The notes beneath the pieces were generated by a model that made no database searches, was not told the DNA's origin, and saw only the letters and a list, made by a program, of their open reading frames with translations. DNA of 64,000 nucleotides. It comes from Vicingaceae bacterium (GTDB lineage: Bacteria; Bacteroidota; Bacteroidia; Flavobacteriales_E; Vicingaceae). Made by a program: the position numbers and the translations under genes. How positions within the stretch are numbered: the first letter of the stretch is position 1; the number at the start of each line of letters is the position of its first letter. Positions 1 to 64,000 of the stretch are shown one piece after another. The DNA lies in assembly GCA_965267605.1 (NCBI GenBank), contig OZ254088.1:1354790-1418789 (forward strand). Reading direction: 5' to 3'.

Positions 1-2
1 TC

Positions 3-173
3 TTCAACAAATGGGGTGAGCTTCTCTTTGAGACCAACGACATGAATGAGAAGTGGAATGGTAAGATCAAGAACGACCAGATTAAAACTGATACATACGT
101 TTGGAAGCTTCGCTACAAGCCAGTCTATGGCGATGAGCAAAGCGAGATCGGACGTGTGACTTTGCTGAAATAA
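3..173 (+). CDS. 3' end of a gene encoding a T9SS type B (gliding-motility-associated) C-terminal domain protein. The N-terminus lies outside the window.
   Basis: Translation in frame 3 gives FNKWGELLFETNDMNEKWNGKIKND...YVWKLRYK...GRVTLLK*. This matches the CHU_C/type-B sorting-domain pattern (FNRWG..VFE....W.G.......YV..v). A stop codon is followed by a terminator hairpin. Confidence 0.5.
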   Translation, partial: FNKWGELLFETNDMNEKWNGKIKNDQIKTDTYVWKLRYKPVYGDEQSEIGRVTLLK

Positions 174-177
174 CTAA

Positions 178-204
178 AGGCCCCGCTTGGGGCCTTTTTA
201 TTTA
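178..204 (+). terminator. rho-independent terminator
   Basis: Inverted repeat GGCCCC-gctt-GGGGCC followed by TTTTTATTT, directly after the stop at 171-173. Confidence 0.6.
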
Positions 205-212
205 CTACTACT

Positions 213-1943
213 ATGCGATTCTTTCTAGCCACGGGGTTATCTCTTTGTATTGGACTTGTTTCTGCTCAAACCAATATGCTTAGCACCAATGGAACTGCAG
301 AGCAGGTTATGTTGGGTAACTACACGCCCTCTACTTACCAGGCAAGCAACGTTATTATTCACCCCGATAGCATTATTGCAGGTGTCCAGGCGGAAATGGA
401 GCCAGATTCGATATTCAGCTATCTCACAAAGCTTTCCTCTTTTCAGAACAGAAACACTGGGTCTGATACGGTTTCATCGGTTAGAGGAATAGGTGCAGCC
501 AGGAGATGGGCATACAGTAAGTTCCAGCAGTTCAGTGCTGGCGCAGAGAACAGGCTTCTTCCCTCCTACTTGCAATATGACAATACCACATGCGGTGTAT
601 TAACACATCGAAATGTATTCGCTGTTTTACCGGGAATGGACATCAATGACAATTCGATCATTATCGTTGAAGCACATATGGACAGCCGTTGTCAAACATC
701 TTGCGATACTGTATGCCTTGCTGAAGGCGCTGAGGACAATGCCTCAGGAACAGCATTGGTGCTTGAATTGGCGAGAGTGATGAGTAAATACTCTTTTGAT
801 CACACAATCGTGTTTATGACAACCACCGGTGAAGAGCAAGGATTGGCGGGTGCCGATGCCTTTTCTGCGTACTGCGTACAAAAGAGCATTGACATTAAAG
901 CTGTATTCAACAATGATGTAGTTGGTGGAATCATATGTGGCGCAACATCTTCAGGACCCTCGTGCCCTGGCTTGAACCACATCGATAGTACGCAGGTTAG
1001 ATTGTTCTCTCAAGGCACATTTAATTCCAGAAACAAAAGTCTTTGCAGATGGATTAAACTGGAGTACGCAGAGGAACTGTACAATATTGCTCCTATTAAA
1101 ATGATGCTCACAATAATGAATGCGGAAGATCGTGTTGGCCGTGGTGGTGATCATATTCCATTCCGACAGGATGGCTTCGCTGCAATGCGTTTCTGTTCAG
1201 CCAATGAGCATGGTAACGCTTCAGCCGGACCTGGTTATACAGATAGACAACATACACATAACGATATTCTTGGCCTGGATACAGATACCATACCTGGACT
1301 CGATTCATTCTTCGTTGATTTCAATTATCTGCTAAGAAATGCGGCCATCAATGCAAATTCCATAACCATGGCTGGTGTTGGGCCTGAAAAGGTGACCTAT
1401 ACTGCCACTAAATACAATGGTGGGTTAATCATAAACATTACGGACCCATTAAATTACGATCATTACCGTGTGGGTATTCGCAGCTCACAGCATGATTTTG
1501 ACACAATATTTACCTTCCTTAACACCAAGACAGACACCATATATCCCGTTGGAGGTACCGTGTTTGTAACCGCAGCCAGTGTTGACTCAAATGGAGTGGA
1601 ATCCTTCTTTTCAGATGAACAATTCTTTACCAACGTGGGATTCGCGGAACACCCCATTCCTGTCAGCCAAGGTGTTGAACTCTTGCAGAACGTCCCGAAT
1701 CCATTTGACGAGTCCACTGCACTCTCGGTGAACGTTACCGCCAGAAAGCTAAGGTATAAGAGGGCTTATATCATGATCACAGACATACAAGGCAAGGAAA
1801 TCCAAAGGCTTCCTATTCAGCTGGAAAAGGGAATGAATGCGGTGACGTATCACCATGGATATGGCCAAATAGGAACCTACGTTTACAGCTTATTTATTGA
1901 CGGCCAGATGGTATCATCCAGGCGAATGATCTTCGCGAATTAG
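213..1943 (+). CDS. M28 family zinc peptidase (aminopeptidase-like) with a T9SS type A C-terminal sorting domain
   Basis: It has a signal peptide. The HMDS...AEGAEDNASGTA...TTGEEQGLAG metal-binding motifs are typical of M28. The C-terminus (LQNVPNPFDESTALSV...YSLFIDGQMV) matches the Por/T9SS C-terminal domain. Confidence 0.8.
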   Translation: MRFFLATGLSLCIGLVSAQTNMLSTNGTAEQVMLGNYTPSTYQASNVIIHPDSIIAGVQAEMEPDSIFSYLTKLSSFQNRNTGSDTVSSVRGIGAARRWAYSKFQQFSAGAENRLLPSYLQYDNTTCGVLTHRNVFAVLPGMDINDNSIIIVEAHMDSRCQTSCDTVCLAEGAEDNASGTALVLELARVMSKYSFDHTIVFMTTTGEEQGLAGADAFSAYCVQKSIDIKAVFNNDVVGGIICGATSSGPSCPGLNHIDSTQVRLFSQGTFNSRNKSLCRWIKLEYAEELYNIAPIKMMLTIMNAEDRVGRGGDHIPFRQDGFAAMRFCSANEHGNASAGPGYTDRQHTHNDILGLDTDTIPGLDSFFVDFNYLLRNAAINANSITMAGVGPEKVTYTATKYNGGLIINITDPLNYDHYRVGIRSSQHDFDTIFTFLNTKTDTIYPVGGTVFVTAASVDSNGVESFFSDEQFFTNVGFAEHPIPVSQGVELLQNVPNPFDESTALSVNVTARKLRYKRAYIMITDIQGKEIQRLPIQLEKGMNAVTYHHGYGQIGTYVYSLFIDGQMVSSRRMIFAN

Positions 1944-3970
1944 TATTGAAGTAAATCTTCAACTGAGGAGGACAACCTGCTGCTAGCCAAGAAGTTGTTT
2001 TCTAAATCAGATGCAAATGGCACGGGCGTGTCAAGACTGGCACATCTTTTTACTGGTGCATCAAGAAATTCAAAGCATGATTCATTGATCAGTGCAGCGA
2101 TGTCTCCTCCCAAACCTCCAGTCAATGTATCCTCGTAAAGTACGATGGCCTTACCTGTTTTGCGGACAGACCCAAAGATCGTTTCCGTGTCCAGTGGAGC
2201 AAGCGTACGCAGATCTATGATCTCTATAGATTGATCGGGATGCTCTTCCGTGTATTTTAACGCCCAGTGCACTCCCTGACCGTAAGTAACAATTGTAAGA
2301 TCTTCACCTGTTCTGAGTACGTTGGCCTTACCAAATGGAATGGTGTAATAATCCGTGCTCACATCCTCTTCAATACTCCTGTACAACGCTTTGTGTTCAA
2401 AGAACATCACAGGATTTGGGTCTTCGAAGGCTGCCAATAACAATCCCTTGGCATCCGCTGGAAATGCAGGATAGGCAATCTTAAGTCCAGGAGTATGATA
2501 GAACCACGATTCATTGGATTGGGAATGAAACGGCCCTGCTGCAACGCCAGCACCGGTGGGCATACGTACCACAACATCCGCATTTTGCCCCCATCGCCAA
2601 TGGATCTTGGCCAGGTTATTAACGATCTGATTAAAGCCCTCGGTCACAAAATCTGCAAATTGCATTTCCACCATAGCCTTCATTCCTTTGATTGAAAGGC
2701 CTAAACCGGCACCCAGAATTGCTGATTCACATAAAGGAGTGTTCCGAACCCGTTGATTACCGTACTTATCCGCCAATCCTTCAGTTGCCTTAAATACACC
2801 TCCGTATTCTGCAATGTCCTGTCCCATGTAAATCAAGTCAGGATGCTTCTCTAAAGCCAGATCCAGTGCATTATGCACAGCATCGATCAATCTCATCTTT
2901 TCCGCTGTACCATTGGCCTTAACCGCCTCCAGTTCAAATGGCTTGTGCAAATCCAGCACTTCTCTTTCAGTATCAGGAGTTATGGCTTCTTCTTCATTCG
3001 CTTTCGCCCACTCTGCGTCTATTTCACTCTTGATCTCCTTCCTTAGTGCTTCTACATCCCCCTCTGTAAGTACCCCCTCCTTGATCAGCCATTCCTGGTA
3101 TCGATCAACAGGATCCTTCTTGGCCCACTCGTCCATAAGCTCCTGGGGTACATACTTGGTACCTGAAGCCTCCTCATGTCCCCGCATTCTGAACGTAAGA
3201 CACTCCAGAAGCACCGGTTCGGGCTTCTCTCTAATATCCTTGGCAATGGACCTCACCTTGTCAAAAACATCTATCACATTGTTTCCGTCCACCTGCTCTG
3301 CCCGGATTCCATAACCAATGCCTTTATCTATAAATTGCTTGCATTTGAACTGCTCGGAAGATGGTGTAGACAGTCCATACCCATTGTTCTCAATAACGAA
3401 GATGACCGGCAATCCCCAGACAGCAGCTGTATTCATTGCTTCATGAAAATCCCCCTCACTTGTTCCACCATCACCTGTAAAAACAAGCGCACACTTTTTC
3501 TCCTCCTTTAGCAAATGAGCGAGCCCTATTCCATCAGCAATACCCATTTGCGGACCCAGGTGCGAAATCATTCCAACAATCTTATACTCTTGCGTTCCAA
3601 AATGGAAGGACCGATCCCTTCCTTTGGTAAACCCACTCATTTTCCCTTGCCACTGTGCAAATAGACGGTGCATAGGCACACCACGGGTTGTGAAAACACC
3701 TAAGTTACGGTGCATGGGAAGCATGTACTCATCTTCTTCCATGGCCATAGCCGAGCCTACCGAAATAGCCTCCTGACCAATACCTGAAAACCACTTGGAG
3801 ATCTTGCCCTGCCTAAGCAGTACCAGCATCTTCTCCTCGATCATTCTTGGAACGAGCAGCTTCCGGTACATTTCCTTCAATTCATTCTTCGTATATATCC
3901 TCTGACGGAATTCCATATCGTAAAGTTGGTCAAAGTTAGTTGTTGGTTCGGAATTACAGCAATAGGTCAC
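1940..3970 (-). CDS. Fused 2-oxoacid (branched-chain alpha-keto acid / pyruvate-type) dehydrogenase E1 component, alpha and beta subunits
   Basis: The N-terminal half has TPP-binding alpha motifs (GDGGTSEGDFHEAMN, YGLSTP). The C-terminal half is transketolase-like beta (MGQDIAEYGGVFKAT, LCESAILGAGLG). The true start could be the internal Met at about 3916. Confidence 0.8.
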   Translation of the reverse strand: MTYCCNSEPTTNFDQLYDMEFRQRIYTKNELKEMYRKLLVPRMIEEKMLVLLRQGKISKWFSGIGQEAISVGSAMAMEEDEYMLPMHRNLGVFTTRGVPMHRLFAQWQGKMSGFTKGRDRSFHFGTQEYKIVGMISHLGPQMGIADGIGLAHLLKEEKKCALVFTGDGGTSEGDFHEAMNTAAVWGLPVIFVIENNGYGLSTPSSEQFKCKQFIDKGIGYGIRAEQVDGNNVIDVFDKVRSIAKDIREKPEPVLLECLTFRMRGHEEASGTKYVPQELMDEWAKKDPVDRYQEWLIKEGVLTEGDVEALRKEIKSEIDAEWAKANEEEAITPDTEREVLDLHKPFELEAVKANGTAEKMRLIDAVHNALDLALEKHPDLIYMGQDIAEYGGVFKATEGLADKYGNQRVRNTPLCESAILGAGLGLSIKGMKAMVEMQFADFVTEGFNQIVNNLAKIHWRWGQNADVVVRMPTGAGVAAGPFHSQSNESWFYHTPGLKIAYPAFPADAKGLLLAAFEDPNPVMFFEHKALYRSIEEDVSTDYYTIPFGKANVLRTGEDLTIVTYGQGVHWALKYTEEHPDQSIEIIDLRTLAPLDTETIFGSVRKTGKAIVLYEDTLTGGLGGDIAALINESCFEFLDAPVKRCASLDTPVPFASDLENNFLASSRLSSSVEDLLQY

Positions 3971-4004
3971 AACTTATAGCTTATTGTATCTACCTTTAAG
4001 CCGT

Positions 4005-4871
4005 ATGGCGAGGAAATTACTCTTCATTATCAATCCAATCTCCGGCATAGGCAAACAGAAAACCGTTGAGAAGTTACTGGAACGCAGGATGCCGCCAACT
4101 GGTGACACTTACGACATTGCATATACCGAAGCCCCTAAACATGCCATCGATATCAGTAGGGAAGCAACCAAGACATACGATGTTGTAGTTGCTGTGGGAG
4201 GAGATGGCTCTGTTAACGAAACAAGTAAAGGTTTGATAGGCAGCGAAACAGCGCTCGGCATTCTGCCTTCCGGGTCTGGTAACGGATTAGCCCGACACCT
4301 GAACATTCCCATGGATCTTGAGTTCGCATTAGATGTGATCATCGAGGGAAATACCAAAAGAATTGATACCGCCAGCATTAATGATGACATGTTCGTTGGC
4401 ATAGCTGGACTTGGGTTTGACGCACACGTAGGATGGGAGTTTTCGAAATTTGGAAAGCGTGGATTCTGGTCTTACGTGCAGGTTACCTCGAGGGAATTCA
4501 TGCAATACCAACCCAGTGAATACCAAATCAGTATCGATGGGCACACATTTACAACACAGGCATTCCTCATATCAATAGCCAATTCAAGTCAGTACGGCAA
4601 TGATGCCTACATCGCTCCAGAGGCCAGGATTGATGACGGTTACTTACGTATATGCATACTTAACAAAATGCCACTACTTGAGATTCCTGGGTTTACCATG
4701 AGGCTTTTCAACAAGACCATAACCGAATCCAAACACCTAACCACCATAAAAGGCAAGCAAATATCTATTGAACAGAAAGGAGAGATCGCTCATGTAGATG
4801 GTGAACCAACAAAGCTTGGTAAACGCATTGATATTGAAGTTATTCCGAGCTCACTTAAAGTTTTGTGCTAA
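4005..4871 (+). CDS. Diacylglycerol/lipid kinase family protein (YegS/DAGK catalytic domain)
   Basis: GGDGSVNE motif and overall DAGK_cat layout. I chose the ATG at 4005 (MARKLLFIINP) over the track start at 3984, which sits only 13 bp from the divergent gene. Confidence 0.75.
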   Translation: MARKLLFIINPISGIGKQKTVEKLLERRMPPTGDTYDIAYTEAPKHAIDISREATKTYDVVVAVGGDGSVNETSKGLIGSETALGILPSGSGNGLARHLNIPMDLEFALDVIIEGNTKRIDTASINDDMFVGIAGLGFDAHVGWEFSKFGKRGFWSYVQVTSREFMQYQPSEYQISIDGHTFTTQAFLISIANSSQYGNDAYIAPEARIDDGYLRICILNKMPLLEIPGFTMRLFNKTITESKHLTTIKGKQISIEQKGEIAHVDGEPTKLGKRIDIEVIPSSLKVLC

Positions 4872-5206
4872 TGGCTAAGAAGAAAAAGAATATCGTCTAC
4901 TCAACCAATCCTGACTTTAGCTACGAATATGACGAAGAACAGGAAGAAGACACAATCTCTCCAGGGCAACAAAACCTTAGAGTGATGATCGATAGGAAAA
5001 ACAGAAAGGGAAAAGCTGTGGTGCTTATCGAAGGGTTCGTTGGCACAAGTGAAGACCTTAATGACCTTGGCCGCTGGCTGAAATCAAAATGCGGGGTTGG
5101 TGGCAACGTTAAGGATGGACAAATCATCATTCAGGGAGACAATCGCAAAAAAGTTGCAACCGTTCTTGAAGAACGTGGTTACAGATTTAAACTGGTAGGT
5201 GGTTGA
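4871..5206 (+). CDS. SUI1/YciH-family translation initiation factor
   Basis: MAKKKKNIVYST...LRVMIDRKNRKGKAVVLIEGF...GGNVKDGQIIIQGDNRKKV matches YciH/eIF1. The ATG overlaps the upstream stop (TAATG). Confidence 0.8.
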   Translation: MAKKKKNIVYSTNPDFSYEYDEEQEEDTISPGQQNLRVMIDRKNRKGKAVVLIEGFVGTSEDLNDLGRWLKSKCGVGGNVKDGQIIIQGDNRKKVATVLEERGYRFKLVGG

Positions 5207-5438
5207 TTAGCTCTACTTGATCCGAGTACTCTTGCAGAACCGTCTTATTGTCTTGCACTTCGATCCAACGGATTTGATTCAAGCCAGTGAGTTTCCACAC
5301 TTCCACAAAGAATCCGTTACACGTGAACAAAGAAACCATGTGTTCTCCCGAAATTCTCGACCCTACGAATTCGCCTTCCTGCTTGAGTATTGAATACCGC
5401 TTCTGAAGTGACAGTTTGCCAAAAGCACGTGCATCCAT
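5187..5438 (-). CDS. Hypothetical small protein (about 83 aa), speculative
   Basis: ORF whose start overlaps the stop of the repeat-protein gene. No recognisable motifs. Confidence 0.2.
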   Translation of the reverse strand: MDARAFGKLSLQKRYSILKQEGEFVGSRISGEHMVSLFTCNGFFVEVWKLTGLNQIRWIEVQDNKTVLQEYSDQVELINHLPV

Positions 5439-7894
5439 CAAAACTTAATCTTGGTTGTGTGGGTTCCCTTCTTCCCTTTGTTTGGGAGTTTAACACCGCT
5501 CTTGTTGTCCTTGGATTCTGTCTTATTCACTTTGAACCCAGCCTTCTCCTCCTCCCTCTGTTTGATGAGGTTCTCAATTTCCTTGATCTTCTGCGTTGGA
5601 TATTCCTTTTCTGGCCACACATCGTGTGCTTCCTGGTACTTGCTCTTGGCTTCTTCCAAAGCATCCTCCTGAAGCTTCTTATCTGCAGCAGCAATCAAAC
5701 TGTTGTATTTGGTTTGCTTTTCCTGCAACTCGGCCCTTCTCTTTGCTTCTGCCTCTTTTTGAGCTTCAATAGCTGCAGCCGCCTTAGCCCGCTCTTCTTC
5801 TTCCTTTAGTATTCTGAGTTCCGCAAGCTTCTTATCTATTTTGGCGATCTGTTCTCTAGGGTATTGCTCGTTCTTCTTGATCCTTGTGGCAAGCAGGTAC
5901 TTATCGCGCGCTGCATCCCATTTCTCCTTGTCATAAAGCGCATCTCCTGAGGATATTAGCCCCCTGTACTTTGTTTCTGTCTCTGATTTAGCTCGCGCTT
6001 CTTCTTCAGCTTTTCTCTTCGCTTCGGCAAGTGCAGCCGCCTTGGCTTCTTCTTCCGCTTTGCGTTTTGCTTCTTCCTCAGCCTTACGTTTAGCCTCTAA
6101 CTCAGCTTTTCGCTTTGCTTCCTCTTCTGCTTTACGCCTGGCTTCTTCCTCCGCTTTCGCCTTCGCCTCAGCTTCGGCTTTCAACCGTGCCTCTTCCTCA
6201 GCTTTTCTCTTCGCCTCCTCCTCTGCCTTGGCTTTAGCTTCAGCCTCTGCCTTCAAACGAGCTTCTTCTTCAGCTTTCCGCTTCGCTTCCTCTTCTGCCT
6301 TCCTCTTTGCATCCGCCTCTGCTTTAGCTTTTGCTTCCGCTTCAGCCTTCAACCGTGCTTCCTCTTCCGCCTTCGCTTTGGCCGCTGCTTCAGCTTTTAA
6401 CCTTGCTTCCTCCTCTGCTTTTCTTTTCGCCTCTTCTTCAGCTTTACGTTTTGCTTCTTCTTCAGCCTTGGCTTTGGCTTCTGCCTCTGCCTTCAATCGC
6501 GCCTCTTCATCCGCTTTCGCCTTAGCTTCTGCTTCTGCCTTTAATCGAGCTTCTTCCTCAGCTTTGCGCTTTGCCTCCTCTTCCGCTTTCAATCGAGCTT
6601 CCTCTTCAGCCTTTGCTTTAGCCTTGAGTCGTGCCTCTTCTTCTGCTTTTCTTTTGGCCTCCGCCTCCGCTTTGGCTTTTGCTTCAGCTTCTGCCTTTAG
6701 ACGTGCTTCCTCCTCTGCTTTCCGTTTCGCCTCTTCTTCGGCCTTGCGTTTTGCTTCTTCCTCCGCCTTCGCTTTAGCTTCTGCTTCCGCTTTCAATCTG
6801 GCCTCTTCTTCCGCTTTACGTTTTGCTTCCTCCTCCGCTTTTCTTCTGGCCTCCTCTTCTGCTTTCGCTTTCGCCTCCGCCTCTGCTTTCAGGCGAGCTT
6901 CTTCCTCCGCCTTTGCCTTAGCCTCAGCTTCAGCTTTAAGTCGCGCTTCTTCCTCAGCTTTTCTCTTCGCCTCTGCCTCTGCTTTGGCTTCCGCTTCTGC
7001 TTTGAGGCGTGCTTCTTCTTCCGCTTTCGCTTTAGCATCAGCTTCTGCCTTAAGCCGCGCCTCTTCCTCCGCCTTGGCTTTAGCTTCTGCTTCTGCTTTC
7101 AAACGTGCTTCTTCCTCAGCTTTAGCCTTTGCCTCGGCCTCAGCTTTCAACCTTGCCTCTTCTTCGGCTTTGCGCTTCGCTTCTTCTTCCGCCTTAAGTT
7201 TATCATCTTCCAATCTCTTCAGAGCCGCTTCGGCTTCTGCTAGTTTCGCCTTAGCGGTAGCATCTCCTGGTTTTGCGGATAACGCTTTTTGAAAACTACT
7301 CTTGGCACCATTGTACTCTTCCTTACCCATCTTTCGCGTACCATCCGCCATTGCATCTTCGTACAACAACTGCTTTCTACGCTCCTCTTCCTTCTTACGA
7401 TCATACTCCTCCAACAGGTCAGCAATTCTGTTCTGCATTTTGCTGGTATAAGCGAAATCCCAATCAATTTCATTGGAAGACGCATTGTACCTCGAAATAC
7501 CTATAGGTTCATTAAGGAGCGAGAAGTTCACCCCCGGAATATTTTCGAACAACGACATCTCCACAAAGAAGTCCTTGATCTTATACATCTTGTCTGCAGG
7601 CACCCCCTTGGTATCGATCTTGATCTTCTTACTTACATAACCACTCATGGAAAACTTGATCATGTAAATGTGTCCGAAACGAAGATCATACTGGAACTTA
7701 CCATTGGAAGCTGTACTACCTGTTTTGTAAGCGTTTCCGTCTTCTTTGATATCAACAGTAACACCGCTCAGCTTATCGCCCCTTTCAAAGTGCTTCACCA
7801 CACCAGAAAGCTCCAGCGTAGCCTCCTCTTCCTGAGCAAACAAATAGCCTACAGGAAGCAATAACAGTAAGGAAAGCAGGTGTTTTATCATCAA
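5438..7894 (-). CDS. Secreted protein with an N-terminal carboxypeptidase-regulatory-like (CarbopepD_reg) domain, TPR-like helices, and a central Glu/Lys/Ala octad-repeat region of about 430 aa (ER/K single-alpha-helix-like spacer)
   Basis: Signal peptide MMIKHLLSLLLLLPVGYLFAQ. The N-terminal CarbopepD_reg-like fold is LSGVVKH...GKFQYDLRFGHIYMIKFSMSGY. There are about 55 consecutive AEEEA(K/R)(R/L)K / AEAEAKAK octads. Both flanks are TPR-like. Confidence 0.75.
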   Translation of the reverse strand: MMIKHLLSLLLLLPVGYLFAQEEEATLELSGVVKHFERGDKLSGVTVDIKEDGNAYKTGSTASNGKFQYDLRFGHIYMIKFSMSGYVSKKIKIDTKGVPADKMYKIKDFFVEMSLFENIPGVNFSLLNEPIGISRYNASSNEIDWDFAYTSKMQNRIADLLEEYDRKKEEERRKQLLYEDAMADGTRKMGKEEYNGAKSSFQKALSAKPGDATAKAKLAEAEAALKRLEDDKLKAEEEAKRKAEEEARLKAEAEAKAKAEEEARLKAEAEAKAKAEEEARLKAEADAKAKAEEEARLKAEAEAKAEAEAKRKAEEEARLKAEAEAKAKAEEEARLKAEAEAKAKAEEEARRKAEEEAKRKAEEEARLKAEAEAKAKAEEEAKRKAEEEAKRKAEEEARLKAEAEAKAKAEAEAKRKAEEEARLKAKAKAEEEARLKAEEEAKRKAEEEARLKAEAEAKAKADEEARLKAEAEAKAKAEEEAKRKAEEEAKRKAEEEARLKAEAAAKAKAEEEARLKAEAEAKAKAEADAKRKAEEEAKRKAEEEARLKAEAEAKAKAEEEAKRKAEEEARLKAEAEAKAKAEEEARRKAEEEAKRKAELEAKRKAEEEAKRKAEEEAKAAALAEAKRKAEEEARAKSETETKYRGLISSGDALYDKEKWDAARDKYLLATRIKKNEQYPREQIAKIDKKLAELRILKEEEERAKAAAAIEAQKEAEAKRRAELQEKQTKYNSLIAAADKKLQEDALEEAKSKYQEAHDVWPEKEYPTQKIKEIENLIKQREEEKAGFKVNKTESKDNKSGVKLPNKGKKGTHTTKIKF
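5970..7220. repeat. Coding tandem repeat: about 50 near-identical 24-bp units (gct-tcN-tcN-gcc/ttt-Ncg-ctt-tgc...) inside the 5438..7894 gene
   Basis: Visible periodicity on the + strand (gcttcttcctcagctttgcgctttgcctcc...). It encodes the AEEEAKRK/AEAEAKAK octads on the - strand. Confidence 0.85.
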
Positions 7895-7960
7895 TTCAGA
7901 CCCAATAATTTTCTAAATTAGCAATAAAAATCAGGCCAAATTTTCAAGGCATATAAAACT

Positions 7961-8467
7961 GTGACAATGAGAAAAGTATTAGCGATTCTAGCATGTGCTA
8001 CCCTAATAGCATGCTCGGGAGGTGAAGGAAATGGAGAAAACGGAGGCGATGCAGCCGGAGAATGGAAAGTGAGCTTTGACGCTTTAATGAGCGAGCATCA
8101 GGATTTCATGGGGGCTTATAATGCCAAATTGGACGAATTGGAAGAATGGGCCGGCAAGCACGAGCAGAAAGGTGATTCATCTTTTATGGCACTCGAAGAA
8201 ACACACACTTCCATGCTTGAAAAGCACGAGGACTGGATAGAAGAATACGCATTCAACATTAAAGACCACGAGGACCTTAAGGCTGCTTACGATGCTGGTG
8301 AATTAACTGAAGAGGAGCTTAAAGCAGATATTGGAACCATCGATGGTCATACACAAGGGATCAAAGATGCCCGTGAAGGGATGCTTCAGACCATTGATGG
8401 AATGATCACAGAACACATGCAAGCCGTTTCCAGCAATGATGATGACGGCTTCGAAGATGATCTGTAA
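7961..8467 (+). CDS. Acidic lipoprotein, hypothetical
   Basis: Lipobox LIACSGG after a signal peptide. The sequence is Glu/Asp-rich and helical, with no known domain. Confidence 0.5.
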   Translation: MTMRKVLAILACATLIACSGGEGNGENGGDAAGEWKVSFDALMSEHQDFMGAYNAKLDELEEWAGKHEQKGDSSFMALEETHTSMLEKHEDWIEEYAFNIKDHEDLKAAYDAGELTEEELKADIGTIDGHTQGIKDAREGMLQTIDGMITEHMQAVSSNDDDGFEDDL

Positions 8468-8522
8468 GCACTAGTTAATTGGATACATAGTTTGTAAATT
8501 CGGTCGCCCAATCCAAAGGTTT

Positions 8523-10859
8523 ATGAAAAAGTCACTATTGACAGCGTTGATGTTAGCGCATGTTCTCCTTTTCGCCCAGAACGAGAACATGAACTATAAT
8601 AAGTTCAAACAGCTGAAGCAGGAACTGGCTACACCTAATGTTTACCGAACTGCATCAGGGGCACCTGGTCACGCGTACTATCAGCAGCGCGCTGATTATG
8701 ATATGAAAATAGAGCTGGACGATGACAAGCAGAAGATCACCGGAAGCGAAACGATCACCTATTACAACAATTCGCCAGACGAGCTTAGATACCTATGGAT
8801 TCAATTGGATCAGAATGTTAGGGCCAAAGATTCTGATACCTATAAAGTGCAGACGAATTCACTTGATGATGGACTAACTGTCAATGAACTACAGCGACTA
8901 CATAGCGATTTCGATGGTGGCTTCAAGATTCAGTCAGTTACAGATGCCGGGGGCAAGAAACTCAAGCATGTGATCAATAAAACCATGATGCGCATTGATC
9001 TGCCAAGACCTTTGGCTCCAAAAGCCTCGTACAGCTTCAAGATCAAGTGGTGGTACAATATCAACGACCGGATGAAGATTGGCGGTCGTTCTGGTTACGA
9101 GTATTTCGCGAAAGAAGACAACTACCTATATACCATCGCGCAGTTCTATCCAAGAATGTGTGTGTATAACGAGGTAGAAGGATGGCAGAACAAGCAATTC
9201 CTTGGCCGCGGAGAGTTCACGCTTACATTTGGGAACTTCAAAGTGGCCATCACGGTACCTGAAGACCACATTGTGGCATCAACGGGGATGCTTCAGAATG
9301 GAAGCTCAATCCTTACCACAGATCAGAAAGCAAGGTGGAAGAAGGCCCTGAACTCATTTGACAAACCAGTGATCATCGCCAACCAGGATGAGGCGATTGA
9401 AAGGGAGAAGAAACACGCCAAGAAGAAAAAGACCTGGATCTACAAGGCTGAAAACGTGCGTGACTTTGCATTCGCCTCGTCCAGAAAGTTCATCTGGGAT
9501 GCACAAGCCGTAAAAATTGGCGGCAAGACTGTTATGGCAATGTCATACTATCCGAAGGAAGGAAATCCACTTTGGGAAAGGTACTCTACCAAGGTTGTCG
9601 CCCACACCATCAAGACCTACTCGAAGTACACGGTTGATTACAATTACCCCGTTGCTATTTCGGTTCATGCCGCTGACATAGGTATGGAATACCCCATGAT
9701 TTGCTTCAACTTCGGCAGACCCGAGGAAGATGGTACTTACAACCCAAGAACCAAATATGGTATGATTGGGGTTATCATACACGAAGTTGGTCACAACTTC
9801 TTCCCAATGATCATTAACTCTGATGAAAGACAGTGGACCTGGATGGATGAAGGGCTAAACACATTTGTGCAGTACCTCACCGAGCAAGAATGGGAACGCG
9901 GCTATCCTTCAAGAAGAGGTCCTGCGTACAAGATCACAGACTATATGGCAGGTGATAAATCCTACATTACCCCTATCATGACCAACTCTGAATCTATTTA
10001 CCAGTTTGGCAACAACGCTTACGGAAAGCCCGCCACAGCGTTGAATATTCTTAGAGAAACTGTGCTAGGCAGAGAGTTGTTCGACTATTCCTTTAAGGAG
10101 TATTGTAGAAGATGGGCCTTTAAACATCCAACACCGGCTGATTTCTTCAGAACAATGGAAGATGCTTCCGGGGTTGATCTTGATTGGTTCTGGAGAGGCT
10201 GGTTCTTTACCACTGACCATTGTGATCAGGCTATCGAAAATGTAGACTGGTACCAGATCGATACGCAAGACCCTGAAGTAGAATTCCCAATCAGCAAAAA
10301 GGAAGACGACACACGAGAGAATCGATTCATAGGCAACCAGCGCAACAAAACCCAGATTGCGCAAACCATTACTGAGAAGGATCCTGAAACAGTTGACTTC
10401 TATACGAAGTATGACCCCTACGAAGTAACCATTCTGGACAAGCAAGACTATGACCTATCAGTAAGTGATTATACGGATGATGAAAAGAAACTCCTCACCA
10501 AAGACTTCAACTACTATCAGGTAACGCTTGTGAATAGAGGGGGATTGGTGATGCCGGTTATTTTAAACTTTACCTACGAGGACGGATCGCAAAAATTGGT
10601 TCGGATACCTGCAGAAATCTGGAGAATGAACGACCGAAGGGTTCAGAAGGTGTTTGTTTCCAAGAAGAAGGTTAAACAGATAGAATTGGATCCACACCTC
10701 GAGATCGCGGATACTGATGAGTCCAATAACTACTGGCCTTCCCGTAAAAAGCCGAACAGATTCCAGATTTACAAGGAGAACTGGAAGATGGAGAATCCTA
10801 TGCAACGCAAGCAGCGTGCAATCGAAATGGAACGGAAATTGCTGGAAGGAGGTGACTAA
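8523..10859 (+). CDS. M1 family metallopeptidase (aminopeptidase N-like gluzincin), secreted
   Basis: Signal peptide; HEVGHNFF...WMDEGLNTF (HExxH-x18-E gluzincin signature); length is M1-like. Confidence 0.8.
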   Translation: MKKSLLTALMLAHVLLFAQNENMNYNKFKQLKQELATPNVYRTASGAPGHAYYQQRADYDMKIELDDDKQKITGSETITYYNNSPDELRYLWIQLDQNVRAKDSDTYKVQTNSLDDGLTVNELQRLHSDFDGGFKIQSVTDAGGKKLKHVINKTMMRIDLPRPLAPKASYSFKIKWWYNINDRMKIGGRSGYEYFAKEDNYLYTIAQFYPRMCVYNEVEGWQNKQFLGRGEFTLTFGNFKVAITVPEDHIVASTGMLQNGSSILTTDQKARWKKALNSFDKPVIIANQDEAIEREKKHAKKKKTWIYKAENVRDFAFASSRKFIWDAQAVKIGGKTVMAMSYYPKEGNPLWERYSTKVVAHTIKTYSKYTVDYNYPVAISVHAADIGMEYPMICFNFGRPEEDGTYNPRTKYGMIGVIIHEVGHNFFPMIINSDERQWTWMDEGLNTFVQYLTEQEWERGYPSRRGPAYKITDYMAGDKSYITPIMTNSESIYQFGNNAYGKPATALNILRETVLGRELFDYSFKEYCRRWAFKHPTPADFFRTMEDASGVDLDWFWRGWFFTTDHCDQAIENVDWYQIDTQDPEVEFPISKKEDDTRENRFIGNQRNKTQIAQTITEKDPETVDFYTKYDPYEVTILDKQDYDLSVSDYTDDEKKLLTKDFNYYQVTLVNRGGLVMPVILNFTYEDGSQKLVRIPAEIWRMNDRRVQKVFVSKKKVKQIELDPHLEIADTDESNNYWPSRKKPNRFQIYKENWKMENPMQRKQRAIEMERKLLEGGD

Positions 10860-10865
10860 CCTCTG

Positions 10866-11360
10866 ATGAAGGCAGTAATCTACGCCATACTATTCCTTGG
10901 GGTACTCAACCCCACTCCACATGACTTTCATGTGAGCATCCTGAATATGGAGTACAACGCCAAGTCGAAGAACCTTGAGTGTAGTTTCAAGATTTTTATT
11001 GATGACCTCGAGAAGGCCCTGATGGAAAATGGCGCTCCCAAATTGAATCTGAACACCAAAACCGAGCACGCCAAAACGAACTACTATATCGTTGCCTACT
11101 TAAGAAAGCACTTCAAAGTGAAGCAAAACGGCTCCAACGTTACCTACAACGTAATAGGTAAGGAATATGAGGAGGATGTATGCTGGGTTTACGTGGAAAC
11201 CGACAAGGTTAAAGACATGAGTTCCCTCTTGGTCAGAAACACGTTGCTGTTCAACACTTTTAGCGACCAGGCTAACATCGTACATGTTAAGCATCCAGAC
11301 AAAGGCAAGAAAAGTGTTTTCCTTCGCGTTGGAGAACCTGAAGGAACTGTTCACTTTTGA
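10866..11360 (+). CDS. Hypothetical secreted protein
   Basis: N-terminal signal peptide; no recognised motif. Confidence 0.45.
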   Translation: MKAVIYAILFLGVLNPTPHDFHVSILNMEYNAKSKNLECSFKIFIDDLEKALMENGAPKLNLNTKTEHAKTNYYIVAYLRKHFKVKQNGSNVTYNVIGKEYEEDVCWVYVETDKVKDMSSLLVRNTLLFNTFSDQANIVHVKHPDKGKKSVFLRVGEPEGTVHF

Positions 11361-11430
11361 ACATTTCCCGGTTGATTAAACCAACCGCTCCCTCCTACCT
11401 GCTGCCAGTTTAATTTGTAATCTCGTCCTT

Positions 11431-12990
11431 ATGCGCAGACTGTTGTCGGCATTCATATTAATTACCAGTTCGTTAGGTCTCTTTTCTCAAGAGAAGTTTC
11501 CCAAGGGTCTTGACTTTACCATGGCCCGTTACAAGGAAATTCCTGAGGTAAAGAAATTCCTCAAGGAGAACTCCCTCAAAGGCTTTTCTGTAAACGAAGT
11601 AGAAGCACAGGTCATGACCGTGAGGTACGAATCCATGGGGCTCAATTGTTATAAGAAGACCAGCGACATGATGGATCGCATTGCCAAAAAGTATCCTTCC
11701 GAGATACAGGCCATGGTGAATACAGATAAAGACCTGATTGAACGCATGAAGGCCATCCTTAACGAAGAGGGTATCCCCGAGCATCTGGTTTATCTTACAT
11801 ATGCACTGTCCGGCCTTAACTCTTCAGCCACCACAGATGATGGTCGCGCTGGAATATGGATGCTCCCTTATCACGTTGCCGCGAGATGTAACTGCAGACT
11901 TGGGCCACAAATAGATGAGCGGATCAACTATGATTTTGAAAGTCAAACAAGGTGTGCCGCAAAATACCTTAAAGACCTTCACAGAAAATACAAGAATTGG
12001 GAACTGGCCACACAAGCCTACATTCATAATCCTGCCAGCCTAAACAGAGCCATCAATAGAATTGGCGGATATGAAGCGCTGCTTTCTGCAGACAGCCTAC
12101 TACCTAAGCAGTTACGGGAGTCATTCTATGTGTATGAAGCCGTAGCCTACATTGCTAAGTACTGCGCGGAGCTGGGTATTCCAGAAATGAAACTAACCAT
12201 CAAACGAACCGTTCCATCGCAAGCACTGATGATGCCTGATATGGTATACATGGAGCCGCTTCAAAAGATGCTGGGTATAAAGCAGGATGATATCAAGCGC
12301 GACAACCCGGAACTTCGCCATGACGTTATCCCTAAAGGATACCGACTTCGCCTTTCGACTGCTGACCTGGACAAGCTTGAGGCTTCATGTGACTCCTTCT
12401 TTAATTACCAGGATTCTGTCTACATAAGAACCAAGAAGAAGTACTTCATTGCTAACAAAGAACGCATCATTGAGGAGCGCAAGATTTTCAAGCGGCCTCC
12501 TGGTGTGGCAAAGATTCTATACAAGGTAAAAAGCGGAGATAACCTCGGCTTTATTGCAGACTGGTACGATGTAAAGGTGAGTAAAATTCAATACTGGAAC
12601 GGTATCCGCAGCTCTCGCATTTACGCTGGCCAGCAATTGGTTATTTATGTACCTCAGTCGAAAGAAGAATACTACCAACAAATAGATGGACTAACATTTA
12701 AGCAGAAGCAGCGACTGGATGGCCGTACCATCCAGAAAGGTGGTTCCAAACCATCGGGAAGATCAAAACCCAAATCTGGTGGGAAAACCACCACATCCAA
12801 GCCTAAGTCTGGCAATAAGCCAAGAATCAAGAAAGGCGTTTCCTACATCACCTACACGGTGAAGAGTGGAGACAATCTGTGGCTTATAGCCAAGAAATAC
12901 CCAGGTATTTCAGCGCAGAACATAATGGACCTGAACGGCATCGATAGCAACCTGCAAATCGGTCAAAAATTATACATAAAGGAGAAGTAG
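11431..12990 (+). CDS. Lytic transglycosylase (MltD-like SLT domain) with two C-terminal LysM domains
   Basis: Signal peptide, an SLT-like core (LVYLTYALSGLNSSATTDDGRAGIWML) and two LysM motifs (YKVKSGDNLGFIADWY...; YTVKSGDNLWLIAKKY...LQIGQKLYI). Confidence 0.75.
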   Translation: MRRLLSAFILITSSLGLFSQEKFPKGLDFTMARYKEIPEVKKFLKENSLKGFSVNEVEAQVMTVRYESMGLNCYKKTSDMMDRIAKKYPSEIQAMVNTDKDLIERMKAILNEEGIPEHLVYLTYALSGLNSSATTDDGRAGIWMLPYHVAARCNCRLGPQIDERINYDFESQTRCAAKYLKDLHRKYKNWELATQAYIHNPASLNRAINRIGGYEALLSADSLLPKQLRESFYVYEAVAYIAKYCAELGIPEMKLTIKRTVPSQALMMPDMVYMEPLQKMLGIKQDDIKRDNPELRHDVIPKGYRLRLSTADLDKLEASCDSFFNYQDSVYIRTKKKYFIANKERIIEERKIFKRPPGVAKILYKVKSGDNLGFIADWYDVKVSKIQYWNGIRSSRIYAGQQLVIYVPQSKEEYYQQIDGLTFKQKQRLDGRTIQKGGSKPSGRSKPKSGGKTTTSKPKSGNKPRIKKGVSYITYTVKSGDNLWLIAKKYPGISAQNIMDLNGIDSNLQIGQKLYIKEK

Positions 12991-12992
12991 CC

Positions 12993-14453
12993 ATGGTAAA
13001 ACCTATGCATACTTTCGGTTTTGTTGTCAGCGTGCTGGCTGGCCTATTTATAATCTCATGTATACTACCGGAGGACGGCTGGAAAGTAAGTAAGGACTTT
13101 GCCTTCAAATTCCCTCATTACAATGATATCCTGCTGGTAGACACGGTTGAAGACAAATCGATTGACGATATCCTGGCCGTGATTGATGATACGCTTGGTG
13201 GTGACCTGGACTCAACAGCCATCAAGGACGCTATTAAGCGCAAGGCTGATTCCCTGAAAAAGGTGAACATTAACCTTCAGTACAAAGACAACGACAAATC
13301 TAAGTTGTATGCCTTTTTTAAGGCGCTGGATAAATCAAAGTCGAGCGGAGAGAAGATCAGGATTCTACATTATGGTGATTCGCAAATTGAAGGTGACAGG
13401 CTCTCCGGATATTTCAGAAACAAGCTTCAAACCAAGTTCGGTGGCCGTGGGCCAGGATTAGTGGCTGCGGTGCCGTTGGTAAACAGTAGATCTATTTCTC
13501 AATCCAATTCTGATGAATGGAAACGGTATACCCTTTATGGAAGAAGAGATACGCTGGTAAAACACAAGCGATATGGCCTGCTTGCGAATTTCGGACGCTT
13601 CTCTCCTATTGTACCTGACTCCTTGATGAAGGACACCACATATACCGGAACCATTTCATTCAAGCAATCTTATATCGGGTTCTCAAATACCCGCACCTTC
13701 TCAAGAGCTGTAATCTACTACGGATATAACCGGTCTGATGTCAAGCTGGAGGTAATGATTAACGGTTCCCTTGCCGGCTCACACTCCATGCCTGCAAACA
13801 AGGGATTCAAGAAACTGGTGGTGCCTTTCGCTACCACACCTCAGAAGTTTGACTTTAAGTTCAGCGGTAAGGATAGCCCCGACATCTACGGGATTTCTTT
13901 TGAAAGCAACAAAGGTGTAATGCTTGACAACATTGCGCTAAGGGGTAGTTCAGGTACACTGTTTAGCAAGATTCAGAAATCTCAACTACAATCTCAGTAT
14001 GACGATCTGAATGTTAAGCTTCTGATCCTTCAGTTTGGTGGAAACGTGCTTCCCTACATCAAAAGCGATGCTAAGGCAAAGCAATACGCAGATTGGTTCA
14101 AGTCTCAGATATACAGGCTAAAGCAAATGAATCCAGGGGCTTCCGTTATCGTTATTGGTCCTGCGGATATGTCTGTCAAAGAGAAAAGCGAATATGTAAC
14201 CCACCCCTATCTGGAATCTGTCAGAAACCACCTGAAGGCCGCAACATTTGAAGCTGGTGGGGCTTATTTCGACCTCTATGAAGCTATGGGTGGAAAGAAT
14301 TCAATGCCACTATGGGTAAAGGCTGATCCTTCATTGGCTGCCAAAGATTACATCCATTTCAATCATAGGGGCGCGCGGAAGGTTGCAGAGATGATTTACC
14401 GTTCGCTTGAAAACGATTACAACGCTTACAAAAAGAGAAACAGTGCGAAGTAG
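12993..14453 (+). CDS. SGNH/GDSL-hydrolase-like protein (AlgX/AlgJ/PatB-like partner of an MBOAT)
   Basis: ILHYGDSQIEGDRLSGYFR block (GDS(L)-like) and a C-terminal DxxH-like block (DYIHFNHRGARK). Confidence 0.55.
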   Translation: MVKPMHTFGFVVSVLAGLFIISCILPEDGWKVSKDFAFKFPHYNDILLVDTVEDKSIDDILAVIDDTLGGDLDSTAIKDAIKRKADSLKKVNINLQYKDNDKSKLYAFFKALDKSKSSGEKIRILHYGDSQIEGDRLSGYFRNKLQTKFGGRGPGLVAAVPLVNSRSISQSNSDEWKRYTLYGRRDTLVKHKRYGLLANFGRFSPIVPDSLMKDTTYTGTISFKQSYIGFSNTRTFSRAVIYYGYNRSDVKLEVMINGSLAGSHSMPANKGFKKLVVPFATTPQKFDFKFSGKDSPDIYGISFESNKGVMLDNIALRGSSGTLFSKIQKSQLQSQYDDLNVKLLILQFGGNVLPYIKSDAKAKQYADWFKSQIYRLKQMNPGASVIVIGPADMSVKEKSEYVTHPYLESVRNHLKAATFEAGGAYFDLYEAMGGKNSMPLWVKADPSLAAKDYIHFNHRGARKVAEMIYRSLENDYNAYKKRNSAK

Positions 14454-15693
14454 ACTTGTTGCCATATCAATGTTACTGGCAAGTTCTGGTGTGTTTGCTC
14501 AGAACTTCCCGCATCAGCTTGACTATTACGACTTCGTGAATTATGACAAGAACCACATTGAGTTCTATGGTGACACGAGCAAATGGAACCAGCTTTTCTC
14601 CAAGTTTGATAAAATCATGTACGAAGGTGAAGGACAGGTTCACATGCTACACATGGGAGGCTCTCACATCCAGGCCGATATCTGGTCAGAAAGGATGCGG
14701 GAACGACTTCAGGGTTACGCCAACGGGTCAAACGCTGGTCGTGGCTGGCTTTTCCCCTTCAAAATGGCCAGGACCAACAACCCTTACAATTACTTCGCAA
14801 TCTGGGATGGTGAATGGACTTACTGCAAGAATGTGATGCGGGAGGTATGTGATCTTGGTGTTAGTGGCATACGTGTTACAACAAAAGATACGCTTACACG
14901 GATTAAGGTCAATTTCAGACAGGCACTTCGCGGAATACCTTATCAGCCTTATGATGTGAAGAAACTCACGGTAGTTCATGGTGCTGATTCAGGTTCGTTC
15001 AGCGTAATGTTAACGGACTCCAGTGTGCTGCACCAGGTTGGTTACGATAAAGATTTGGGTACAACCACCTTTGAGTTTGACCAGCATCAGCCCAACGTAG
15101 AGATCACAATTGCCAAGACTGACTCTACACAAGATCACTTCACGTTGTATGGTTTGTACGTAGAAACGGAAGATCCTGGATTTGTGTACAACGCGATTGG
15201 TGTAAATGGTGCGAGTACGCAATCTTACCTCAAATGCAACCAATGGGGCAAGCAAATGAAGGTCATTCATCCGGATCTGGTGGTGTTCTCTATTGGCATC
15301 AACGATGCTTATGAGCCCGGTTTTGACCCAGAAGTGTATTACAAGAATTACTGTAAGCTCATGGACATGGTATTGGAAGCCAATCCAAATGCCACCTTCT
15401 TACTCACATCCAATAATGACTCCTACTACCGAAGAAGGTATGCCAATCCAAGGGCCATTGAAGCCAGGAAAGTAATGCACAGGCTTAGCAAGAAGTACAA
15501 TTGTGCCTTCTGGGACATGTTTGAGGTAATGGGAGGGCTCGGCTCAGTTAAACTCTGGGTAGACAATGGGCTGGCACAAAAAGACAAGATCCATTTAACA
15601 AGAGAAGGATACCATATGATGGGTGACCTGATGTTCTCAGCCATCATGGAAGCGTATGCTGATTACCAACGAAAGCAGCACAAGGGAGATTGA
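14443..15693 (+). CDS. Second SGNH/GDSL-hydrolase-like protein (paralogous to the upstream gene)
   Basis: HMLHMGGSHIQADIW and DKIHLTREGYHMMGDLMF blocks. Plausible starts are GTG 14443 (MRSRLVAISMLLASSGVFA signal peptide), TTG 14407 or ATG 14470. Confidence 0.55.
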   Translation: MRSRLVAISMLLASSGVFAQNFPHQLDYYDFVNYDKNHIEFYGDTSKWNQLFSKFDKIMYEGEGQVHMLHMGGSHIQADIWSERMRERLQGYANGSNAGRGWLFPFKMARTNNPYNYFAIWDGEWTYCKNVMREVCDLGVSGIRVTTKDTLTRIKVNFRQALRGIPYQPYDVKKLTVVHGADSGSFSVMLTDSSVLHQVGYDKDLGTTTFEFDQHQPNVEITIAKTDSTQDHFTLYGLYVETEDPGFVYNAIGVNGASTQSYLKCNQWGKQMKVIHPDLVVFSIGINDAYEPGFDPEVYYKNYCKLMDMVLEANPNATFLLTSNNDSYYRRRYANPRAIEARKVMHRLSKKYNCAFWDMFEVMGGLGSVKLWVDNGLAQKDKIHLTREGYHMMGDLMFSAIMEAYADYQRKQHKGD

Positions 15694-17369
15694 TTAACCA
15701 ATTCTTCAATATCGATGTATGGAAGGCCATATTCTTGTACAACGAGAATGAAGCGCCTTTCATCTTCACTTCCATTTATTTCTGGATATTCTTTGCGTTC
15801 GTGCTGCTTATATTTTCGGTGGGCCACAAGCAGCGCGCGGTCAGGAATGCATTCCTGTTCATTGTTTCATTGTTCTTTTACTGGAAGACCTCAGGTCTGT
15901 TCTTCCTGATCCTGGTGTTTAGTACGCTGTCTGATTATCTGATAGGTTGGCTCATTCACAGCAGGAAACAGGAGTGGGTGCGGAGGTCCTGGGTAGCAGC
16001 TAGCGTTATTATCAACCTTACTGTACTGTGCTACTTCAAGTACATGTACTTCTTCGTAGAATCCTGTAACGACATGTTCGGTACCGAATATTCGGTATTT
16101 AACTACCTCGCACATTGGTCAAACCAATGGTTGGGCACGGGTTTCGATGTGGACAAGATCCTCCTGCCGGTAGGAATATCGTTTTACACCTTCCAAACCA
16201 TTAGCTACTCCGTAGATGTTTACAAAAAGCGCATTGAGCCGGTGAAGAACATTCTGGATTTTGGTTTCTATGTGTCGTTCTTCCCTCAATTGGTTGCAGG
16301 TCCAATCGTAAGGGCCAATGAGTTCATCCCACAACTTTACAAACCTTATAAGCTAAATGGCTACCAGTTTGGTCTGGCCATATTCTGGATACTTAACGGA
16401 CTGATCAAGAAGATTGTAATTGGCGATTATATGGCCGTCAACTTTATAGACCGTGTTTTCGCTAATCCAACACTGTTTAGCGGGTTTGAGAATCTAATGT
16501 CATTGTACGGATATTCCCTGCAGGTATATGCAGATTTCAGTGGATATACTGATATAGCCATTGGCGTTGCCGCGCTAATGGGTTTCAAGCTTCCTACCAA
16601 CTTCAACTCACCGTACAAAGCCAAAAGTGTAGCAGAGTTCTGGAAGAGATGGCACATTTCCCTCTCTACGTGGCTAAAGGACTACCTGTACATTCCGCTG
16701 GGAGGTAACAGGAAAGGAACCGTTGCAACGTACGCCTGTATCGCAGCACTATCGGTATTCCTCGTGCTCATTGTTGGTGAAATGTGGGTGGCCTACCTCC
16801 TACTGGCAATTGCATTTGTTCTTACGCTATTGGCTGTTCTTATCCCATCTTTTAGGTTGGCGGTTAGCCACAACATCAATCTCCTTGTAACCATGTTGCT
16901 TGGTGGTTTATGGCACGGATCGAGCTGGATGTTCATTGTCTGGGGTGGTTTAAATGGTTTAGGGCTGGTAGTTTACAAGCTTTGGAAGAAGATTAGCCCC
17001 TGGGATGGCATAAAACACTGGTCTGTTATAGCCCTTAGAATTTTCATCACCTTCAACTTCATCACTTTTACCCGAATTTGGTTCCGCGGTGAGAGTAAAG
17101 AAGGTACAGAACAGATTCTGAACCAGATTGGAAGTGACTTTAGTGCGAATCTCATTCCTGAAATCCTGGTCTCTTACAAGTGGGTGTTCATCACGCTTCT
17201 TGTGGGCATGATCATTCATTGGCTGCCTGTTCGGACCAAAGTGTGGTACCGACATCTTTTCATCAAATCTCCCGCAATTGTAAAAATTCTTGCCTGCATC
17301 GGGGCGGTCTTTTTAGTCTATCAATCAATGAGTTCCGAGCTTGTCGCGTTTATTTATTTCCAGTTCTAA
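15690..17369 (+). CDS. MBOAT family membrane-bound O-acyltransferase (AlgI/DltB/PatA-like)
   Basis: Multi-pass membrane protein with the conserved MBOAT His region (LLGGLWHGSSWMFIVWGGLNG) and AlgI-like blocks (FPQLVAGPIVRANEF; YADFSGYTDIAIG). Its start overlaps the upstream stop. Confidence 0.85.
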   Translation: MINQFFNIDVWKAIFLYNENEAPFIFTSIYFWIFFAFVLLIFSVGHKQRAVRNAFLFIVSLFFYWKTSGLFFLILVFSTLSDYLIGWLIHSRKQEWVRRSWVAASVIINLTVLCYFKYMYFFVESCNDMFGTEYSVFNYLAHWSNQWLGTGFDVDKILLPVGISFYTFQTISYSVDVYKKRIEPVKNILDFGFYVSFFPQLVAGPIVRANEFIPQLYKPYKLNGYQFGLAIFWILNGLIKKIVIGDYMAVNFIDRVFANPTLFSGFENLMSLYGYSLQVYADFSGYTDIAIGVAALMGFKLPTNFNSPYKAKSVAEFWKRWHISLSTWLKDYLYIPLGGNRKGTVATYACIAALSVFLVLIVGEMWVAYLLLAIAFVLTLLAVLIPSFRLAVSHNINLLVTMLLGGLWHGSSWMFIVWGGLNGLGLVVYKLWKKISPWDGIKHWSVIALRIFITFNFITFTRIWFRGESKEGTEQILNQIGSDFSANLIPEILVSYKWVFITLLVGMIIHWLPVRTKVWYRHLFIKSPAIVKILACIGAVFLVYQSMSSELVAFIYFQF

Positions 17370-17420
17370 AACTTTTTGGCACGGTACTTGTTTACAAGGG
17401 TATAAACTAAAAACTGAGCC

Positions 17421-17567
17421 ATGTTAGACTTGAAAAAAGAATACAACAAAGCCAAAGAAAGAGCACTTGAACTAATGCTTAACGGACAGATCGCTGCCTA
17501 CCTCAAGCAGCTTGATGAAATCGAAAACATCAAACTAAAATTGAACGTCCTTAGACTTTCAGCTTAA
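17421..17567 (+). CDS. Small hypothetical ORF (48 aa, helical), speculative
   Basis: ATG-initiated ORF MLDLKKEYNKAKERALELMLNGQIAAYLKQLDEIENIK... in an otherwise empty 200-bp gap. Confidence 0.2.
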   Translation: MLDLKKEYNKAKERALELMLNGQIAAYLKQLDEIENIKLKLNVLRLSA

Positions 17568-17571
17568 GACT

Positions 17572-18303
17572 TTAGTAGTTACCAGGCCTGTCGTCCTCTC
17601 GGACGTAGGTTCTGTATTTACCCTTCACAGCAAGAATGATCTCGTATTGCGTTGCATTGCGCAGGAAATGATCTGAGAACCTACAATGCCTAATGAATGG
17701 TTCAAATTCACTGTCTTCAAGGTCGATCATATCTGCTTGCCTGTAAATCTTAAGAAGCTCGCTCATCAAGGCAATCTTCTTGTCCTCGTTTTCCAATTGT
17801 GCCAACTTCCTTTTTGACCGCTCGTACCTACTAAAGGTCTGATACAGATACGTTATAGGTGAAGAAAGTGCACCAGCAACTGTGTGAATCCTTTCTGGAT
17901 CTATTTTAGGTCCTAATCTCCTAAGATCCTTTTGTACTTCCGTATACTCCCGGAGTGGTTTCACTTCATGCGCAGCCATATTAATGTTGATCCTGGACAG
18001 GGTAATATCTAAACCAAAGACATTCTTGGTTTTCGAAGAATCCCTTAGACATATGTATTTGATAGCATAGCCCGGAACAGAGATCATCAGCGTATCCTTT
18101 CTAAGGCACCTGGTAGTAAATCTACCATTGACACTCCCGAAATACCCCAAATTGGTCCGCTTATTGGCAATCATGAGGTAACCTAAGCCTCCCTTCTCTT
18201 CTACTCTAACCAAGCCTTTTACGGTAATGGTATCGTTTTGCGCATAAGCGATTTGCCCCAAAAACAGGGCGATTATGAGATATTTCCCGACTTTTATGTT
18301 CAT
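17572..18303 (-). CDS. Hypothetical secreted protein with an N-terminal CarbopepD_reg-like domain
   Basis: Signal peptide MNIKVGKYLIIALFLGQIAYAQ, then ITVKGLVRVEEKGG...GRFTTRCLRKDTLMISVPGYA. Start trimmed to the ATG at 18303. Confidence 0.5.
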   Translation of the reverse strand: MNIKVGKYLIIALFLGQIAYAQNDTITVKGLVRVEEKGGLGYLMIANKRTNLGYFGSVNGRFTTRCLRKDTLMISVPGYAIKYICLRDSSKTKNVFGLDITLSRININMAAHEVKPLREYTEVQKDLRRLGPKIDPERIHTVAGALSSPITYLYQTFSRYERSKRKLAQLENEDKKIALMSELLKIYRQADMIDLEDSEFEPFIRHCRFSDHFLRNATQYEIILAVKGKYRTYVREDDRPGNY

Positions 18304-19318
18304 GCCGCAAACAGCAGTTCTAAAGCTAACGATTTTACTTCTCGGATGTTTTGTCTTGGGTTGTTCCAAAGTAGAGCCATCCTTCGAAGAAATGCCCAAT
18401 ATCTGTACCAAACATTTGCGTGGGCTGCATGTTCACAGTGATAAGGTAATATGGGTGTCAGGTAAAGGTTCCTTTTGGGGCCTTTCCACAGACGGAGGAA
18501 ATTCCTGGAGGTCGGGAACTATAGTAGATGAGTATGACCTGGACTTCCGTGACATTCAGGCAATCAATGAACAATCTGCGATCGCCATGAGTTCAGGGTT
18601 TCCTGCAACTGTCTATAGAACAGATGATGCAGGAAACACATGGAAACAATGTTTCATCCGTAAAGATTCAGCGTACTTCCTTAACGGCATCGCTACAAAC
18701 GGAAAGGTGTTCTTCATTTATGGTGATCCTATTGATGGAAAGATGTTACTACTGAAATCGGAAGATGGTATCTCTTGGAATCCGGTTCCCCATGAAGCTC
18801 CAACAATGGAAATCAGTGAAATGGGATATGCAGCCAGCGGAACAGGGTGTTTCGTTGTAAGAGATACATTGCACATCATATTAGGTGGTAGCAAATCCAG
18901 ATTGCTTTCTGCTCCACTCAACACCATGAAATGGGAATCTCAACAATTACCAATGATGACAGGTCCGGGTAAAGGACCATTCTCTTTCAGTTATGCGTCC
19001 AGCGCAAGTGCCATAGCTGTGGGTGGAAGCTATATTGACTCCACCAATGCAGATTCAAATGCCGCAGTGCTTCATCCTGAGCATGCCTTAATATGGAGCA
19101 ATCCCCCCATTCCACCTTTAGGTTACAGATCCTGCGTTGTACACAATGAGGATGTAGCTATCTGCACAGGACGAACGGGAACAGACATCTCATTGGACGG
19201 TGGCATGATCTGGCAACCCCTAACCAGCATTGGCTATTTCTCGTGCGAGATTGGCTCTGATTACGCTTATCTTGTAGGAAGAGCTGGCAGATTTGGAAGG
19301 GTCAAAATCTATCATTAA
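18296..19318 (+). CDS. BNR-repeat lipoprotein (Ycf48 / sialidase-like beta-propeller)
   Basis: Lipoprotein signal (LLLGCFVLGCS). Repeated S/T-x-D-x-G-x-T/S-W motifs (STDGGNSW, TDDAGNTW, SEDGISW, SLDGGMIW). Confidence 0.6.
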   Translation: MFMPQTAVLKLTILLLGCFVLGCSKVEPSFEEMPNICTKHLRGLHVHSDKVIWVSGKGSFWGLSTDGGNSWRSGTIVDEYDLDFRDIQAINEQSAIAMSSGFPATVYRTDDAGNTWKQCFIRKDSAYFLNGIATNGKVFFIYGDPIDGKMLLLKSEDGISWNPVPHEAPTMEISEMGYAASGTGCFVVRDTLHIILGGSKSRLLSAPLNTMKWESQQLPMMTGPGKGPFSFSYASSASAIAVGGSYIDSTNADSNAAVLHPEHALIWSNPPIPPLGYRSCVVHNEDVAICTGRTGTDISLDGGMIWQPLTSIGYFSCEIGSDYAYLVGRAGRFGRVKIYH

Positions 19319-19320
19319 GG

Positions 19321-20691
19321 ATGTACAAGCTGCTAAGAGGATTACTGAGAATTGCTGTTTACTCCTATTTCAAGCGAGTTAGAGTAATTGGCAATACGAA
19401 TATTCCGAAAGGTGTTCCTATCATCTTTGCGTGCAATCACCCGAGCGCCTTCATGGATCCTATTCTTGTAGCCGCCCACCTTCCGCGAAAAGTACACTTC
19501 CTGGCGGGGGCAGATTTCTTCTTCAACAAGGCCGTGGGCTGGATATTCAAGCAGCTATGGATGATTCCTGTATACCGCCCGAATAAGATGCCGGGCCAAG
19601 GCCACAAGAATGCAGAGGTGTTTAAAGCTTGTTATGACCATCTCGGAAAGCGTGGCGCCATCATGATTTTTCCTGAAGGTGTTTCCATTACCGAACACAA
19701 GATCAAACCTGTAAAGACAGGTGCTTCAAGAATCATGTTTGGAGCGGAATCTATTCACAATTTCGAATTGGGTGCCATGATCATTCCCATAGGATTGCAT
19801 TATACCAATCCACACCAATTCCAAAGTGAAGTGGTTCTGAACATTGGAGATCCCATTACTGCTGCCGAATACCATGAAAAGTACCAAAAGGACGATCGAG
19901 AAACGGTTGTTGAACTAACGGATCGCCTGGAATTGGAACTCAAAGAGCTTACCCACCATGTTGATAAGGATGAGATAGGTATTCTTACAGATCAAATCAA
20001 AGCTATTTACGGGCACCAGCTACGAGAAGAGATCGTTAGCTCTTCAGACAAATCTGTGCAAGACTTCAGGCTCAGTAAAGAAATCAACGATGCGCTCACG
20101 TTCTTCTCGAGCAGAAATCCTTTTATGTTGCTCCAGATGCGAGAATCAGTGAACAATTATGTTGATCTGGCAAACGAACTGGGATTCAGTGATTGGAAGG
20201 TAAGGGTAACCGAGCGTAGGTTTAGATTGATCCCCGCAATAATATACACCACATTAACCGCTCCCATCATTCTTCTCGGATACATAGGGAATTTCGTTCC
20301 CTATGAGCTGACAGGGTTCATTGGAAGACGTATGAAATCGGATTCTGTGTTCAAGGGTTCGTTTATGCTTACCGTAGGTTTCTTCTTGTTCTGCATATGG
20401 TATGCCTGCATATTCCTGATCATTCATAATGTTGTCGGAGGCTGGATGTGGCCCGGAATAGCCTTAGCTACAGCTATGAGTACAGGTTACCTAACCCCTT
20501 TCTTTGTACGCCATTTCAGACGGTTAAAACTCAATCTTAGATTTACGCGTTTGATGCTGAGGCGTGATGAAAAGGTGCTTCAACTCATTGCTGAACGAAA
20601 TTCACTCCACGAAATGTTGGAAGGACTAAAGGATGAATACTTGGGATCTCCTCACATGCAAGAGCGACTGGCTGAACTGCAGGATTCTTAG
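19321..20691 (+). CDS. Glycerol-3-phosphate/1-acylglycerol-3-phosphate acyltransferase family protein (PlsC-like LPLAT) with a C-terminal membrane domain
   Basis: HX4D motif in FACNHPSAFMDPILV; FPEGVS block; hydrophobic C-terminus. Confidence 0.75.
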   Translation: MYKLLRGLLRIAVYSYFKRVRVIGNTNIPKGVPIIFACNHPSAFMDPILVAAHLPRKVHFLAGADFFFNKAVGWIFKQLWMIPVYRPNKMPGQGHKNAEVFKACYDHLGKRGAIMIFPEGVSITEHKIKPVKTGASRIMFGAESIHNFELGAMIIPIGLHYTNPHQFQSEVVLNIGDPITAAEYHEKYQKDDRETVVELTDRLELELKELTHHVDKDEIGILTDQIKAIYGHQLREEIVSSSDKSVQDFRLSKEINDALTFFSSRNPFMLLQMRESVNNYVDLANELGFSDWKVRVTERRFRLIPAIIYTTLTAPIILLGYIGNFVPYELTGFIGRRMKSDSVFKGSFMLTVGFFLFCIWYACIFLIIHNVVGGWMWPGIALATAMSTGYLTPFFVRHFRRLKLNLRFTRLMLRRDEKVLQLIAERNSLHEMLEGLKDEYLGSPHMQERLAELQDS

Positions 20692-20726
20692 TCGCATTTT
20701 GGCAGGATACAATTGACAGTCGTATA

Positions 20727-22253
20727 TTGGTTCACCACAGTGCTACGCCTTCCTTCATGGGAACCTACCTCAAGAACATTCTCAAGAATTCCAGTACCCG
20801 TATACTGGTCATTATCTTCTTTAGTCTTGTAGCGTTAACAGGTTTCTTTTTGGTCTATGGATACTTCTCACAATTGAAATTGTACGAGGAAGCCGAGCTT
20901 AACAGACTTAGCGGTGTTGCGAAATCGCTTGCAGTTCAGATTAACGGAGACACACATGCCAGACTTTATAAAGAGTTCCAGCAAAAAGACGGTATAACCA
21001 AAGCTGGAGACTCACCTCAGTATGATCAAATTCACAAGCTTCTCGCTAAAGCAGAAGAAGACAATGCACTTGGCACCGCTATTTACACACTTGTTTACGA
21101 TGAGGAGAATGAGTATTTCAATTTTGTAGTCACATCCCGTGTTACTCCTTACTACAGGCATAGTTGGTTGGAATTCAAGCCTGAACACGTAAAGAAGTAC
21201 GAAACTGGAGGCCTGATACTTCCCTATGAAGATGAGAACGGAACGTGGTTATCAGCTTTTGAGCCGATCTTGGACTCTGACGGCAGGGTTGTTGCGATAG
21301 TTCAGGCTGACGAAAAATTTGGCAAGTTCATTAGTGAAGCCAGGTACGCGATCGCGAAGAATTCGATTATCAGTTTGGTCGTATTTCTGCTTATCGCAGT
21401 ATTGCTTCTCCGTTCCATTCGTACCATCCTGCTCAAAGAGGAGGAATTGAACAATGAGATCCTTCACCAAAAACTTCTGATCGAAGCGAAGAACAAAGAC
21501 ATCATGGATAGCATCCATTATGCGAAGAAGATCCAGGATGCCATTCTTCCTTCTATCAGTAAGATACAGTCGGTGTTCCCGGATTCCTTCGTACTGTTCA
21601 TACCACGAGATATCGTTAGTGGAGATTTCTACTGGTTTGCAGAAAAAGACAATCACGCTATCCTGGCTGCTGTAGACTGTACCGGACATGGCGTTCCCGG
21701 GGCCTTTATGAGCATGATCGGTAACACCATTCTAAATGATATTGTGATCCATCAAGACATCAACAAACCATCTGAGATCCTTGATCAGCTTGACTCCCGA
21801 ATCAACAAGGTTCTGGAACAGGAAGGTTCGGACTCAAAGAATAGAGACGGAATGGACCTGGCGCTTTGTTGCTTCCACAAAGACAAGAGTAAGATTGAAT
21901 ACTCTGGAGCCTTCAGACCGTTGATTCACGTTAGAGATAATGAGCTGATCGAGGTTAAGGCCGACAAGTTTCCAATCGGAGGTGGTGACGACTATGGTTC
22001 TGAAGTATTCAGTAATCAGGAAATCAACACACAGCCAGGCGATGTGTTCTACATGTTCTCAGATGGGTATCCTGATCAGTTTGGCGGGGAAAAGGGAAAG
22101 AAGTTCATGAATAAGCGATTTAAGAACCAGATCATTGATAACCATACTTTGCCAATGCAAGATCAGGCCAAAATGTTCATGGATCTGTTTGATGCGTGGA
22201 AGGGAGAGCACGAGCAGGTAGACGATGTTTGCGTTATAGGTGTTCGTGTCTAA
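20727..22253 (+). CDS. Membrane sensor protein with a C-terminal SpoIIE/PP2C-type Ser/Thr phosphatase domain (RsbU-like)
   Basis: N-terminal transmembrane segment plus a periplasmic sensor-like region, a second transmembrane segment, a coiled coil, then the PP2C block DIVSGDFYWF...VDCTGHGVPGAFMSM...FSDGYPDQFGG...VDDVCVIGVRV. Confidence 0.8.
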   Translation: MVHHSATPSFMGTYLKNILKNSSTRILVIIFFSLVALTGFFLVYGYFSQLKLYEEAELNRLSGVAKSLAVQINGDTHARLYKEFQQKDGITKAGDSPQYDQIHKLLAKAEEDNALGTAIYTLVYDEENEYFNFVVTSRVTPYYRHSWLEFKPEHVKKYETGGLILPYEDENGTWLSAFEPILDSDGRVVAIVQADEKFGKFISEARYAIAKNSIISLVVFLLIAVLLLRSIRTILLKEEELNNEILHQKLLIEAKNKDIMDSIHYAKKIQDAILPSISKIQSVFPDSFVLFIPRDIVSGDFYWFAEKDNHAILAAVDCTGHGVPGAFMSMIGNTILNDIVIHQDINKPSEILDQLDSRINKVLEQEGSDSKNRDGMDLALCCFHKDKSKIEYSGAFRPLIHVRDNELIEVKADKFPIGGGDDYGSEVFSNQEINTQPGDVFYMFSDGYPDQFGGEKGKKFMNKRFKNQIIDNHTLPMQDQAKMFMDLFDAWKGEHEQVDDVCVIGVRV

Positions 22254-22309
22254 AGCCAATTATTCAAATTTTTACGTTTAATTCACGTTAGTTGGATTCA
22301 AATCGCACC

Positions 22310-23062
22310 GTGAAGGGGTTATCTGTTGTTATCATCACGAAGAATGAAGAGCGTAACATCGGTCGCGCAATAGATTCCGTGCGAGAGATCGCAGATGAAA
22401 TCATTGTCGTTGACTCATTCTCTGATGACGGAACGGAAGCCATTTGTCTTGAGCGAGGTGTTCGTTTTGAAAAGCGGGAATGGGAAGGCTATTCGGCCAC
22501 CAAGAACTATGCAAACTCCCTGGCTCATTATGACTTCATCTTCTCGCTTGATGCAGATGAAGCGGTTTCGCAAGAACTGCTTGCCAGCATCAACAAAGCC
22601 AAAGAAGAAGGCTTAAAGGGGACTTATTCGATGAATCGGTTAACGAACTACTGTGGTTCATGGATCAAACATTCTGGATGGTACCCGGATGAAAAACTCA
22701 GAATCTTTCCTAAGGAGGGAACCACCTGGGAAGGTGCCTATGTACATGAAGAGCTCACTTTCAAAAGTCTGTTAACCAACACCCATCTCCGCGGAGATTT
22801 AGAGCATTATTCATACTACTCACAAGTTGAGCATCGAGAACGTGCTGATAAATATTCATTATTAACTGCGGAAAAGATGCACGCAGCTGGAAAGACAGCG
22901 GGCCCGTTGAAACCCTTTCTCAGTGCGCTTGCCCGGTTCATATCTATGTACTTCTTTAAGCTTGGTTTCCTTGATGGCGCTGCTGGATGGCGCATTGCTG
23001 TAATTTCCGCGCAGTCCAATATTCTGAAGTACAAAGAACTGAGAAGGTTGGCTGCACGATGA
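22310..23062 (+). CDS. Family 2 glycosyltransferase (LPS core / KdtX-WaaE-like)
   Basis: LSVVIITKNEERNIGRAIDSV...IIVVDSFSDDGT GT-A fold N-terminus. GTG start at 22310 chosen. Confidence 0.7.
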   Translation: MKGLSVVIITKNEERNIGRAIDSVREIADEIIVVDSFSDDGTEAICLERGVRFEKREWEGYSATKNYANSLAHYDFIFSLDADEAVSQELLASINKAKEEGLKGTYSMNRLTNYCGSWIKHSGWYPDEKLRIFPKEGTTWEGAYVHEELTFKSLLTNTHLRGDLEHYSYYSQVEHRERADKYSLLTAEKMHAAGKTAGPLKPFLSALARFISMYFFKLGFLDGAAGWRIAVISAQSNILKYKELRRLAAR

Positions 23063-23736
23063 AATACGTGGTTGGAGACATACACGGCTGCCTCAATACA
23101 CTCAAAGCACTCATCACACAACTCAACCTTTCTGATGGAGACACAATTGTATTCGTTGGTGACTACATTAACAAAGGGCCCAACTCAACTGGTGTAATCG
23201 ATTTTATACTGAAACTAGGGCTGGAAGGATATGATGTGGTGACGCTAAAGGGTAATCATGAGGATGATCTTCTTCAATGCTCCTCTCGCCTATCTACCCT
23301 GGAGTTTCATACATACGTGGAAGAGAAGCAAGGTAATGCTGATATGCTTGAAGACGGCAAGATAAAAGAACCCTACTTAGGATTTATGCAAAGGCTTGCG
23401 TACTACTGGATGGATGAGCATTTCGTTGTGGCACATGCAGGATTAAACTTACAATCCGAAAATCCTCTAAACGACAAGGATGCTTTGCTCAGGATCAGGA
23501 AGTTTGGCCACGGTCAGCAGGGCTATGATGGAAAACGTATCGTTCATGGTCACGATCCAACTGATCTACAAGCGATCAAAACAGCAGCAACAGATAAAGC
23601 CTGGATCATTCCGTTGGACGCTGGCTGCGTTTACAACAAGGTAGTTCCTGGATACGAGCAGTTTGAATTCGGTCATCTATGCGCCCTGGAACTGGAAACA
23701 ATGAAACTGTTTGTGCAACCCAATATTGAGAATTAG
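23059..23736 (+). CDS. Metallophosphoesterase (PPP-family Ser/Thr phosphatase / ApaH-PrpE-like)
   Basis: GDIHGC...FVGDYINKGPNS...LKGNHE...HAG motifs. ATG overlaps the upstream stop (ATGA). Confidence 0.8.
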   Translation: MKYVVGDIHGCLNTLKALITQLNLSDGDTIVFVGDYINKGPNSTGVIDFILKLGLEGYDVVTLKGNHEDDLLQCSSRLSTLEFHTYVEEKQGNADMLEDGKIKEPYLGFMQRLAYYWMDEHFVVAHAGLNLQSENPLNDKDALLRIRKFGHGQQGYDGKRIVHGHDPTDLQAIKTAATDKAWIIPLDAGCVYNKVVPGYEQFEFGHLCALELETMKLFVQPNIEN

Positions 23737-23981
23737 CACGTTGCAATAACGGCATCAATTTTTCTCTGGAATTCTTTAATCAGCTGCAACCTGTCACCGA
23801 TCTCGATGATGTATTGCTTACGGTCCAGAAACTTGTACAGGTTCTTTTCCTCTACAACCTGCTTGCGTATGCCGGAGTTTCGGTCAAAGATGAGATATAC
23901 AGGACCAGACGTATTCTTGAGTCTATCCCTTTGGTATCGAAGATTGAAAAGTTCTAATCTGGAAAGTTGTTGCGTACTCAT
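23733..23981 (-). CDS. Hypothetical small protein (82 aa) downstream of the HIRAN gene
   Basis: ORF immediately after 23984..24358 (3-bp spacing) on the same strand; no motif recognised. Confidence 0.4.
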   Translation of the reverse strand: MSTQQLSRLELFNLRYQRDRLKNTSGPVYLIFDRNSGIRKQVVEEKNLYKFLDRKQYIIEIGDRLQLIKEFQRKIDAVIATC

Positions 23982-23983
23982 AT

Positions 23984-24358
23984 CTATTGATTTTGCTTGT
24001 TAATGACTATCTGAAGTTTTGAAGGCGGCTGGAATCTCCCGCGTTGCACAGGACCCAATTGAATGGACACATCGTTGTTGCCAAGAATCCCGGCAACTTC
24101 TCTGTTATCCACAGCGGAAATGAATCCAATCTTGAAGTGTTTGTAATACACCGCAAGCGCGTGAGGATCAAAAAGATTATCCATCTCACGTACCACCTGC
24201 AAAGCCGAGCCTTCGCGCAAGTGATGATACATGTAAGGCACCTGGCAATACTGTATGCCACGGATAGGACCACTATAAAGTGTTTGCGCATATGATTCCC
24301 TGCGCGCTGAAACCTTCAATCCGAAAGGTGTAACAGTAATTAGAGATAAGGCATTCAT
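23984..24358 (-). CDS. Standalone HIRAN-domain protein
   Basis: GPIRGIQY...LREGSALQVVREMDNLFDPHALAVYYK...IGFISAVDNREVAGIL fits the HIRAN consensus (L.L.RE..N..D.nAi.V......iGy....a..la..l). Confidence 0.5.
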   Translation of the reverse strand: MNALSLITVTPFGLKVSARRESYAQTLYSGPIRGIQYCQVPYMYHHLREGSALQVVREMDNLFDPHALAVYYKHFKIGFISAVDNREVAGILGNNDVSIQLGPVQRGRFQPPSKLQIVINKQNQ

Positions 24359-24426
24359 CAGTTGTTCGTTGTTGTTTCGAACAAAGGAATACCCCCAGAC
24401 CGTAACCTATTTACGGTGCAAAAAAA

Positions 24427-27222
24427 TTAATGGAATCGTCTAAAGTTCTTTCTTCTTGAATTCCCCTGCTTCTTACCAGGAAAGCTCTTCAGACTATAAG
24501 CCGCAGTTAGAATAAAATGTCTCCCCAAAGTATTTGAAGTAGACTCCTGAATGAAATTGAGGTTGGTCGTTCTCGAAAAACCGATGTTCTGATTAAGTAT
24601 ATCAATACAACTGAACTTAACCAGAATCCTTTCACTTTTTAAGAATGTTCGAGATAAAGATGATTCGAGAATGGGGAATCCTGCTTCACCATCAAATGCC
24701 TCTCCCGCATACTCGACATAATCCGCACTAAACCCGAATGTCCACCGCTTCAGGAAATAGATAGTCAGATCACCGTAATAGTTGGTGTTGAAATAAGTCT
24801 GATCTGCGGAGTTTTCAGCAGCAAAATCTGTTAGATTGTAAGTATATGATACTCCAACCTTCACATCAAAGTGTTCCTTCTTTCTGTTCTGAACAGAGAA
24901 CCCGCTGGTGCTGCTCCAGGTAGTTGTAGTATTGCTAATACCATTCTGAAAGAGGATTCCATTAGAATACATTCCGCTTTGGGTTATATCAAATTTAATC
25001 TTCAGCGGTCGTATAGGCGCACCAAATCCACCCCATACATTCACTCGTAAATCGTAATCAACGTTTACGGGAGTGGTATACTGGATCAGGTTCGAATCTA
25101 ATGTCACCTTATTTTGCACTTTGTCTTCGGTATAGGTGGCCGATAATCCCGCATACGTGTTTGTAAAGGCAAACTGATTAAACGAATGCCAACTCAGCCT
25201 TGCGGTATGCGCATACTCGGCCTGTAAATCCGGATTCCCAATGTATATCCTCAGTGGGTTCGAATTGTCTACTACTGGTGAAAGCTGTTCTATACTCGGT
25301 TGATTGACCCGCGTTCTGTATGTAAGCCTAAAGCTCTTACCTCTGCCTGGTCTCCATCTCAGTCTGAAAGACGGAAGCACATTACCGAATTCCTTTTTCA
25401 CCTCCTGATCAATAAGTGGAAGTTGTCCGCTCAACGTACTATACTGATAGTTAACTCCGAAGGTTGTAGACAACTTCTTACTGGGATTGAGCTTCAGGCT
25501 TGCACCCACACGATCGTAAGTAAAATTGTTGTTGTACTTCGTGCTCAGTGACGTATTAAGAGTGCCGACTCCACTTTCCTGGTCCACATCATAGTAGGAC
25601 TTATCAAGGTCTGTAAGTGTAGTTTGCCTTCGGTAACGCAGTTCAAGGTATTTCTTCTTGCCGATGGGTTCGGTATACCGGAAATCTCCTCCAAATGAGA
25701 TTCTGTTCTTCAGGTAATCCTGATCCTGATTGATGGTATCGTACAACGCTGTGGTAGACAAAGAATCAATCAAATACAGCACATTGTTGGTGTTTACGTA
25801 TCCATCTTGCGTATTGTCACCGTATGTACCATTTACTTCAGCCACCAAGGTTCTCCCTACTTTTCGCAACCTCTTTCTCCACTGCAACCTACCGGTGCCG
25901 TTCAATTCATTTCCTGACGATGAGCTTTCATTAGCACTCCCATTCTGGGTATCACCCAGCGTATTGAAGGTTATCTGTGAGGTATTGCCCGTTAACTTGG
26001 CAACACTGTAACTGGCATTACCTCTAAAGGTTAGGTCTTGCGATGAATCAATCTTGGTTTTCAATTTCCAACTCACCTTGTTGCTATTGACGGTTGATCC
26101 GTTGCTCGCAAGATCAATGGCATCATAATTTCCCTCTGGATTGAAGTACTCCCGCTCGGTAAGATTCTCCAGGTTGTTGTCCATTGTGTTGTAGAAGTAA
26201 CTCAGATAGAGGTGTGTCTTCTTGCTGAGATCCGTGTTCAGATTAAAACCTCCAGCCCATGTGGTGGTTAACCCATTCTTAGGGTTCCAGTTCATAGGCA
26301 TTGCACCTGTGTTGAAACTCATACCTCCAGACATCATGGCTTGCCACCCTCCCATCATGTTAACGTAGTCTTCAAACCCAAATCCTTGCTCATTGAGGTT
26401 GTTCCCCATTCCAATCAAGGAAAGCTGCTTCTTCTTGGAAAACTGATTGATACTTCCTTTGAGGGTATACCTTCCATTAGGAGATGCTTCGCTGTAGCCT
26501 CCTCCACCGGTAATATCTCCGAAGTATCCATTCTTCCTGTCTGGCTTGAGTTTCAAATTGATGGTCTTCTGCTCATCTCCATCGCTAATACCTGTAAACT
26601 CTGCCAGGTCTGACTCCTTGTCAAAAACCTGAATCTTATCAATAGCATCCGCGGGCAGGTTTTTGGTAGCCATCTTTGGATCGTCACCAAAGAACTCCTT
26701 TCCATCTACCAGCACCTTCTGCACATCCTCCCCATGCGCTTTGATGTTGCCCTCCTTATCCACTTCCACGCCTGGTAATTTCTTCAACAGCTCTTCCACA
26801 TCAGCATTAGGCTCTGTCTTGAAGGCCTTCGCATTGTATTGGACTGTATCTCCCTTAATCTGAATTGGGATGTGATCTTCAACTACTTCATGCCCTTCAA
26901 GCTTAACAGACGTTTTTTCAAGTACAAGCCCACCCAACTTTAAATCACCGGTAACCTGAATATCCTTGCTCATAGGAGCATACCCGATGTATGTGCTTTG
27001 AAAAACATAGGATCCAGGCTTGATCCCCTTCATCACAAATGATCCATCCTCCTTTGTAATAGCGAACTGAACCATAGAAGAGTCCTTCTTCTTCAACAGT
27101 ACAACGGACGCGTAACCCAGCAATTGATCTTCCTTATCCTTCATTACCCCACTTACTGTGAAGTTCTGACCAAAAGACAGAGAAGCCAATGCCACTAACA
27201 GTATGGAAGCAAGTATTCTCAC
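24427..27222 (-). CDS. Outer-membrane beta-barrel protein of the TonB-dependent-receptor-like family (CarbopepD_reg N-domain plus plug-like region plus OMP_b-brl_3-type barrel)
   Basis: Signal peptide; N-terminal CarbopepD_reg (FTVSGVMKDKE...GSYVFQSTYIGYAPMSKDIQV); plug-like DTVQYNAKAF...LPGVEVD; long region of alternating-hydrophobic beta-strands. Confidence 0.75.
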   Translation of the reverse strand: MRILASILLVALASLSFGQNFTVSGVMKDKEDQLLGYASVVLLKKKDSSMVQFAITKEDGSFVMKGIKPGSYVFQSTYIGYAPMSKDIQVTGDLKLGGLVLEKTSVKLEGHEVVEDHIPIQIKGDTVQYNAKAFKTEPNADVEELLKKLPGVEVDKEGNIKAHGEDVQKVLVDGKEFFGDDPKMATKNLPADAIDKIQVFDKESDLAEFTGISDGDEQKTINLKLKPDRKNGYFGDITGGGGYSEASPNGRYTLKGSINQFSKKKQLSLIGMGNNLNEQGFGFEDYVNMMGGWQAMMSGGMSFNTGAMPMNWNPKNGLTTTWAGGFNLNTDLSKKTHLYLSYFYNTMDNNLENLTEREYFNPEGNYDAIDLASNGSTVNSNKVSWKLKTKIDSSQDLTFRGNASYSVAKLTGNTSQITFNTLGDTQNGSANESSSSGNELNGTGRLQWRKRLRKVGRTLVAEVNGTYGDNTQDGYVNTNNVLYLIDSLSTTALYDTINQDQDYLKNRISFGGDFRYTEPIGKKKYLELRYRRQTTLTDLDKSYYDVDQESGVGTLNTSLSTKYNNNFTYDRVGASLKLNPSKKLSTTFGVNYQYSTLSGQLPLIDQEVKKEFGNVLPSFRLRWRPGRGKSFRLTYRTRVNQPSIEQLSPVVDNSNPLRIYIGNPDLQAEYAHTARLSWHSFNQFAFTNTYAGLSATYTEDKVQNKVTLDSNLIQYTTPVNVDYDLRVNVWGGFGAPIRPLKIKFDITQSGMYSNGILFQNGISNTTTTWSSTSGFSVQNRKKEHFDVKVGVSYTYNLTDFAAENSADQTYFNTNYYGDLTIYFLKRWTFGFSADYVEYAGEAFDGEAGFPILESSLSRTFLKSERILVKFSCIDILNQNIGFSRTTNLNFIQESTSNTLGRHFILTAAYSLKSFPGKKQGNSRRKNFRRFH

Positions 27223-27992
27223 TCGTGCTTGTACATCATTTTCATACCCCCACTCTGCTTCCCATAAACCTCTTGCATCTCCTTTCTTTTCTCCTCAACG
27301 ATCTTATCGTATTTCTTCTGTGACACTTTCTTACCTTCTTTAGGCATAGTTATCTCCCCTTCCTTAATTTCTCTGATCTCAATCTCCTGTGCCACAAGCG
27401 ACATCTTTGGCCTTTTCACTTTAAGAATAGCCCCAGGAAGACCATGATACTGAGCGGGACCAACGCCAACCGGAATTTGTGGTGCAAACCAGGCCTCTAT
27501 TAAAGTTGAGTCGTTCTTCTGCCATGTTGCTTTCTGACATGGATACTTATTGATCATTTCTTGCTCCCCGGTAATCTTCCATTCCATTTTTGGTTGATCA
27601 TCGTTAATAAGAAACTTCTTACCCATGAACTCCTTTTGTTGAACACTCTTCCCTGCTCCCAGATCTGAATAGGTGCGCTGATCAGGTCGGTGCATGGTAA
27701 ACTTCATTCTCATTTCACCGTCATCGGTCTTGATCACTTCTTCAACCTCCCCATCTTTCTCCTTATCGTAGTTCCTGAAAAGCGCTTCCTTCTCATTGAA
27801 CAACAACACCTTTTTTTGTTTGGACATCCGCTCCATACGTCTGCGGATCTTTTTCATTTGCTCTTCAGGTATACCTTCTATATCAGGCATTTCAAAATCT
27901 ACCTGTACCCCATAAGTAATCTTTCCAGACTTCCCTTGAGAGAAGCCAATAAAAGGCAAAGCGATAATTAGCAGCAATAGTAATCTCTTCAT
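27219..27992 (-). CDS. GLPGLI family protein
   Basis: Signal peptide and the family-defining QYHGLPGAILKV motif. The gene overlaps the downstream barrel gene by 4 bp, the usual pairing. Confidence 0.75.
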   Translation of the reverse strand: MKRLLLLLIIALPFIGFSQGKSGKITYGVQVDFEMPDIEGIPEEQMKKIRRRMERMSKQKKVLLFNEKEALFRNYDKEKDGEVEEVIKTDDGEMRMKFTMHRPDQRTYSDLGAGKSVQQKEFMGKKFLINDDQPKMEWKITGEQEMINKYPCQKATWQKNDSTLIEAWFAPQIPVGVGPAQYHGLPGAILKVKRPKMSLVAQEIEIREIKEGEITMPKEGKKVSQKKYDKIVEEKRKEMQEVYGKQSGGMKMMYKHE

Positions 27993-28207
27993 ATCAGATT
28001 GAATTGATGAAGCGAATGTATGGCTAGTTCGGTGGTGCTCAAACCCAAAATGTCTTAATTAATGTTAAGCTACTTATGAGCGGTTATTGTCACTTATGAC
28101 TGGTAAACCACAAAAAGGTTTAATTGGTACAGCCTCAGGCAAAATTATTACTGAAGAATGTACCAAAGCGCAGGTTTTTGCGTCTGTGTAATAATTAAAT
28201 TCGGGCC

Positions 28208-30361
28208 GTGCGCGTTTACCTCTCCATACTCTTTGCGCTGCTATCGCTTGCCGGTACAGCACAATTTCAACCTTCACCATTCACGTATAACCGTGATTCG
28301 ATCATTAAGTACCGCAATCTGCTTGAGAATGCTACTTCCAGAAAAGATCGATTTCGCATACTTGTTAGACTATCGGCCTACTACGCAAACAGCAATAGTC
28401 CCACCGAGATAGACTCTGGTTTGCTTTACGCACACATTAACCTTAGAGAAACACCGGAGGATCACGTAGCCAATCGCGCTCATATCTATCACCAAATAGC
28501 TTTATGTCATATTAGTCAAAGGGATATGATGGGAAGTGTTGAGGCGAGCATTGAGTCTATGCGTCTCTACGAGCAGCTTGGAAAAGATTCACTGGCAATG
28601 ATGAAGGCCTTCGCAATTGGCAACATCTATACACACTTAGGACAGATCAGCAAAGCCATTCCTTATCACCTTAAAGCCCTGAAATATGCAGAGAAGCATG
28701 ACTATAAGCTCGAATACATGCGAATTTGCTCAGGAATTGCGGACTCATACCGTATCATGGGTGATTATACCAAAGCGATCGACTACTCAAGTAAAGCACT
28801 GAACGCGGCCATTAAGTCAGGCAATGATATCCGAATCGGATATGCTTACTACAGTCTCGCCAGCATCATGTACGAGCAAGAGAACTTTGAGAAGTCGATT
28901 GAGGTCATGCGAAAAGGAGAACAACACTTTCAGTCAAGTGGAGAACGCCATGGTGTTGCCTTGTCTCAAAACCTTATTGGAGCTTCTTATGCCGAACTGG
29001 AGCAATTCAACAAAGCGCTGTTCCATTTAAAGAAGGCGCGTAGCATATGGATTGTGGACAGGATGAAGGAACCTTATGTTGCCTCTGTAGATGAGGTGCT
29101 GGGTCTTGCCTACTACAAACTCGGGCAAGACGACAAAGCCATACAGATACTGGAAAACGCCATCCGAATTTGTACAGAAAAAGGCTACTATCAGCAATTG
29201 GCAAGTTGTTACAAGACCCTGTACCTGGTGCACAATCGAAAGAAAAACTTCCAGCAGGCATTGGATGCTTACGTGAACTATTCTACTTATAACGATTCCG
29301 TTGCCGATCTGGCAAATAGAGAGGCACTTGACAAGCTGGAAAGTGAACACAAGGAAGACACGAAGCAACTGATGATTGATAAACTACAGGCTGCTAACGT
29401 TGCAAGGGACAAGGAATTCGAACGTCAGCGCTGGCAAAACATTGCGCTGTTCGGATGTCTTGGATTGGCCGTAGTATTAGTGATTATTGCTTTGATAGGC
29501 TATAACAACAAACGCAGATCAGTGGTGCTGATTAACGAACAGAAACAGGAAGCGGAAGAGCAACGAGAATTAGCCAACGAGCAGCGGCTCATTGCCGAAG
29601 AGAAGAACAGGGAGATTCTTGATTCCATTTCTTACGCCAAGCGTTTGCAGGATGCGGTGATTCCACCTGCTGCACAGTTCATTCAGAACTTTAGCGAGGG
29701 TTTCGTCCTTTTTAAACCCAAGGATATCGTATCGGGTGATTTCTATTGGATGAGCACCTCCGGCAGCGCTGTTTACTTTGCCTGCGTAGACTGCACCGGG
29801 CATGGTGTGCCAGGAGCAATGGTGAGCATGGTGGGCAACAATGCTCTCAACAGGTGTGTAAGAGAATTTGGTTTGACTAAGCCTTCTGAAATATTAGACA
29901 GGTTGTCTGATCTTGTTGAAGAAACATTCAAGGATTCTACCTCCAGCGTTAAGGATGGAATGGACATTGCCTTGTGCAAGTTTGACAGAGATGCGCATAC
30001 GCTGGAATACGCAGGTGCCAACAATCCACTTTGGATCATTCGTTCCAACGGGAACGAGGTAGAGGAGACAAAAGCGGATAAGCAACCCATTGGGTGGTTC
30101 TTCGAGAAACAACCCTTTGTAAATCATGAGGTAGCACTCAATCCGGGCGACAGCATCTTCCTTTTTTCCGATGGATATGCCGATCAATTTGGGGGACCAA
30201 AGGGTAAGAAATTCAAGTACCGTCAACTGAGGGAACTCCTTTTAGCGCATAACAATAAGTCGATGGGTGAACTCGAATCCATTCTGCATCAGAAGTTCGA
30301 AGAATGGCGTGGAGAGCTTGATCAAATAGACGATGTATGTGTTTTGGGTGCTAGGGTCTAA
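28208..30361 (+). CDS. Sensor protein: N-terminal signal peptide and TPR repeats, one transmembrane helix, a coiled coil, then a SpoIIE/PP2C phosphatase domain
   Basis: TPR-like helices through residue about 400. The transmembrane segment is IALFGCLGLAVVLVIIALIGY. The PP2C block (DIVSGDFYWM...VDCTGHGVPGAMVSM...FSDGYADQFGG...IDDVCVLGARV) is paralogous to 20727..22253. Confidence 0.8.
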   Translation: MRVYLSILFALLSLAGTAQFQPSPFTYNRDSIIKYRNLLENATSRKDRFRILVRLSAYYANSNSPTEIDSGLLYAHINLRETPEDHVANRAHIYHQIALCHISQRDMMGSVEASIESMRLYEQLGKDSLAMMKAFAIGNIYTHLGQISKAIPYHLKALKYAEKHDYKLEYMRICSGIADSYRIMGDYTKAIDYSSKALNAAIKSGNDIRIGYAYYSLASIMYEQENFEKSIEVMRKGEQHFQSSGERHGVALSQNLIGASYAELEQFNKALFHLKKARSIWIVDRMKEPYVASVDEVLGLAYYKLGQDDKAIQILENAIRICTEKGYYQQLASCYKTLYLVHNRKKNFQQALDAYVNYSTYNDSVADLANREALDKLESEHKEDTKQLMIDKLQAANVARDKEFERQRWQNIALFGCLGLAVVLVIIALIGYNNKRRSVVLINEQKQEAEEQRELANEQRLIAEEKNREILDSISYAKRLQDAVIPPAAQFIQNFSEGFVLFKPKDIVSGDFYWMSTSGSAVYFACVDCTGHGVPGAMVSMVGNNALNRCVREFGLTKPSEILDRLSDLVEETFKDSTSSVKDGMDIALCKFDRDAHTLEYAGANNPLWIIRSNGNEVEETKADKQPIGWFFEKQPFVNHEVALNPGDSIFLFSDGYADQFGGPKGKKFKYRQLRELLLAHNNKSMGELESILHQKFEEWRGELDQIDDVCVLGARV

Positions 30362-30410
30362 GTCAGAAATCGGCTATTCGCGAACTCATTTGATATTCAA
30401 TCTCGCAGTG

Positions 30411-30452
30411 AGTCAAATCGATGACGTTTGTGTCTTAGGTGCCAGAGTATAA
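30411..30452 (+). pseudogene. Orphan 3'-terminal gene fragment homologous to the last 13 codons plus stop of the upstream TPR-SpoIIE gene
   Basis: caaatcgatgacgtttgtgtcttaggtgccagagtataa translates to QIDDVCVLGARV*, identical to the end of 28208..30361 but differing at 9 synonymous third positions. It lies 50 bp downstream of that gene's stop. Confidence 0.5.
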
Positions 30453-30669
30453 TATTGAGGCCATCGATTCATGTGCTCATATAGATCATTCTGCGCGAAT
30501 AATATAGACTATGCCCGCCTGGCGGACGGGCAGGTATGTGTTCTTGGAACCCGCATCCAGGCTGTTAAAAATCGTTAATAGCCGAACATTCCGCATTTCG
30601 TTCATGTAGAATAAATAGTGTTAGTCATTTTTGACTAGATTAGTTTAGTATCAACCAAAACCGATTTAC

Positions 30670-31242
30670 ATGGCAGAATGGTGGGAAGGTCTAATGACCA
30701 TCGAGAAAGTTTACTGGTGTTTCGCAATTCCTTCAACAATTATTTTCCTGATTATGATGGTGCTCACCTTTGTAGGTGGAGACACAGACCCAGGTCTGGA
30801 AACAGATGTTGAAGTTGAAGCGGATGCTGGCGTTGGGTTTCAGTTCATATCAGTAAAATCCCTTCTCGGCTTCTTCACCGTGTTCTCGTGGGCTGGTCTG
30901 TCTTGCATAGATGCAGGATACTCCACCGGCACTACAATTACGATTTCCTCACTTGCTGGTCTCGCCATGATGGCCGCGGTTGCCACTATGTTCTATTTCA
31001 TGACCAAGCTACAGGATAGCGGAACGCTCGATATGCGAAATGCGATTGATGGAATTGGTGAAGTATACCTTAGAATTCCAGGAGAACGAGGCGGCATGGG
31101 TAAAGTTCAAATCAAGATCCAGGGTTCCTTAAGAGAGCTCGATGCACTGTCAGACGACATCGAAGCGTTGGAACGTGGTATGGTGATACGGGTGACCAAC
31201 ATTGTAAGCGAAAACATTCTATTAGTAACTAAAGAGAAATAA
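30670..31242 (+). CDS. NfeD-like (YuaF/YqiJ-type) membrane protein, partner of flotillin
   Basis: N-terminal transmembrane helices, then a C-terminal beta OB-like domain (GKVQIKIQGSLRELDALSDDIEALERGMVIRVTNI). It sits 9 bp upstream of the flotillin gene. Confidence 0.6.
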   Translation: MAEWWEGLMTIEKVYWCFAIPSTIIFLIMMVLTFVGGDTDPGLETDVEVEADAGVGFQFISVKSLLGFFTVFSWAGLSCIDAGYSTGTTITISSLAGLAMMAAVATMFYFMTKLQDSGTLDMRNAIDGIGEVYLRIPGERGGMGKVQIKIQGSLRELDALSDDIEALERGMVIRVTNIVSENILLVTKEK

Positions 31243-31250
31243 CTACATCT

Positions 31251-32750
31251 ATGGGTATTCTAACTACAATCTTCCTTCAATTTTCAGGCGGTATTCCGTC
31301 AAATGTTGTACTGGTAGCGCTAATTGCGCTCGCGTTTATAGTCTTCTTCGTGATGTTCACGAGAAGGTACAAACGGTGTCCTTCTGACCGGATTCTGGTC
31401 GTTTACGGTAAGGTTGGCTCCGGTGGACAAGCAGGAGGAAGATCTGCGAAGTGTATCCATGGTGGTGCCGCATTTATTATCCCGATTATTCAGGACTATG
31501 AATTCCTCGATCTGACACCCATCTCCATTGAGGTAAACCTTACAAACGCCCTGTCAAAGCAAAACATTCGAGTTGATGTACCTTCTCGATTCACAGTCGG
31601 TATCTCCACTGAACCTGGTATTATGACCAACGCAGCAGAGAGATTGCTTGGCTTAGGTCAGGAAGACGTTCGTCATCTGGCGCTGGATATCATCTTTGGT
31701 CAGCTTCGTTTGATTGTTGCAACGATGGATATCGAAGAGATCAACAGCAACAGGGATAAGTTCCTTGCCAACGTAACGCATAACGTGGAAGCGGAATTGA
31801 AGAAGGTTGGATTGAAACTGATCAACGTAAACCTTACGGATATCCGTGATGAGTCAGGGTATATTGAAGCTCTGGGTAAAGAAGCCGCAGCAAAAGCGAT
31901 CAACGATGCGAAGAAGTCTGTTGCTGAGAAGAACAGAGATGGTTCGATTGGTGAGGCACAAGCACTTCAGGATCAAAGGGTCCAGGTTGCCGATGCCAAT
32001 GCACGCGCAGTTGAAGGTGAAAACGAAGCCAAAATTGTGGTAGCTAACTCTGAAGCATCTCGAAGAGAAAAAGAGGCGGAAGCGGAAAGACTGGCAACGG
32101 CAGCCGAGAAAGTACAGACGGCAAAAGCGCTCGAAGAAGCTTATGCCGCAGAGAAAGAAGCAGAAAGCGTCAGAGCGGAACGTGAAAGGGCCTCTCAACA
32201 TGCGGATATTGTAATTCCAGCTGAGATCGACAAGCAGAAGGTGGAGATTGATGCAGAAGCTGATGCCGAGCAAATCAGACGGATTGCTAAAGGTGAGGCA
32301 GACGCAATCTTCCTCAAGAAGCAAGCTGAAGCGAAAGGTATTTATGAGATTCTAACCAAGCAGGCGGAGGGTATGGAGATGTTGGTGAAAGCAGCCAACA
32401 ATGATCCGGAAAAGGCAGCCTTGCTGATGATCGCGGATAACCTGCCACAGCTTGTACAACTTCAGGCCGAAGCGATCAAGAACATTCAGATCGATAAGGT
32501 TACTGTTTGGGATTCCGGTAGCGGTGGTAAGGATGGTAAAACATCTACTGCCAACTTCATTTCAGGCCTTTACGGCTCCGTTCCTCCACTTGAAGAAATG
32601 TTCAAGATGGCTGGAATGCAACTACCAGGTTACCTCAAAGGTGAGCCCGTGGAAGATCAGAAACCTGAAGTAGTGCCTGTTGATGAAGATCCAGATACAC
32701 CTCCAACGCCACCACCGGCTCCGGAGAGCGGAGAGGATCAGGCAACGTAA
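31251..32750 (+). CDS. Flotillin (SPFH/band-7 family, FloT/YuaG-like)
   Basis: N-terminal membrane anchor, SPFH domain, then a long EA-rich coiled-coil region typical of flotillins (AEKEAESVRAERERASQ...). Confidence 0.85.
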   Translation: MGILTTIFLQFSGGIPSNVVLVALIALAFIVFFVMFTRRYKRCPSDRILVVYGKVGSGGQAGGRSAKCIHGGAAFIIPIIQDYEFLDLTPISIEVNLTNALSKQNIRVDVPSRFTVGISTEPGIMTNAAERLLGLGQEDVRHLALDIIFGQLRLIVATMDIEEINSNRDKFLANVTHNVEAELKKVGLKLINVNLTDIRDESGYIEALGKEAAAKAINDAKKSVAEKNRDGSIGEAQALQDQRVQVADANARAVEGENEAKIVVANSEASRREKEAEAERLATAAEKVQTAKALEEAYAAEKEAESVRAERERASQHADIVIPAEIDKQKVEIDAEADAEQIRRIAKGEADAIFLKKQAEAKGIYEILTKQAEGMEMLVKAANNDPEKAALLMIADNLPQLVQLQAEAIKNIQIDKVTVWDSGSGGKDGKTSTANFISGLYGSVPPLEEMFKMAGMQLPGYLKGEPVEDQKPEVVPVDEDPDTPPTPPPAPESGEDQAT

Positions 32751-33112
32751 TCCTGTTTGATCACAAGCGCATATTTGCCGTCTTCTAATTCAAGATAGCC
32801 CTGCTCATAAACGTAATGGTAGGTTTTACCTTGTGAAGTTGTGTAAGTGCTTGTGAAATAGTTGAAATCAAAACCAGCCTTCAATAATTCATCCCGAGAC
32901 ACCTTAGTGGTTCCCTCGGGATTCATTTCTTTTAGTATCGTTCGGTTCTTTCTAAGCCGATTATTGATGTTCCGAACGAGGTTATTCTCGTCTCTATTCT
33001 TCTTGTTGTGATATGAATTTCGGCATTGATCAGAACAAAATTTCTTATCTCCCCGACCCTTTAATTCATCTCCACACTCCAGACATATCGGGGATTCCAT
33101 AACGTCACTCAT
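32738..33112 (-). CDS. Hypothetical protein with an N-terminal C4 zinc ribbon
   Basis: CLECGDEL...FCSDQCRNSYH CxxC...CxxC pair; the rest is unrecognised. Confidence 0.45.
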   Translation of the reverse strand: MSDVMESPICLECGDELKGRGDKKFCSDQCRNSYHNKKNRDENNLVRNINNRLRKNRTILKEMNPEGTTKVSRDELLKAGFDFNYFTSTYTTSQGKTYHYVYEQGYLELEDGKYALVIKQDYVA

Positions 33113-33269
33113 TGCTGATTTTTCTATTTACAAACGTTTACAAACGAATACAAATGTAAGTTAATTGTTTATCATACGAGTCTACCTTGCCACTCCCCTC
33201 ACCTTTGTCCTGTCAGTTTTCGAAAACGACTCACGAATCAAATTTTAGTAAACAATTAATTCTAGTTAA

Positions 33270-33605
33270 ATGAAAAGTCTAAGAAACAAGGTACAGTTGA
33301 TCGGTAATCTAGGTACAGATCCAGAAATCAAGGAATTCGATAACGGCAGCATGCTTGCAAAGCTGGTAGTCGCTACGAACGATTCGTACAAAAACGCCAA
33401 AGGTGAAAAGATCGAAGAAACCCAATGGCACAATTGCGTAGTATGGGGAAAGCCCGCAGAAATAGCCTCCAAATACCTGAAGAAAGGAAGTGAGCTGTGT
33501 ATTGAGGGCAAGCTCACTACAAGAATGTGGGAAGACAGTGATGGCAATAAACGCTATACAACCGAGGTCGTTGTCAAGGACTTCCTGATGCTTGGCGGCA
33601 AATAA
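33270..33605 (+). CDS. ssb: Single-stranded DNA-binding protein (short Bacteroidota type, no acidic tail)
   Basis: MKSLRNKVQLIGNLGTDPEIKEF...TQWHNCVVWGKPAEIASKYLKKGSELCIEGKLTTRMWEDSDGNKRYTTEVVV is an OB-fold SSB signature. Confidence 0.9.
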   Translation: MKSLRNKVQLIGNLGTDPEIKEFDNGSMLAKLVVATNDSYKNAKGEKIEETQWHNCVVWGKPAEIASKYLKKGSELCIEGKLTTRMWEDSDGNKRYTTEVVVKDFLMLGGK

Positions 33606-33626
33606 GAAATCCAGCATCGAACAGAA

Positions 33627-33655
33627 CCCCTACACTTTGTGTAGGGGTTTTTTAT
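33627..33655 (+). terminator. rho-independent terminator after ssb
   Basis: CCCCTACAC-tttg-TGTAGGGG followed by TTTTTTAT. Confidence 0.7.
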
Positions 33656-33688
33656 GACCCCAGTTCTACATCGCAAAAGAGAATTTAC

Positions 33689-33982
33689 ATGAATACTTAC
33701 TACGTATACCTATTGAAATGCGCTGATGGATCATACTTCAGTGGCATCACCAACGATATTGATCGGAAATTAAAAGAGCATTGCCTCGGGCAGAAATCGG
33801 GCTGCTGGACCTACTCCAGAAGGCCCCTAAAATTGGTCTTTCTTACCAGCTCAGATGATCCTGGCTGGGCCCTTGATCTGGATAAGCGTATCAAGAAATG
33901 GAAGAGATCAAGGAAGCGGACAGTGGTGAGCGAGACCTTTGACGCCTTTCCGGGCCTGTCTCTTGCCAAATGGGCTGATTGA
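33689..33982 (+). CDS. GIY-YIG nuclease family protein (YhbQ/UPF0213-like, about 97 aa)
   Basis: YYVYLLKCADGSYFSGITNDIDRKLKEH is the classic GIY-YIG N-terminus. Confidence 0.8.
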   Translation: MNTYYVYLLKCADGSYFSGITNDIDRKLKEHCLGQKSGCWTYSRRPLKLVFLTSSDDPGWALDLDKRIKKWKRSRKRTVVSETFDAFPGLSLAKWAD

Positions 33983-34053
33983 TCCCAAGAGAGTGTTTGT
34001 CACCGTATTTTGGTGGCAAACACTTTCTTATATTTAATCAAGAACCTTCAGAT

Positions 34054-34395
34054 ATGGCATACAGCGAACTACTTGCGGACCGGGTACGACAAGTACTTAA
34101 CGAACGAAAGATTCCATCCGAAGAAAAGAAGATGATGGGAGGATTGTGCTTTATGGTAGATGATAAAATGTGCGTAGGCATTGTGGGTGAAGAACTCATG
34201 GCAAGAATTGATCCCGATATCTACGAAGAAGCACTCTCCAAACCTGGTTGTAAGGAAATGAACTTCACCGGACGTCCTATGAAAGGCTTCGTGTTTGTAG
34301 AAGCCGAGGGAACCGACATGGATGATGATCTTGATTACTGGGTGGAACTATGTCTTGATTTCAATCCCAGGGCCAAATCAAGCAAGAAGAAATAA
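34054..34395 (+). CDS. TfoX/Sxy N-terminal-domain family protein
   Basis: LADRVRQVL...EEKKMMGGLCFMVDDKMCVGIV matches the TfoX_N pattern (..Ri...L.....v.EkkMFGGlaFmvnGkMf.g). ATG at 34054 preferred over the track start. Confidence 0.65.
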   Translation: MAYSELLADRVRQVLNERKIPSEEKKMMGGLCFMVDDKMCVGIVGEELMARIDPDIYEEALSKPGCKEMNFTGRPMKGFVFVEAEGTDMDDDLDYWVELCLDFNPRAKSSKKK

Positions 34396-34400
34396 AAAAA

Positions 34401-34425
34401 TCCCTTCCCATGATGGGGAAGGGAT
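34401..34425. terminator. Bidirectional hairpin terminator between convergent genes
   Basis: TCCCTTCCC-atgatg-GGGAAGGGA with an A-run on the + side (a U-run for the minus-strand YceI transcript). Confidence 0.55.
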
Positions 34426-34449
34426 CTCCTCAATAAGTAGTATCAACCG

Positions 34450-35100
34450 TTACTTATTGGCAGTCAGCTCAAAGTTTAGAACGATGTCGTCCGAAAGAAC
34501 CATGTCTTTACCAGGACTATAGGAAACATCGTAGTTCTGTCTGTTAAACGTAAGTGTGCCGGTAGCAGAGAATGTACCATCTGCTTCATTCCAATTCGAA
34601 ACTACAACGGTCTCTTCATTGGTTTTTCCTTTAATGGTCAGATCACCAACGATTCCCGCATCGGTCATACTCTTGACCTTGAATGAGGCGGTTGGGTTAT
34701 CACCAGTTGCGAAGAATTCCGGACTTGACAAATGTCCTACCAGATTCTCTGGTGTTTTCTGCTCATCAGGATTGTAATTCTCATCTGTTGGAGTGATGGT
34801 ACCCATATCGATAACAATGTCTCCTCCGGTAACCGCACCACCTTCAGTAGTGATAGCTCCTTCTTTGATGTTAATGGTTCCCTCGTGTGCATACACACCT
34901 AACATTTCACCTTTCCACATTACCTTACTACCGGCTACATCAACATTGTAAGTTGTGGCCTCAGCAACTTCGTCCATTGCTTCATTCATTTCTTCGATGA
35001 GGGCATCTGCAGCTGCATCTGCTTCCTCTTCTCCTCCACCGCAAGCGGTCATAACAGCAACTGCTGTAAAAGCCATCGCTGCGATTTTCAATTGTTTCAT
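34450..35100 (-). CDS. YceI-like periplasmic lipoprotein (polyisoprenoid-binding family)
   Basis: Lipobox VMTACGG; YNVDVAGSKVMWKGEMLGVYAHEGTINIKEGAIT and overall YceI beta-barrel pattern. Confidence 0.75.
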   Translation of the reverse strand: MKQLKIAAMAFTAVAVMTACGGGEEEADAAADALIEEMNEAMDEVAEATTYNVDVAGSKVMWKGEMLGVYAHEGTINIKEGAITTEGGAVTGGDIVIDMGTITPTDENYNPDEQKTPENLVGHLSSPEFFATGDNPTASFKVKSMTDAGIVGDLTIKGKTNEETVVVSNWNEADGTFSATGTLTFNRQNYDVSYSPGKDMVLSDDIVLNFELTANK

Positions 35101-35188
35101 GCTTTTGATTTTGATTTATACACATTGAATATATGTATATACACATATCTAGGTGTATGGTTCACGACATACCTTATATTTACACCCT

Positions 35189-35473
35189 ATGGTGAAGACA
35201 TTCAAACTCGTTGCCCTCCTGGAAGGCCTATCATTCCTGCTATTGGTGTTCATTTGCATGCCACTAAAACACATTTGGGAAATTCCTGAACCTGTGAGGT
35301 ACGTGGGAATGGCGCATGGTGTTTTATTCCTGCTCTATTGCGCACTTCTCTACCCCATGGTAGAAAAGTTCAACTGGAAGTTCAAACACGTCTTCTTCGC
35401 ATTCATTGCGGCCATCCTGCCGTTTGGCACGTTCGTTGCCAACAAGAAGATTTATAAAGATATGTCGGCATGA
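35189..35473 (+). CDS. DUF3817-family small integral membrane protein
   Basis: MVKTFKLVALLEGLSFLLL...YVGMAHGVLFLLYC is typical of DUF3817. Start at ATG 35189. Confidence 0.6.
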   Translation: MVKTFKLVALLEGLSFLLLVFICMPLKHIWEIPEPVRYVGMAHGVLFLLYCALLYPMVEKFNWKFKHVFFAFIAAILPFGTFVANKKIYKDMSA

Positions 35474-35901
35474 CAGCCAGAGTTCTGCTTCTATTTATCG
35501 CTTGTCTTTCCATCCAAGTCTCCGCACAAAAAGTTCCAAAAGAAAAAGACATTCAAGGCACATGGGAGTGGACGGGGATCATTGAGAGCAACAAGTCCAG
35601 AAAGATTCAAAAGAAGGATAGCGTCATCCTCCCCATACCAGTTTCACTGGACCGAAATTGGGAAGTTTCTTTTGAAGACGGCAAAGTCAAGTGTATGGAC
35701 TGCGCGGGGTTCTACAATACTAAGATCGAGCCTGAAGTAATGGAAATCAACCTTAGCATGGATTGCAAGAAATGGGGCACACAGTGCTTTTTTTCGAACG
35801 GTCATGTAGTTAAAAAAGGTAAACGAACCCTTATCCTAACTGTTTATTATGGAAAGGACTCCTTCACGATGTTAGAACTTACCAAAGTCAAAAACGAATG
35901 A
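35470..35901 (+). CDS. Hypothetical secreted protein
   Basis: Signal peptide MTARVLLLFIACLSIQVSAQ; its start overlaps the upstream stop. Confidence 0.45.
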   Translation: MTARVLLLFIACLSIQVSAQKVPKEKDIQGTWEWTGIIESNKSRKIQKKDSVILPIPVSLDRNWEVSFEDGKVKCMDCAGFYNTKIEPEVMEINLSMDCKKWGTQCFFSNGHVVKKGKRTLILTVYYGKDSFTMLELTKVKNE

Positions 35902-36386
35902 TTCGTCTTGCCTCACTGGATGATGTTCCTGCCATTAATCTAATCTACAACCAAGCCATACGCTCCCTTGGCAAAACCGCTGATCTTAAGCCAATAGCCT
36001 TGCCTGACCATGAGAAGTGGTTTGAAGACAGGGATTCAGATATGTACCCACTATATGTTCTTGATATTGAAGACCAGACTGTAGGGTACTTCTACTTCGC
36101 ACCTTATAGAAAAGGAAGGGAAGCGCTCAATCAAACAGCGGAGATCACTTATTACCTAGACGAAGACCACCTCGGTAAAGGATTAGGCACCAAATTGATG
36201 GAATATGGGTTATCTCAGGCTGCAGATTTGGGCTTCACCACGCTTGTCGCAATTTTATTGGATTGCAATAAGGCCAGTATTGGCATCCTTAGGAAATTTG
36301 GGTTCGAAGAATGGGGGCGTGTTCCGAAAGCCGCCCGAATCAAGGGAATCGAGTACGATCATCTCTATTATGGGAGAAAAGTATAA
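35898..36386 (+). CDS. GNAT family N-acetyltransferase
   Basis: HLGKGLGTKLMEYGLSQAADLGFTTLVAILLDCNKASIGILRKFGFEEWG acetyl-CoA-binding motif. Confidence 0.8.
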   Translation: MIRLASLDDVPAINLIYNQAIRSLGKTADLKPIALPDHEKWFEDRDSDMYPLYVLDIEDQTVGYFYFAPYRKGREALNQTAEITYYLDEDHLGKGLGTKLMEYGLSQAADLGFTTLVAILLDCNKASIGILRKFGFEEWGRVPKAARIKGIEYDHLYYGRKV

Positions 36387-36475
36387 TTTCCGGTTGACAC
36401 CCGTGTTTAGTTAATAACATTTGGATTTCAATGCTGAATTCCATATCTTATTAGGGAATCCAAACCTCTCTCGCC

Positions 36476-36772
36476 ATGTCACATCCTGCCGCAACTGCGA
36501 TCAGAATTCGCAAAGAAGACATCCCTTCCCTTACATTCAGTGCTGAAGAAGTGCTCGAGACCCAAGATCAGATCATGAGCAGAATGGCTCATTTACAGAA
36601 GGGAATGCGTGGAGGTAATGCCAACAAACATAAAGTTCGGGTGTTCTTCCGCGATGTCACAGGTAGAACCTTTGAGGTAGAAACAACAATCTGGGCTGTA
36701 ACACCACAACGGGTCGTTTTCAAGCAAGGTGCGACCGTACCAATTTGTAGAGTGTCAGAAGTCAAATTGTAA
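36476..36772 (+). CDS. Hypothetical protein
   Basis: ORF only; no motif recognised. Confidence 0.3.
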   Translation: MSHPAATAIRIRKEDIPSLTFSAEEVLETQDQIMSRMAHLQKGMRGGNANKHKVRVFFRDVTGRTFEVETTIWAVTPQRVVFKQGATVPICRVSEVKL

Positions 36773-36794
36773 TTACAACTCGTATTTTGATGGT

Positions 36795-37388
36795 ATGAAT
36801 AAGGTCCTTTGGGCCATATTGGCCTTGTTTCTAACTGTCAGCTGCATCTTTACAGGCGATCGACTTACCTGGGGTTTAGAAACCTTTCCCGTGTTCTTTG
36901 CAGGAGCCCTACTCTATTTTACACGCAACAAGTTTCCCTTAACAAAGCTCACGTACATCCTCATTTTCGTCCATTGCATGATCTTAATCTATGGCGGGTG
37001 GTACACCTATGCCAATACACCTTTCGGTGACTGGCTCAAGGCCACATTTGAACTGGAAAGAAACCCTTACGATCGCATCGGTCATTTCGTCCAAGGGTTC
37101 ATTCCTGCAATAATTATTCGCGAAGTACTTATTCGAAAGATCAATTTCAGAAAAGGCGGCTTACTGTTTGTCATCATAGTTCTATCCTGCCTGGGTATCA
37201 GTGCAGCGTATGAGATCATCGAATGGCTAGCAGCTGTTATTCTGGAACAGGGTGCTGATGAATTTCTTGGAACCCAGGGCGATGAGTGGGACACACAATG
37301 GGATATGTTCCTTGCAGGTGTTGGCGCATGTACCGCGCTCATTACCCTTTCTTCCACACACAATAGGCTGCTTTCGGATCTTTCTTGA
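36795..37388 (+). CDS. DUF2238/YjdF-like inner membrane protein
   Basis: ERNPYDRIGHFVQGFIPAIIIRE and multiple transmembrane helices. Start trimmed to ATG 36795 to avoid overlapping the previous ORF. Confidence 0.6.
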   Translation: MNKVLWAILALFLTVSCIFTGDRLTWGLETFPVFFAGALLYFTRNKFPLTKLTYILIFVHCMILIYGGWYTYANTPFGDWLKATFELERNPYDRIGHFVQGFIPAIIIREVLIRKINFRKGGLLFVIIVLSCLGISAAYEIIEWLAAVILEQGADEFLGTQGDEWDTQWDMFLAGVGACTALITLSSTHNRLLSDLS

Positions 37389-37447
37389 ACTGAGTAACTG
37401 ATTGTGCACTAAATGGTTAAGAGCATCGTTATTACATACTTAAAGGA

Positions 37448-38179
37448 ATGGTACATATAATTAAGCACTTACTAACTCCGATGCTTGCTGTGATCACTTT
37501 TCTTGGTTACAGCCAATCAACTAGCGTGCCCGCGAAGTTGGACGTTCCAATTACGTTGAAGCACGGGCAATTTCTGAATGGGCAGGAGTTGTACGACACT
37601 ACCGCTGAAGGACGAAGTATGAATACAGCCGGCTTCATCCTGGAGATTGGACATATATTCCCGGTTGGTTTATCCAAGGACGGAAAATTTGCCTTTATCA
37701 CTCAGCCCCCACAAGGCGAACGTGGGTCTTACTATGTGCTTAACGTCTATGATCTGCAGCTCGACACAATGCTGTATACGAAAGACACGGATATCGACAT
37801 CAAGAATACGATAGATACCTATTGGGGCAAGAATTACAAGACCATTGATTCAGTACTTAAATCCTATAACGTTTCGAAATACAATAATTGGAGTCTAATT
37901 CCACCAGACTCACTGCCTGGAAAATTCGTTTTTCGTCACAAGGAGATTAAGAAGGCAGGTATGCTCAGCACGAGGCTTTATCAGGACGTGGGTACGGTTC
38001 AATCAGTTATTGGTAAGCCGATTAGATATCATGAAGAAAACCGGTGGGGATTTGAGGTAGCTGGTTTCATATCTACACCATCCAGCCCACACAAAGCGCT
38101 ACTCTACAAGTACATCAATCGCTGGGCTTGCGGTGGCCCTCCAGCCTATCAGTACCTAAGCGTTTTTGGAACGGAATGA
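37448..38179 (+). CDS. Hypothetical secreted protein
   Basis: Signal peptide; no motif recognised. Confidence 0.45.
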   Translation: MVHIIKHLLTPMLAVITFLGYSQSTSVPAKLDVPITLKHGQFLNGQELYDTTAEGRSMNTAGFILEIGHIFPVGLSKDGKFAFITQPPQGERGSYYVLNVYDLQLDTMLYTKDTDIDIKNTIDTYWGKNYKTIDSVLKSYNVSKYNNWSLIPPDSLPGKFVFRHKEIKKAGMLSTRLYQDVGTVQSVIGKPIRYHEENRWGFEVAGFISTPSSPHKALLYKYINRWACGGPPAYQYLSVFGTE

Positions 38180-38285
38180 CAGCTACTTGAAAAGCGCCAA
38201 TGACTTCAAGATCGTTTGGGTAACACCCCACACCAACGGTACCCCTACAAAGACCCAGCCCAGAATCACCAAGCCAATTTTTGAA

Positions 38286-39653
38286 CTACTCTTGCTCATG
38301 GTGCTTAGGATTAACCGGTTTCACCATTAGATTGGACAGAAGCCCAATGGCCAGTAAACCAGCCATAATATACATGGTAATGGAATAGGCTTCTGCTTTG
38401 GCAATCCCAAGAGATTCAATCTGATATTCCCTCAGGTAGTTGATCAATGATGGGCCAATGACCGCAGCCAGCGACCATGCCAATAAGATTCTACCGTGTA
38501 TTGCCCCTACTTGCTTGGTGCCAAACATATCTCTCAGGTAAGCTGGAATGGTAGCAAATCCTCCACCGTACATGCTCAGGATGACTGCAAACGATGCAAC
38601 AAACAGAACAACACTTCCCATACCACCTGCCCAAGGCACGAGCACGTACAATACCATACCCAACACAAAGAACACGTTGTAGGTCATCTTACGTCCTATC
38701 TTATCCGAGAAAGATGACCAGACAAACCGACCCAGCATATTGAAGAGACTCAACAAACCAACAAATCCAGCCGCAGCACTTTTATCAATCGCTTTTAATT
38801 CTCCTACGGATTCAATAGAGAACATTTCCTGGATCATTACAGATGCCTGTCCCAACACACCAATCCCTGCACTTACATTCAACATCAGAACGAAGAACAG
38901 AAAGTAGAACTGAGGTGTTTTAATCGCTTCGTCCACCAATACATTGTGACTCGAGATCATCTTTGACCTCTTCACCTGAGAGGGGTCATAACCTTCCGGC
39001 TGCCAATCTTCGGCTGGCACCCTTACGGTGAGCATCCCGTACATCATGAAGCACAGATAAACCAATCCCATTACAACAAAGGTTTCACCAACACCAGTAG
39101 ATGTCTCGCTTTGGAACATATCCATTAACCAGACAGAAAGCGGTGATGCAATCATAGCACCACCTCCAAAACCCATAATGGCCATACCTGTCGCCATACC
39201 GGGTCTATCTGGAAACCATTTGATGAGCGTTGATACCGGAGAAATATATCCTAACCCAAGTCCAATTCCTCCTAGAACACCGGTTCCCAGGTAAAGCAGC
39301 CAAATCACGTGGGTCCATATACCGACAGCGGAAACAATGAATCCTCCACTGAAGCAGATGGCTGCCACCAACATGGTAAGCCTTGGCCCAACACGCTCTA
39401 CCCATTTCCCAAATACTGCGGCCGATGCCCCCAAGCAGAAAAGCGCAATCGAAAATATCCACCCCAACTGGGTCAAACTCCAATCGTCTTCAGCCACATG
39501 ATCAACACCAAGAACCATCGTAAGCGGCTCGTTGAATACACTGAACGCGTATATCTGTCCAATGCACAAATGAATGGACAAGGCCGAAGTTGGAACCAAC
39601 CAGCGATTGAAGCCCTTGCCGGCCACCGTATTTTCTCTACTGAAAAATCCCAT
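38286..39653 (-). CDS. MFS transporter, oxalate/formate antiporter (OFA) family-like
   Basis: 12 predicted transmembrane segments; OFA-like N-terminus (GFNRWLVPTSALSIHLCIGQIYAFSVF). Confidence 0.8.
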   Translation of the reverse strand: MGFFSRENTVAGKGFNRWLVPTSALSIHLCIGQIYAFSVFNEPLTMVLGVDHVAEDDWSLTQLGWIFSIALFCLGASAAVFGKWVERVGPRLTMLVAAICFSGGFIVSAVGIWTHVIWLLYLGTGVLGGIGLGLGYISPVSTLIKWFPDRPGMATGMAIMGFGGGAMIASPLSVWLMDMFQSETSTGVGETFVVMGLVYLCFMMYGMLTVRVPAEDWQPEGYDPSQVKRSKMISSHNVLVDEAIKTPQFYFLFFVLMLNVSAGIGVLGQASVMIQEMFSIESVGELKAIDKSAAAGFVGLLSLFNMLGRFVWSSFSDKIGRKMTYNVFFVLGMVLYVLVPWAGGMGSVVLFVASFAVILSMYGGGFATIPAYLRDMFGTKQVGAIHGRILLAWSLAAVIGPSLINYLREYQIESLGIAKAEAYSITMYIMAGLLAIGLLSNLMVKPVNPKHHEQE

Positions 39654-39802
39654 TGAGCTATACTAAGATTGCATCCCCTCACGAGAATAACAAATCAAAT
39701 CCGTGTCGTTTCTACCGCTCCTGAGGAGGAAATACCGTTCCCTTGCCGCTGTAGGATTTGAATACATGAACCTGTATCTTGGCTGTAGCCAACCCACTAC
39801 TT

Positions 39803-42331
39803 ATGAAACGGTTCATTACAGTATCCGCCACTGCAATCATGTGTACAACCTTGTGCGCTCAGCAGATCGTTAAGAAAACGAATCCAGACTACCACCCAAA
39901 TCTGGAGAAAACGAAGCAATTCAAACGTGCCTACTACTACGCGCTGGAGCGTGAAGTGCCAGAAGGGTTGAACCCCGATGCTGCGCGCTGGGAACAGTTC
40001 AAAAAAAGCAAAGCCAATACACTGAAAGATGACCAGATCAATGCTACTGCGAATTGGGTAAGCTACGGTGCCAAGAATTTCGGAGGACGACTCATCTCTC
40101 ATGCTTTAGACCCGAACAATGATTCTATTGTATGGGCGGGAAGCGCTAATGGAGGGCTCTGGCGGTCAGATGACCTCGGTATGCATTGGGAACCCTATAC
40201 CGATGACCTTCCTTCAATTGCAATTGGTGCTATAGGCATCAACCCCAAAGACCCTAATCAGATGTTGATTGGTACTGGTGAAGGGTACGGACTTTCAAGT
40301 GAGTTTGTTTTTGGTGTTGGTGTGCTGAAATCCTTTGATGGCGGACAAACTTGGGTCCCCACATCGATCTCAGCAGCACTTTCCAGTGGTTTTGGCTCAC
40401 ATAAGATGGTTTGGCACCCCCAAGACACCAATATTGTAAACTTCGCCTCTAACAGTGGAATCTTCCACTCTACAGACGGTGGAATGAACTGGACCAATGC
40501 ATTGCCGCTTGTTGGTTGCGACATTATAGCAGATCCACAGGCCCCAGACACGTTATACGCATGCGCCCAGTACTACAACTCTTCACTTCTAGGGGGAATG
40601 TACCGATCGACCGATAAGGGAGCCACCTGGACCCAACTCACCAATGGTCTCCCTCCGGACGCTCAAATAGGTTTTACATCACTTACGGTTCACCCTACAC
40701 ACACCAACGTACTTTACGCCTGCATTGGTGAGCCAAGGAATTCACCTAACATTGGTAAGACCAGAGGGGTATTCAAGAGCTCCGATTACGGCAGTACATG
40801 GCGCCAATTAACCACATCGGTTGACGTGATGTGCTATCAACCTCCTTACCAGAATGTTTGTCAGAGCTGGTTCGCCAATGTGATAACCGTATCACCAACA
40901 GACACGAATACTGTGCTGGCTGGAGGCACACGCCTTTGGATATCTACGGATGGTGGCACTAATTGGGGGCTTCATGATACCGTTTGCAATAACAAACGAG
41001 GACGTGTTCACCCCGATCATCATTCCATCTATTGGCATCCAACGAGTCCCAACAAGATATACCTGTTCACGGATGGAGGATTCAATTATACCTCAGATGC
41101 GGGACTAAGCTGGGAAGAACGCAACACTAATCTCAATACGTTACAATTCTATTTCATCACACCTACGGAAGCGCACAACGATTTGATCATTGGAGGAACT
41201 CAAGACAACGGGGTGTTCTCCAACTGGGATGCACATGCAGATAGCAATTGGACCCATGAAGTTTACGGTGATGGTTTCGATGTTGAACTCCACCCATCCA
41301 ATGACTCCATTTGGTACTGCACTACCTACAATAGTTCAGGATCACGTCTGCGATCAACTACCGGAGGCCGTACGTGGGAAGTGATTGACTCTCTAACGGA
41401 CAAGCAAAGACTTTGGCGCATGCCCATAGAGCTAGACCGAAACAACCCGAACATCCTGTTCAGTGCCAGCTCCAATAACATGTACAAGTCTACAGATGGT
41501 GGCACCACGTGGCAACAGATGAATGGTTTCAACAATATGACCATCATTGAAGTAGACCGTACGGATCCTAACCTGGTTTATGCTACATCCACTTGGAATG
41601 GCGGCTTTTTACGTTCTCTGGATGGAGGTAATACCTGGTCGGTTATTCCTGAGCCTGGTCCGGGAGGTAACATTTCAGATTTGGAATCTAAACCCGGAAG
41701 ACCAGGTCACCTGTATGCTACCAGAGGAACTTTTTCGGGTGGATTGCAGATCTTCTATTCCTCTGATTCTGCAAGCACATGGTCTAATATCACCGGAGAT
41801 TTTCCAGCCATACCTGCAAATACAATAGCACCAAGTCCTCATGACGCCAATGACCTCTATGTTGGAAGCGATCTTGGCGTATATTTCAGTGACGACCATG
41901 GACTAACATGGACAGAGTACAGCGACAATCTGCCTAACACAGTTGTTGCAGACCTTCATTATTATGAAGCAGACAGCACGTTGAGGGCTGGAACCCATGG
42001 TCGCGGATATTGGGTAACCAAAGCTGCTGCACCAACGGTTGGGGTCAGCGTTAATGAACACCAGACCAATATTCACGTCAACCTGTATCCTAATCCGGCT
42101 AACGAGAACGTGCGCATTCAGATAACATCGGAATCCAGGGTCAATGAGATACAGGTACTTGATCAGTTAGGACAAGTGGTTACGCATATTCCTGTCATCT
42201 CAGACACCAAAGTGAATTCAACATGGAATTTGAAGAACAGCGTAGGCCATCGTGTTGCGAATGGTATATATTTCATTCAGGTTAAAACCAGCCGCAAGGC
42301 CATTGTGAAGAAGCTGGTCATTAATCAATGA
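39803..42331 (+). CDS. BNR/sortilin(VPS10)-repeat beta-propeller protein with a T9SS type A C-terminal sorting domain
   Basis: Many S-x-D-x-G-x-T-W repeats (STDGGTTW, STDKGATW, SDDHGLTW). The C-terminal NLYPNPANENVRIQ...GIYFIQVKT...KKLVINQ is a T9SS C-terminal domain. Confidence 0.8.
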   Translation: MKRFITVSATAIMCTTLCAQQIVKKTNPDYHPNLEKTKQFKRAYYYALEREVPEGLNPDAARWEQFKKSKANTLKDDQINATANWVSYGAKNFGGRLISHALDPNNDSIVWAGSANGGLWRSDDLGMHWEPYTDDLPSIAIGAIGINPKDPNQMLIGTGEGYGLSSEFVFGVGVLKSFDGGQTWVPTSISAALSSGFGSHKMVWHPQDTNIVNFASNSGIFHSTDGGMNWTNALPLVGCDIIADPQAPDTLYACAQYYNSSLLGGMYRSTDKGATWTQLTNGLPPDAQIGFTSLTVHPTHTNVLYACIGEPRNSPNIGKTRGVFKSSDYGSTWRQLTTSVDVMCYQPPYQNVCQSWFANVITVSPTDTNTVLAGGTRLWISTDGGTNWGLHDTVCNNKRGRVHPDHHSIYWHPTSPNKIYLFTDGGFNYTSDAGLSWEERNTNLNTLQFYFITPTEAHNDLIIGGTQDNGVFSNWDAHADSNWTHEVYGDGFDVELHPSNDSIWYCTTYNSSGSRLRSTTGGRTWEVIDSLTDKQRLWRMPIELDRNNPNILFSASSNNMYKSTDGGTTWQQMNGFNNMTIIEVDRTDPNLVYATSTWNGGFLRSLDGGNTWSVIPEPGPGGNISDLESKPGRPGHLYATRGTFSGGLQIFYSSDSASTWSNITGDFPAIPANTIAPSPHDANDLYVGSDLGVYFSDDHGLTWTEYSDNLPNTVVADLHYYEADSTLRAGTHGRGYWVTKAAAPTVGVSVNEHQTNIHVNLYPNPANENVRIQITSESRVNEIQVLDQLGQVVTHIPVISDTKVNSTWNLKNSVGHRVANGIYFIQVKTSRKAIVKKLVINQ

Positions 42332-42660
42332 CGGAAAAGGACAAAATAGAAGTGAAAAGATTGCTCAAGGAAGCGATCGCAAAGACACAGGAAGACATCC
42401 AGGGATACAAAGACATGTCTGCTCCGGTGGAAACAGACGATGCCATCGGCCGATTGTCAAGAATGGACGCCATCAACAATAAAAGCGTTACAGAAGCAGC
42501 CCTTCGTAATGCGGAGGAGAAACTCGCAGGACTGGAACATGCCCTAACCCAACTAGATGATCCGGAATTTGGTCAATGTGCGAGGTGCAGCCAGGAAATT
42601 CCAATTCAGCGTATATTGTTCAGGCCTCAATCCAGGCTGTGTGTTAACTGTGCGAGATGA
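42328..42660 (+). CDS. TraR/DksA family C4-type zinc-finger protein
   Basis: A coiled coil plus CARCSQEI...CVNC (four Cys). Its start overlaps the upstream stop (ATGA). Confidence 0.75.
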   Translation: MTEKDKIEVKRLLKEAIAKTQEDIQGYKDMSAPVETDDAIGRLSRMDAINNKSVTEAALRNAEEKLAGLEHALTQLDDPEFGQCARCSQEIPIQRILFRPQSRLCVNCAR

Positions 42661-43175
42661 AAGAAGATGTTGTAAGAATTGCCGAGTTCAGTCCGAAGGT
42701 CAAAACTTATGTGTTTCTGGTTGTGGCCTTTTTCTTATTGGTAACCATTGTTGGCATTCCCATTCTACTGGTGTGGCTCATAGGTGTTGGCCAAACGTTT
42801 AGCAAGAAGTACTACAGCAACCTTGAATGTAAGCTCACCAGGCACCACCTCAACTTCAAAAAAGGTGTGATGTTCAAACTGGAGAAATCCATTCCGCTAG
42901 AGAACATTCAGGACATCACCTTCATCCAAAACCCTATTCTAAAGTGGCTTGATCTTAGAATACTTAAGGTTGAAACGGCTGGTGGACAGAGCAAAACGGG
43001 GGCTTCGGACCTTACCCTGGTTGGCATCATGGACACACCTGAATTCAAAGACCTTATCCTGGAGCAACGTGAAAACATAACAGTGAACAGACATTCTGGG
43101 GCTAGCACATCTGCCGGAGGCGATGAAATGCTTGAGGTTTTGAAAGAAATAAGAGACCTGCTGAAAAACAAGTAG
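42657..43175 (+). CDS. Membrane-flanked bacterial PH-domain protein (bPH_2 / YdbS-like)
   Basis: Two transmembrane helices, then ...LENIQDITFIQNPILKWLDLRILKVETAGG, the hallmark of bPH_2. Its start overlaps the upstream stop. Confidence 0.7.
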   Translation: MKEDVVRIAEFSPKVKTYVFLVVAFFLLVTIVGIPILLVWLIGVGQTFSKKYYSNLECKLTRHHLNFKKGVMFKLEKSIPLENIQDITFIQNPILKWLDLRILKVETAGGQSKTGASDLTLVGIMDTPEFKDLILEQRENITVNRHSGASTSAGGDEMLEVLKEIRDLLKNK

Positions 43176-43255
43176 TGCACTTTTCCTGTTAATATTTCCC
43201 AAAAGGTGATGAACGGTCTTCGATGATCGTGTGGAATTGCTCAATTTTGTGTCTA

Positions 43256-45955
43256 ATGAAGGTGATCAGGGGAATCAATCTGCTATTGGCATGCTTCCTA
43301 AGCGTTATCTCGTACGCACAGGTAGTCAAAGGCAAGCTTACTGACCGCAAGGGCAATCCGCTCCCCTACGCCAGTGTTTACACTAAGCAATCTACCTACG
43401 GAGTTTCAACCAACGGGAAGGGAGATTTCTTTCTTGAGATGAAGCCAGGCAAACACACCCTTGTCTTTTCCTACCTGGGGTATGAGTCCAGTGAACACGT
43501 TGTAACGCTCACTGCTGGAAAAGTGCACCGCATGGACGTTCAACTCAAAGAGCAATCTACCCAACTGAGAGAGTTTGAAATCGTTGCCAATACGAGAGAC
43601 CTTGGGAAAGAAATCATGAGGAAGGTTCGTGATAAGAGGAGAATGTATCTGAACAGCTACGAAGGGTATCACTGTGAAACGTACCTGAAAACTTCAATGG
43701 AAAAGAACCTGGCCAGGCCTAGAAAGCCAAAAGCCAAACCCGATTCACTTTCCAAGACCAGTGTAAAGGATACCCTGCGTACTCCACGACAGATCAAAAG
43801 AGATTCGATACGCGCAAGAAAAGACTCTATCAGGGCTGTTAGAAAAGCAATGGCGGATTCAATCTACGCCAACGGTGGTAGACCGGATTCCATTAAAGGA
43901 CCTAACCCTCAGCCTTCTTCTCTTGAATTAGGAGATTCTACCAAGCGGAAGCTCAATCTTATAGAAGCTTATTCAACTACTTATTTCTCAAAGCCTGGTA
44001 AATACAAAGAAGTAATACACGCCTATCATGATTACGCCAACAGAAATACGGGGTACGTAACCGAAGTAAACATTGGTGTTGAGTTTGGCGAATATGAAAT
44101 GATACCTCAGCAGTACATGGCAACGAATCCATATCTGCTGTACGAGGACGTATCCTCTGCAGATTTCAACTTCTATAAGAACCTTATGGAGTTTGAGGCC
44201 ATTACTCAAAAACCGCTCCTATCACCTATTGCAGGCAATGGTTACCTGAGTTACAAGTACGATTACGAAACCGCGTTCTACGAGGGAGATCAGAAAATCT
44301 ACAAGATCAAGGTTACTCCACTTTACAAAGGCGAACCATTATTCTATGGGTCCATATTTATAGAAGATAGTACATGGGCGTTACGCGCTGTGGATTTACG
44401 CATTAACAAGGGGACCATGTTCTTTTGTTCTGATTTCCGAATCATTCAGAACTATGAGCGTATTGACACTAACGTTTACCTGCCCGTTAGAAGAGAGTTG
44501 TTCTACACCATCAAAGAAGGCAGATACGATGTTATTGGGAACACGAGGGTGAACCACAAGGATTACGTCATCAATCCCACCTATACCTCCCGTTTCTTTA
44601 AAAATGAGCTGGTACGGTATGAAGATGACGCATTCGAACGGTCTGCAGAGTATTGGGATAATGCACGGCCTATTACCCTTGATTCCACCGAGCTGCAGTA
44701 TGTACATAGATCAGACAGTATTACAGAATACTACGAGAGTGCTGAATACAAAAGAAAGCAAGACTCCCTGTTCAATCGAATCAACATTTGGACACCGTTT
44801 AATGGCCTTGGGCACAAAAACAGTTTCAAAGGATATACCTGGTACATCTCTGGCATCTTCGAACAGATCAATCCTGTGGGAATTGGTGGATACAGACACC
44901 GCTTGCCAGGATGGTTCAGTTACAAAATGAAAAACGACATGACCATCGAGATGGATGGATTCATCGACTATGGTTTTAGGAATAAGGATGTGAAGGGTAA
45001 GATGGGAATTGGACTCACCTACCTTCCTAAGAAGTTCGTGAGAACCTTTGTTCGTGCAGGAGAATGGTACGATATGATCAATCCCTATTCTTCCTTCATT
45101 CAAGTATTCTCACGAAGCAACTACCTGCGTACACGTTCATTGGAAGTTGCACAAAGAATTGAACTGGTCAACGGATTATTCGCAGAACTCACGTTGGACT
45201 ATTCAGACAAGAACCCTATCACAGGACTAACACTATCGGAATGGTCTCAAGAAGCTTTCGACACATTAAATGCACCGATTGACTTCCAACGCTATACGAA
45301 ATCGCAGATTCAACTGGAACTTAAATACGTTCCCTTTCAGAAGTATCAGATACGCGGGAAGCGTAAGATTCTTAAGGGCAGTGACTGGCCTACATTTCAT
45401 TTCACTTATAGAAAAGGACTCAATGGCTTCCTTGGTAGTCAGGTAGATTTCGATTATCTGGAAATTGGAGCCAAGCAAGAGCTACAGCTGGCCCGCTTTG
45501 GATCCTCCAGGTGGAATGTGGAAGCAGGATCGTTTGTAAACAGGAGAAGTCTGAGGCAGGTAGAATGGAATTACTTCAGGGGCTCAGATCAATTGTTCTT
45601 CTCCGACCCACTTAGGTCGTTTCAGTTGTTAGGGCCAACACTATCTACCTCTACCGAATTCTTCCGAGCCAATTATATCCATCACTTTGAAGGCTCCATC
45701 ATGAACAAAGTCCCTCTGTTCAATAAAATGCGCCTGGGATTGGCCGGAGGTGCAGGAACCATTATTATGCCTAGAGACGATTTCAATCATTTCGAACTCT
45801 TCGCAGGGGTTGAGAAGATCTTCAGAATTCGGGAGCAACTCTTTAGGTTCGGAGTTTATGGTGTTACAGCGGATAACAACCTATCCAAAGCTCGTATAAC
45901 TACCAAGATTGGGTTGAGTTTCTACAACTCGTTCTCTAAAAGATGGGACTACTAG
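43256..45955 (+). CDS. DUF5686 family protein with an N-terminal CarbopepD_reg-like domain
   Basis: Signal peptide MKVIRGINLLLACFLSVISYAQ; VKGKLTDRKGNPLPYASVY...GKHTLVFSYLGYES fold; long beta-rich C-terminus typical of DUF5686. Confidence 0.7.
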   Translation: MKVIRGINLLLACFLSVISYAQVVKGKLTDRKGNPLPYASVYTKQSTYGVSTNGKGDFFLEMKPGKHTLVFSYLGYESSEHVVTLTAGKVHRMDVQLKEQSTQLREFEIVANTRDLGKEIMRKVRDKRRMYLNSYEGYHCETYLKTSMEKNLARPRKPKAKPDSLSKTSVKDTLRTPRQIKRDSIRARKDSIRAVRKAMADSIYANGGRPDSIKGPNPQPSSLELGDSTKRKLNLIEAYSTTYFSKPGKYKEVIHAYHDYANRNTGYVTEVNIGVEFGEYEMIPQQYMATNPYLLYEDVSSADFNFYKNLMEFEAITQKPLLSPIAGNGYLSYKYDYETAFYEGDQKIYKIKVTPLYKGEPLFYGSIFIEDSTWALRAVDLRINKGTMFFCSDFRIIQNYERIDTNVYLPVRRELFYTIKEGRYDVIGNTRVNHKDYVINPTYTSRFFKNELVRYEDDAFERSAEYWDNARPITLDSTELQYVHRSDSITEYYESAEYKRKQDSLFNRINIWTPFNGLGHKNSFKGYTWYISGIFEQINPVGIGGYRHRLPGWFSYKMKNDMTIEMDGFIDYGFRNKDVKGKMGIGLTYLPKKFVRTFVRAGEWYDMINPYSSFIQVFSRSNYLRTRSLEVAQRIELVNGLFAELTLDYSDKNPITGLTLSEWSQEAFDTLNAPIDFQRYTKSQIQLELKYVPFQKYQIRGKRKILKGSDWPTFHFTYRKGLNGFLGSQVDFDYLEIGAKQELQLARFGSSRWNVEAGSFVNRRSLRQVEWNYFRGSDQLFFSDPLRSFQLLGPTLSTSTEFFRANYIHHFEGSIMNKVPLFNKMRLGLAGGAGTIIMPRDDFNHFELFAGVEKIFRIREQLFRFGVYGVTADNNLSKARITTKIGLSFYNSFSKRWDY

Positions 45956-45957
45956 CC

Positions 45958-46113
45958 TATGATGATTGTCCTGTACATTCTAGGAGCTGTAGCTATCGTC
46001 ATTACCCTGAGGTACTTCTACACAGCGGTTCAGTCAATTATCGCCACGCGAAAACGAGACAAAGAAGCACAAGAAGCATGGGAAGAGCTTAAGGAGCAGG
46101 ATGATCAGAACTG
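45958..46113 (+). CDS. Small hypothetical membrane protein (51 aa), speculative
   Basis: ATG directly after the upstream stop. One transmembrane helix (MMIVLYILGAVAIVITL) and a charged tail. Confidence 0.2.
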
Positions 46114-46458
46114 ATCCGTTCGCAACATAACGAGCGTACAAGCGCGTACGGTCTCAATACCTGCATCCATCAAGCGTTTCTCAAATTCCGGATTCTCCGT
46201 TCCAGGATTGAAGATTACGCGCGTAGGCCTTAGGTCCAGGATATACGATTCAAAATTGCTTTGACGTTGCGCGTTGAGGTACAATGTTACCGTATGAAAT
46301 TCTCCGACTGGAAGTTCCGTCTGTATCTCTACATCTGCAACCTGCCCTTCACGTAGGCCATGAGCAGTAGTTTCGTGCTCGGCTTCCCGAAGCATACGAA
46401 TCGCCTTGTTTGAATATCGCTCAGACTTCAAAGAAGCCCCTAGTACCAATGTTTTCAT
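46105..46458 (-). CDS. CoA-binding domain protein (YccU-like)
   Basis: MKTLVLGASLKSERYSNKAIRMLREAEHE...VIFNPGTEN is a Rossmann-like CoA-binding signature. Confidence 0.75.
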   Translation of the reverse strand: MKTLVLGASLKSERYSNKAIRMLREAEHETTAHGLREGQVADVEIQTELPVGEFHTVTLYLNAQRQSNFESYILDLRPTRVIFNPGTENPEFEKRLMDAGIETVRACTLVMLRTDQF

Positions 46459-46460
46459 CT

Positions 46461-49400
46461 CTACCTACCACCAACACCTATAGTATTGGAATTGTTCTTA
46501 GGTGCTGATGGTTTCACAGTTGGTTTCGTAGGCGTTGTTGGACGCGTGGCTGGCTTTGTCGTCTTCACCGGAGTGGTCGGCTTTGTAGTTGCAGGTTTCG
46601 TGGCTGGCTTGCTCGCAGGCTTGGAACTGCCGCTACTAATCACCTTACCTACATTCTTAATTACACTTGGTGTTGTAGGTTTCGGCTGTGGCTTTGGCTG
46701 CGGTTTTGGTTGCGACACTGGCTTCGTTGGAGCCGGCTTGCTTGGTGCAGGCTTCGTTACCTTAGGAGCAGGACGCGGGGCTGGCCTAGGAACCGGCTTT
46801 GGAGCTGGCTTAGGTTTACCTTCCAATCCACCTGTTCCAGTTGCTGGAACAGGTCTTTTCACCGGACCATTCCTTACACCGCCCGGTGGAGCCATCCTTC
46901 TCTGGTTTCCTCCGCCCGGAGTACATGAGCTAGCCTCGCTCAATGTTACCAGTATAACGCAATCCTGAAGATCGTACCAGCTAACATTGGTCTTGTTCGT
47001 ACCAAGCTCAAATAGGTAGATCGCCTGGTTTGGTTGCAATACCATCTTACCATTCGCAACATACCCAGTCAGGTAAGCTTCAATATTGCTTTGTCCTGCA
47101 AATCCTGGCACATTAGGAACAGGATCGTTATGACGCAACACTTTCACAAACGCTGGGTGCGAAGCTGAGCTATACTGGTACGCAGGAGAACTTTGGTTGC
47201 TCGGACTGTAAGATTTCGCTTTAACAGTGATGTTGGTATTCGCTGGATATGTTGATGGCGATTTCCACACGTGCTGATATCCATCGTTCACATCGCTGGA
47301 AGTATTGAAGCCGGCATAGGTTCCAAACGGATCCACGGTGGAGCCACCAAAGTTCACTTGTACCATAACCGGGTAATTCGCTCCAGTACCGCCTACCTTA
47401 AGCGCACATCCCAGTACCTTGACCTCAGCGCAGTAGGTCTTGTTCGGCTTCACTCCGCCACCCCCAATATCGAAGTCGAACGGCTCACACTTGATGGTTA
47501 CAGAACCCGAAGCCATTCCTGCCCTGGTCTGTGCTGTTACCGTATAAGTATGTGTTCCAGTGATATTGTCAGTCCATTTTACACGATTGTTTGAGAATGT
47601 CCATCCATTAAACATTTTACCATCTTTCTTCACCTTGATCTCATTCTGCTTAGCGTTCAATACCTCAAACTCCACTTCTGCAATACAATCGTCATCAGTA
47701 AATGGTGAAGAGCCCGGCTTCTTCAATGTTACCACCGGAGGCGGATCACAAGGCCCCAGGTAATCTCCATGGGCCTGGTGGGCTGGCCAGGCACTCTTAG
47801 GAATTGTAATGGTTTGAGGGTTACCATGATTTCCCGGTGGAATGTGACAAATAGTAATTCTCTCCTCACAGGTTACTGTTCCGCTAGCCGATGCACTACC
47901 TCCTGCATTTGTTACGCTAACTGTATAATTAACTGTGCCTGTAATTGTTTCTTTCCACGTCACCTGATTGTTGCCAAACGACCAGCCTGTGAACGGAGCC
48001 CCATTCTTAGTAACAGTTACTTGGTTAGCGGAACTGATATTCGTTGTTGTGAACTTCATATCAGCCTCGCAGTTAGGGTCCGTATAAGGAGATTGCCCAG
48101 GTTTTGTCCTCACCACAGTTGGAGGTGGCGGACATGCACCTTGAATTGCTCCTTGAGCCTGATAAGAAGCCCATTGGCTTTGCTTAATCGTCTTGGTCTG
48201 CGTATTGTGGCAGATCGTAATATCTGGATCACAATCAATGATTGCTGTTACGCTTGCAGTTCCACCTGGGGTGGTTGCTGTCACCACATAAGTTGTTTTG
48301 CCTGTGATATTATCATTCCATGTAATCTGGTTGTTGGCAAAATTCCAGTTCGTAAATGGTGAGCCATTCCTCGTTACCGTAAGCTCATTCCGGCTATTCA
48401 CGAACTTCGACTCAACAATCACATCTGCCTTGCAATTTGGATCCATGTACGGAACCGTAGCTGGCTTCTTCAGTGTAAGAATTGGCCTTGGCGTCATTGA
48501 ATTCGAACAAGGCCCTTTCGTTGCCCCTTTAGACTGATAGGTTGGCCACTCGCTTTCCTTAATCTGAACAGCCTTAGGTGAAAGCTGACCTGGTGCTTTG
48601 TAGCAGATCCAAATCAATTTATCACACTTGATCGTGATAGAGGCACTGGCCGAACCTGCCGAATTTGTTCCTGTGATGACATACGTTGAATTCTTCGCAA
48701 TTTGATCCGTGAAGACCACCAAGCCATTGGTGTACGTCCACTTGCTCACTGGGAACACTGCGCCATCCTTTTTGATAACCACACCTTGCTTCAGTTTCAC
48801 GTTGGTTACCATAGCCTTAACCGTTTCTGTACAAGTGGTACTCGTGTAAACCGGTCCCTGCGGTTGCGTAATCGTAACCGTTGGCGGCAGCTCCTTGATA
48901 GGCTTAGTGTAGAAAATGCTTGTTGTCGCACTTGCCACGCCTACCCCGTTGTTCACTGTAATAACAACAGGATTTCCACCAGGCTTCAGGTTAGCTGTGA
49001 ATTGAATGGTTTGTGTAGCGCTGCTGAATGTGAATGCAGTTAAACCTTGTCCGTTTAAAGTCACTGTAATCTGTGACTTGGTAGAAATGTAAGTAGTGGT
49101 TGCCTTTACAACATGTGTAGCCTTGTTTGTTGAGAATGGATTCGTGCCCGGATCGGTGATCTTAACGGTTGGAGGCAATACCTTTGGCACTGGTGTGTAG
49201 ATCACCGTAGCTGACTTCGAATCACTCCCAGCACTATTTGTTGCCGTAACCGTAAGAACATTGTTCCCTTTGGCAAGTGTACTCTTTAAGGTTACCTGCC
49301 CTGTAAGTGTATTGAAGCCAAAGTTGCTTTGAGGCGCACCGTTCAGGCTAACTTTTACCTGTGATGCCGTATTTACATTGAGCACCTTTGCTGTCCACGT

Positions 49401-52400
49401 GAACGGTGCCGTCTGAACATTCTTCGGGCTTGTTGACGGATTCGTGATCTTAACAATAGGTGGAACCACTTTAGGCTTAGGCTTCTGGTATATCACCGTT
49501 GCGCTCTTACTATCTGTTCCCGCACTATTGGTTGCTGTAACCTGCAACAGGTTGCTTCCTAACACCAGGTTGGATGGAAGTGAAACAACTCCCGTTGAAG
49601 GTGTAAAGCTGAAGGTATTGGTCTGCGCGCCATTCAGTTTCACCACGATCTGATTCTTATTGGTAACGTTCAACACCTTCGCAGTCCATGTGAAAGACGC
49701 TCCCTGAACACTCATTGGAGAGATCAAAGGGTTGGTGATCGTAACCACGGGTGGAAGAACCTTCTCTGCAAGGATCGTAGTACCAGATCTTGTGGCTGAG
49801 CCCACCGAATTGGTAGCCGTTACCTTGAAGATATTGCTTCCCTTAATTAGTGTTGAAGGAAGTGTTACCTCACCTGTGTTAGCGTTGAAGGTATAGTTCG
49901 TTACCGTCTGCCCGTTTCGCTGCACCACCAACTGGTTCTTGTTCGTGATGTTAGTAACAACTGCTTTGAAGGTGTATGCTGCATTATAAACAGTCTTCGG
50001 GCTAGGTGAAGGAGCCGTAATCACCACTGTTGGTGGCAGCAACTTAGGTTGCTTCACATAGTTGATAACCACATTGTCAGAAGCTGAACCTGCTGAATTC
50101 GTACCCTTTAACGTTACAGAGTTAGATCCCAGTATCAAATTCAATGGCACCGTTACCTGCATCGTATTTGCGTTAAACGTGAAGTTGCTTTGATTAGCGC
50201 CATTCACTGTTAGTTGCAACTGACTCTTCTGGCTGATATTGGTTACCTGGGCGATAGCTGTGTATTGTGCAACCCCTGACTGGGCCGGGGAAACTGACGG
50301 CACAATAAACTTCACTGTAGGAGGATTAACCAACTTAGGCTTGTAAACAATCTGCGTAGACGCCTGAGCCGTTCCATCCTTGTTCGTTCCAATTACCGTA
50401 ATGTTGTTGCTACCCGGCACCAGTGTTAGTGGCAACTGTACCTGCCCGGTTCCAGGAATGAACGTGAAGTTTGTGGTTGTTGCACCGTTCACCTTCACAG
50501 TTACCTGGCTCTTCATGGTTACATACAGCACAGTTGCAAGCGCGTTGTAGTTTGCGCTATACACTGTTTTTGGACTCACCGCTGGAATCTGGAAAGACAC
50601 TATTGGAGGTCTCTTCGGAAGCACCGGGGGTGCGTATTCAATCACTGTTGACTTACTATCCTTTCCATACGCGTTTGTACCTGTGATCTTCACCGTATTC
50701 GCTCCCTTGAGCAGGTTAACCGGAATTGAGATCTGTTTGGTACTGGTAGAATATGTAAAGTTCAATGTGATGGAACCATTGATAGACACCACGATGTCTT
50801 TGGAAGACTTCACATGATGCACCGTACCACTTACCATGAACTGGTTGACGTTCACCTTGTACGGTGATGTAGCCGGTTGCAAAATGGTAACTACTGGAGG
50901 CGGACCAGAATCCTCGATCTGATATACGATCAGAGTTGCATCCTTTGCAGTTCCATCGGCATTCTTACCCATCAGTTCGAATGCGTTGTTGCCTTTGATC
51001 AATGTGGCCTGATACTCAAATTCGCCCGTTGTGGTATTGTACTTGAAGCCAGTAATCGATTTTCCATTCTGCTTGAAGTACAGATTCTTGGCATCGGTCA
51101 CATTCTTCACCTGAGCCTTAACCAGATAACTACTGTTCTTAACGGTGGCAGGTGATGTTGCAGGATCTGTGAAATTCACCAATGGTGGGTTCTTCGCCTG
51201 TACCTGCTTATAGAATATCGTCATTTGATCCTGGGCTGTTCCATCCAGATTCTTACCCTTGATCACTACTGAGTTCGCTCCCGGAACCAGAGGGTGTGTT
51301 GCAATTACCTTTTTGGTATTGGCATTGTAAACGAAATCGTAAATACGCTTACCGTTGAACAAGTACTCGATATCAGTCTTACTCCCCACGTACTTAACAT
51401 CTGTTGTAACTGTAGTGCTTGGTACGCTTGTGTTGTACGGTCTTGTATTTGGAACAATGATGTTCACGATCGGTGGGCGCTTGTCCGCAAGCTTTCCTCC
51501 GCCAACACCACCGGAACCAGAACCTCCGCTACCGCCAGAGCCACCGGAACCACCTCCACCAGAGCCGGAACCTCCGCCTCCACCGATGCCTCCGCCAGCT
51601 CCGCCACCACCGGAACCATCCCACTTATCCCAATCGATAGGTTTGCGCCCGAATTGCCATTCAACCGTAAGCCCTACGAAATGCTGAACATCATTCTTGA
51701 ACAAACCGGTTCTCGGGGCCTCAAAAGCCTGACCATCCAACTCACTGTGTAGTGGGAACGTCATTTTATGCTCAAAGATCATAGCAAAGCCCTGACCCAG
51801 TTGGTATCCAATACCATAGCCAAGGGTTGGTGCAAGGATGGAATTTCTTCTTCGGCTGTTAAATCCGTCTGATTCGTATTCACGGTCTCGGATTATTCCA
51901 CCTCTACCCTGTCCATCTGCTACGTTATCCCAGTTGTAAGGAGTGTTGCGGTCTTTCTGATCAATGTTGACTTTAGTGCTATAAAGTCCACCTCCACCAA
52001 ATCCATATAGCACGATGCCAGTCTGCTCGCGCAATCTGTTAAGACCAAGTACGAGTTCAGCAGAAGCTTCGTGCGCCAGTGTTGAATGATTGGCGAAATA
52101 CCTACCACCAAGAGAGTCCGTAAAGTTTAGTGAAGGATCGTATGTTCCATTCACTGAAGGATCAATGTTTGCTGTGAACGAGGGATCTCTGTCTGCACCT
52201 AGAGTCCAGGCACATAGATAACGTGCTCGTATATCAACGTGCAGGAAGCGTCCTCTTTTCTTGTAAATGGAGAAGCCGAAATGGCCTCCACCGCCTAACC
52301 CGGCCTTGTCATCTACATCACTGGTTTGAAATGCACCTCCAAAGCTGGCACCTAGTTGAAATCTACCACCGTTTGTGTGAGTGAATGTATTCTGCCCAAA

Positions 52401-52463
52401 GGAATTGGGAAGAAGAAAAACGATGAGAATGAGCGAAAAAAAGTAGCGTAATTTCCTGTTCAT
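46461..52463 (-). CDS. Giant surface protein of about 2,000 aa: signal peptide, an N-terminal OMP beta-barrel-like domain of about 260 aa, a poly-Gly/Ser linker, more than 13 tandem Ig-like repeats, three Cys-containing modules of about 120 aa, and a basic Pro/Thr/Lys-rich C-terminal tail
   Basis: Signal peptide MNRKLRYFFSLILIVFLLPNSFGQ. Alternating-hydrophobic strands end in ...FVGLTVEWQF (aromatic-terminal barrel signature). The linker is GGGGAGGGIGGGGGSGSGGGGSGGSGGSGGSGSGGVGGG. The repeats have the pattern PP.V.I..P..SP..V....FT..A.V.NV..K.Q..V..NG....NF.F...TG.V.LP..L..G.N...VTATN..G. Start trimmed to ATG 52463. Confidence 0.8.
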   Translation of the reverse strand: MNRKLRYFFSLILIVFLLPNSFGQNTFTHTNGGRFQLGASFGGAFQTSDVDDKAGLGGGGHFGFSIYKKRGRFLHVDIRARYLCAWTLGADRDPSFTANIDPSVNGTYDPSLNFTDSLGGRYFANHSTLAHEASAELVLGLNRLREQTGIVLYGFGGGGLYSTKVNIDQKDRNTPYNWDNVADGQGRGGIIRDREYESDGFNSRRRNSILAPTLGYGIGYQLGQGFAMIFEHKMTFPLHSELDGQAFEAPRTGLFKNDVQHFVGLTVEWQFGRKPIDWDKWDGSGGGGAGGGIGGGGGSGSGGGGSGGSGGSGGSGSGGVGGGKLADKRPPIVNIIVPNTRPYNTSVPSTTVTTDVKYVGSKTDIEYLFNGKRIYDFVYNANTKKVIATHPLVPGANSVVIKGKNLDGTAQDQMTIFYKQVQAKNPPLVNFTDPATSPATVKNSSYLVKAQVKNVTDAKNLYFKQNGKSITGFKYNTTTGEFEYQATLIKGNNAFELMGKNADGTAKDATLIVYQIEDSGPPPVVTILQPATSPYKVNVNQFMVSGTVHHVKSSKDIVVSINGSITLNFTYSTSTKQISIPVNLLKGANTVKITGTNAYGKDSKSTVIEYAPPVLPKRPPIVSFQIPAVSPKTVYSANYNALATVLYVTMKSQVTVKVNGATTTNFTFIPGTGQVQLPLTLVPGSNNITVIGTNKDGTAQASTQIVYKPKLVNPPTVKFIVPSVSPAQSGVAQYTAIAQVTNISQKSQLQLTVNGANQSNFTFNANTMQVTVPLNLILGSNSVTLKGTNSAGSASDNVVINYVKQPKLLPPTVVITAPSPSPKTVYNAAYTFKAVVTNITNKNQLVVQRNGQTVTNYTFNANTGEVTLPSTLIKGSNIFKVTATNSVGSATRSGTTILAEKVLPPVVTITNPLISPMSVQGASFTWTAKVLNVTNKNQIVVKLNGAQTNTFSFTPSTGVVSLPSNLVLGSNLLQVTATNSAGTDSKSATVIYQKPKPKVVPPIVKITNPSTSPKNVQTAPFTWTAKVLNVNTASQVKVSLNGAPQSNFGFNTLTGQVTLKSTLAKGNNVLTVTATNSAGSDSKSATVIYTPVPKVLPPTVKITDPGTNPFSTNKATHVVKATTTYISTKSQITVTLNGQGLTAFTFSSATQTIQFTANLKPGGNPVVITVNNGVGVASATTSIFYTKPIKELPPTVTITQPQGPVYTSTTCTETVKAMVTNVKLKQGVVIKKDGAVFPVSKWTYTNGLVVFTDQIAKNSTYVITGTNSAGSASASITIKCDKLIWICYKAPGQLSPKAVQIKESEWPTYQSKGATKGPCSNSMTPRPILTLKKPATVPYMDPNCKADVIVESKFVNSRNELTVTRNGSPFTNWNFANNQITWNDNITGKTTYVVTATTPGGTASVTAIIDCDPDITICHNTQTKTIKQSQWASYQAQGAIQGACPPPPTVVRTKPGQSPYTDPNCEADMKFTTTNISSANQVTVTKNGAPFTGWSFGNNQVTWKETITGTVNYTVSVTNAGGSASASGTVTCEERITICHIPPGNHGNPQTITIPKSAWPAHQAHGDYLGPCDPPPVVTLKKPGSSPFTDDDCIAEVEFEVLNAKQNEIKVKKDGKMFNGWTFSNNRVKWTDNITGTHTYTVTAQTRAGMASGSVTIKCEPFDFDIGGGGVKPNKTYCAEVKVLGCALKVGGTGANYPVMVQVNFGGSTVDPFGTYAGFNTSSDVNDGYQHVWKSPSTYPANTNITVKAKSYSPSNQSSPAYQYSSASHPAFVKVLRHNDPVPNVPGFAGQSNIEAYLTGYVANGKMVLQPNQAIYLFELGTNKTNVSWYDLQDCVILVTLSEASSCTPGGGNQRRMAPPGGVRNGPVKRPVPATGTGGLEGKPKPAPKPVPRPAPRPAPKVTKPAPSKPAPTKPVSQPKPQPKPQPKPTTPSVIKNVGKVISSGSSKPASKPATKPATTKPTTPVKTTKPATRPTTPTKPTVKPSAPKNNSNTIGVGGR

Positions 52464-52524
52464 AAGCAATACGTTTCCTCTAGCTGTAGCAGTTATCATG
52501 CCAAAAGGAATATTGCCCTAAAAG

Positions 52525-52560
52525 TATAATAAAAAAGCCCCCCGTTACACGGGGGGACTC
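52525..52560 (-). terminator. rho-independent terminator (minus strand), 60-100 bp upstream of the giant gene's start
   Basis: Minus-strand RNA reads GAGUCCCCCC-gugUAAC-GGGGGGCUUUUUUAUUAU, a GC-rich 6-bp stem followed by a U-run. Confidence 0.6.
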
Positions 52561-52976
52561 TCTTCGTATAGTGTACCGATTCCCTCTCGGTTTATTTGCT
52601 CTAATACATTGGATTAGAGGCTACTACAAGCGCATCAATGAATTGCTGCATAGCCTTTACACAATACCTCGAAGAACCGGAAACGGGCGAAAAGGCACGC
52701 TCGCTATGGACATGGTAATTCTCTGTGCCTGATATAACCAGATTGTCCGCCCATTCCGGTTGTACATCGCTTCTTAGGATCAGTGACGTTGACCTATTAA
52801 CCGCTACCTGCTGACAAGCCAAGTCCACCTTTCCAGACTTAGCTCTCGCATATGAAGAAATGTCACGGATCCAACCTAACGCTAGAATCGATGTTTTTCG
52901 AGATTTCATACCCCTTTAACACCAAACCCTCAGGATTCCACAAATGGGTTAGAAAAACTTGATCAAACTGGCTGTA

Positions 52977-55604
52977 CTATCTGGAAACACTAATCTTCCT
53001 CACCACCTTGTCTCTTTCAGGTGAGGTAATGGTTAATAGATATGTACCGGAAGGCAATTCACGAACAGGCAACTTCAGATGGTTCAAGCCATTATGGGTA
53101 GGATACGTTGTAGAACTAACCTGCTTACCTGCAATATCGTGGATATCTAATTGCACTCCATGGCCCTTCGAGTGAAATTCAATCCTGAACAGATCATTGG
53201 TTGGATTGGGATAGATCAATACATTTTCCAGACTTGGTTTCTTGATCTCAATACCACTTACAAGATCTTCATACAATGGGGTTTCCCACACTCCTCTACC
53301 GTACGTGGCCACACGAAGCCTACTTTCACCGGGACTCCCATAGAAGATCTCGAGTTCACGCGTCTCCACGTGTGGTAAATTGTTGTCGTAAAGCGTCCAG
53401 GCATTCAGGTTATCATTCCTATAGTATATGGCTCCATCTGTTGCCAGGTACATTCCTCTGGTCCCCGTTCTGTCAAATACAATTGATTTAAGAGGTACTG
53501 CAGGTAAGGCTGAATCCATCCTGGTCCAGGTTTGTCCAGCATTCTCACTGATGTAAACAAAGCCAACGGAGGTACACACTGCAACCCTGTTCTCATCAAA
53601 GGGGTCCACTGCAATGTCATTGATGTTACCACCTATAGTACCAGGCAGGTACTGCCAAATAGGAGCTCCGGATAACACGTTGGTTGATTTATACACCCTG
53701 CTTTGTGCAGCAACGTATATGTAATGGATATTGGATGGACACAATTCAATATGCGAGAGCTTCCCCACAAACTGGAAGTTCTTAGAAACATTCACCCATG
53801 CGATGTTGGTATCACCGAAGCTGTCATGGCGATACAGAGTATCGTACCCCACAAATACACGATTTCCAGTGTTTTCATCAACGGCCATAGGTGTTAACCA
53901 GTTGCCATCTCCATGCTGAGGGGGTTTCTCTGGACGGTACCTTGAAAAACCACCATTATCAGTTCTGATCAAATGTCCATACTGAGTGGCAGCGATCTGC
54001 ATGCTATCATTTTTTGGGTGTATCCAACACTCCATTCCATCCGCACCGTACCAGTGTCTCCACTTGTGCTGAGACCCAACCATCATATTCAAACCATTAT
54101 CCTGGGCGCCACTCGCCATCAAATCTTTATTCAGATGGGAATTCCCAATCCTATACAGCTGATGAATGCCCATGCCACTGGTAAGATCTACAAAGTCATT
54201 TCCTTGATTGATGCTTTTGAACAAGCCCCCATCTGAACCTACGTAGATCACACCATTGATGTACTTAATAATCTCTATATCCGCATGTACGTACGTTCTC
54301 GTTTCTGAAGGGTTTCCGAGCTTCGTTTTACCCCAAACCCAATGGCACTGATGTGTAAACGAAACGCCTCCATCGAGTGATTTATACATGTGCAGCCCTC
54401 CAATGTGTACCTCGTTGGGGTCCGTATTTGAAGCTGCAATAGCCATGTCCCGGTACGACTGTCTTCCTATATAGTCCTTGCCACCTGTGTAGTCTGTTTG
54501 GATGGAAAAATTAGATCCCCCGTCAACTGAACGGTAGAGGTAACCAAACTCCCAGGTACCGGTGCTGTCTTTCTTGTCCTGAACGATGTACACCATATTG
54601 GTATCTGCAGGTGTTACGGCAAGCTTCATTCTATTGGAACCTACGATGCCGTTTGAAACAACATTGAACGTATTACCACCGTCAACAGACCTAAAGAATC
54701 TGGTGCCACAAGCATACATAATGTTGTTGTTACCAGGCTTGTACATGACATCTTCAACAGACCCCACTACCAACTGATTCCAGGTAGCTCCACCATCGGT
54801 CGTTTTGAACAAACCAACGTAACGCATCGCCACATAGATAACATTCGGATTTCCAGGCTCCACCAGGATCGTAGTAATTTTTCCCGTGTTGATGAGCTGT
54901 GGAATCTGCGTAAAAGTGCTTCCCCCATCCGTACTTACCATCAATCCTACATTGTTAGCGATATAGAGTTTATTAGCCACATTCGGATCTACGCCAATCG
55001 CCCAGATCTCCATATCGTTAAACTGATCACCCATAGGCATCCATGAGTTACCCCCGTTGGCCGACTTCCAGAATCCACCGCCCGGAGAACCTACATACAT
55101 CAATTGTTGCTGAACGGGCTCAATGTAACAGGCAGTAACCCTACCAACGCCCGGTGCGTAACCCGATGTTACATCGTAAGACAATGGTCCTAGCTCCGTC
55201 CAGTTACCAAGGCTCTTATTCCCTGATTTAAGGTTACTATGCACTTCTTTAATAGCCGCTGCCTGCGCCTTCTTACTCATTACAGTCCCATCAGCCTGAA
55301 GTTTGAGCTGTGCGCCATGTTCCCAACGTTTGAATAGCTTATAACCTGACCCAGGTCCTCTACCCGCTTTATCGAAATACTTTTTTGCAGCGTCTTGAAC
55401 CTTTTTGAGTTCCACTCCATCCTGCTCCATCAACTCAAAGAGTTCCTGACTGTTTCCAGACAAAGGAAGCACCAGCATTGCAATCACTGCAACACTTAAT
55501 GAGCGTATGTAGCCGGTCTTCACAATGGAATATCTCATGCTCACTAAATAAAAGGATTCCTCTAAATTACTTTGGTTAGTGCGAATATTATAACCAGATT
55601 TCAA
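52977..55604 (-). CDS. BNR/sortilin-repeat beta-propeller protein with a T9SS type A C-terminal sorting domain (paralog of 39803..42331)
   Basis: STDGGSTF, TTDGGATW, SVDGGNTF, SENAGQTW repeats. The C-terminal VLIYPNPTNDLFRIEF...GTYLLTITS...KISVSR is a T9SS C-terminal domain. Confidence 0.8.
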   Translation of the reverse strand: MKSGYNIRTNQSNLEESFYLVSMRYSIVKTGYIRSLSVAVIAMLVLPLSGNSQELFELMEQDGVELKKVQDAAKKYFDKAGRGPGSGYKLFKRWEHGAQLKLQADGTVMSKKAQAAAIKEVHSNLKSGNKSLGNWTELGPLSYDVTSGYAPGVGRVTACYIEPVQQQLMYVGSPGGGFWKSANGGNSWMPMGDQFNDMEIWAIGVDPNVANKLYIANNVGLMVSTDGGSTFTQIPQLINTGKITTILVEPGNPNVIYVAMRYVGLFKTTDGGATWNQLVVGSVEDVMYKPGNNNIMYACGTRFFRSVDGGNTFNVVSNGIVGSNRMKLAVTPADTNMVYIVQDKKDSTGTWEFGYLYRSVDGGSNFSIQTDYTGGKDYIGRQSYRDMAIAASNTDPNEVHIGGLHMYKSLDGGVSFTHQCHWVWGKTKLGNPSETRTYVHADIEIIKYINGVIYVGSDGGLFKSINQGNDFVDLTSGMGIHQLYRIGNSHLNKDLMASGAQDNGLNMMVGSQHKWRHWYGADGMECWIHPKNDSMQIAATQYGHLIRTDNGGFSRYRPEKPPQHGDGNWLTPMAVDENTGNRVFVGYDTLYRHDSFGDTNIAWVNVSKNFQFVGKLSHIELCPSNIHYIYVAAQSRVYKSTNVLSGAPIWQYLPGTIGGNINDIAVDPFDENRVAVCTSVGFVYISENAGQTWTRMDSALPAVPLKSIVFDRTGTRGMYLATDGAIYYRNDNLNAWTLYDNNLPHVETRELEIFYGSPGESRLRVATYGRGVWETPLYEDLVSGIEIKKPSLENVLIYPNPTNDLFRIEFHSKGHGVQLDIHDIAGKQVSSTTYPTHNGLNHLKLPVRELPSGTYLLTITSPERDKVVRKISVSR

Positions 55605-55702
55605 CCCAATGAGGAATGCTAAGTCTACCGGTAATTGTGAAGTACTTCGCTACGTGGAAGACTTGAAGTAGTTGAAAATTCCTTATCCTTAAACATCTCT
55701 AG

Positions 55703-56275
55703 ATGAAGGAACGTTCAGATAGCGAGTTGGTTGCAGAATTCAAAGCTTCTGGCGATCCCGCATGCGTGGGGGAGCTTTTCTCTCGCTATCACGGACTTAC
55801 CTCAGTCCTTTGCATGAAGATCCTCAAGGATCCAGACAAAGTGCAGGATGCCATGATGGATGTGTACGAGCGCGTCATCAATAAACTACCCACCCATAAC
55901 GTCACCAACTTCAGTGCGTGGGTGTACAGCATTGCACGAAATCATTGCCTAAATCTGGTTACCCGCAACAAAGAAGTTCGGCTTGATCCGGATAATCATA
56001 AAATTCCCGGTGAGGATTTTATGGAAAATGAGAATGCCTTGGGTCAAATCATCGAAAGAGAGGAAAACCTCACTGATCTGGAAGACTGTGTTGAACAACT
56101 GAAGGATGAACAGAAGACATGTATTAAACTGTTTTTTCTTCAGCAACTATCTTACAATCAGATTGTTGAGAAAACCACTTTCAACATGAAGAAAGTAAAG
56201 AGCTTCATACAAAATGGTAAAAGAAATCTACGTATTTGCATAGAACGAAAACAAGATGAACGAGGGGAATCATAA
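55703..56275 (+). CDS. RNA polymerase sigma-70 factor, ECF subfamily
   Basis: Region 2 (FSAWVYSIARNHCLNLVTR) and region 4 HTH (QKTCIKLFFLQQLSYNQIVEKT). Confidence 0.85.
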   Translation: MKERSDSELVAEFKASGDPACVGELFSRYHGLTSVLCMKILKDPDKVQDAMMDVYERVINKLPTHNVTNFSAWVYSIARNHCLNLVTRNKEVRLDPDNHKIPGEDFMENENALGQIIEREENLTDLEDCVEQLKDEQKTCIKLFFLQQLSYNQIVEKTTFNMKKVKSFIQNGKRNLRICIERKQDERGES

Positions 56276-57335
56276 CAATTGGCCAACCATAGAACCTGCG
56301 AATCTTGATCAATTGATCAAGTATAAACGCGGTGAGCTTTCTGATCAGGAGGCACACAAGGTTGAGCTCTTCCTTTCAGAGTTCGATGCTGATTTGTTGG
56401 ATGGCATCAGCCTGGACGATCTCGAAAAACTTCGGGATGTTGAGGTAAGGCGACCAGTAAATGCTAAACGTGGATTATCTCCTTTAAGAATTGCTGCTGG
56501 CATTGCCGCGCTGGTGGGCATCCTGGCACTTACCTACGTGCTCACGCAGGACAAATTGGCTGGAGATGACATTGTAATGCATGAAGCAACGGATGAGGTT
56601 GTAAAGGATGTGGAGGACGATACACACACGGAAGCGGTTGTAGAAGAAGAATCTCCAACCGAGACGGTTAGCGATCACCAGGAAGAGAGCACAGAAGACG
56701 TAGCGCCTCAGGAAAATATAGATATTGAGTCAGATGAGGTTGTAGGTCACACACCAGCTGTTAACCCTGACATCGAAAATGACAATGAGAGTAAGAAGGA
56801 TAAGTCTACCGATAACTCGAACAACCTGAAGTTATCCGACAATAATGAAGATGCACTTACCGAAGAAACCGAAGCGATAAGTGCAGCTAAATACAAGATC
56901 GCGGAGAAAGACGCGGTCGTTAAAACAGAAGCCCCTGTTGTATATACGATTATTGAGAAGTACAACAACCCGAAAGACAAGCCTGCTGATGTTCCAAAAA
57001 CTGCAAGGGCATTTGCTAAGTCTACTGTAGGTGTTTCAAAGAATACTTACCGAAGAAAAGTATCTCCTTCATTTCCTGGGGGTGACGTTGCTTTAATTAA
57101 ATGGTTTGAAGACAATTACACGGAATTAATTAAAGAGGGTGATCAACCATTTAAACTTACCTTTAAAGTAACCAAAAAGGCAAAATTGGTGGATGCCGTG
57201 TTCACTGATATTGACAAGAACAAAACCCCCGCGTTCAGTAAAAAACTGAAGGAGATGCCCGACTGGAACAAGCCTGAGTCCAACTACGATCCGTTAGACA
57301 TCTACTATTCTATTTGGATAGCTCCAAAGCAATAA
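56256..57335 (+). CDS. Putative anti-sigma factor (one transmembrane helix, acidic periplasmic region)
   Basis: N-terminal LIKYKRGELSDQEAHKVELFLSE matches the anti-sigma (LxxYxxGELxxxExxxVExxL) motif; transmembrane helix IAAGIAALVGILALTYVL. It overlaps the sigma gene. Confidence 0.6.
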   Translation: MNEGNHNNWPTIEPANLDQLIKYKRGELSDQEAHKVELFLSEFDADLLDGISLDDLEKLRDVEVRRPVNAKRGLSPLRIAAGIAALVGILALTYVLTQDKLAGDDIVMHEATDEVVKDVEDDTHTEAVVEEESPTETVSDHQEESTEDVAPQENIDIESDEVVGHTPAVNPDIENDNESKKDKSTDNSNNLKLSDNNEDALTEETEAISAAKYKIAEKDAVVKTEAPVVYTIIEKYNNPKDKPADVPKTARAFAKSTVGVSKNTYRRKVSPSFPGGDVALIKWFEDNYTELIKEGDQPFKLTFKVTKKAKLVDAVFTDIDKNKTPAFSKKLKEMPDWNKPESNYDPLDIYYSIWIAPKQ

Positions 57336-57338
57336 CAC

Positions 57339-57728
57339 CTACTCCCAGATCTGTTCGGCATCCCTGATCTCTTTGATCACCGGAATGAGAAATCCTGCAA
57401 ATGCCAAAACGAATGCAGGAAGTGAAATAATCAGGATTTTATCGATCGGGTAACTTGTAATAAGGTAGTAGACCACCATTCCCGTTGACAGAACAAATAA
57501 AGCGCTAAGCTGAAACTTATTTCTTTTCCAGGACAACAGTTCAGCACAAAAGAAACCAGCCATGATTCCCATAGAACCCAACATCATTACTCCAGCCCCA
57601 GGCCAATGCATCAACATGAATGTTCTTCCGATGAGAAACAATACGAGTATCCACAACAAATGGAAGTAACGCTTTCTCTTTGGCTTCTTCGATTTTTCTG
57701 CAAGATCTTTGTCCAGTATCTCTGTCAT
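57339..57728 (-). CDS. Hypothetical integral membrane protein
   Basis: Four hydrophobic helices; no motif recognised. Confidence 0.45.
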   Translation of the reverse strand: MTEILDKDLAEKSKKPKRKRYFHLLWILVLFLIGRTFMLMHWPGAGVMMLGSMGIMAGFFCAELLSWKRNKFQLSALFVLSTGMVVYYLITSYPIDKILIISLPAFVLAFAGFLIPVIKEIRDAEQIWE

Positions 57729-57789
57729 TCCTCCCTGTAGTACTTTGAAAATACACGTTTTAATCGGATTTTAGCGTAAACTACTATCC

Positions 57790-59433
57790 ATGCCTACGAG
57801 ACTGCTTTCAACCATCTTCCTGAGCCTTATTGCATTTGTTGGAATCGCGCAACCCCACACCTGGGACCAGGTTTACAACTTAATGCAAACGAAATGTGCC
57901 ATTCCTGGGTGCCATGACAATGGAACGCAGACCGGTGGTCTTGACCTTCAGGGAGCGGGTGCTTCAGCCCAACAGAACGTGTATAACGCTATCGTTGGAG
58001 GGACACCTGCCAATTCTTACGCTTCTTCGCAGGGATACGAAGTAGTTTTTCCCGGTGATCCTTACCGAAGCAGCATTTTTAGAAAGATCAACGCAGGACT
58101 GGATCCTTATGTAACCCTTAACGGTTCTGAAGGTGGCAATATGCCTCAAGGTTCTTCGCTGACTGATGAAGAGAAAGAACTGATCCGGCAGTGGATCGTA
58201 TTTGGCGCAAGAGATACCGGGTACGTTGCAGACACAAACCTCATTGCGCAATATTATGGCGGCAATGGCATCGATGGCGTTCCCAACCCTATTGCCGCAC
58301 CAGCGCCTGGACAAGGATTCCAAATTAAGGTGGGGCCTTTCTTCCTTCCAGCACTTGGAGAAGACGAATTCTACACGAAGTACCCGATAAGAAACGCTGC
58401 GAACATGGAGGTCATGCGGATGGATAATGAAATGGGTACATCCTACTCGCATCACTTCCTGGTATATCGCTTTACGAGTAATCAAAATCAGTATCTCGAT
58501 GGGCTTCGACACAAGAATGCCCACTACCACACAGATTTCGTGGCGGCATACGGACAGTCAGACAGCCTGAAACTTCCTGCCGGAACAGGTTGGCGATGGG
58601 GCGCCAATACCATATTGGACCTGAACACACACTATGTGAACTACGACAACAGCAAAGTATTGAAGTGTGAAACATTCGTGAATATTTACACGCAGACCTA
58701 TGGAACTGCGGTTCATGAAATGAAATCGCAGTTAATCCCTTACGTGTTCCTTATCATTCCTAACAACGGACAAACGATGACGTTCACCCACAATATCTTT
58801 GATACCGCTGCTTCAGCCGTGAATGATGATATGTTTATCTGGGCCATGTCCTCACATACACATCAATGGGGAAAATCGTTCGAGGTCAACACAAGAGATA
58901 TCAATGGTCAAATTGACACCAAGATCTATGACGCAGAGCGTCTGCATGGAGTTCCGGGAGGTCAGTACATTGGCTATGACTACCAACACCCTCCAACCAG
59001 ATACTGGTATTATCCTTTTATGCCTGTAAAGAAGAATGAGGGTCTGATATCCGTTGCCACCTTTAACAACACAGGTGGACAAACGGTGTACTGGGGACCA
59101 ACATCAGACGATGAAATGATGATCACCGGTATCATGTTTATTGAAGATACTACTGGATTAGGTATTGTAAGTGGCATCAACCATGTGCAGAAAGGAAGGG
59201 AAATACTCCACCTGTACCCTAACCCTTCAACCGGAATGGTGAATATTGCTCTCCCACCAGGAGAAAAACCTGCACAAATCAGGATAGTAGATCTTATGGG
59301 GCGTGAGGTAATGAACGAAGCTCTTAGATCCAAGCAGTTGAACCTTCAATATTTGAGTGCCGGAACGTTTATCGTGACTTTGCGCTCTGATAACGGAACA
59401 GTTAGAAGAACCAAGCTGATCATCTCGGAATAA
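57790..59433 (+). CDS. T9SS cargo protein with an N-terminal PSCyt-like (Planctomycete-type cytochrome c-like) domain carrying a C-x3-CH motif
   Basis: Signal peptide; WDQVYNLMQTKCAIPGCHDNGTQTGGLDL...NMPQGSSLTDEEKELIRQWIVFGA; the C-terminal ILHLYPNPSTGMVNIAL...GTFIVTLRSDNG...KLIISE is a T9SS C-terminal domain. Confidence 0.6.
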   Translation: MPTRLLSTIFLSLIAFVGIAQPHTWDQVYNLMQTKCAIPGCHDNGTQTGGLDLQGAGASAQQNVYNAIVGGTPANSYASSQGYEVVFPGDPYRSSIFRKINAGLDPYVTLNGSEGGNMPQGSSLTDEEKELIRQWIVFGARDTGYVADTNLIAQYYGGNGIDGVPNPIAAPAPGQGFQIKVGPFFLPALGEDEFYTKYPIRNAANMEVMRMDNEMGTSYSHHFLVYRFTSNQNQYLDGLRHKNAHYHTDFVAAYGQSDSLKLPAGTGWRWGANTILDLNTHYVNYDNSKVLKCETFVNIYTQTYGTAVHEMKSQLIPYVFLIIPNNGQTMTFTHNIFDTAASAVNDDMFIWAMSSHTHQWGKSFEVNTRDINGQIDTKIYDAERLHGVPGGQYIGYDYQHPPTRYWYYPFMPVKKNEGLISVATFNNTGGQTVYWGPTSDDEMMITGIMFIEDTTGLGIVSGINHVQKGREILHLYPNPSTGMVNIALPPGEKPAQIRIVDLMGREVMNEALRSKQLNLQYLSAGTFIVTLRSDNGTVRRTKLIISE

Positions 59434-59481
59434 AGGCAGGCACGCAGGTCCGCCAATCTTTGTATTTTCGCCTTCCTCAAA

Positions 59482-61083
59482 ATGAGCAAGGAAAGCGAAA
59501 TAGCACGTAGACGCACATTTGCGATCATTAGTCACCCGGATGCCGGTAAAACAACCCTTACCGAAAAGCTACTGTTATACGGTGGCGCAATCCAAACCGC
59601 TGGTGCTGTAAAGTCTAACAAGATTAAGAAGACCGCAACGTCAGATTTCATGGAAATTGAGCGACAGCGTGGTATTTCTGTAGCAACTTCTGTTATGGCA
59701 TTCGAGTACAATGGTCTCAAGATCAATCTCCTTGACACACCTGGACACAAAGACTTTGCGGAAGACACTTTCAGAACACTAACGGCTGTGGACAGCGTTG
59801 TTTTGGTTATTGACTGTGCCAATGGCGTTGAGCCACAGACCAAGCGTTTGATGGAAGTTTGCCGAATGCGAGACACACCTGTGATCGTATTCATCAACAA
59901 GTTGGACCGGGAAGGAAAAGACCCTTTCGAACTCCTGGATGAGCTAGAATCCCTTCTTCACATTAAGGTAAGACCTCTCAGTTGGCCCATAGGAATGGGA
60001 CAACGATTCAAAGGCGTCTACAACCTTCACAAACAAAACCTGAACCTTTTCCAAGCGGGAAAAACCAAGATTGAAGATGAAGTACTCTCCATTGACAACA
60101 TTGATGATCCGCAGATTGCAGAGTATGTAGGTGAAGAGTTTGCCGCACTGCTACAGGAAGAAGTAGAGCTTATTGATGGGGTGTACGATGAATTCAACAT
60201 TCAGCAATACCTGGATGGCAAACTGGCCCCGGTTTTCTTTGGTAGCGCCATCAACAATTTTGGGGTAAAGGAAATGCTAAATTCCTTTACCGAGATAGCC
60301 CCTGTACCTCAATCCAGACCAACCAGTGTTGGAGATGTGAACCCACAGGACAAGAACTTCTCTGGGTTCGTATTCAAAATACACGCGAACATTGATCCAC
60401 GACACAGAGACCGCATTGCTTTCCTAAGGGTGTGCTCAGGTGTATTTGAGCGAAACAAATTCTACCAACATGTTCGGATCGATAAGAAAATGAAGTTCCC
60501 TAACCCTACTACATTCATGGCATCTGACAAAAGCGTGGTAGATGAGGCTTTCCCGGGTGATGTGGTAGGACTTTATGATACTGGTAATTTCAAGATTGGA
60601 GATACCCTTACTGAAGGCGCCAAGTTCATGTTCAAAGGCATTCCCTCCTTCTCCCCGGAGTTATTCAAATCTGTTGAGAATAAGGACCCCATGAAGACCA
60701 AACAGCTTGAAAAGGGTGTGGAACAGCTAACAGACGAGGGTGTTGCCCAGCTATTCATTCAACAACCGGGAAACAAGAAGATCATTGGTACCGTTGGTGA
60801 ACTTCAGTTTGAGGTGATCAAATACAGACTTGAGCATGAATACGGTGCCAAGTGTGATTTTGCTCCATTGAGATTTCACAAGGCATGTTGGATGACCACA
60901 GACGATGAAGACAAGTTAAAGGAGTTCATTGCGCGAAAACCCCAATACATAGCTTACGACAAGGACGAGAACCCTGTATTCATGGCAGAATCTCAGTTCT
61001 TACTTCAAAATGCTCAGGACGAGTATCCAGAAATCAACTTCCATTTCACTTCAGATTTCAAGGTGACGGAAATGGAATTCTGA
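59482..61083 (+). CDS. prfC: Peptide chain release factor 3 (translational GTPase)
   Basis: [22 protein letters not shown] (G1), DTPGHKDF (G3), NKLD (G4); length and C-terminal domains match RF3. Confidence 0.9.
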
Positions 61084-61153
61084 GGTGGAGACATTTCACA
61101 CTGAATTAACCCACAACTGAAATGTTAGTAGTAATTTTCCAAAAACTTTTGGA

Positions 61154-62005
61154 ATGAAACGTATTGCCACCCTACTCCTTACTCAAGTATGTATTGCCGG
61201 TCTTTTTGCACAAACCTTTGTAATTAACGAGATCGACTACGATCAAAGCGGCACTGACAACGCTGAGTTCATAGAAATAAAGAACATTTCTTCTGGTCCA
61301 ATATCGTTGAGTGGCCATTACCTGTTGCTAATCAGTGGCGGTGGCTCCTTTCCAACAGTTTATGATTCAATAGCGCTACCTGGCACTACAGTTGCCGCTG
61401 GTGGATACTTCGTTGTTTGCGGTGATTCGGCTAACGTTCCAAATTGCGATTTTCTCTCTGGTACAACCACGCACTTTATTCAGAATGGTGGGACCGGTAC
61501 TACAGGACCTGATGCGGTTTCGATTCACAATGCTAACAAAACCAGGCTTGATGTTGTAAGCTATGAGGGTTCGCTTACGGGCCACGTTGAAGTGTCTGGC
61601 AATTTACTTCTGGATAATCCTAATAATCTGCTGTCAGGTATATCAAGAATTCCGGATGGAACAGATACCCAGAACAATGACCAGGATTTCCGTAGAAAGT
61701 GTATCTCGCCAGGTGCGGCCAACGTTACAGCCGATACTAACTGCGTGATCGTAACATCCACACCTAGCAAAGAAAACACACATGGCAAGGTAACCATCAG
61801 TCCAAATCCTACTACTGGAAAGCTCTTTTTCTCTGCCAGCAAGGGGAACCCAATTAGAATTGAGGTGATGGACTGGACCGGAAAAACGGTGAAGAAAGCG
61901 CCTTTCCAAAGAAGCGTGGACCTTACTACATTACCTGCTGGTATGTATTTTGTTCGCACCTATTTCAAAGACAACCTTCAGGTTGACAAGGTGATACTGA
62001 GGTAG
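61154..62005 (+). CDS. Lamin-tail-domain (LTD) protein with a T9SS type A C-terminal sorting domain
   Basis: FVINEIDYDQSGTDNAEFIEIKN...GYFVVCG is an LTD. The C-terminal VTISPNPTTGKLFF...GMYFVRTYF...KVILR is a T9SS C-terminal domain. Confidence 0.7.
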   Translation: MKRIATLLLTQVCIAGLFAQTFVINEIDYDQSGTDNAEFIEIKNISSGPISLSGHYLLLISGGGSFPTVYDSIALPGTTVAAGGYFVVCGDSANVPNCDFLSGTTTHFIQNGGTGTTGPDAVSIHNANKTRLDVVSYEGSLTGHVEVSGNLLLDNPNNLLSGISRIPDGTDTQNNDQDFRRKCISPGAANVTADTNCVIVTSTPSKENTHGKVTISPNPTTGKLFFSASKGNPIRIEVMDWTGKTVKKAPFQRSVDLTTLPAGMYFVRTYFKDNLQVDKVILR

Positions 62006-62113
62006 TTACGGAAACCTTCTAAAGTTCGGAGAAAGGTTAGCCTTTCAAAGCTTTTACATTTCCAAAATTGAGTGTAATTTCGATTCGCACGTGAACCGCA
62101 CAAACCTTTACGT

Positions 62114-64000
62114 ATGAAACACCTGAAACTACTAGTACTAGCGGCTTTGCTACCCGCTTTTGGACTAAAGGCACAGAATTACCTCGGCTATAGCACGAGT
62201 AATTATGCCGGAGTTCATAGTATCGATATGAACCCAGCAGAAATTGCCGATAGCAGATTCCATTTCGACATCAATCTTGTTGGATTGCAATTTGATCTTG
62301 ACAACAATTTCATCGGGCTGGATGGTCAGGTGTACAGGGATGCGCTTTTTGGGATTGGCGCACTAACCGATGATGATCCTTCTAACGATCCTTCGTGGAA
62401 TAACGATCCGGATTTCAACGATAAGTATTTGATCTTCAATGAGGGTAACCACACCCGAAGTGTATATCAGCACCTCGAGGTTATGGGGCCTTCGTTCATG
62501 TTTACAATCGCAGAGAACAGAATCGGTATTGGTTTTACATCCAAGGTTAGAAGTATAACAAACATTCAGGGTGTTGAAGAAGAACTAGCACGTCTTTCGT
62601 TCAACGAATTGATATACCCTTCCTTGTGGGTTACACAGCTGCAAAACGATTATTTGAGCGTACAGAGTAACACCTGGGCAGAATACGGACCAACATTCGC
62701 TATGACGGTAAAAGATGATGGCGAGCATTTCTTTAAGGTTGGTGGTAGACTTAAACTGCTTCAGGGACTTGGTTCTGCTTACATGCAAATAGAGAACCTT
62801 AACTACGAGTTTACAGATGATACCACACTTTCGCTTTTTAATGCGCAAGTAAACTACGGTCACTCTACCAACTTTACGTTTGGGGAAGGTGGGCAAGACA
62901 AATTCGAATACAAGTTCATCTCGAACCCAGGTGTTGGATTCGATTTTGGTGGTGTATACGAATGGAGACCTGACCACGAAGACTTCAAGTACGACATGGA
63001 CGGTGAGACCGGACTATGGAAAGGTTGGGAAAAGAAGTATAAAGCGAAAGTTGGTCTTTCTATCAACGATATTGGTGGAATGACATACCAAAAGGGCCAG
63101 TTGAGTGGTGACTTTACTGCGGATATCAACCTGTGGAACCTTCACGTGTTTGACGGAGCCAAAGGTATTCTGGATTTTGATTCTATTCTGAATGCAACAT
63201 TTGGTCTTCCCGGTGACGGAAGTACATATAAGATGTCGTTACCAACCAATATCAATCTGCAACTGGATTACCAGATTTGGAAGAACGTATATGTGAACTT
63301 GAACGGAGTTTACGCCTTCAAATTCAAGAAAGATCCGCACAAGGTTACAGGGCTATCAAGAATGACCCTTACCCCAAGATGGGATTGGAAATGGGTTGGC
63401 GCCTTCCTTCCACTCTCTTATAACGAGATGGGGAACTTTGAAGCTGGCATGGGGCTTAGATTTGGTCCATTCGTTGCGGGTACTTCTAACTTGAACGGAG
63501 TGTTCAGCAAAAAACCTGTCTACTCATCTGACTGGTATCTGGCTGTTAAAGTTCCATTCCTGAGAATTCCAGTGAAGGATAGAGACAACGATAAGGTGTC
63601 TGATAAGATGGATAAGTGTATCGACACTCCTGGTGTTTGGGAATTCCTTGGATGTCCTGATACAGATGGTGACCACATTCAGGATTCTCAGGATAAATGT
63701 CCTACCACTCCAGGTCTTGCTGAGTTCGAAGGATGTCCTGACACGGATGGTGACAAGATTCCAGATCCAGAAGACGATTGTGTTGAGGAGCCAGGATTGC
63801 CTGAATTCAAAGGTTGTCCAGACAAGGATAAAGATGGCATCATGGACAAAGAAGATAAGTGTCCTGAGCTTCCAGGTATCAAGCTTTACGATGGATGTCC
63901 TGATACGGATGGTGATAGCATCATTGATCCAGAGGATCTATGTCCTGAAGTGCCTGGTCCTAGAATCCTTCAAGGTTGTCCTGATTCTGATGATGATGGT
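62114..64000 (+). CDS. OmpA-family outer membrane protein with an N-terminal beta-barrel and thrombospondin type-3 (TSP3) calcium-binding repeats. It is 3'-truncated by the window end.
   Basis: Signal peptide MKHLKLLVLAALLPAFGLKAQ; beta-barrel region; then more than 7 CPDTDGD.I.D..D.CP..PG TSP3 repeats from about 63600. It is absent from the ORF track because no stop falls inside the window. Confidence 0.7.
   Translation, partial: MKHLKLLVLAALLPAFGLKAQNYLGYSTSNYAGVHSIDMNPAEIADSRFHFDINLVGLQFDLDNNFIGLDGQVYRDALFGIGALTDDDPSNDPSWNNDPDFNDKYLIFNEGNHTRSVYQHLEVMGPSFMFTIAENRIGIGFTSKVRSITNIQGVEEELARLSFNELIYPSLWVTQLQNDYLSVQSNTWAEYGPTFAMTVKDDGEHFFKVGGRLKLLQGLGSAYMQIENLNYEFTDDTTLSLFNAQVNYGHSTNFTFGEGGQDKFEYKFISNPGVGFDFGGVYEWRPDHEDFKYDMDGETGLWKGWEKKYKAKVGLSINDIGGMTYQKGQLSGDFTADINLWNLHVFDGAKGILDFDSILNATFGLPGDGSTYKMSLPTNINLQLDYQIWKNVYVNLNGVYAFKFKKDPHKVTGLSRMTLTPRWDWKWVGAFLPLSYNEMGNFEAGMGLRFGPFVAGTSNLNGVFSKKPVYSSDWYLAVKVPFLRIPVKDRDNDKVSDKMDKCIDTPGVWEFLGCPDTDGDHIQDSQDKCPTTPGLAEFEGCPDTDGDKIPDPEDDCVEEPGLPEFKGCPDKDKDGIMDKEDKCPELPGIKLYDGCPDTDGDSIIDPEDLCPEVPGPRILQGCPDSDDDG

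What the first reader, a model, noticed from the sequence alone, without database searches (positions are those of the whole stretch)
5970..7220. About 55 tandem E/K/A octads form a predicted single-alpha-helix spacer of about 430 residues in a CarbopepD_reg/TPR protein
The centre of the 5438..7894 protein is an almost perfect array of AEEEA(K/R)(R/L)K and AEAEAKAK octads. These are encoded by about 50 near-identical 24-bp DNA units. The i/i+4 Glu-Lys/Arg spacing is the hallmark of ER/K single alpha helices, which form rigid rods about 60 nm long at this length. The N-terminal side is a secreted CarbopepD_reg-like beta-sandwich and both flanks are TPR-like, so the repeat is a spacer between two folded ends. 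Near-identical DNA units should be hypermutable in copy number by slipped-strand or recombination events. They are also a hazard for short-read assemblies, which may collapse or expand them.
Basis: partly seen in the sequence, partly recalled or inferred. Interest (0 to 1): 0.55.

Follow-up and report, generated by a model that had tools for sequence, protein, structure and literature searches.

The report
Long charged helix spacer, Bacteroidota protein
A secreted protein of an uncultured Flavobacteriales-like bacterium carries a roughly 420-residue Glu/Lys/Ala helix where its nearest relative has 13 small folded repeats; this is a long example of a known kind of helical spacer, and its DNA is not repetitive enough to be unstable.

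Summary
The protein repeat is real. ORF 5438..7894 (-) has an uninterrupted run of 423 residues made only of A/E/K/R/L/D (aa 214-636), about 50 octads of AEEEARLK, AEAEAKAK and AEEEAKRK. Opposite charges at i/i+4 occur 226 times against 77±7 in shuffles. There is no heptad seam. AlphaFold on the single sequence draws one 435-residue helix. The flanks are as described: a signal peptide, a carboxypeptidase-regulatory-like beta-sandwich, and one plus two TPR-like units.

The DNA claim is wrong. No two octads share the same 24 bp. Third-codon-position identity (0.33) is at the level of shuffled synonymous codons (0.38±0.02). The longest exact repeat is 26 nt, and every 27-mer is unique. This array is therefore neither a slippage hotspot nor an assembly hazard.

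The syntenic ortholog P0005 has the same ends but 13 TPR-like units in place of the array. Other members of this large uncharacterised Bacteroidota family have independently grown DNA-homogeneous arrays that do vary in copy number (53 vs 39 octads between 98%-identical flanks).

The array is a new member of a known kind: a single-alpha-helix or TolA-domain-II-like spacer. It is not TolA. At about four persistence lengths it is semi-flexible rather than rigid. Its function is inferred, not shown.

The parts
5438..7894 (-). Gene for the 818-aa secreted repeat protein. The ORF listing starts it at TTG 7894; ATG 7891 is the likely true start. Stop codon TGA at 5440..5438.
   Evidence: ORF list. 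Family homologues. Positional ortholog P0005 in the syntenic locus L001.
7835..7894 (-). Signal peptide MMIKHLLSLLLLLPVGYLFA, with predicted type I cleavage before Gln21 (the Bacteroidetes 'Q-rule').
   Evidence: Sequence. This Gln is an invariant column in the 46-sequence alignment A1. Q-rule: PMC5837995. The cleavage itself is inferred.
7460..7819 (-). N-terminal carboxypeptidase-regulatory-like (prealbumin-like) beta-sandwich with an extra beta-hairpin extension, aa 26-145.
   Evidence: AlphaFold pLDDT >90, all-beta. Foldseek: 1qmu_A carboxypeptidase D domain II E 6e-5, CnaB2, transthyretin. The Pfam CarbopepD_reg_2 and CarboxypepD_reg hits fall below the gathering score.
7211..7366 (-). 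TPR-like unit 1 (aa 177-228). Its last helix runs straight into the array.
   Evidence: Unit HMM hit at 178-228. AlphaFold helices with pLDDT >90. This stretch matches many times in relatives.
5987..7255 (-). E/K/A array: a 423-aa run of A/E/K/R/L/D only (aa 214-636). The octads proper are aa 235-636 (5987..7192). Predicted charged single alpha helix.
5816..5971 (-). TPR-like unit 2 (aa 642-693).
   Evidence: Unit HMM hit at 643-693. Aligns to P0005 unit 15. pLDDT >90.
5558..5710 (-). TPR-like unit 3 (aa 729-779).
   Evidence: Unit HMM hit at 730-780. Aligns to P0005 unit 16. pLDDT >90.
5441..5557 (-). Basic, probably disordered C-terminal tail ending ...TKIKF (aa 780-818).
   Evidence: pLDDT <50. 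Similar tails ending in Phe occur in P0005 (...PTKIKF), P0006 (...VKVSF), P0025 (...SNVVF) and P0216 (...NKIKF).
5187..5438 (-). Small 83-aa gene whose ATG overlaps the stop codon by one base (TGATG). It is probably co-translated with the repeat protein.
   Evidence: Sequence. 54% identical to the equally overlapping 81-aa gene of L001. No Pfam or NCBIfam family.

Best explanation
The array is the coding region for one very long, highly charged, alanine-rich alpha helix of the single-alpha-helix (SAH, ER/K-like) or TolA-domain-II kind. It is about 400-435 residues long, with a contour length of 60-63 nm. It is continuous with the last helix of TPR-like unit 1 and the first helix of TPR-like unit 2.

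The helix works as a semi-flexible spacer that needs no partner. It holds the N-terminal beta-sandwich away from the C-terminal TPR-like units and basic tail in a Sec-exported, signal-peptidase-I-processed envelope protein of a Flavobacteriales-like Bacteroidota bacterium.

In evolutionary terms it is a hypertrophied copy of the short E/K/A linker that joins TPR-like units throughout this protein family. In this lineage the linker expanded and replaced 13 TPR-like units. The synonymous sites have since been fully randomised while the peptide stayed nearly perfect, so the array is old, is under purifying selection at the protein level, and is genetically stable.

Shown: the sequence pattern, the helix prediction, the fold of the flanks, the orthology and replacement, and the DNA heterogeneity. 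Inferred: the monomeric state, the spacer role, the cellular location, and the order of evolutionary events.
For: (1) Charge pattern. There are 226 opposite-charge i/i+4 pairs against 77±7 in shuffles, and almost no like-charge i/i+4 pairs (3). There is no 3.5-residue periodicity and only 5% hydrophobic residues. At most 0.375 of a/d positions are hydrophobic in any 28-residue window.

(2) The commonest octad AEEEAKRK differs by one inserted Ala from the designed heptad AEEEKRK. A 98-residue polymer of that heptad was shown experimentally to be a monomeric, elongated, highly helical SAH (PMC5347031).

(3) AlphaFold on the single sequence gives one helix over aa 212-646 with pLDDT 70-86. With an alignment, the flanking TPR-like helices have pLDDT >90 and run into the array.

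(4) Export is supported by a hydrophobic signal peptide and a family-invariant Gln at +1 (PMC5837995).

(5) P0005 lies in a fully syntenic locus. It matches aa 6-219 at 46% identity and aa 638-818 at 43%. It has 16 TPR-like units where this protein has 3. Its linkers carry the same motif, for example AEAKRKAEEEAKAKE.

(6) Among 212 family members in hand, the median longest charged run is 30 residues; 20 have runs of 100 or more and 5 of 200 or more. The array is therefore a derived and recurrent state.

(7) The DNA is at synonymous saturation. This contrasts with P0151 and P0152, whose arrays are 87-88% identical between successive units and contain exact repeats of 131 and 123 nt.
Against: - No experiment shows that the array is monomeric or helical.
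- AlphaFold with the 46-sequence alignment breaks the array into five helices of 43-111 residues, separated by low-confidence coil (pLDDT 40-70). Hinges or fold-back cannot be excluded. However, the alignment in this region is forced against non-homologous TPR-like units.
- Ala content (34%) is far higher than in classical ER/K helices.
- In the designed series, a small rise in Arg content (AEEEKRR) led to oligomers (PMC5347031).
- Characterised and predicted SAHs usually span 40-200 residues (PMC5347031), so this one lies outside the tested range.
- The cellular location is unknown. A 60-nm helix is longer than a typical periplasm is wide (own knowledge).
- If the array were only a spacer, near-perfect conservation of three specific octad sequences is more constraint than expected.
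Confidence: 0.6

Rival explanations
1. The array is helical but not single. It pairs with itself, either by folding back as an antiparallel hairpin or bundle or by joining other chains into a coiled-coil-like fibre, using its alanine faces and periodic leucines.
For: - Ala is 34% of residues and occupies positions 1 and 5 of every octad. Leu recurs every 16-32 residues.
- AlphaFold with an alignment breaks the array into five helices.
- The designed AEEEKRR polymer oligomerises (PMC5347031).
Against: - There is no 3.5 or 3.67 periodicity of hydrophobic residues, and hydrophobic content is 5%.
- A period of 4.0 residues drifts 40 degrees per step around a helix, so no straight seam can form (inference from helix geometry).
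- The breaks have low confidence and disappear without the alignment.
Confidence: 0.17
2. This is the first reader's reading: the array is a hypermutable tandem repeat, a contingency-type locus whose copy number changes often by slippage or recombination, and which short-read assembly may collapse or expand.
For: - The mechanism is real for related sequences. The E. coli tolA repeat tract varies from 8 to 16 copies among 234 isolates, and it contracts in a RecA-dependent way at 6.9e-5 (PMC3477136).
- Family members P0151 and P0153 have 98%-identical flanks but 53 vs 39 octads. P0152 and P0165 have 59 vs about 17. Their DNA is homogeneous.
Against: In this window no two units are identical. The synonymous sites are random (0.333 against a null of 0.378±0.021). 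The longest exact repeat is 26 nt, and all 27-mers are unique. These are poor substrates for slippage or RecA-dependent recombination, and any assembler with k of 27 or more resolves them.
Confidence: 0.06
3. The protein is a TolA-type or TonB-type force transducer, or a functional stand-in for one, as the NCBIfam TolA hit and the JGI name 'membrane protein involved in colicin uptake' suggest.
For: - TIGR02794 tolA_full scores 114 bits, above its cut-off of 59.
- TolA domain II is an extended helix of Lys1-2-Ala3-4-(Glu/Asp) repeats (PMC10666116).
- Tol-Pal loci were not detected in Bacteroidetes (PMC12204202).
Against: - The hit covers only profile positions 87-242, which is the low-complexity domain II.
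- The N-terminus is a cleavable signal peptide followed by a beta-sandwich, not a membrane anchor with the SHLS motif.
- No TolA or TonB C-terminal domain appears among the Pfam hits.
- The neighbours are peptidases, a lipid kinase, SUI1 and a dehydrogenase, with no tolQ/tolR or exbB/exbD.
Confidence: 0.03
4. The array is a disordered polyampholyte tether, or a charged surface brush, rather than a stable helix.
For: - It has very low complexity, about 60% charged residues and near-zero net charge (134 acidic, 124 basic).
- Confidence in the AlphaFold run with an alignment is low to medium.
Against: - Ala, Glu, Lys, Arg and Leu are all strong helix formers, and the array contains no Gly, Pro, Ser or Thr.
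- The i/i+4 salt-bridge pattern is perfect in both directions.
- Closely similar designed repeats are helical from pH 2 to 10 and in 4 M salt (PMC5347031).
Confidence: 0.07
5. The array is an assembly or annotation artefact, for example a chimeric or mis-expanded repeat, or the true gene lies on the opposite strand.
For: Long open frames also exist on the opposite strand, for example 6042..7292 (+), 416 aa.
Against: - The DNA is unique at k of 27 or more, so there is nothing for an assembler to collapse or expand.
- The frame is open for 818 codons and both ends match homologues.
- The antisense frame reads ASSSALRF..., the mirror image expected from GCN/GAR/AAR codons, and has no homologues.
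Confidence: 0.02

Closest known systems
Charged single alpha helices (SAH, ER/K motif) of myosin 6, 7a and 10, INCENP and caldesmon, and the designed (AEEEKRK)n / (AEEEKKK)n polymers
   Same: - Dense Glu and Lys/Arg with i/i+4 pairing in both directions.
- No hydrophobic seam.
- A continuous helix is predicted.
- It sits between two folded parts as a spacer.
- The octad AEEEAKRK is the designed heptad AEEEKRK plus one Ala (PMC5347031).
   Different: - An 8-residue rather than 7-residue or irregular repeat.
- 34% Ala, far more than in natural ER/K helices.
- Length of 400+ residues against the usual 40-200.
- A bacterial, exported protein.
- The monomeric state is untested.
TolA domain II of Proteobacteria
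   Same: An Ala/Lys/Glu-rich tandem repeat forming an extended envelope helix (PMC10666116). Its length variation has functional effects, and its DNA repeat can vary in copy number (PMC3477136). TolA profile models score this protein above their cut-off.
   Different: There is no membrane anchor, SHLS motif, C-terminal TolA domain or tolQR neighbourhood. The array is two to four times longer than a whole domain II (100-300 aa). The DNA units here are fully diverged.
Family members with DNA-homogeneous arrays (metagenomic P0151/P0153 and P0152/P0165, annotated 'membrane protein involved in colicin uptake')
   Same: The same N-terminal domain type, TPR-like units and E/K/A octads. P0151 has 53 copies of AEEEAKRK within a 464-aa charged run.
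   Different: - They belong to other subfamilies. N-domain identity is 25-31%. They have a different C-terminal domain ending W..ET., and P0152 has three N-domains.
- Their arrays are 87-88% identical between successive DNA units, with exact repeats of 123-131 nt.
- Their copy number differs between close relatives.
Positional ortholog P0005 (1276 aa; locus L001, Logan SRR31864789) and the 880-1300-aa relatives P0006, P0025 and P0007
   Same: - Signal peptide, N-domain (46% identity), last two TPR-like units, and a basic tail ending KIKF (43% identity).
- The same gene neighbours, including the overlapping small downstream gene.
   Different: The middle is 13 TPR-like units joined by E/K/A linkers of 10-25 residues, instead of one 400-residue E/K/A helix.

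Membership tests
Charged single alpha helix (SAH / ER/K motif) | High Glu plus Lys/Arg content with enriched i/i+4 (and i/i+3) opposite-charge pairs | tested here: met
   31% acidic and 29% basic residues. 226 i/i+4 opposite-charge pairs against 77±7 in shuffles.
Charged single alpha helix (SAH / ER/K motif) | No heptad hydrophobic seam, that is, not a coiled coil | tested here: met
   No power at periods 3.5, 3.6 or 3.67 for Leu, Ala or charge. 5% hydrophobic residues. At most 0.375 of a/d positions are hydrophobic. No dedicated predictor (COILS, Marcoil, Waggawagga) was available.
Charged single alpha helix (SAH / ER/K motif) | A continuous helix with no tertiary contacts | tested here: inconclusive
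   The single-sequence AlphaFold model gives one helix over aa 212-646, pLDDT 70-86. The model made with an alignment gives five helices with low-confidence breaks.
Charged single alpha helix (SAH / ER/K motif) | Monomeric and highly helical in solution, with non-cooperative melting | not testable with these tools
   Needs circular dichroism, ultracentrifugation and SAXS. The nearest tested analogue, (AEEEKRK)14, meets this criterion (PMC5347031).
TolA (cell envelope integrity protein) | N-terminal transmembrane anchor with the SHLS motif that binds TolQR | tested here: not met
   The N-terminus is MMIKHLLSLLLLLPVGYLFA|Q, a cleavable signal peptide with a family-invariant Gln at +1 and no His or SHLS.
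TolA (cell envelope integrity protein) | C-terminal globular domain III (TolA/TonB C-terminal fold) | tested here: not met
   No such domain appears among the Pfam hits. The TIGR02794 match covers only profile positions 87-242. The C-terminus consists of TPR-like helices plus a disordered tail.
TolA (cell envelope integrity protein) | Encoded with tolQ, tolR, tolB and pal | tested here: not met
   The neighbours are M28 and M1 peptidases, an E1 dehydrogenase, a DAGK/YegS-type lipid kinase, SUI1 and DUF6702.
Carboxypeptidase regulatory-like domain (Pfam CarboxypepD_reg / CarbopepD_reg_2) | Sequence match above the Pfam gathering score | tested here: not met
   23.7 and 21.3 bits against cut-offs of 32.2 and 32.3. 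Relatives score up to 33.2 bits.
Carboxypeptidase regulatory-like domain (Pfam CarboxypepD_reg / CarbopepD_reg_2) | Prealbumin-like seven-stranded beta-sandwich fold | tested here: met
   AlphaFold pLDDT >90. Foldseek: 1qmu_A (duck carboxypeptidase D domain II) E 6e-5, rmsd 3.2 Å over 92 columns; also CnaB2 and transthyretin.
Tetratricopeptide repeat (TPR) proteins | 34-residue helix-turn-helix motifs recognised by TPR profiles, stacked in tandem | tested here: inconclusive
   In the window protein the only hit is TPR_11, E 0.63. Relatives with many units pass the TPR_1, TPR_2 and TPR_8 cut-offs on the summed score. Each unit has one TPR-like hairpin plus a third helix and is separated from the next by a linker helix. 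They are isolated 'TPR-like' units, not a stacked superhelix.
Hypermutable intragenic tandem repeat (contingency-type locus) | Tandem DNA units of high identity that allow slippage or homologous recombination | tested here: not met
   67.5% mean unit identity, no identical pair, longest exact repeat 26 nt, synonymous positions at the random level.
Hypermutable intragenic tandem repeat (contingency-type locus) | Copy-number differences between close relatives | not testable with these tools
   No close relative of this gene exists in the collections searched. The nearest is P0005, at 43-46% identity in the flanks.

The most novel reading that the evidence does not exclude
This family has more than 2,000 clusters at 50% identity and is seen here almost only in Bacteroidota, a phylum in which Tol-Pal loci were not detected. 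The most novel reading is that the family consists of envelope 'ruler' or stand-off proteins whose working property is physical length. On this reading a string of 13 TPR-like beads and a single 60-nm charged helix are interchangeable solutions, and lineages tune envelope or surface spacing by expanding or contracting the E/K/A helix. The saturated synonymous sites would then reflect selection to freeze one particular length by removing DNA repetitiveness.
Probability: 0.1. Interest if true: 0.65.

Novelty: new member of a known kind. Interest (0 to 1): 0.33.

Why it matters
In itself this is a long but recognisable example of a charged helical spacer, so it changes little. Three points are useful.

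1. It is a natural experiment. Two positional orthologs keep the same ends but fill the middle with either 13 folded TPR-like units or one helix of about 400 residues. This argues that the middle supplies length or stiffness rather than binding sites.

2. Within one family, DNA-homogeneous arrays vary in copy number, whereas this array is synonymously scrambled. This shows how a repeat protein can be made genetically stable. It also shows that protein-level repetitiveness alone should not be read as hypermutability or as an assembly risk.

3. TolA profile models score such arrays above their curated cut-off. Metagenome pipelines already call relatives 'membrane protein involved in colicin uptake', which is an annotation trap.

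The family itself is large and uncharacterised and may deserve study.

Tried and rejected
- A word-indexed protein search with the N-terminal 232 aa found nothing.
- Exact-sequence look-ups of the 818-aa and 817-aa products found nothing.
- Pattern scans for close relatives in GTDB genomes and JGI metagenomes found nothing. Repeat number therefore could not be compared between strains of this lineage.
- I tried to reach orthologs by synteny through the neighbouring M1 peptidase. That gave 80 loci, the best at 69% identity and mostly Flavobacteriales MAGs. None carries the gene next door.
- PDB sequence hits are compositional only: eL29, IF-2, a Dot/Icm substrate and circumsporozoite protein.
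- The Pfam 'Cornifin' hit and the NCBIfam MSCRAMM hits (ClfA, ClfB, SdrC) are low-complexity artefacts.
- The TPR-like unit weakly resembles the repeats of Myxococcus TraC (NF040658, far below its cut-off). TraC is an outer-membrane TPR lipoprotein (PMC8546572). I did not treat this as a functional lead.
- The promoter and terminator scans were at background level.
- No dedicated coiled-coil or SAH predictor was available. I used my own pair counts and Fourier analysis instead.
- I could not measure end-to-end lengths of models, because the tools return no coordinates.
Full report
**Observation.**
ORF 5438..7894 on the minus strand encodes 818 aa. The first codon is TTG and is followed at once by ATG at 7891, which is the more likely start. 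Residues 214-636 (window 5987..7255) form an uninterrupted run of 423 residues drawn only from A, E, K, R, L and D. The composition is A 34%, E 30%, K 20%, R 9%, L 5% and D 1%.

From residue 235 the run reads as octads. 47 of them fit A[EDA][EAL][EDA]A[KR][RLA]K: 15 AEEEARLK, 11 AEEEAKRK, 11 AEAEAKAK and 10 variants. Two short units (6 and 4 residues) shift the register, and there is one degenerate stretch near the C-terminal end. AEEEARLK is nearly always followed by an AEAEAKAK-type octad. The higher-order units are therefore 16, 24 or 32 residues, which matches the 48-, 72- and 96-nt periods reported by Tandem Repeats Finder. The protein-level observation and the coordinates are thus confirmed.

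**The DNA is not repetitive.**
That is not so.
- No two of the 47 octads share the same DNA.
- Mean pairwise identity is 67.5%. Octads encoding the identical peptide are only 76-80% identical.
- Tandem Repeats Finder reports 60-79% matches.
- Identity between successive units is 0.78 at the first codon position, 0.68 at the second and 0.33 at the third.
- When synonymous codons are shuffled among identical amino acids, third-position identity is 0.378±0.021. The observed 0.333 is at that level or slightly below it.
- The longest exact repeat is 26 nt, against 23.7±3.4 under the same null.
- No 27-mer occurs twice.

The DNA therefore carries no repeat signal beyond what the peptide imposes. The predictions of slipped-strand or recombinational instability and of short-read collapse do not apply to this array.

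**Helix type.**
Opposite charges at i/i+4 occur 226 times against 77.4±6.9 in shuffles, while like charges at i/i+4 occur 3 times. In each octad E2, E3 and E4 pair with K/R6, 7 and 8, and those pair in turn with E2, E3 and E4 of the next octad.

There is no power at periods 3.5-3.67 for Leu, Ala or charge. Hydrophobic residues make up 5%. In no 28-residue window and register are more than 0.375 of a/d positions hydrophobic. The alanines at positions 1 and 5 have a period of 4.0, which drifts around a helix and cannot make a straight seam. This last point is an inference from helix geometry.

AlphaFold on residues 168-676 without an alignment gives one helix from residue 212 to 646 at pLDDT 70-86. 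AlphaFold on the whole protein with 45 homologues gives the same region as five helices of 43-111 residues, separated by low-confidence coil at pLDDT 40-70. In that run the array had been aligned against non-homologous TPR-like units, so I give the breaks little weight, but they keep the question of continuity open.

There is a close experimental analogue. Designed 98-residue polymers of AEEEKKK and AEEEKRK are monomeric, elongated and highly helical over wide ranges of pH and salt, whereas AEEEKRR oligomerises (PMC5347031). The commonest octad here, AEEEAKRK, is AEEEKRK with one extra alanine.

The same paper gives a persistence length of about 15 nm and a usual length of 40-200 residues for such helices. 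At 0.15 nm per residue, the 402-423 residues here have a contour length of 60-63 nm, which is about four persistence lengths. A worm-like-chain estimate (my own calculation) gives an r.m.s. end-to-end distance near 38 nm. The element is therefore semi-flexible rather than a rigid 60-nm rod. Such helices also behave as constant-force springs (PMC4183817).

**The flanks.**
The N-terminus MMIKHLLSLLLLLPVGYLFA|QEEE is a typical signal peptide. The Gln after the predicted cleavage site is one of only four invariant columns in a 46-sequence family alignment. This fits the Bacteroidetes Q-rule for signal-peptidase-I substrates (PMC5837995). The protein has no cysteine, so it is not a lipoprotein, and Pfam lists no type IX secretion C-terminal domain.

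Residues 26-145 fold with pLDDT >90 as a beta-sandwich. Its best structural matches include the regulatory domain of duck carboxypeptidase D (1qmu_A, E 6e-5), CnaB2 and transthyretin. The Pfam sequence matches themselves fall below threshold.

An HMM built from the repeat units of the ortholog finds three TPR-like units, at 178-228, 643-693 and 730-780. In the model each unit is a helix hairpin plus a third helix. The third helix of unit 1 and the first helix of unit 2 are continuous with the array. The last 39 residues are basic, are modelled with low confidence, and end in KIKF.

**Relatives.**
An exhaustive HMMER search with the N-terminal 233 residues found 2,252 cluster representatives, 111 of them at E ≤ 1e-30. 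The best 150 listed range from 234 to 2,668 residues, and the TPR-like stretch matches up to 33 times in a single protein. The family plan is a signal peptide, the beta-sandwich, and a variable number of units of about 51 residues joined by short E/K/A linkers. The names that sources attach to hits are mostly Flavobacteriales, Bacteroidia, Sphingobacteriaceae or Bacteroidaceae MAGs.

The nearest relative, P0005 (1,276 aa), lies in a locus that is syntenic gene for gene with the window. Both have the M28 peptidase, E1 dehydrogenase, DAGK/YegS kinase, SUI1, a small overlapping downstream gene, a divergent gene of about 165 aa, the M1 peptidase and DUF6702. P0005 matches residues 6-219 at 46% identity and residues 638-818 at 43%. 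It has 16 TPR-like units. Its first unit and its last two correspond to the window's three. The 13 units between them (P0005 residues 253-1061) occupy the place of the array.

P0005's linkers already contain the octad motif, for example AEAKRKAEEEAKAKE, and P0025 has KKAEEEARLKAEAEAEARKK. I infer that the array is an expanded linker that replaced the units.

Among 212 family members in hand, the median longest charged run is 30 residues. Twenty have runs of 100 or more and five have 200 or more.

**Arrays elsewhere in the family.**
Members of other subfamilies carry comparable arrays built from different units. P0151 has 53 copies of AEEEAKRK. P0152 has about 30 copies of AEEEARIKAEQEAKRK. Their DNA is homogeneous: 87-88% identity between successive units, third-position identity 0.66-0.74, and exact repeats of 123-131 nt. 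Their copy number differs between close relatives. P0151 and P0153 have 98%-identical flanks but 53 vs 39 octads. P0152 and P0165 have 74-87%-identical flanks but 59 vs about 17 octads. These differences come from metagenome assemblies, so assembly collapse cannot be excluded for them.

It does not fit the array in this window.

Near-identical octads also occur in unrelated architectures: a PorP/SprF protein, OmpA-domain proteins, a PDZ protease, kinases, cyclases and diatom proteins. The motif is a commonly reused helical spacer.

**Not TolA.**
The NCBIfam TolA model TIGR02794 scores 114 bits against a cut-off of 59, but only over profile positions 87-242, which is the low-complexity domain II. 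The features that define TolA are listed in PMC10666116: a membrane anchor with the SHLS motif, a C-terminal domain III, and association with the TolQR motor. The anchor, the domain and a tolQR neighbourhood are all absent here. JGI's name for relatives, 'membrane protein involved in colicin uptake', rests on the same compositional match.

**Mechanism and confidence.**
The best-supported reading is an exported protein in which a beta-sandwich head and a TPR-like tail are held apart by one long, semi-flexible charged helix. That helix is a derived, hypertrophied version of the family's inter-unit linker.
- I consider it very likely that the array is helical.
- I put the chance that it is a monomeric single helix at about 0.6.
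- Its role as a spacer or spring, and its location in the envelope or on the surface, are inferences.

The near-perfect conservation of three specific octads over a time long enough to randomise the synonymous sites means purifying selection on more than bulk composition. A pure-spacer model does not fully explain this.

**Novelty.**
This is a new member of a known kind. The organism has no close relative in the collections. The neighbouring M1 peptidase is at most 69% identical to those of Flavobacteriales MAGs. No protein closer than P0005 was found.

Noticed in passing
window 5187..5438 (-): An 83-aa ORF has an ATG that overlaps the repeat gene's stop codon by one base (TGATG). The same arrangement, with a 54%-identical 81-aa protein, occurs in the syntenic locus L001 (9831..10076). 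It has no signal peptide and no Pfam or NCBIfam family. It may be a co-translated partner or chaperone.
   Followed up: partly
window 7961..8467 (+): A divergently transcribed 168-aa protein has a lipoprotein-type N-terminus (...LIAC|SGGEG) and an acidic, His-rich body. A 165-aa gene sits in the same position in L001 and L002; its sequence was not compared. No family was assigned (only a weak SHOCT hit, E 0.004).
   Followed up: partly
window 5441..5557 (-); C-termini of P0005, P0006, P0025, P0216, P0197: The subfamily that contains the window protein lacks the small C-terminal domain (consensus ...YPxGVTEE...RIVV...YYFKNG...W..ET) found in most family members. It ends instead in a basic, disordered tail whose last residues alternate and finish in Phe (TKIKF, VKVSF, SNVVF, NKIKF). 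This recalls a beta-strand-augmentation or outer-membrane targeting signal.
   Followed up: no
L001 10080..11705 compared with window about 5187..5206: The ortholog's locus has an extra gene for a type IX secretion cargo (DUF2341, Laminin_G_3, Por_Secre_tail) between the small downstream gene and SUI1. The window has no such gene; there the small gene and SUI1 converge and overlap by about 20 bases.
   Followed up: no
window 6042..7292 (+), 5390..5809 (+), 7289..7864 (+): Long open frames lie antisense to the repeat gene; one of 416 aa reads ASSSALRFASSS.... They are shadow ORFs produced by the GCN/GAR/AAR codon pattern. They are not genes, but a gene caller could be misled.
   Followed up: yes
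window 5438..7894 (-); relatives P0151, P0152, P0153: NCBIfam's TolA equivalog model TIGR02794 scores these non-TolA proteins well above its curated cut-off (114-129 bits against 59.45), through the low-complexity domain II alone. Pfam 'Cornifin' also hits. This is an annotation trap.
   Followed up: yes
proteins P0203, P0190, P0234, P0245, P0206, P0217, P0249, P0209, P0233: The same 16-residue super-repeat (AEEEARLKAEAEAKAK or AEEEAKLKAEAEAKAK) recurs in unrelated architectures: PorP/SprF, OmpA-domain proteins, a PDZ protease, a kinase, and even diatom proteins. This suggests convergent use of one optimal helical spacer sequence.
   Followed up: partly
proteins P0152 and P0165; locus L004 3380..7087: These relatives carry three tandem copies of the whole module 'beta-sandwich plus one TPR-like unit' before their E/K/A array. 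The head of the protein can therefore be multiplied as well.
   Followed up: no
proteins P0001 and P0005: The family's TPR-like unit matches residues 32-85 of the NCBIfam model for Myxococcus TraC, an outer-membrane-exchange accessory lipoprotein. There are up to 11 matched stretches, but the total score is far below the cut-off.
   Followed up: partly

Follow-up and report, generated by a model that had tools for sequence, protein, structure and literature searches.

The short coding fragment that lies just past the stop codon of a TPR-SpoIIE phosphatase gene in a Vicingaceae genome is best explained, as judged from sequence, as a relic without function, which was once a translated 3′ end and was probably pushed out of the gene. 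In the window, the whole 64,000-nucleotide stretch of DNA that was analysed, this fragment is the middle one of three successive copies of the gene end (Table 1), and the best reading of the series is that the most distal copy (copy 3) would be the ancestral end, the orphan (copy 2) an intermediate and copy 1 the end now in use. The corresponding site is empty in a sister genome, the copies differ from one another in the manner of coding sequence, the orphan carries residues specific to its own lineage, stranded ends recur at other SpoIIE loci, and orphans of this kind decay neutrally. How the recombination proceeded, how many events there were, which donor took part and the enzymology are inferred from these observations.

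Table 1. Features at and beyond the 3′ end of the phosphatase gene, with positions in the window
Feature	Position	Strand	Remarks
TPR-SpoIIE (PP2C-type) sensor phosphatase gene	28208..30361	+	717 aa, GTG start; from the ORF list
Copy 1, end in use	30323..30361	+	CAA ATA GAC GAT GTA TGT GTT TTG GGT GCT AGG GTC TAA; encodes QIDDVCVLGARV and stop
GTATGTGTT, 9-nt block	30335..30343	+	exact repeat at 30534-30542; possible crossover or duplication core
Spacer 1	30362..30413		52 nt
Copy 2, orphan, intact and synonymously recoded	30414..30452	+	CAA ATC GAT GAC GTT TGT GTC TTA GGT GCC AGA GTA TAA; encodes QIDDVCVLGARV and stop
Spacer 2	30453..30533		81 nt, with a small GC hairpin at its end (30513-30531); fold not better than shuffles
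Copy 3, probable relic of the ancestral end	30534..30560	+	GTA TGT GTT CTT GGA ACC CGC ATC CAG; encodes VCVLGTRIQ; stop mutated from TAG to CAG
Conserved non-coding element	30561..30669	+	from the ancestral stop to the 190-aa gene; not part of the relics
190-aa gene, no Pfam domain	30670..31242	+	conserved partner of SpoIIE genes

The phosphatase gene matches the Pfam families TPR_12 (2e-27) and SpoIIE (6e-27), and its product is 100% identical to protein P0001. Its end in use and the orphan differ at 9 of 39 nucleotides, which fall in 9 of the 13 codons as one silent third-position change each, and the longest run that they share without a mismatch is 5 nt. The orphan is read in the +1 frame relative to the gene, and no homology between the two copies is found 5′ of the Gln codon, at which the resemblance stops exactly. 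These sequences bear out the original prediction that the orphan encodes the C-terminal peptide of the gene with synonymous codons; its place past the stop was likewise correct, although the spacer measures 52 nt and not the 50 given at that time. When nine random substitutions were placed in the 39-mer by Monte Carlo simulation, the peptide and its stop were kept in 1 of 400,000 trials (~2.5e-6), and even with 4-5 random changes all were silent in just 0.04-0.2% of trials. Because survival of the peptide under random change is so rare, copy 2 is not a duplicate of copy 1 decaying in place, and it evolved as translated sequence. Tandem duplication in place of a unit of ~100 nt is ruled out on the same ground, as neutral decay would yield non-synonymous changes. 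The simulation also excludes a chance effect, the outcome that had been named as a possible refutation. Chance resemblance or an assembly artefact, which the shortness of the match and nothing else favours, deserves hardly any credence: no k-mer common to the copies is of a length that could confuse an assembler, and the same architecture is present in independent assemblies (L008 and L093; L023 and L086).

The order of the three ends is given by comparison with the sole close relative, L081, a 23-kb Logan contig that is fully syntenic and carries an orthologue of the phosphatase with 92% amino acid identity. In L081 the gene ends with GAT GTA TGC ATT CTT GGA GCG CGG GTC TAG, with GCTGTTAAAAATCG directly behind it. 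Between this gene and the next, L081 has 110 nt and the window 308 nt, and the alignment contains a 199-nt gap in L081; relative to that genome, the window thus holds an insertion of 199 bp marked by three end copies, at a site that is empty and has a single end in L081. Copies 1 and 2 sit in DNA that L081 lacks. Copy 3, which lies in the same frame as copy 2 and 81 nt further downstream, is identical to the L081 gene end at 20 of 27 nt, aligns with that end and runs directly into the conserved flank downstream. Since it aligns with the single end of L081 and adjoins the conserved element, copy 3 is taken as the ancestral end in its original place. It has lost the stop and changed A to T and V to I, whereas copy 2 has not acquired a single non-synonymous change in 39 nt. 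The orphan is accordingly an intermediate in the series and not the displaced original end, the ancestral one being the distal copy 3, which the original prediction had overlooked.

The conserved element together with the first ~60 nt of the 190-aa gene (30561-30730) is 96-99% identical to L081, as compared with a background of ~80%. This stretch is strongly constrained and could be a 5′ UTR, a promoter or an unknown RNA; no Rfam match to the element was obtained. Beyond L081, the next-best protein homologues of the phosphatase are ~35% identical. No further relatives of the window lineage are present in the protein collection, and a metagenome scan yielded only relatives of 48% identity (L083 and L084), the databases containing just two genomes from this genus.

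The residues of the orphan tell where it came from. Whereas the C-terminal consensus of the family is Q-[VIL]-D-D-[VI]-[CL]-[VI]-[IVM]-G-x-[RK]-x, Ala at position -3 (LGARV) is confined to the window gene and the orthologue in L081, being present in 0 of ~95 other genomic ends and 0 of 43 other protein homologues. Copy 2 carries this Ala, plus the Val at -6 (GTC) of copies 1 and 3, a position at which Ile is found in L081. Given these two residues, copy 2 derives from the same orthologue group, and neither a generic paralogue nor a generalist element was its source. As first described, the second SpoIIE paralogue of the window, which had been dismissed as the donor, has a different end, QVDDVCVIGVRV. 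Silent divergence adds a measure of time. Between the window and L081, 48% of the codons for identical amino acids differ and 0.64 of the 4-fold sites differ (nine genes); silent sites are near saturation, and copies 1 and 2 (9/13 codons) are at least as diverged. It follows that the two copies were each functional for long, separately, and the lack of any non-synonymous change in copy 2 indicates that its stranding was recent. Until recently, copy 2 accordingly served a diverged copy of this gene as its translated end. The view of the orphan as neither a recent duplicate nor a decaying copy, but a diverged end under protein constraint, has in this way held up.

Copy 1 has a composite appearance. 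Over the shared 27 nt, the four-point sums favour the unrooted grouping of copies 1 and 2 against copy 3 and L081 (13 vs 20 and 22). The first five codons of copy 1 are identical to L081, and its last six group with copy 2, so copy 1 looks chimeric. Copies 1 and 3 differ at 0 of 9 positions within GTATGTGTT and then at 10 of 18, in a motif whose codons are conserved family-wide. Very few sites underlie the quartet grouping, the codon families that copies 1 and 2 share and the 9-nt block without differences between copies 1 and 3, the key comparisons spanning 27-39 nt. An import tract that would show as a surplus of silent divergence in the 3′ half of the gene was considered and rejected (0.68 against a baseline of 0.64, with an unusually similar 5′ half at 0.46); as synonymous sites are near saturation, import tracts inside the gene are untraceable. 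The low value belongs to the TPR half, in which the 4-fold divergence from L081 at 28208-29470 is 0.46, vs 0.68 at 29470-30361 and 0.64 in nine neighbours (p=4e-5), and suggests either a more recent recombination tract between lineages or extra constraint.

The two spacers contain no genes and resemble little else. Local alignment of the spacers with each other, the flank, the rest of the window and 81 related loci gave no significant similarity, and neither the insert nor the spacers matched phage, plasmid or viral collections. The exception is a weak resemblance of the first 27 nt of spacer 1 to the start of the conserved element when both are anchored at the stop (p ~0.007-0.017). A Pfam scan of ORFs, reaching ~7.6 kb upstream and 12 kb downstream, found no integrase, transposase or recombinase. 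The insert has no Rfam match and a fold z-score of 0.00, and a promoter and terminator scan of the intergenic region gave nothing above shuffles. When 12-mers were used to look for distant att-like partners in the loci, chance matches swamped the result. Just before copy 3 the window carries GGCGGACGGGCAG, which may be compared with the sequence that follows the stop of SpoIIE genes in other genomes, where the first 6-15 nt are alike: CGGACGAACA in L012 and L023, GGGACGAACA in L008 and only CGGACG in L045.

Stranded ends are not peculiar to the window and occur behind related genes elsewhere in the Bacteroidota. When the last 12 residues of each gene were sought within 300 nt downstream, in the window and the 81 loci, they were found at 4 of 63 SpoIIE-type ends and at 1 of 451 other long ORFs, the latter borderline (Fisher p = 0.0009). 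This one non-SpoIIE case (L070 ~8231-8350) pairs LHDQIFAPNFTP with LFQQVFYPNFVC 82 nt past the stop and is a partial match. The closest parallel is L008, also of the Vicingaceae, in which the gene end is followed by an intact recoded orphan (MDDVCIIGVRV and stop) and by a decayed third copy sharing 14 nt with the first, the same architecture as in the window. L012, a paralogue in the MAG of L008, has spacers 88-93% identical to those of L008 in genes that are 68.6% identical, with just a trace of the middle orphan. A decayed orphan is present in L017, and in L011 an orphan precedes a tandem array. In L023, a hairpin-bearing insert of 104 nt is flanked by a perfect direct repeat of 43 nt; its 88% orthologue L086 has a hairpin spacer homologous to that of L023, with an identical repeat of 25 nt, and three other orthologues are without them. 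All nine stubs, from six lineages, are at most 24 codons long (8-24), and the distal orphans in the window, L008, L012, L023 and L086 (four or five stubs) begin at the Val(-8) codon. Downstream of the dCache-HAMP-SpoIIE gene, REP-like hairpins without an Rfam match are present in L086 (3870-4030) and L023 (6940-6980). The two hairpins of L086 have a common loop, GAAATGCAATGGAA, and different stems (fold z = -5.55), and the stem ATCCCGAC/GTCGGGAT is common to L023 and L086.

The relatives of L008 show what becomes of such ends. L093, with 90% DNA identity to L008, has the same three ends, the one case in which two genomes have orphans in common; both differences in the functional end are silent (2/2), whereas the three in the orphans are all non-synonymous (3/3; D to G in the metal-binding DD, I to V and C to W). 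As the orphan differences all alter the peptide, the orphans decay neutrally and are not maintained. In the sisters L090/L091, L092 and L006, full-length tandem SpoIIE paralogues, two different ones, occupy the slot that holds the orphans in L008 and L093. Homology between L008 and these sisters ends 10 nt before the stop, and the last three codons and the spacer of L008 match L012 instead. These comparisons indicate that paralogues in the SpoIIE slot come and go and that ends are overwritten from paralogous loci.

We tentatively favour displacement of the 3′ end, a reading that stays somewhat short of an even chance. A diverged homologous copy of the gene, present as a duplicate elsewhere in the genome or on imported DNA, would have served as template or donor when recombination took place, or a break was repaired, close to the conserved motif at the C-terminal end of the coding sequence. 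The last codons of the donor, its stop codon and roughly 50-80 nt of flank would be copied in, and rejoining just upstream of, or inside, the resident end would leave the old end stranded downstream. Two such events may have occurred, or one in which the donor already carried two ends. Only short recoded stubs would persist, since longer direct repeats would presumably recombine out. Decay that rises with distance from the gene (copy 3 more than copy 2) counts for displacement, as does the replacement of the L008 end by last codons and a spacer like those of L012, an analogous event. The single end of L081, the silent divergence of copies 1 and 2, the LGARV of copy 2, the quartet grouping with its chimeric copy 1, the enrichment of stranded ends at SpoIIE genes and the precedents at icd and at Rhs and T6SS loci described below count for it as well. 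The need for two events, or for a donor with two ends, weighs against it. Against displacement from the orthologous locus is that the spacers should resemble the conserved element, which spacer 2 does not and spacer 1 does weakly; no donor of the copy 1 or copy 2 ends was found in the window or the 81 loci.

Nearly as likely, and itself doubtful, is that the stubs were left by deleted tandem paralogues, which would have been duplicated after LGARV arose and retained until silent sites were saturated, their bodies then being deleted down to the last 8-13 codons. Arrays of tandem SpoIIE paralogues are common in the family (e.g. L002, L006, L011, L016, L034 and L041), and the paralogues in the sisters of L008 stand exactly in the slot of the L008 and L093 orphans. 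This reading explains the lineage-specific LGARV of copy 2, and the resemblance between the starts of spacer 1 and the element (p ~0.01) would be expected if the duplicated unit ran slightly past the stop; the unrooted quartet fits two successive duplications after the L081 split. Copy 3 is decayed and copy 2 untouched, and neutral decay of the analogous L008 and L093 orphans has been seen. Yet the slot has no paralogue in L081 or in the distant L083 and L084, no residual homology is left 5′ of the Gln codon, and two duplications, long retention and two deletions are more steps than displacement needs. Random deletion end-points do not predict the uniform shortness or the recurrent Val(-8) start either, unless recombination removes longer stubs. 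A remnant of a deleted tandem paralogue was one of the two origins first proposed for the orphan, and it has fared unevenly, a full paralogue being absent from the slot in L081, L083 and L084 and present in the analogous L008 lineage. The other, an att-like scar, is an unlikely source. Site-specific or Campbell-type integration at GTATGTGTT would make copy 1 attL-like (host 5′ part and element 3′ part) and copy 3 attR-like, with copy 2 inside the insert. The mosaic that copies 1 and 3 form around this short block has an att-like look, and their sharp identity boundary has counterparts in L008 (14/14, then 9/15) and L012 (18/20, then 7/12). The shared Val(-8) start of the distal orphans, the perfect repeat around the hairpin insert of L023, the empty site in L081 and the likewise mostly synonymous e14 icd/icdC precedent fit as well. 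On the other hand, the insert of 199 bp carries no cargo, there is no element in L081 and no integrase or transposase among the neighbouring ORFs, and no second copy of the insert or spacers was met in the window, the 81 loci or the phage, plasmid and viral collections. In copy 2, moreover, the four codons for QIDD differ at third positions only, implying that the whole of copy 2 was translated, as an attP arm would not be, and the core identities partly reflect the family-wide codon conservation of the motif.

Two further proposals assign the ends a role. It is improbable that the motif GAY GAY GTN TGY GTN, conserved at the C-terminal end of SpoIIE-family phosphatase genes of Bacteroidota, is a recombination site at which gene bodies or short hairpin inserts are gained, swapped and lost, the stranded ends being empty cassette docks. 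Still more so is a functional element, in which copy 2 would be expressed as a small peptide mimicking the C-terminal strand of the phosphatase or would serve as a docking module for gene-body exchange. The candidate peptides are a 14-aa ORF from the GTG at 30408 and a 40-aa ORF (MYVFWVLGSKSEIGYSRTHLIFNLAVSQIDDVCVLGARV and stop, 30333-30455) that starts in the last codons of the gene in the +1 frame, ends with the orphan and is absent from L081. The coding capacity and stop of copy 2 are perfectly kept, and L008, L023 and L086 likewise have a middle orphan that is intact; however, copy 2 is absent from the sister species, the start codon is not consistent across cases, and the RNA structure score is z = 0.0 with no Rfam match. 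The changes in the L008 and L093 orphans, moreover, destroy the DD motif and the Cys, as opposed to the silent ones in the functional end. An internal deletion that joined the start codon of a gene to its last codons was considered as another origin of orphans and rejected: in L008 the ATG of the orphan lines up with the motif Val codon, and in the window the region around the GTG start of the gene does not match the sequence before copy 2.

The arrangement has partial precedents. In the icd gene of E. coli, integration of prophage e14/phage 21 has left icdC as a displaced pseudo-end downstream, with a 15-kb prophage that carries an integrase and an excisionase between them; as measured here, icd and icdC differ at 12 of 165 nt, 11 of these at third positions, with 2 conservative amino acid changes (PMC13626634). 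The window shares with this case an intact gene frame with a replacement 3′ end, a former end orphaned downstream and almost silent-only differences; unlike e14/icd, its ends are 52 and 81 nt apart, there are three and not two, no recombinase or cargo is present, and silent sites are saturated. At Rhs and T6SS loci, displaced 3′ regions lie downstream (PMC5361080, citing Jackson et al. 2009), and the orphan tips of Rhs, CDI and T6SS systems have been attributed to one-sided homologous plus illegitimate recombination, with the incoming DNA anchored in the conserved part (PMC5361080). As in these arrays, the ends in the window stand in series, keep part of the conserved coding sequence and run from the newest, proximal, to the oldest, distal. 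Those loci, in contrast, involve variable toxin tips with immunity genes under diversifying selection, while the window has the same peptide throughout, no added gene and no phenotypic variation, in a signalling phosphatase. Remnants of the birth and death of tandem paralogues are also similar, being short pseudogene stubs beside a multi-copy family, with neutral decay as between L008 and L093, but the stubs seen here stand apart in being uniformly tiny (8-24 codons), in starting recurrently within the conserved motif and in their serial stacking. A repeat of the 3′ end just downstream of the gene recalls the VR/TR pair of diversity-generating retroelements. This candidate was rejected, as the differences are not adenine-specific (3/9 at A in either direction) and are all silent, and no RT is found among the neighbouring ORFs. 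To our knowledge, SpoIIE is not a target fold of such elements.

If displacement is the correct reading, the final twelve or so codons in the genes of a large family of signalling phosphatases from bacteria would be a hotspot at which ends are repeatedly rebuilt from diverged homologous copies, leaving datable stubs behind. A mechanism known from toxin loci and prophage attachment sites would then act on ordinary regulatory genes without cargo. The stubs would mark recent recombination, can mislead gene callers and repeat finders, and might serve as a tracer of the turnover of paralogous sensor genes in Bacteroidota. Should the cassette proposal prove true, an exchange system that reshuffles signalling genes would be at hand. 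The orphan alone has no present function and is of specialist interest.

The neighbourhood of the gene holds several further features. The order of SpoIIE phosphatase, 190-aa gene and SPFH/Band_7 gene is conserved (window 30670-32750), and in L083 and L084 (48% identity) the 190-aa gene again directly follows a SpoIIE-domain gene; this arrangement suggests a functional partnership of the phosphatase with the 190-aa protein. Right after the stop of the other SpoIIE paralogue, L081 has an extra HAD-hydrolase gene of ~676 bp (L081 3385-4060), which the window lacks (22254-22292), a second difference in gene content directly behind the end of a SpoIIE gene. An SSB gene and a TfoX_N-domain gene are located 3-4 kb downstream (33270-33605 and 33979-34395). 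TfoX is linked to competence in other phyla, and the TfoX_N gene is a hint that DNA uptake may occur.

Follow-up and report, generated by a model that had tools for sequence, protein, structure and literature searches.

A giant Ig-repeat protein of a Vicingaceae bacterium belongs to a large and as yet unnamed Bacteroidota family with a barrel distantly related to PorG

The 64,000-nucleotide stretch of a Vicingaceae genome analysed in this study (hereafter the window) contains a gene for a giant Ig-repeat protein, surrounded by genes for T9SS cargo. This raises the question of how such a protein is anchored in the cell envelope, and on which side of the outer membrane its long chain lies. The open reading frame is single and uninterrupted, and the N-termini of related proteins align to M13, which is the likely true start. 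The upstream gene closes with a terminator hairpin approx. 30 nt short of the first ATG, and this implies a separate promoter for the gene studied here. Por_Secre_tail matches were found in four neighbouring genes within the window; in the protein itself, Pfam and NCBIfam searches detected neither a type A (Por_Secre_tail) nor a type B (CHU_C) T9SS C-terminal domain (CTD). A CoA_binding_2 gene begins only 2 nt past the stop codon, and therefore no frameshifted CTD can be hidden downstream. The original prediction, made from the DNA alone, that this protein has no T9SS tail was thus borne out.

The features of the gene and its product are summarized in Table 1. Cleavage of the predicted signal peptide (within ...NSFG-Q) leaves an N-terminal Gln, without a lipobox Cys, and this residue (Q24 in M13 numbering) is shared by at least 90% of the family barrels in the alignment. 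The signal peptide, the N-terminal barrel, the Gly/Ser linker (core at about 51495..51620) and the basic Pro/Thr/Lys tail had all been correctly recognized in the original prediction. Its count of at least 13 Ig-like repeats also holds, but the segment to which they had been assigned (48930..51510) accommodates nine, the other four being the Cys-bracketed ones. The proposed "three Cys modules" do contain Cys, but they proved to be short inserts separating these four repeats, and the globular domain that separates the repeats from the tail had been missed. The Ig repeats have diverged from each other, and the sole tandem repeat detected at the DNA level was a 12-nt unit in the tail. The region of nine repeats (pI 10) gave weak Pfam matches to Big_13, Glucodextran_B and Cadherin-like domains, which exceed the threshold in relatives from the same family; the whole 2012-aa protein, compared with Pfam and NCBIfam, gave no matches.

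Table 1. Features of the giant Ig-repeat gene and its product (positions in the window)
Feature	Residues (aa)	Coordinates	Strand	Remarks
Whole ORF	1-2012	46461..52499	-	2012 aa; probable real start M13 at 52463
Intrinsic-terminator-like hairpin		52531..52564	-	CCCCCCGTGTAACGGGGGG followed by T-run; between the ORF and the upstream T9SS-cargo gene
Sec signal peptide (predicted)	13-35	52395..52463	-	MNRKLRYFFSLILIVFLLPNSFG, cleaved before Q; read from sequence
PorG-like 8-stranded outer-membrane beta-barrel (model)	36-283	51651..52394	-	ends ...VEWQF
Conserved turn T2, LNRLREQTG (putatively periplasmic)	153-161	52017..52043	-	between strands 4/5; 2.87 bits per column
Flexible linker	284-340	51480..51650	-	core aa 294-335 almost only Gly/Ser
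Nine Ig-like repeats	341-1203	48891..51479	-	~95 aa each, starting PPxV; self-alignment
Four Cys-bracketed Ig-like repeats	1204-1671	47487..48890	-	alignment, Cys positions
Three "ICH...G.C" inserts		48504..48614, 48129..48221, 47745..47858	-	31-37 aa; separate the four Cys-bracketed repeats
Globular beta-sandwich, putatively C2-like or LecB-lectin-like	1672-1862	46914..47486	-	190 aa
Disordered basic Pro/Thr/Lys tail	1863-2012	46464..46913	-	ends ...IGVGGR

The position of the barrel in front of an Ig-repeat passenger had suggested an intimin/invasin-type (type Ve) inverse autotransporter, in which a 12-stranded barrel exports the passenger through its own lumen. Intimin and invasin share this order of parts and, putatively, a lectin-like domain at the end of the passenger, but they possess 12 strands, a lumen occupied by the linker and a LysM domain in the periplasm, whereas the window protein has no LysM and, according to its model, 8 strands. 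Strand number had been named in advance as the feature that separates the two cases, and the AF2 model of the barrel (only moderately confident, with a mean pLDDT of 56 and a 2-sequence alignment as input) gives 8 strands with both termini on the short-turn side, which makes a lumen-threaded linker unlikely. Moreover, the barrel alone matched no Pfam family, the inverse-autotransporter barrel included, even at E<=10; its profile found no meaningful match among PDB sequences, and it resembles the intimin/invasin barrels in neither sequence nor fold. Since nothing beyond the order of the parts and the nature of the passenger fits, type Ve export appears highly improbable. PDB sequence matches to the linker region were all artificial GS linkers.

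Judged by sequence, the protein falls into a large family of Bacteroidota that has yet to be named. A word-indexed homologue search with the barrel found a single relative (P0001), and it was the exhaustive HMM scan that revealed the family, with 613 cluster representatives at E<=1e-3 (500 at E<=1e-10). The barrel is always N-terminal (residues about 5-280) in the best 150 representatives, 122 of which have at least 800 aa, and the length of the members varies from ~700 to 3,300 aa. Nearly all family loci found in a genome scan with a 4-sequence alignment (50/51) are labelled Bacteroidota, and the range of the family includes Flavobacteriales, Chitinophagales/Saprospiraceae, Marinilabiliales and Bacteroidales. 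The family is covered by no Pfam or NCBIfam model, and the source names of its members, as far as seen, are all forms of "hypothetical", so that the new class originally proposed can be upheld as an undescribed one. The expected barrel-polyGly-Ig architecture recurs in its N-terminal barrel and long chain but not in its linker, which is Gly/Ser-rich in 2 of the best 150 of the 613 representatives and Pro/Thr/Asn-rich in the other 148. A poly-Gly linker was therefore rejected as a family-wide threading device. The existence of stand-alone barrels of 255-295 aa (P0001, P0004 and P0006) might raise the suspicion that a small barrel gene and an adhesin gene have been fused by mis-assembly. The probability of such an artefact is negligible, given that the fusion recurs in the 122 long representatives and on dozens of independent MAG contigs, and that the unbroken ORF is preceded by a terminator and closely followed by the next gene.

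Profile comparisons demonstrated that the family barrel is distantly related to PorG. Among curated families, only NCBIfam T9SS_PorG was matched by each of the 13 barrels tested (best E 2.6e-9), and the match of the P0046 barrel spans positions 6-204 of the 209 in this profile. The window barrel (E 2.1e-5) scores 24.4 bits, far short of the equivalog cut-off of 130 bits, and should thus be regarded as a distant PorG relative and not as an equivalog. PorG is an 8-stranded outer-membrane protein whose periplasmic C-tail binds GldK/PorK (PMC12635249) and one longer periplasmic loop of which contacts PorK (PMC12365241); in 2025 it was shown to be covalently attached to GldK/PorK, the track by which both type IX secretion and gliding are powered (PMC12635249, PMC12365241). 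The window family shares with PorG (PG0189 / Fjoh_1692) its occurrence in Bacteroidota and, on the model, the 8-stranded barrel with two very short periplasmic turns and a longer one (PMC12365241), and in PorG the chain continues from the barrel C-terminus into the periplasm. The two differ in that PorG (~210-240 aa) has a short C-tail, whereas the window protein carries ~1,700 residues of folded domains instead. They also differ in the tail Cys, disulfide-bonded to GldK/PorK in PorG and absent from the window protein, in which C96 is followed by no further Cys until C1223. Among the relatives, 79/144 do carry a Cys soon after the barrel, but in 66 out of 70 cases it has a partner ~79 aa downstream, which identifies it as one half of an intradomain Ig disulfide and excludes a free PorG-like tail Cys. 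Neither a canonical PorG nor further paralogues were found in the window or in the fetched family loci, and a search of the literature for paralogues of PorG yielded papers on fish only.

Conservation within the barrel bears on its orientation. Among 151 aligned barrels, the least conserved parts are three long loops (1.7-1.8 bits), which were modelled with low confidence opposite both termini, whereas T2, the longest turn, is among the most conserved and supplied one of the two peptide patterns sufficiently invariant to seed the genome scan. Conserved turns combined with variable long loops are what would be expected if the loops lie outside and the turns inside. All even-stranded outer-membrane barrels have their C-terminus at the periplasmic face. 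The Ig chain should, on this topology, which is also that of PorG, start on the periplasmic side.

We consider that there is an even chance that the protein forms a fibre or tether which is anchored in the outer membrane, probably lies in the periplasm and is connected with the T9SS/gliding envelope. Following removal of the Sec signal peptide, the PorG-like barrel would insert into the outer membrane with its C-terminus emerging on the periplasmic face, from where the Gly/Ser linker, 13 Ig-like domains (of which the final four are bracketed by disulfides), the C2/lectin-like sandwich and the 150-residue polycationic polyproline tail would extend. The barrel would probably dock to the GldK/PorK layer via its NRLREQTG turn, as PorG does, and the distal C2-like domain together with the TonB/TolA-like tail probably binds an anionic partner, either peptidoglycan or a membrane phospholipid. 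It should be borne in mind, however, that the C-terminal 1,700 residues, with their T/N/S-rich Ig repeats and lectin/C2-like domain, resemble a classical surface adhesin. At a rule-of-thumb length of ~4 nm per Ig domain, 13 domains would form a chain of roughly 50 nm, which exceeds the width of a typical periplasm, so that the chain would have to lie sideways. Furthermore, the barrel model is of moderate quality, the PorG score is 24 bits against 130, and the PorG tail Cys is missing.

The adhesin-like appearance of the chain leads to the opposite arrangement. An OmpA-like barrel anchoring a cell-surface fibre, the second option of the original prediction, comes closer than type Ve export, but its "cell-surface" part is unsupported by topology, because PorG, the nearest family, has a periplasmic C-terminus. 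We regard it as rather doubtful that the Ig chain lies outside the cell with the small barrel as its anchor. Its export would follow a route not yet described, which might be coupled to the assembly of the barrel by BAM, unusual in Bacteroidota, or might use the T9SS with no need for a canonical CTD. The barrel is Gly-rich, with 36 Gly among its 248 aa, and in the window protein only, the ~40 side-chain-free Gly/Ser residues of the linker that follows could be threaded through it. A surface location would suit the Big_13, Cadherin-like, Glucodextran_B and lectin/C2-like domains and the repeat composition, all typical of adhesins, as well as the members of up to 3,300 aa, which would be awkward in the periplasm, and the T9SS cargo genes around the ORF. 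However, we know of no 8-stranded barrel that passes a polypeptide, both termini of the modelled barrel are on the short-turn side, and the C-tail of PorG is periplasmic. The family-wide data point in the same direction: the Gly/Ser linker is missing from 148/150 relatives, conservation is lowest in the segment after the barrel (0.62 bits), and there is no type A or B CTD.

SprB-like/SprF-like gene pairs, which adjoin family members in other genomes, may also be cited in favour of a surface fibre. At 16-17 of the 51 loci and at L001, the genes immediately upstream are a divergent SprB-repeat/CHU_C gene and one for PorP/SprF, which also speaks for the proposed link to the T9SS and gliding. This pair occurs at Flavobacteriales-type loci only and is absent from the window, and it may therefore reflect inherited synteny and not a functional link. 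Like the window family, SprF/PorP proteins with their type-B-CTD adhesins (SprB) are Bacteroidota outer-membrane barrels that link a long filament to envelope machinery, but there the barrel and the filament are separate and the filament exits through the T9SS using its CTD, whereas here both are joined in one polypeptide without a CTD. Synteny with the neighbours in the window (CoA_binding_2, Sortilin/BNR cargo, DUF5686) is not kept at the family loci.

The distal end of the chain is relevant to a further possibility, that of a generic OmpA-style envelope staple unrelated to the T9SS or gliding, in which the barrel is seated in the outer membrane, the Ig chain serves as spacer, and non-covalent binding of peptidoglycan or the inner membrane by the C2/lectin-like domain and the polycationic tail stabilises the envelope. 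The tail (pI 12.0) contains 30 K+R against 1 D+E, and 37 Pro. Across the family, 79% of members have a tail of net positive charge, and the tails consist of PK-polyproline, ER/K or AKAE repeats; GG is present within the last 8 residues in 54/150 members, compared with a background of 3%. Polyproline and AKAE/ER-K helical repeats are also the chemistry of the periplasm-spanning spacers of TonB and TolA, which favours the periplasmic fibre or tether linked to the T9SS. The resemblance, which extends to (K/R)P polyproline and a basic end, is one of composition only and not of homology, and TonB and TolA extend outward from an inner-membrane anchor, whereas the window protein has its anchor in the outer membrane. 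OmpA and OprF likewise begin with an 8-stranded barrel, but the window protein lacks OmpA_C and its C-terminal part is more than 10x longer. No OmpA_C, LysM, SPOR or other known peptidoglycan-binding domain was detected by Pfam/NCBIfam searches of the whole protein and its pieces, and the window barrel has no sequence match to OmpA barrel families, its nearest sequence family being PorG. In addition, the variation in chain length across the family argues against a fixed-length spacer. A staple of this kind thus seems unlikely.

If the fibre is periplasmic, it would represent an unprecedented kind of large envelope scaffold, and if it is external, a new display route would be implied. At least 613 sequence clusters join a PorG-related barrel to a giant C-terminal fibre. 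The attractive annotation of type V secretion in Bacteroidota proves wrong and is corrected. More speculatively, and with a low probability of being right, the family might be a structural class so far missing from the picture of the Bacteroidota envelope, in which PorG-derived barrels docked on the moving GldJKN/PorKN track trail a periplasmic Ig fibre of an estimated ~50 nm or more, a candidate for the periplasmic "multirail" filaments or outer-to-inner-membrane bridges, or an external fibre might be displayed by an undescribed 8-stranded-barrel route.

Two further observations concern the chain. That of the window protein is basic (+5 net charge per 100 aa), but this was ruled out as a general family trait, since the family median is about 0 and usually only the last 100 aa are positive. 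The ICH module recurs in 42 of the best 150 of the 613 representatives, and a search with the module itself returned only stand-alone secreted proteins of ~65 aa.

This analysis established the architecture of the window protein, the eight-stranded nature of its barrel (AF2 model), the distant relationship of this barrel to PorG, the absence of a T9SS C-terminal sorting domain (CTD), and the size and range of the family, i.e. Bacteroidota proteins sharing the N-terminal barrel, most with a long Ig-like chain behind it. Translation bore out the predicted layout of a single large ORF with a signal peptide, barrel, Gly/Ser linker, Ig repeats and basic tail. The original prediction of at least 13 Ig repeats was right as to their total of 13, but the span to which they had been assigned holds nine; moreover, the globular domain had been left out of the list of parts. 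M13 is favoured as the start by the family alignment and by the upstream hairpin, whose end is ~30 nt short of the first ATG and ~65 nt short of M13. Set against one uninterrupted reading frame, the notion that the gene is an artefact of assembly can be dismissed almost entirely.

Features of the window gene and its product
Feature	Position	Strand	Remarks
Terminator-like hairpin, strong	52531..52564	minus	7-8 G-C pairs then T-run; between upstream T9SS-cargo gene and window gene
Single unbroken ORF	46461..52499	minus	2012 aa
Signal peptide	favoured start M13 (52463)	minus	cleavage between ...NSFG and Q
Barrel-like domain	aa 36-283	minus	ends VEWQF
Linker	aa 284-340	minus	core of ~40 residues, nearly pure Gly/Ser
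Nine Ig-like repeats, ~95 aa each	aa 341-1203	minus	PPxV opens every repeat
Four more repeats of the same Ig-like type	aa 1204-1671	minus	each bracketed by a Cys pair
Three ICH inserts, 31-37 aa, parting the four Cys-bracketed repeats	47745..47858, 48129..48221, 48504..48614	minus	form ICH...W..(H/Y)Q..G...G.C
Globular domain, 190 aa	aa 1672-1862	minus	between last repeat and tail
C-terminal tail, 150 aa	aa 1863-2012	minus	37 Pro, 30 Lys+Arg, one acidic residue, pI 12, end IGVGGR

The window protein, whole or in pieces, had no significant match in Pfam or NCBIfam, and its PDB sequence matches were engineered GS linkers only. The best match of its barrel among 5.8 billion clustered proteins was 28% identical, and no identical or near-identical entry turned up there for the barrel or for the distal domain; among GTDB species representatives the top identity of the barrel was 36-40%. 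These collections thus seem to lack the source organism. The predicted lack of a CTD was confirmed: Por_Secre_tail matched four neighbouring secreted proteins but not the window protein, and a CTD hidden by a frameshift is precluded by a small CoA-binding-domain gene, which starts 2 nt past the stop codon.

The sole consistent match of the family barrels was the NCBIfam profile NF052316 (T9SS_PorG), recovered by all 13 barrels tested, including that of the window protein (E 2.1e-5, 24 bits; best family barrel, E 2.6e-9), with every score far below the equivalog cut-off of 130 bits. The alignment of one family protein (P0046) covers profile positions 6-204 of 209. PorG is described as an eight-stranded outer-membrane (OM) protein with a periplasmic C-terminal tail, whose cysteine is disulfide-bonded to Cys343 of GldK or Cys356 of PorK (PMC12635249); two of its periplasmic turns are short, and the third, longer one stretches as far as PorK, as does the C-terminal extension (PMC12365241). 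This pattern of turn lengths is repeated in the family barrel, where turns T1 and T3 comprise 3 residues and T2 comprises 7. T2 reads NRLREQT in the window and NRLRERTG in the consensus, and it ranks among the most conserved barrel elements (2.87 bits). The tail cysteine that defines PorG is absent from the window protein, which has no Cys between C96 and C1223. A post-barrel Cys of relatives (79/144) was considered as its counterpart and rejected, since a partner ~79 residues downstream (66 of 70 cases) identifies it as a member of an Ig-domain disulfide. Judged by sequence, the family barrel is thus a distant paralogue of PorG and not PorG itself. A search of open-access literature text brought up no earlier account of a PorG-like barrel bearing a giant extension.

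A word-indexed search had yielded one relative only, a stand-alone barrel of 265 aa (P0001). When a profile built from the window barrel and that of P0001 was run exhaustively by HMM against 1.84 billion cluster representatives, 613 proteins were recovered at E<=1e-3, of which 500 also passed E<=1e-10 and 208 passed E<=1e-30. Among the best 150 matches, 122 are at least 800 aa long (median 1290, maximum 2588) and invariably have their barrel at residues ~5-280; just seven fall below 400 aa. Their source names are "hypothetical protein", "large repetitive protein" and, once, "carbohydrate-binding domain-containing protein". With each GTDB species represented by a single genome, a further scan turned up 51 loci, all from MAGs, with complete genes of ~700 to 3,300 aa. 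Fifty carry a Bacteroidota label: Flavobacteriales (including Crocinitomicaceae, Parvicellaceae and Weeksellaceae), Chitinophagales, Saprospiraceae, Lewinellaceae, Marinilabiliales and Bacteroidales. The remaining locus (L018, contig CATLPG010000004.1) comes from a MAG with the label Saccharospirillaceae (Gammaproteobacteria); mis-binning of the contig is the probable explanation.

In relatives the barrel is followed by a chain of Ig-like repeats of the same type, many of them Cys-bracketed and some exceeding the Pfam thresholds for Glucodextran_B, Cadherin-like or Big_7; ICH modules (short Cys-containing inserts) occur in 42 of 150 members, and most members end in a low-complexity tail. The extreme C-termini (P0005-P0153, L007-L046; window 46464..46481) tend toward ...GGG(K/R), RGG(N/Q) or an Arg run, with GG in the last 8 residues of 54/150 members as against 3% of internal windows. 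Such ends are not known to correspond to any sorting signal.

The family is large and unannotated and is linked to a very recent discovery about PorG, even though the mechanism first proposed, that of a type Ve (intimin/invasin-like) inverse autotransporter, proved wrong. Tested for membership of four classes (PorG, OmpA, type Ve autotransporters, T9SS cargo), the window protein qualified for none, and type Ve secretion is effectively excluded; its working mode can be likened to that of an anchored envelope protein of the OmpA or PorG type. The reading of the family turns on the choice between periplasm and surface. Since the barrel is eight-stranded and PorG-like, we infer that the chain starts in the periplasm, and a barrel without a lumen in a protein without a CTD leaves the chain no known way of exit. 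The most economical reading, to which we give about an even chance, is that of a periplasmic fibre or tether: the barrel would anchor the protein in the OM, its conserved turn may dock on the GldK/PorK layer, and at the distal end the C2-like domain and the polycationic tail are candidate binders of an anionic partner, peptidoglycan or membrane phospholipid. Its main rival, display of the chain on the cell surface, is rather unlikely. The chain resembles an adhesin, at a rule-of-thumb ~4 nm per Ig domain it exceeds the width of the periplasm, and in this particular protein a Gly-rich barrel leads into a linker of side-chain-free Gly/Ser residues; however, only two of 150 relatives have such a linker, and conservation across the family is lowest in the segment behind the barrel (0.62 bits). 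A staple of the OmpA kind with no T9SS connection, inseparable from the periplasmic tether on these data, is considered unlikely.

A terminator bounds the upstream region of the window gene, which this gene has to itself. Its neighbours are the CoA-binding-domain gene 2 nt downstream and genes for T9SS cargo (Sortilin/BNR with Por_Secre_tail), a DUF5686 OM protein and an MFS transporter, none of which was found again beside family members in other loci. A divergent pair recurs ~140 bp upstream of family genes at 16-17 of 51 loci (among L004-L054; e.g. L005 6577..9761), encoding an SprB-repeat protein with a type-B CTD (CHU_C), then PorP/SprF. It also adjoins the stand-alone barrel gene in L001 (126..2341) and is not present beside the window gene. 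The pair is limited to Flavobacteriales-type loci and may therefore reflect inherited gene order; inherited or not, it sets the family beside adhesin-carrier modules of the gliding/T9SS system.

A TPR-SpoIIE phosphatase gene (SiaA-like) lies in the window at 28208..30361, 16 kb from the window gene, with no obvious DUF6272 or SiaC gene after it. A homologue occurs upstream of family members in seven loci (L023 3370..6696 and six others), followed there by DUF6272 and SiaC genes, then lpxD and lpxC/fabZ. A second envelope protein with a long Pro-rich (Cornifin-like) segment is encoded at 5438..7894 (minus strand; 818 aa, N-terminal CarboxypepD_reg-like domain).

The ICH module (window inserts and P0160-P0170) has the consensus ICHxPPGNxxNxQxxxIPxSAWxAHQAHGDxxGxC and is covered by no Pfam family. 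Its invariant C, H, H, G, D and C positions suggest a small disulfide-stapled metal-binding unit. The module also occurs in metagenomes as separate ~65-aa proteins, some with a signal-peptide-like N-terminus. The C2/lectin-like domain was likewise found in short separate ORFs of ~207 aa (P0002, L002 440..1063; P0003, L003 1755..2384). The opening residues of P0002 (...TFNC) look like the close of an Ig repeat, and this ORF may accordingly be a remnant or truncated gene call and not a true stand-alone gene.

Follow-up and report, generated by a model that had tools for sequence, protein, structure and literature searches.

A repeated cysteine-containing unit of a giant bacterial protein combines an Ig-like domain with a widespread, unnamed mini-domain

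What are the three cysteine-containing units that recur in tandem in a giant protein encoded in the window, that is, the whole 64,000-nucleotide stretch of Vicingaceae DNA analyzed here? A sequence-only reading had described units of roughly 120 residues with about 50% mutual identity, placed between a series of Ig-like repeats and a PT-rich tail, and had suggested that each could be a lineage-specific binding module. We find that the repeat is real, but that each unit joins a known fold to an unnamed mini-domain.

Layout of the giant protein

All three units (U1 to U3) are encoded by a single ORF (Table 1). Translation probably begins at Met13 (52461-52463), and a stretch resembling a signal peptide, MNRKLRYFFSLILIVFLLPNSFGQ, comes next. 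The N-terminus of the protein aligns with that of P0136, a Vicingaceae homolog with a precomputed PF13505 OMP_b-brl match in this region, at 30% identity across 274 aa (E 7e-34); a Pfam search with residues 1-300 of the giant protein itself returned no match, Invasin_beta included. Beyond a linker lie ten Ig-like repeats (R1 to R10), the last of which is of a Cys-pair Ig subtype, without a preceding mini-domain, and is 39% identical to the Ig part of U3 (BLASTP, E 1e-19). The units are not directly followed by the PT-rich tail, as had been thought, since a Cys-containing C-terminal domain of about 190 aa lies between them. This domain had no match in a Pfam scan and is 68, 57, 52, and 32% identical to the C-termini of P0196, P0278, P0207, and P0208, respectively. 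The tail region contains a 12-nt DNA repeat (46678-46714), and a T9SS C-terminal domain is absent from the giant protein.

Table 1. Features of the giant gene and its product, in window coordinates.
Feature	Residues (aa)	Window positions	Strand	Basis
Giant ORF, 2012 aa		46461..52499	(-)	single ORF containing all three units
Signal peptide and outer-membrane beta-barrel-like domain	13-290	51630..52463	(-)	homology to P0136 N-terminus
Gly/Ser-rich linker	293-339	51483..51623	(-)	translation
Ig-like repeats R1-R9, ~96 aa each, without Cys	340-1203	48891..51482	(-)	MAFFT alignment
Ig-like repeat R10, Cys pair C1223/C1292	1204-1293	48621..48890	(-)	MAFFT, BLASTP
U1 mini-domain, C1299 and C1331, Q-type	1294-1336	48492..48620	(-)	external HMMs, alignment
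U1 Ig-like domain, Cys pair C1356/C1423	1337-1424	48228..48491	(-)	MAFFT alignment
U2 mini-domain, C1430 and C1456, Q-type	1425-1457	48129..48227	(-)	external HMMs, alignment
U2 Ig-like domain, Cys pair C1477/C1544	1458-1545	47865..48128	(-)	MAFFT alignment
U3 mini-domain, C1551 and C1584, canonical H-type, ITICHIPPGNHGNPQTITIPKSAWPAHQAHGDYLGPC	1546-1585	47745..47864	(-)	
U3 Ig-like domain, Cys pair C1605/C1671	1586-1672	47484..47744	(-)	
C-terminal domain, Cys 1690/1698 and 1847/1859, unannotated	1673-1860	46920..47483	(-)	
Basic Pro/Thr/Lys-rich tail	1861-2012	46464..46919	(-)	translation

P0196 is a collinear homolog of the giant protein, with 35% identity across 1675 aa, and further homologs were found in Vicingaceae, Sphingobacteriaceae, and Microscillaceae. 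The exact giant protein has no record in the assembly collection, and scanning genome contigs with the 379-aa U1-U3 region as query retrieved no close relative. Base composition along the giant gene is unremarkable. Three plus-strand ORFs (47271-47594, 47769-48362, and 48702-49043) gave no family matches and, being antisense to a well-supported gene, are considered shadow ORFs. Elsewhere in the window, the neighborhood contains BNR/sortilin proteins with T9SS tails, a DUF5686 protein, and an ECF sigma factor, a gene content that points to Bacteroidota.

The units are composites of a mini-domain and an Ig-like domain

U1 (aa 1294-1424, 131 aa), U2 (1425-1545, 121 aa), and U3 (1546-1672, 127 aa) together occupy window positions 47484-48620, a narrower stretch than the 47490-48930 initially assigned to them, which takes in R10 and the end of R9. 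Their pairwise identities of 43-48% (BLASTP E values of 1e-35 to 1e-38) are far above chance, if slightly below the figure first given. No DNA-level tandem repeat was detected by TRF within the units, which indicates an old divergence of U1-U3 and excludes an assembly artefact. As originally described, four Cys per unit are invariant across U1-U3 and each unit has a W..(Y/H)Q..G motif; the His after the first Cys, reported as invariant as well, is not, U1 reading ICY.

A MAFFT alignment divides the units in two, their last ~88 aa aligning with R1-R10 and the remaining 33-43 aa forming an N-terminal extension. The Ig part of U3 also matches R7, R9, R3, R6, R2, and R8 in BLASTP, with E values from 4.5e-8 to 7e-4, and the Ig part of the unit was found to be a seven-to-nine-strand Ig sandwich. 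Pfam Ig/Big models stayed below their gathering scores, the scores being E 0.008 and 17.1 bits for Invasin_D3 (cut-off 33) and E 0.064 and 14.2 bits for Big_13 (cut-off 27). Each ~120-aa unit is made of a 33-43-aa two-Cys mini-domain and an ~88-aa Ig-like domain, and the Ig domains of the units belong to the family of the ten upstream repeats, to which a Cys pair has been added.

When the U3 mini-domain was modeled alone with AF2, it reached a pLDDT of 95.9, with strands at residues 2-7 and 17-22, a helix at 23-31, and a strand at 35-36. The model of the whole unit (pTM 0.83) left this secondary structure unchanged and showed a confident junction between the two parts, which are joined by a short Pro-rich segment; the connections are very short on both sides of the mini-domain. 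The predicted fold of the mini-domain, a beta-hairpin followed by a helix and a short strand, is thus well supported, as is its ability to fold independently. All three mini-domains have two invariant Cys ~26-33 residues apart, together with Gly33 and Gly37. Going by their conservation, the Cys pairs of both the mini-domain and the Ig domain probably form disulfides; judged from its sequence positions, the Ig pair would link the first and last strands.

The mini-domain is widespread and comes in two subtypes

Searching with U3 as query retrieved 15 small unrelated proteins in which the match was restricted to the first ~39 residues of U3 (~30% of the query), at 52-82% identity to its mini-domain; two of the 15 are prepilin-like (PF07963), with the module at the C-terminus. 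Fourteen module sequences were combined into profile A1, the mini-domain family being defined by profiles A1 and A2. Run over 1.84 billion representatives with no word index, profile A1 matched 8,910 proteins at E<=1e-3, of which 2,903 reached E<=1e-10 and 187 reached E<=1e-30; a single protein contained as many as 45 matched stretches. Hundreds of the proteins found with profile A1 are only ~70 aa long and consist of a signal-peptide-like N-terminus and a single module, some of them from Lacinutrix, Thermoanaerobaculia, and Gemmatimonadota. An N-terminal hydrophobic stretch was seen in 98 of 120 one-module proteins, and in 116 of the 120 the mature part, counted from residue 23 onward, contains exactly two Cys.

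A genome scan for the module identified at least 421 loci. Most are from Bacteroidota (Crocinitomicaceae, Fluviicola, Sphingobacteriaceae, Cyclobacteriaceae, and Saprospiraceae), and others are from Myxococcus xanthus, Bdellovibrionota, Gemmatimonadales, Gammaproteobacteria, Anaerolineales, a CPR bacterium, and Nitrosopumilaceae archaea, so that the idea of a lineage-specific module has to be given up. The absence of a named domain, in turn, was borne out for the mini-domain. When the giant protein, its units, the module itself, and representative homologs were scanned against Pfam, NCBIfam, PHROGs, and PADLOC, none of these resources yielded a significant match for the module; in the PDB, sequence searches using U3 and profile A1 gave chance matches only, and no mention of the module's sequence was found in the searchable literature using motif strings and keywords.

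Three arrangements of the module were observed: as the only domain after a signal peptide, repeated head to tail in up to ~45 copies, and interspersed with Ig domains. Across 324 proteins, successive modules are most often spaced 40-49 aa apart, and the spacing distribution peaks again at 120-139 aa. Bacteroidota homologs of the giant protein carry 1-15 modules each; P0136, for example, combines its N-terminal OMP_b-brl domain with one Cys-pair Ig domain and then about 15 modules, while module-Ig alternation recurs in P0138, P0190, P0196, P0209, P0272, and P0226. The extra modules of P0196 align as ~40-aa insertions exactly at the Ig-Ig junctions of R7-R10, so that the module acts as an optional cassette where Ig domains meet. 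Partner domains in 70 multi-module proteins were all extracytoplasmic (DUF5666, FecR, Cadherin-like, DUF4114, PKD, RTX, and T9SS tails), and prepilin-like and lipoprotein hosts also occur. That the mini-domain is mobile between proteins and very widespread in extracytoplasmic proteins is well supported. The neighborhoods of six stand-alone module genes revealed no conserved partner across phyla, the sole recurrent neighbor being an MFS_3 (EntS-like) transporter at two related Thermoanaerobaculia loci.

Conservation within the family separates two subtypes. Every one of 825 distinct module instances has C6 and C39, and Gly33 and Gly37 are each conserved in 99%. The H-type signature consists of His7, His29, His32, and Asp34 together with a PPGNxxN loop, positions 7/29/32/34 reading HHHD in 687 of the 825, whereas in ~119 position 29 is Tyr or Phe, positions 7 and 32 are not His, and position 34 is Ala; intermediates are few. 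These Q-type modules often lack loop residues 8-13 and follow the consensus TIKQSQW..YQ.QGA..G.C. At the same four positions U3 has HHHD (H-type), U1 has Tyr/Tyr/Lys/Ala (Q-type), and U2, with the 8-14 loop deleted, has His/Tyr/Gln/Ala (Q-type). HMMs of both subtypes, built from external sequences only (outside the giant protein), recovered all three window modules: the H-type model scored U3, U2, and U1 at 76.6, 21.7, and 16.6 bits, and the Q-type model at 67.6, 57.7, and 47.1 bits. Arrays can be almost wholly Q-type (P0179 and P0180) or alternate Q-type with H-type modules (P0137).

In the predicted fold, His7, His29, His32, Asp34, and the PPGN loop would share one pole of the module, formed by the end of strand 1, the end of the helix, and the start of strand 3. 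The all-or-none retention of the four residues suggests that in the H-type they make up a single site at this pole, although module instances are kin by tandem duplication, so that the all-or-none statistics overstate independence and are descriptive only. Going by the conservation pattern, the putative four-residue site would most plausibly bind a divalent metal.

Possible roles of the mini-domain and comparison with known systems

On balance, we favor a reading in which the giant protein carries cassettes of mini-domain and Ig domain, the mini-domains being rigid, disulfide-stabilized plug-ins at the last Ig junctions. The N-terminal outer-membrane-barrel-like domain would probably anchor the chain in the outer membrane. 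The Gly-rich linker together with the thirteen Ig domains would make up a long stalk ending in the unannotated C-terminal domain and then the basic Pro-rich tail. The three mini-domains, which sit at the final junctions between Ig domains and shortly before the distal C-terminal domain, would stiffen or space the stalk tip. The H-type copy, U3, may hold a divalent metal, the four residues being replaced in the Q-type copies U1 and U2 (apart from the His at position 7 of U2). Rigidity is suggested by the high pTM and confident junction, by the very short connections, and by the cassette behavior of the module, from which we infer the stiffening role. The giant protein may be exposed at the cell surface, although an 8-stranded OMP barrel would normally leave its C-terminal extension in the periplasm. 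Moreover, a spacer role cannot account for the one-module secreted proteins, which argues that the module has an activity of its own, and an intrinsic binding activity is a serious rival to the mechanical role.

A single novel, lineage-specific binding domain of ~120 aa with two disulfides would explain why the unit, with its four conserved Cys, is repeated as a whole and why, as the high pTM indicates, its two parts pack in a fixed way, but such a domain can hardly be real: the Ig part occurs alone ten times upstream, and the mini-domain occurs alone in thousands of proteins and in arrays of 41-49-aa period. This separate occurrence of the two parts refutes it. A PKD or CARDB identity was also discarded, no Pfam PKD, PKD_4, or CARDB match having been obtained at E<=1 for the giant protein or any unit. 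Another proposal, which we regard as improbable, is that C6 and C39 pair between modules or molecules, or bind metal together with His, and thereby cross-link chains into a fiber or matrix. Strand 3 running antiparallel to strand 1, as in an L9 N-domain-like topology, would put C39 several residues away from C6, and in arrays C39 is only 7-9 residues from the C6 of the next module. Internal pairing is nevertheless the simplest fit for one-module proteins with exactly two Cys; Gly37, conserved in 99% of instances, permits a turn back to C6, and the AF2 monomer model places residues 37-39 with high confidence.

More weight should be given to the possibility, tentative as it is, that the H-type module is primarily a metal-dependent (Zn/Cu/Ni) binding or self-association module rather than a spacer. 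Stand-alone and long-array forms would then capture metal, or chains would zip together between cells, and U3, which adjoins the distal domain, would be the active copy, with U1 and U2 as inert structural copies. The four candidate ligands are conserved or replaced as a set and by topology would lie at one pole, beside the conserved loop that Q-types often delete; one-module secreted proteins exist, the module gene adjoins the MFS_3 transporter at the two Thermoanaerobaculia loci, and the Zn-dependent assembly of Aap repeats offers a precedent (PMC9704523, PMC9802226). On the other hand, linkage to metal-homeostasis genes is absent from the other four neighborhoods inspected, the His/Asp cluster could be a buried hydrogen-bond network instead, and long arrays of Q-type modules only exist, so that neither the fold nor the array role needs the His/Asp site. 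A broader formulation, which we hold to be doubtful, makes the H-type an unrecognized extracellular module of ~35 residues, disulfide-stapled and with a His3Asp metal site, acting as a secreted mini-protein or array zipper, with the Q-type as its metal-free derivative; if true, the H-type would serve bacteria and archaea alike, including as metal-dependent cell-surface fiber zippers of up to dozens of copies. It seems very improbable that the stand-alone forms are secreted signals or bacteriocin-like toxins and that the copies in large proteins display the same ligand. It is true that the stand-alone proteins are secreted, contain Cys, occur very widely, and measure only ~45 aa in their mature form, but they have Sec-type signal peptides and not double-Glycine leaders, adjoining immunity, processing, or ABC-export genes are missing from the six inspected loci, and PADLOC gave no matches.

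Modular surface proteins are a familiar class, so the architecture of the giant protein is unsurprising and the useful result is the mini-domain, a module of ~35 residues that recurs in about 9,000 protein clusters (50% identity) from many bacterial phyla and from ammonia-oxidizing archaea. Naming it would annotate a recurrent part of otherwise blank giant Bacteroidota proteins and thousands of small secreted proteins now labeled 'hypothetical'. Furthermore, the sharp split between His3Asp and His-less modules makes the metal-binding hypothesis directly testable, the His-less copies providing a natural negative control inside the same protein.

By domain order, the giant protein resembles the inverse autotransporters intimin and invasin, which likewise combine an N-terminal barrel, an Ig-like chain, and a distal Cys-containing C-terminal domain. 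It differs from them in its N-terminal domain, which is of OMP_b-brl type with no Invasin_beta match, and in its C-terminal domain, which is unannotated and followed by the long basic Pro-rich tail. Compared with I-set and bacterial Ig-like (Big) domains, the Cys pair here would bridge the first strand and the last, whereas the canonical pair links strands B and F. Periscope proteins, to which the SasG and Aap rods belong, have tandem repeats of high DNA-level identity whose number can vary; the units differ from these in being only 43-48% identical at the protein level and in lacking DNA-level repeats. For the mini-domain itself, the N-terminal domain of ribosomal protein L9 (NTL9), a split beta-alpha-beta mini-fold, is among the closest known systems.

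The staphylococcal rods SasG and Aap are built of alternating E and G5 domains (PMC9704523). There is no sequence or fold relation between the two systems: a Pfam G5 match is absent here, the alternating elements are an Ig sandwich and a small beta-beta-alpha-beta two-Cys unit, and the host is Gram-negative, with an N-terminal barrel as the anchor. The likeness lies in the design, a single-chain stalk in which a small domain (~50 aa) alternates with a larger beta domain (~80 aa). In SasG and Aap, intimate interdomain contacts give rise to a rod, and the giant protein shows a comparable alternation together with a junction that is predicted to be rigid.

Two ends of the giant protein

The conserved C-terminal domain of the giant protein, which matched no Pfam family, is shared with its collinear homologue P0196 (68% identity) and with the homologous proteins P0278, P0207 and P0208, and in every case its position is constant, after the last module-Ig unit. 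Its Cys residues include two pairs at short spacing (1690/1698 and 1847/1859), and it probably represents the functional head of the stalk. Beyond it, the extreme C-terminus is a basic Pro/Thr/Lys-rich tail, partly encoded by a stretch with a 12-nt DNA repeat (46678-46714); the Vicingaceae homologue P0136 also ends in a basic tail, albeit a shorter one. Possible roles for this tail include spanning of the cell envelope and binding of a polyanion.

At the opposite end lies an N-terminal domain with homology to the N-terminus of P0136, annotated as PF13505 (OMP_b-brl); the P0196 N-terminus weakly resembles PorG of the T9SS. Alignment suggests that Met13 (52461-52463), rather than the listed ATG, is the true start. 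The overall layout is similar to that of inverse autotransporters, in that a chain of Ig domains lies C-terminal to a predicted N-terminal barrel.

Features of the giant gene, its neighbours and external module loci (window coordinates unless a locus is named)
Feature	Location	Strand	Remarks
N-terminal domain, aa 1-290	51630-52499	-	homology to P0136
C-terminal domain, ~185 aa, aa 1673-1860	46920-47483	-	conserved
Basic tail, ~150 aa	46464-46919	-	PKPxPKP repeats
Antisense ORF	47271-47594	+	107-197 aa (all three)
Antisense ORF	47769-48362	+	
Antisense ORF	48702-49043	+	
BNR/Sortilin-Vps10-like protein	39779-42331	+	T9SS C-terminal sorting domain
BNR/Sortilin-Vps10-like protein	52977-55604	-	T9SS C-terminal sorting domain
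ECF-type sigma factor	55703-56275	+	Sigma70_r2/r4_2
359-aa ORF	56256-57335	+	20-nt overlap with sigma gene
One-module gene + MFS_3	L006 3605-5219		
One-module gene + MFS_3	L084 4001-5549		
159-aa ORF + P0020 gene	L004 4513-5213		
159-aa ORF + P0020 gene	L005 55-755		
Nitrosopumilaceae archaeon module protein	L047 5824-6648		
Myxococcus xanthus module protein	L069 5719-6330		

Gene surroundings

The giant gene is flanked by two paralogous BNR/Sortilin-Vps10-like genes and, unlike both of their products, the giant protein carries no T9SS tail. The ORF downstream of the nearby ECF-type sigma factor gene could encode an anti-sigma factor, as a candidate only. Because none of the three ORFs antisense to the giant gene had a family match, they are most likely shadow ORFs.

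In two Thermoanaerobaculia contigs (L006 and L084), the gene for a one-module secreted protein directly adjoins an MFS_3 (EntS-like) transporter gene, upstream of it in one and downstream in the other; on L084, the next genes after this pair encode an ECF sigma factor and a Ser/Thr kinase. In two further, independent contigs, a 159-aa ORF without a Pfam match ends 8 nt before the gene for the stand-alone module protein P0020, and the two may form an operon.

Modules in other hosts

Two giant proteins, P0179 (2317 aa) and P0180 (1694 aa), carry 21-45 mini-domain copies, nearly all of the His-less Q-type, which shows that neither the fold nor the tendency to form arrays depends on the His3Asp cluster. 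In the archaeal protein, a signal peptide is combined with Gly/Ser/Thr spacers, a single H-type (His3Asp) module and a long helical tail rich in Lys and Glu. The M. xanthus protein, which looks like a lipoprotein (LLAGGC), has one module and a Cys-rich C-terminus. Both hosts belong to cultured or well-studied lineages, making the module amenable to testing there. Finally, the proteins P0001 and P0002 are of prepilin type (N-terminal methylation motif, PF07963) and bear an H-type module at their extreme C-terminus. In type IV pilins, this same position is held by the disulfide-bonded D-region.
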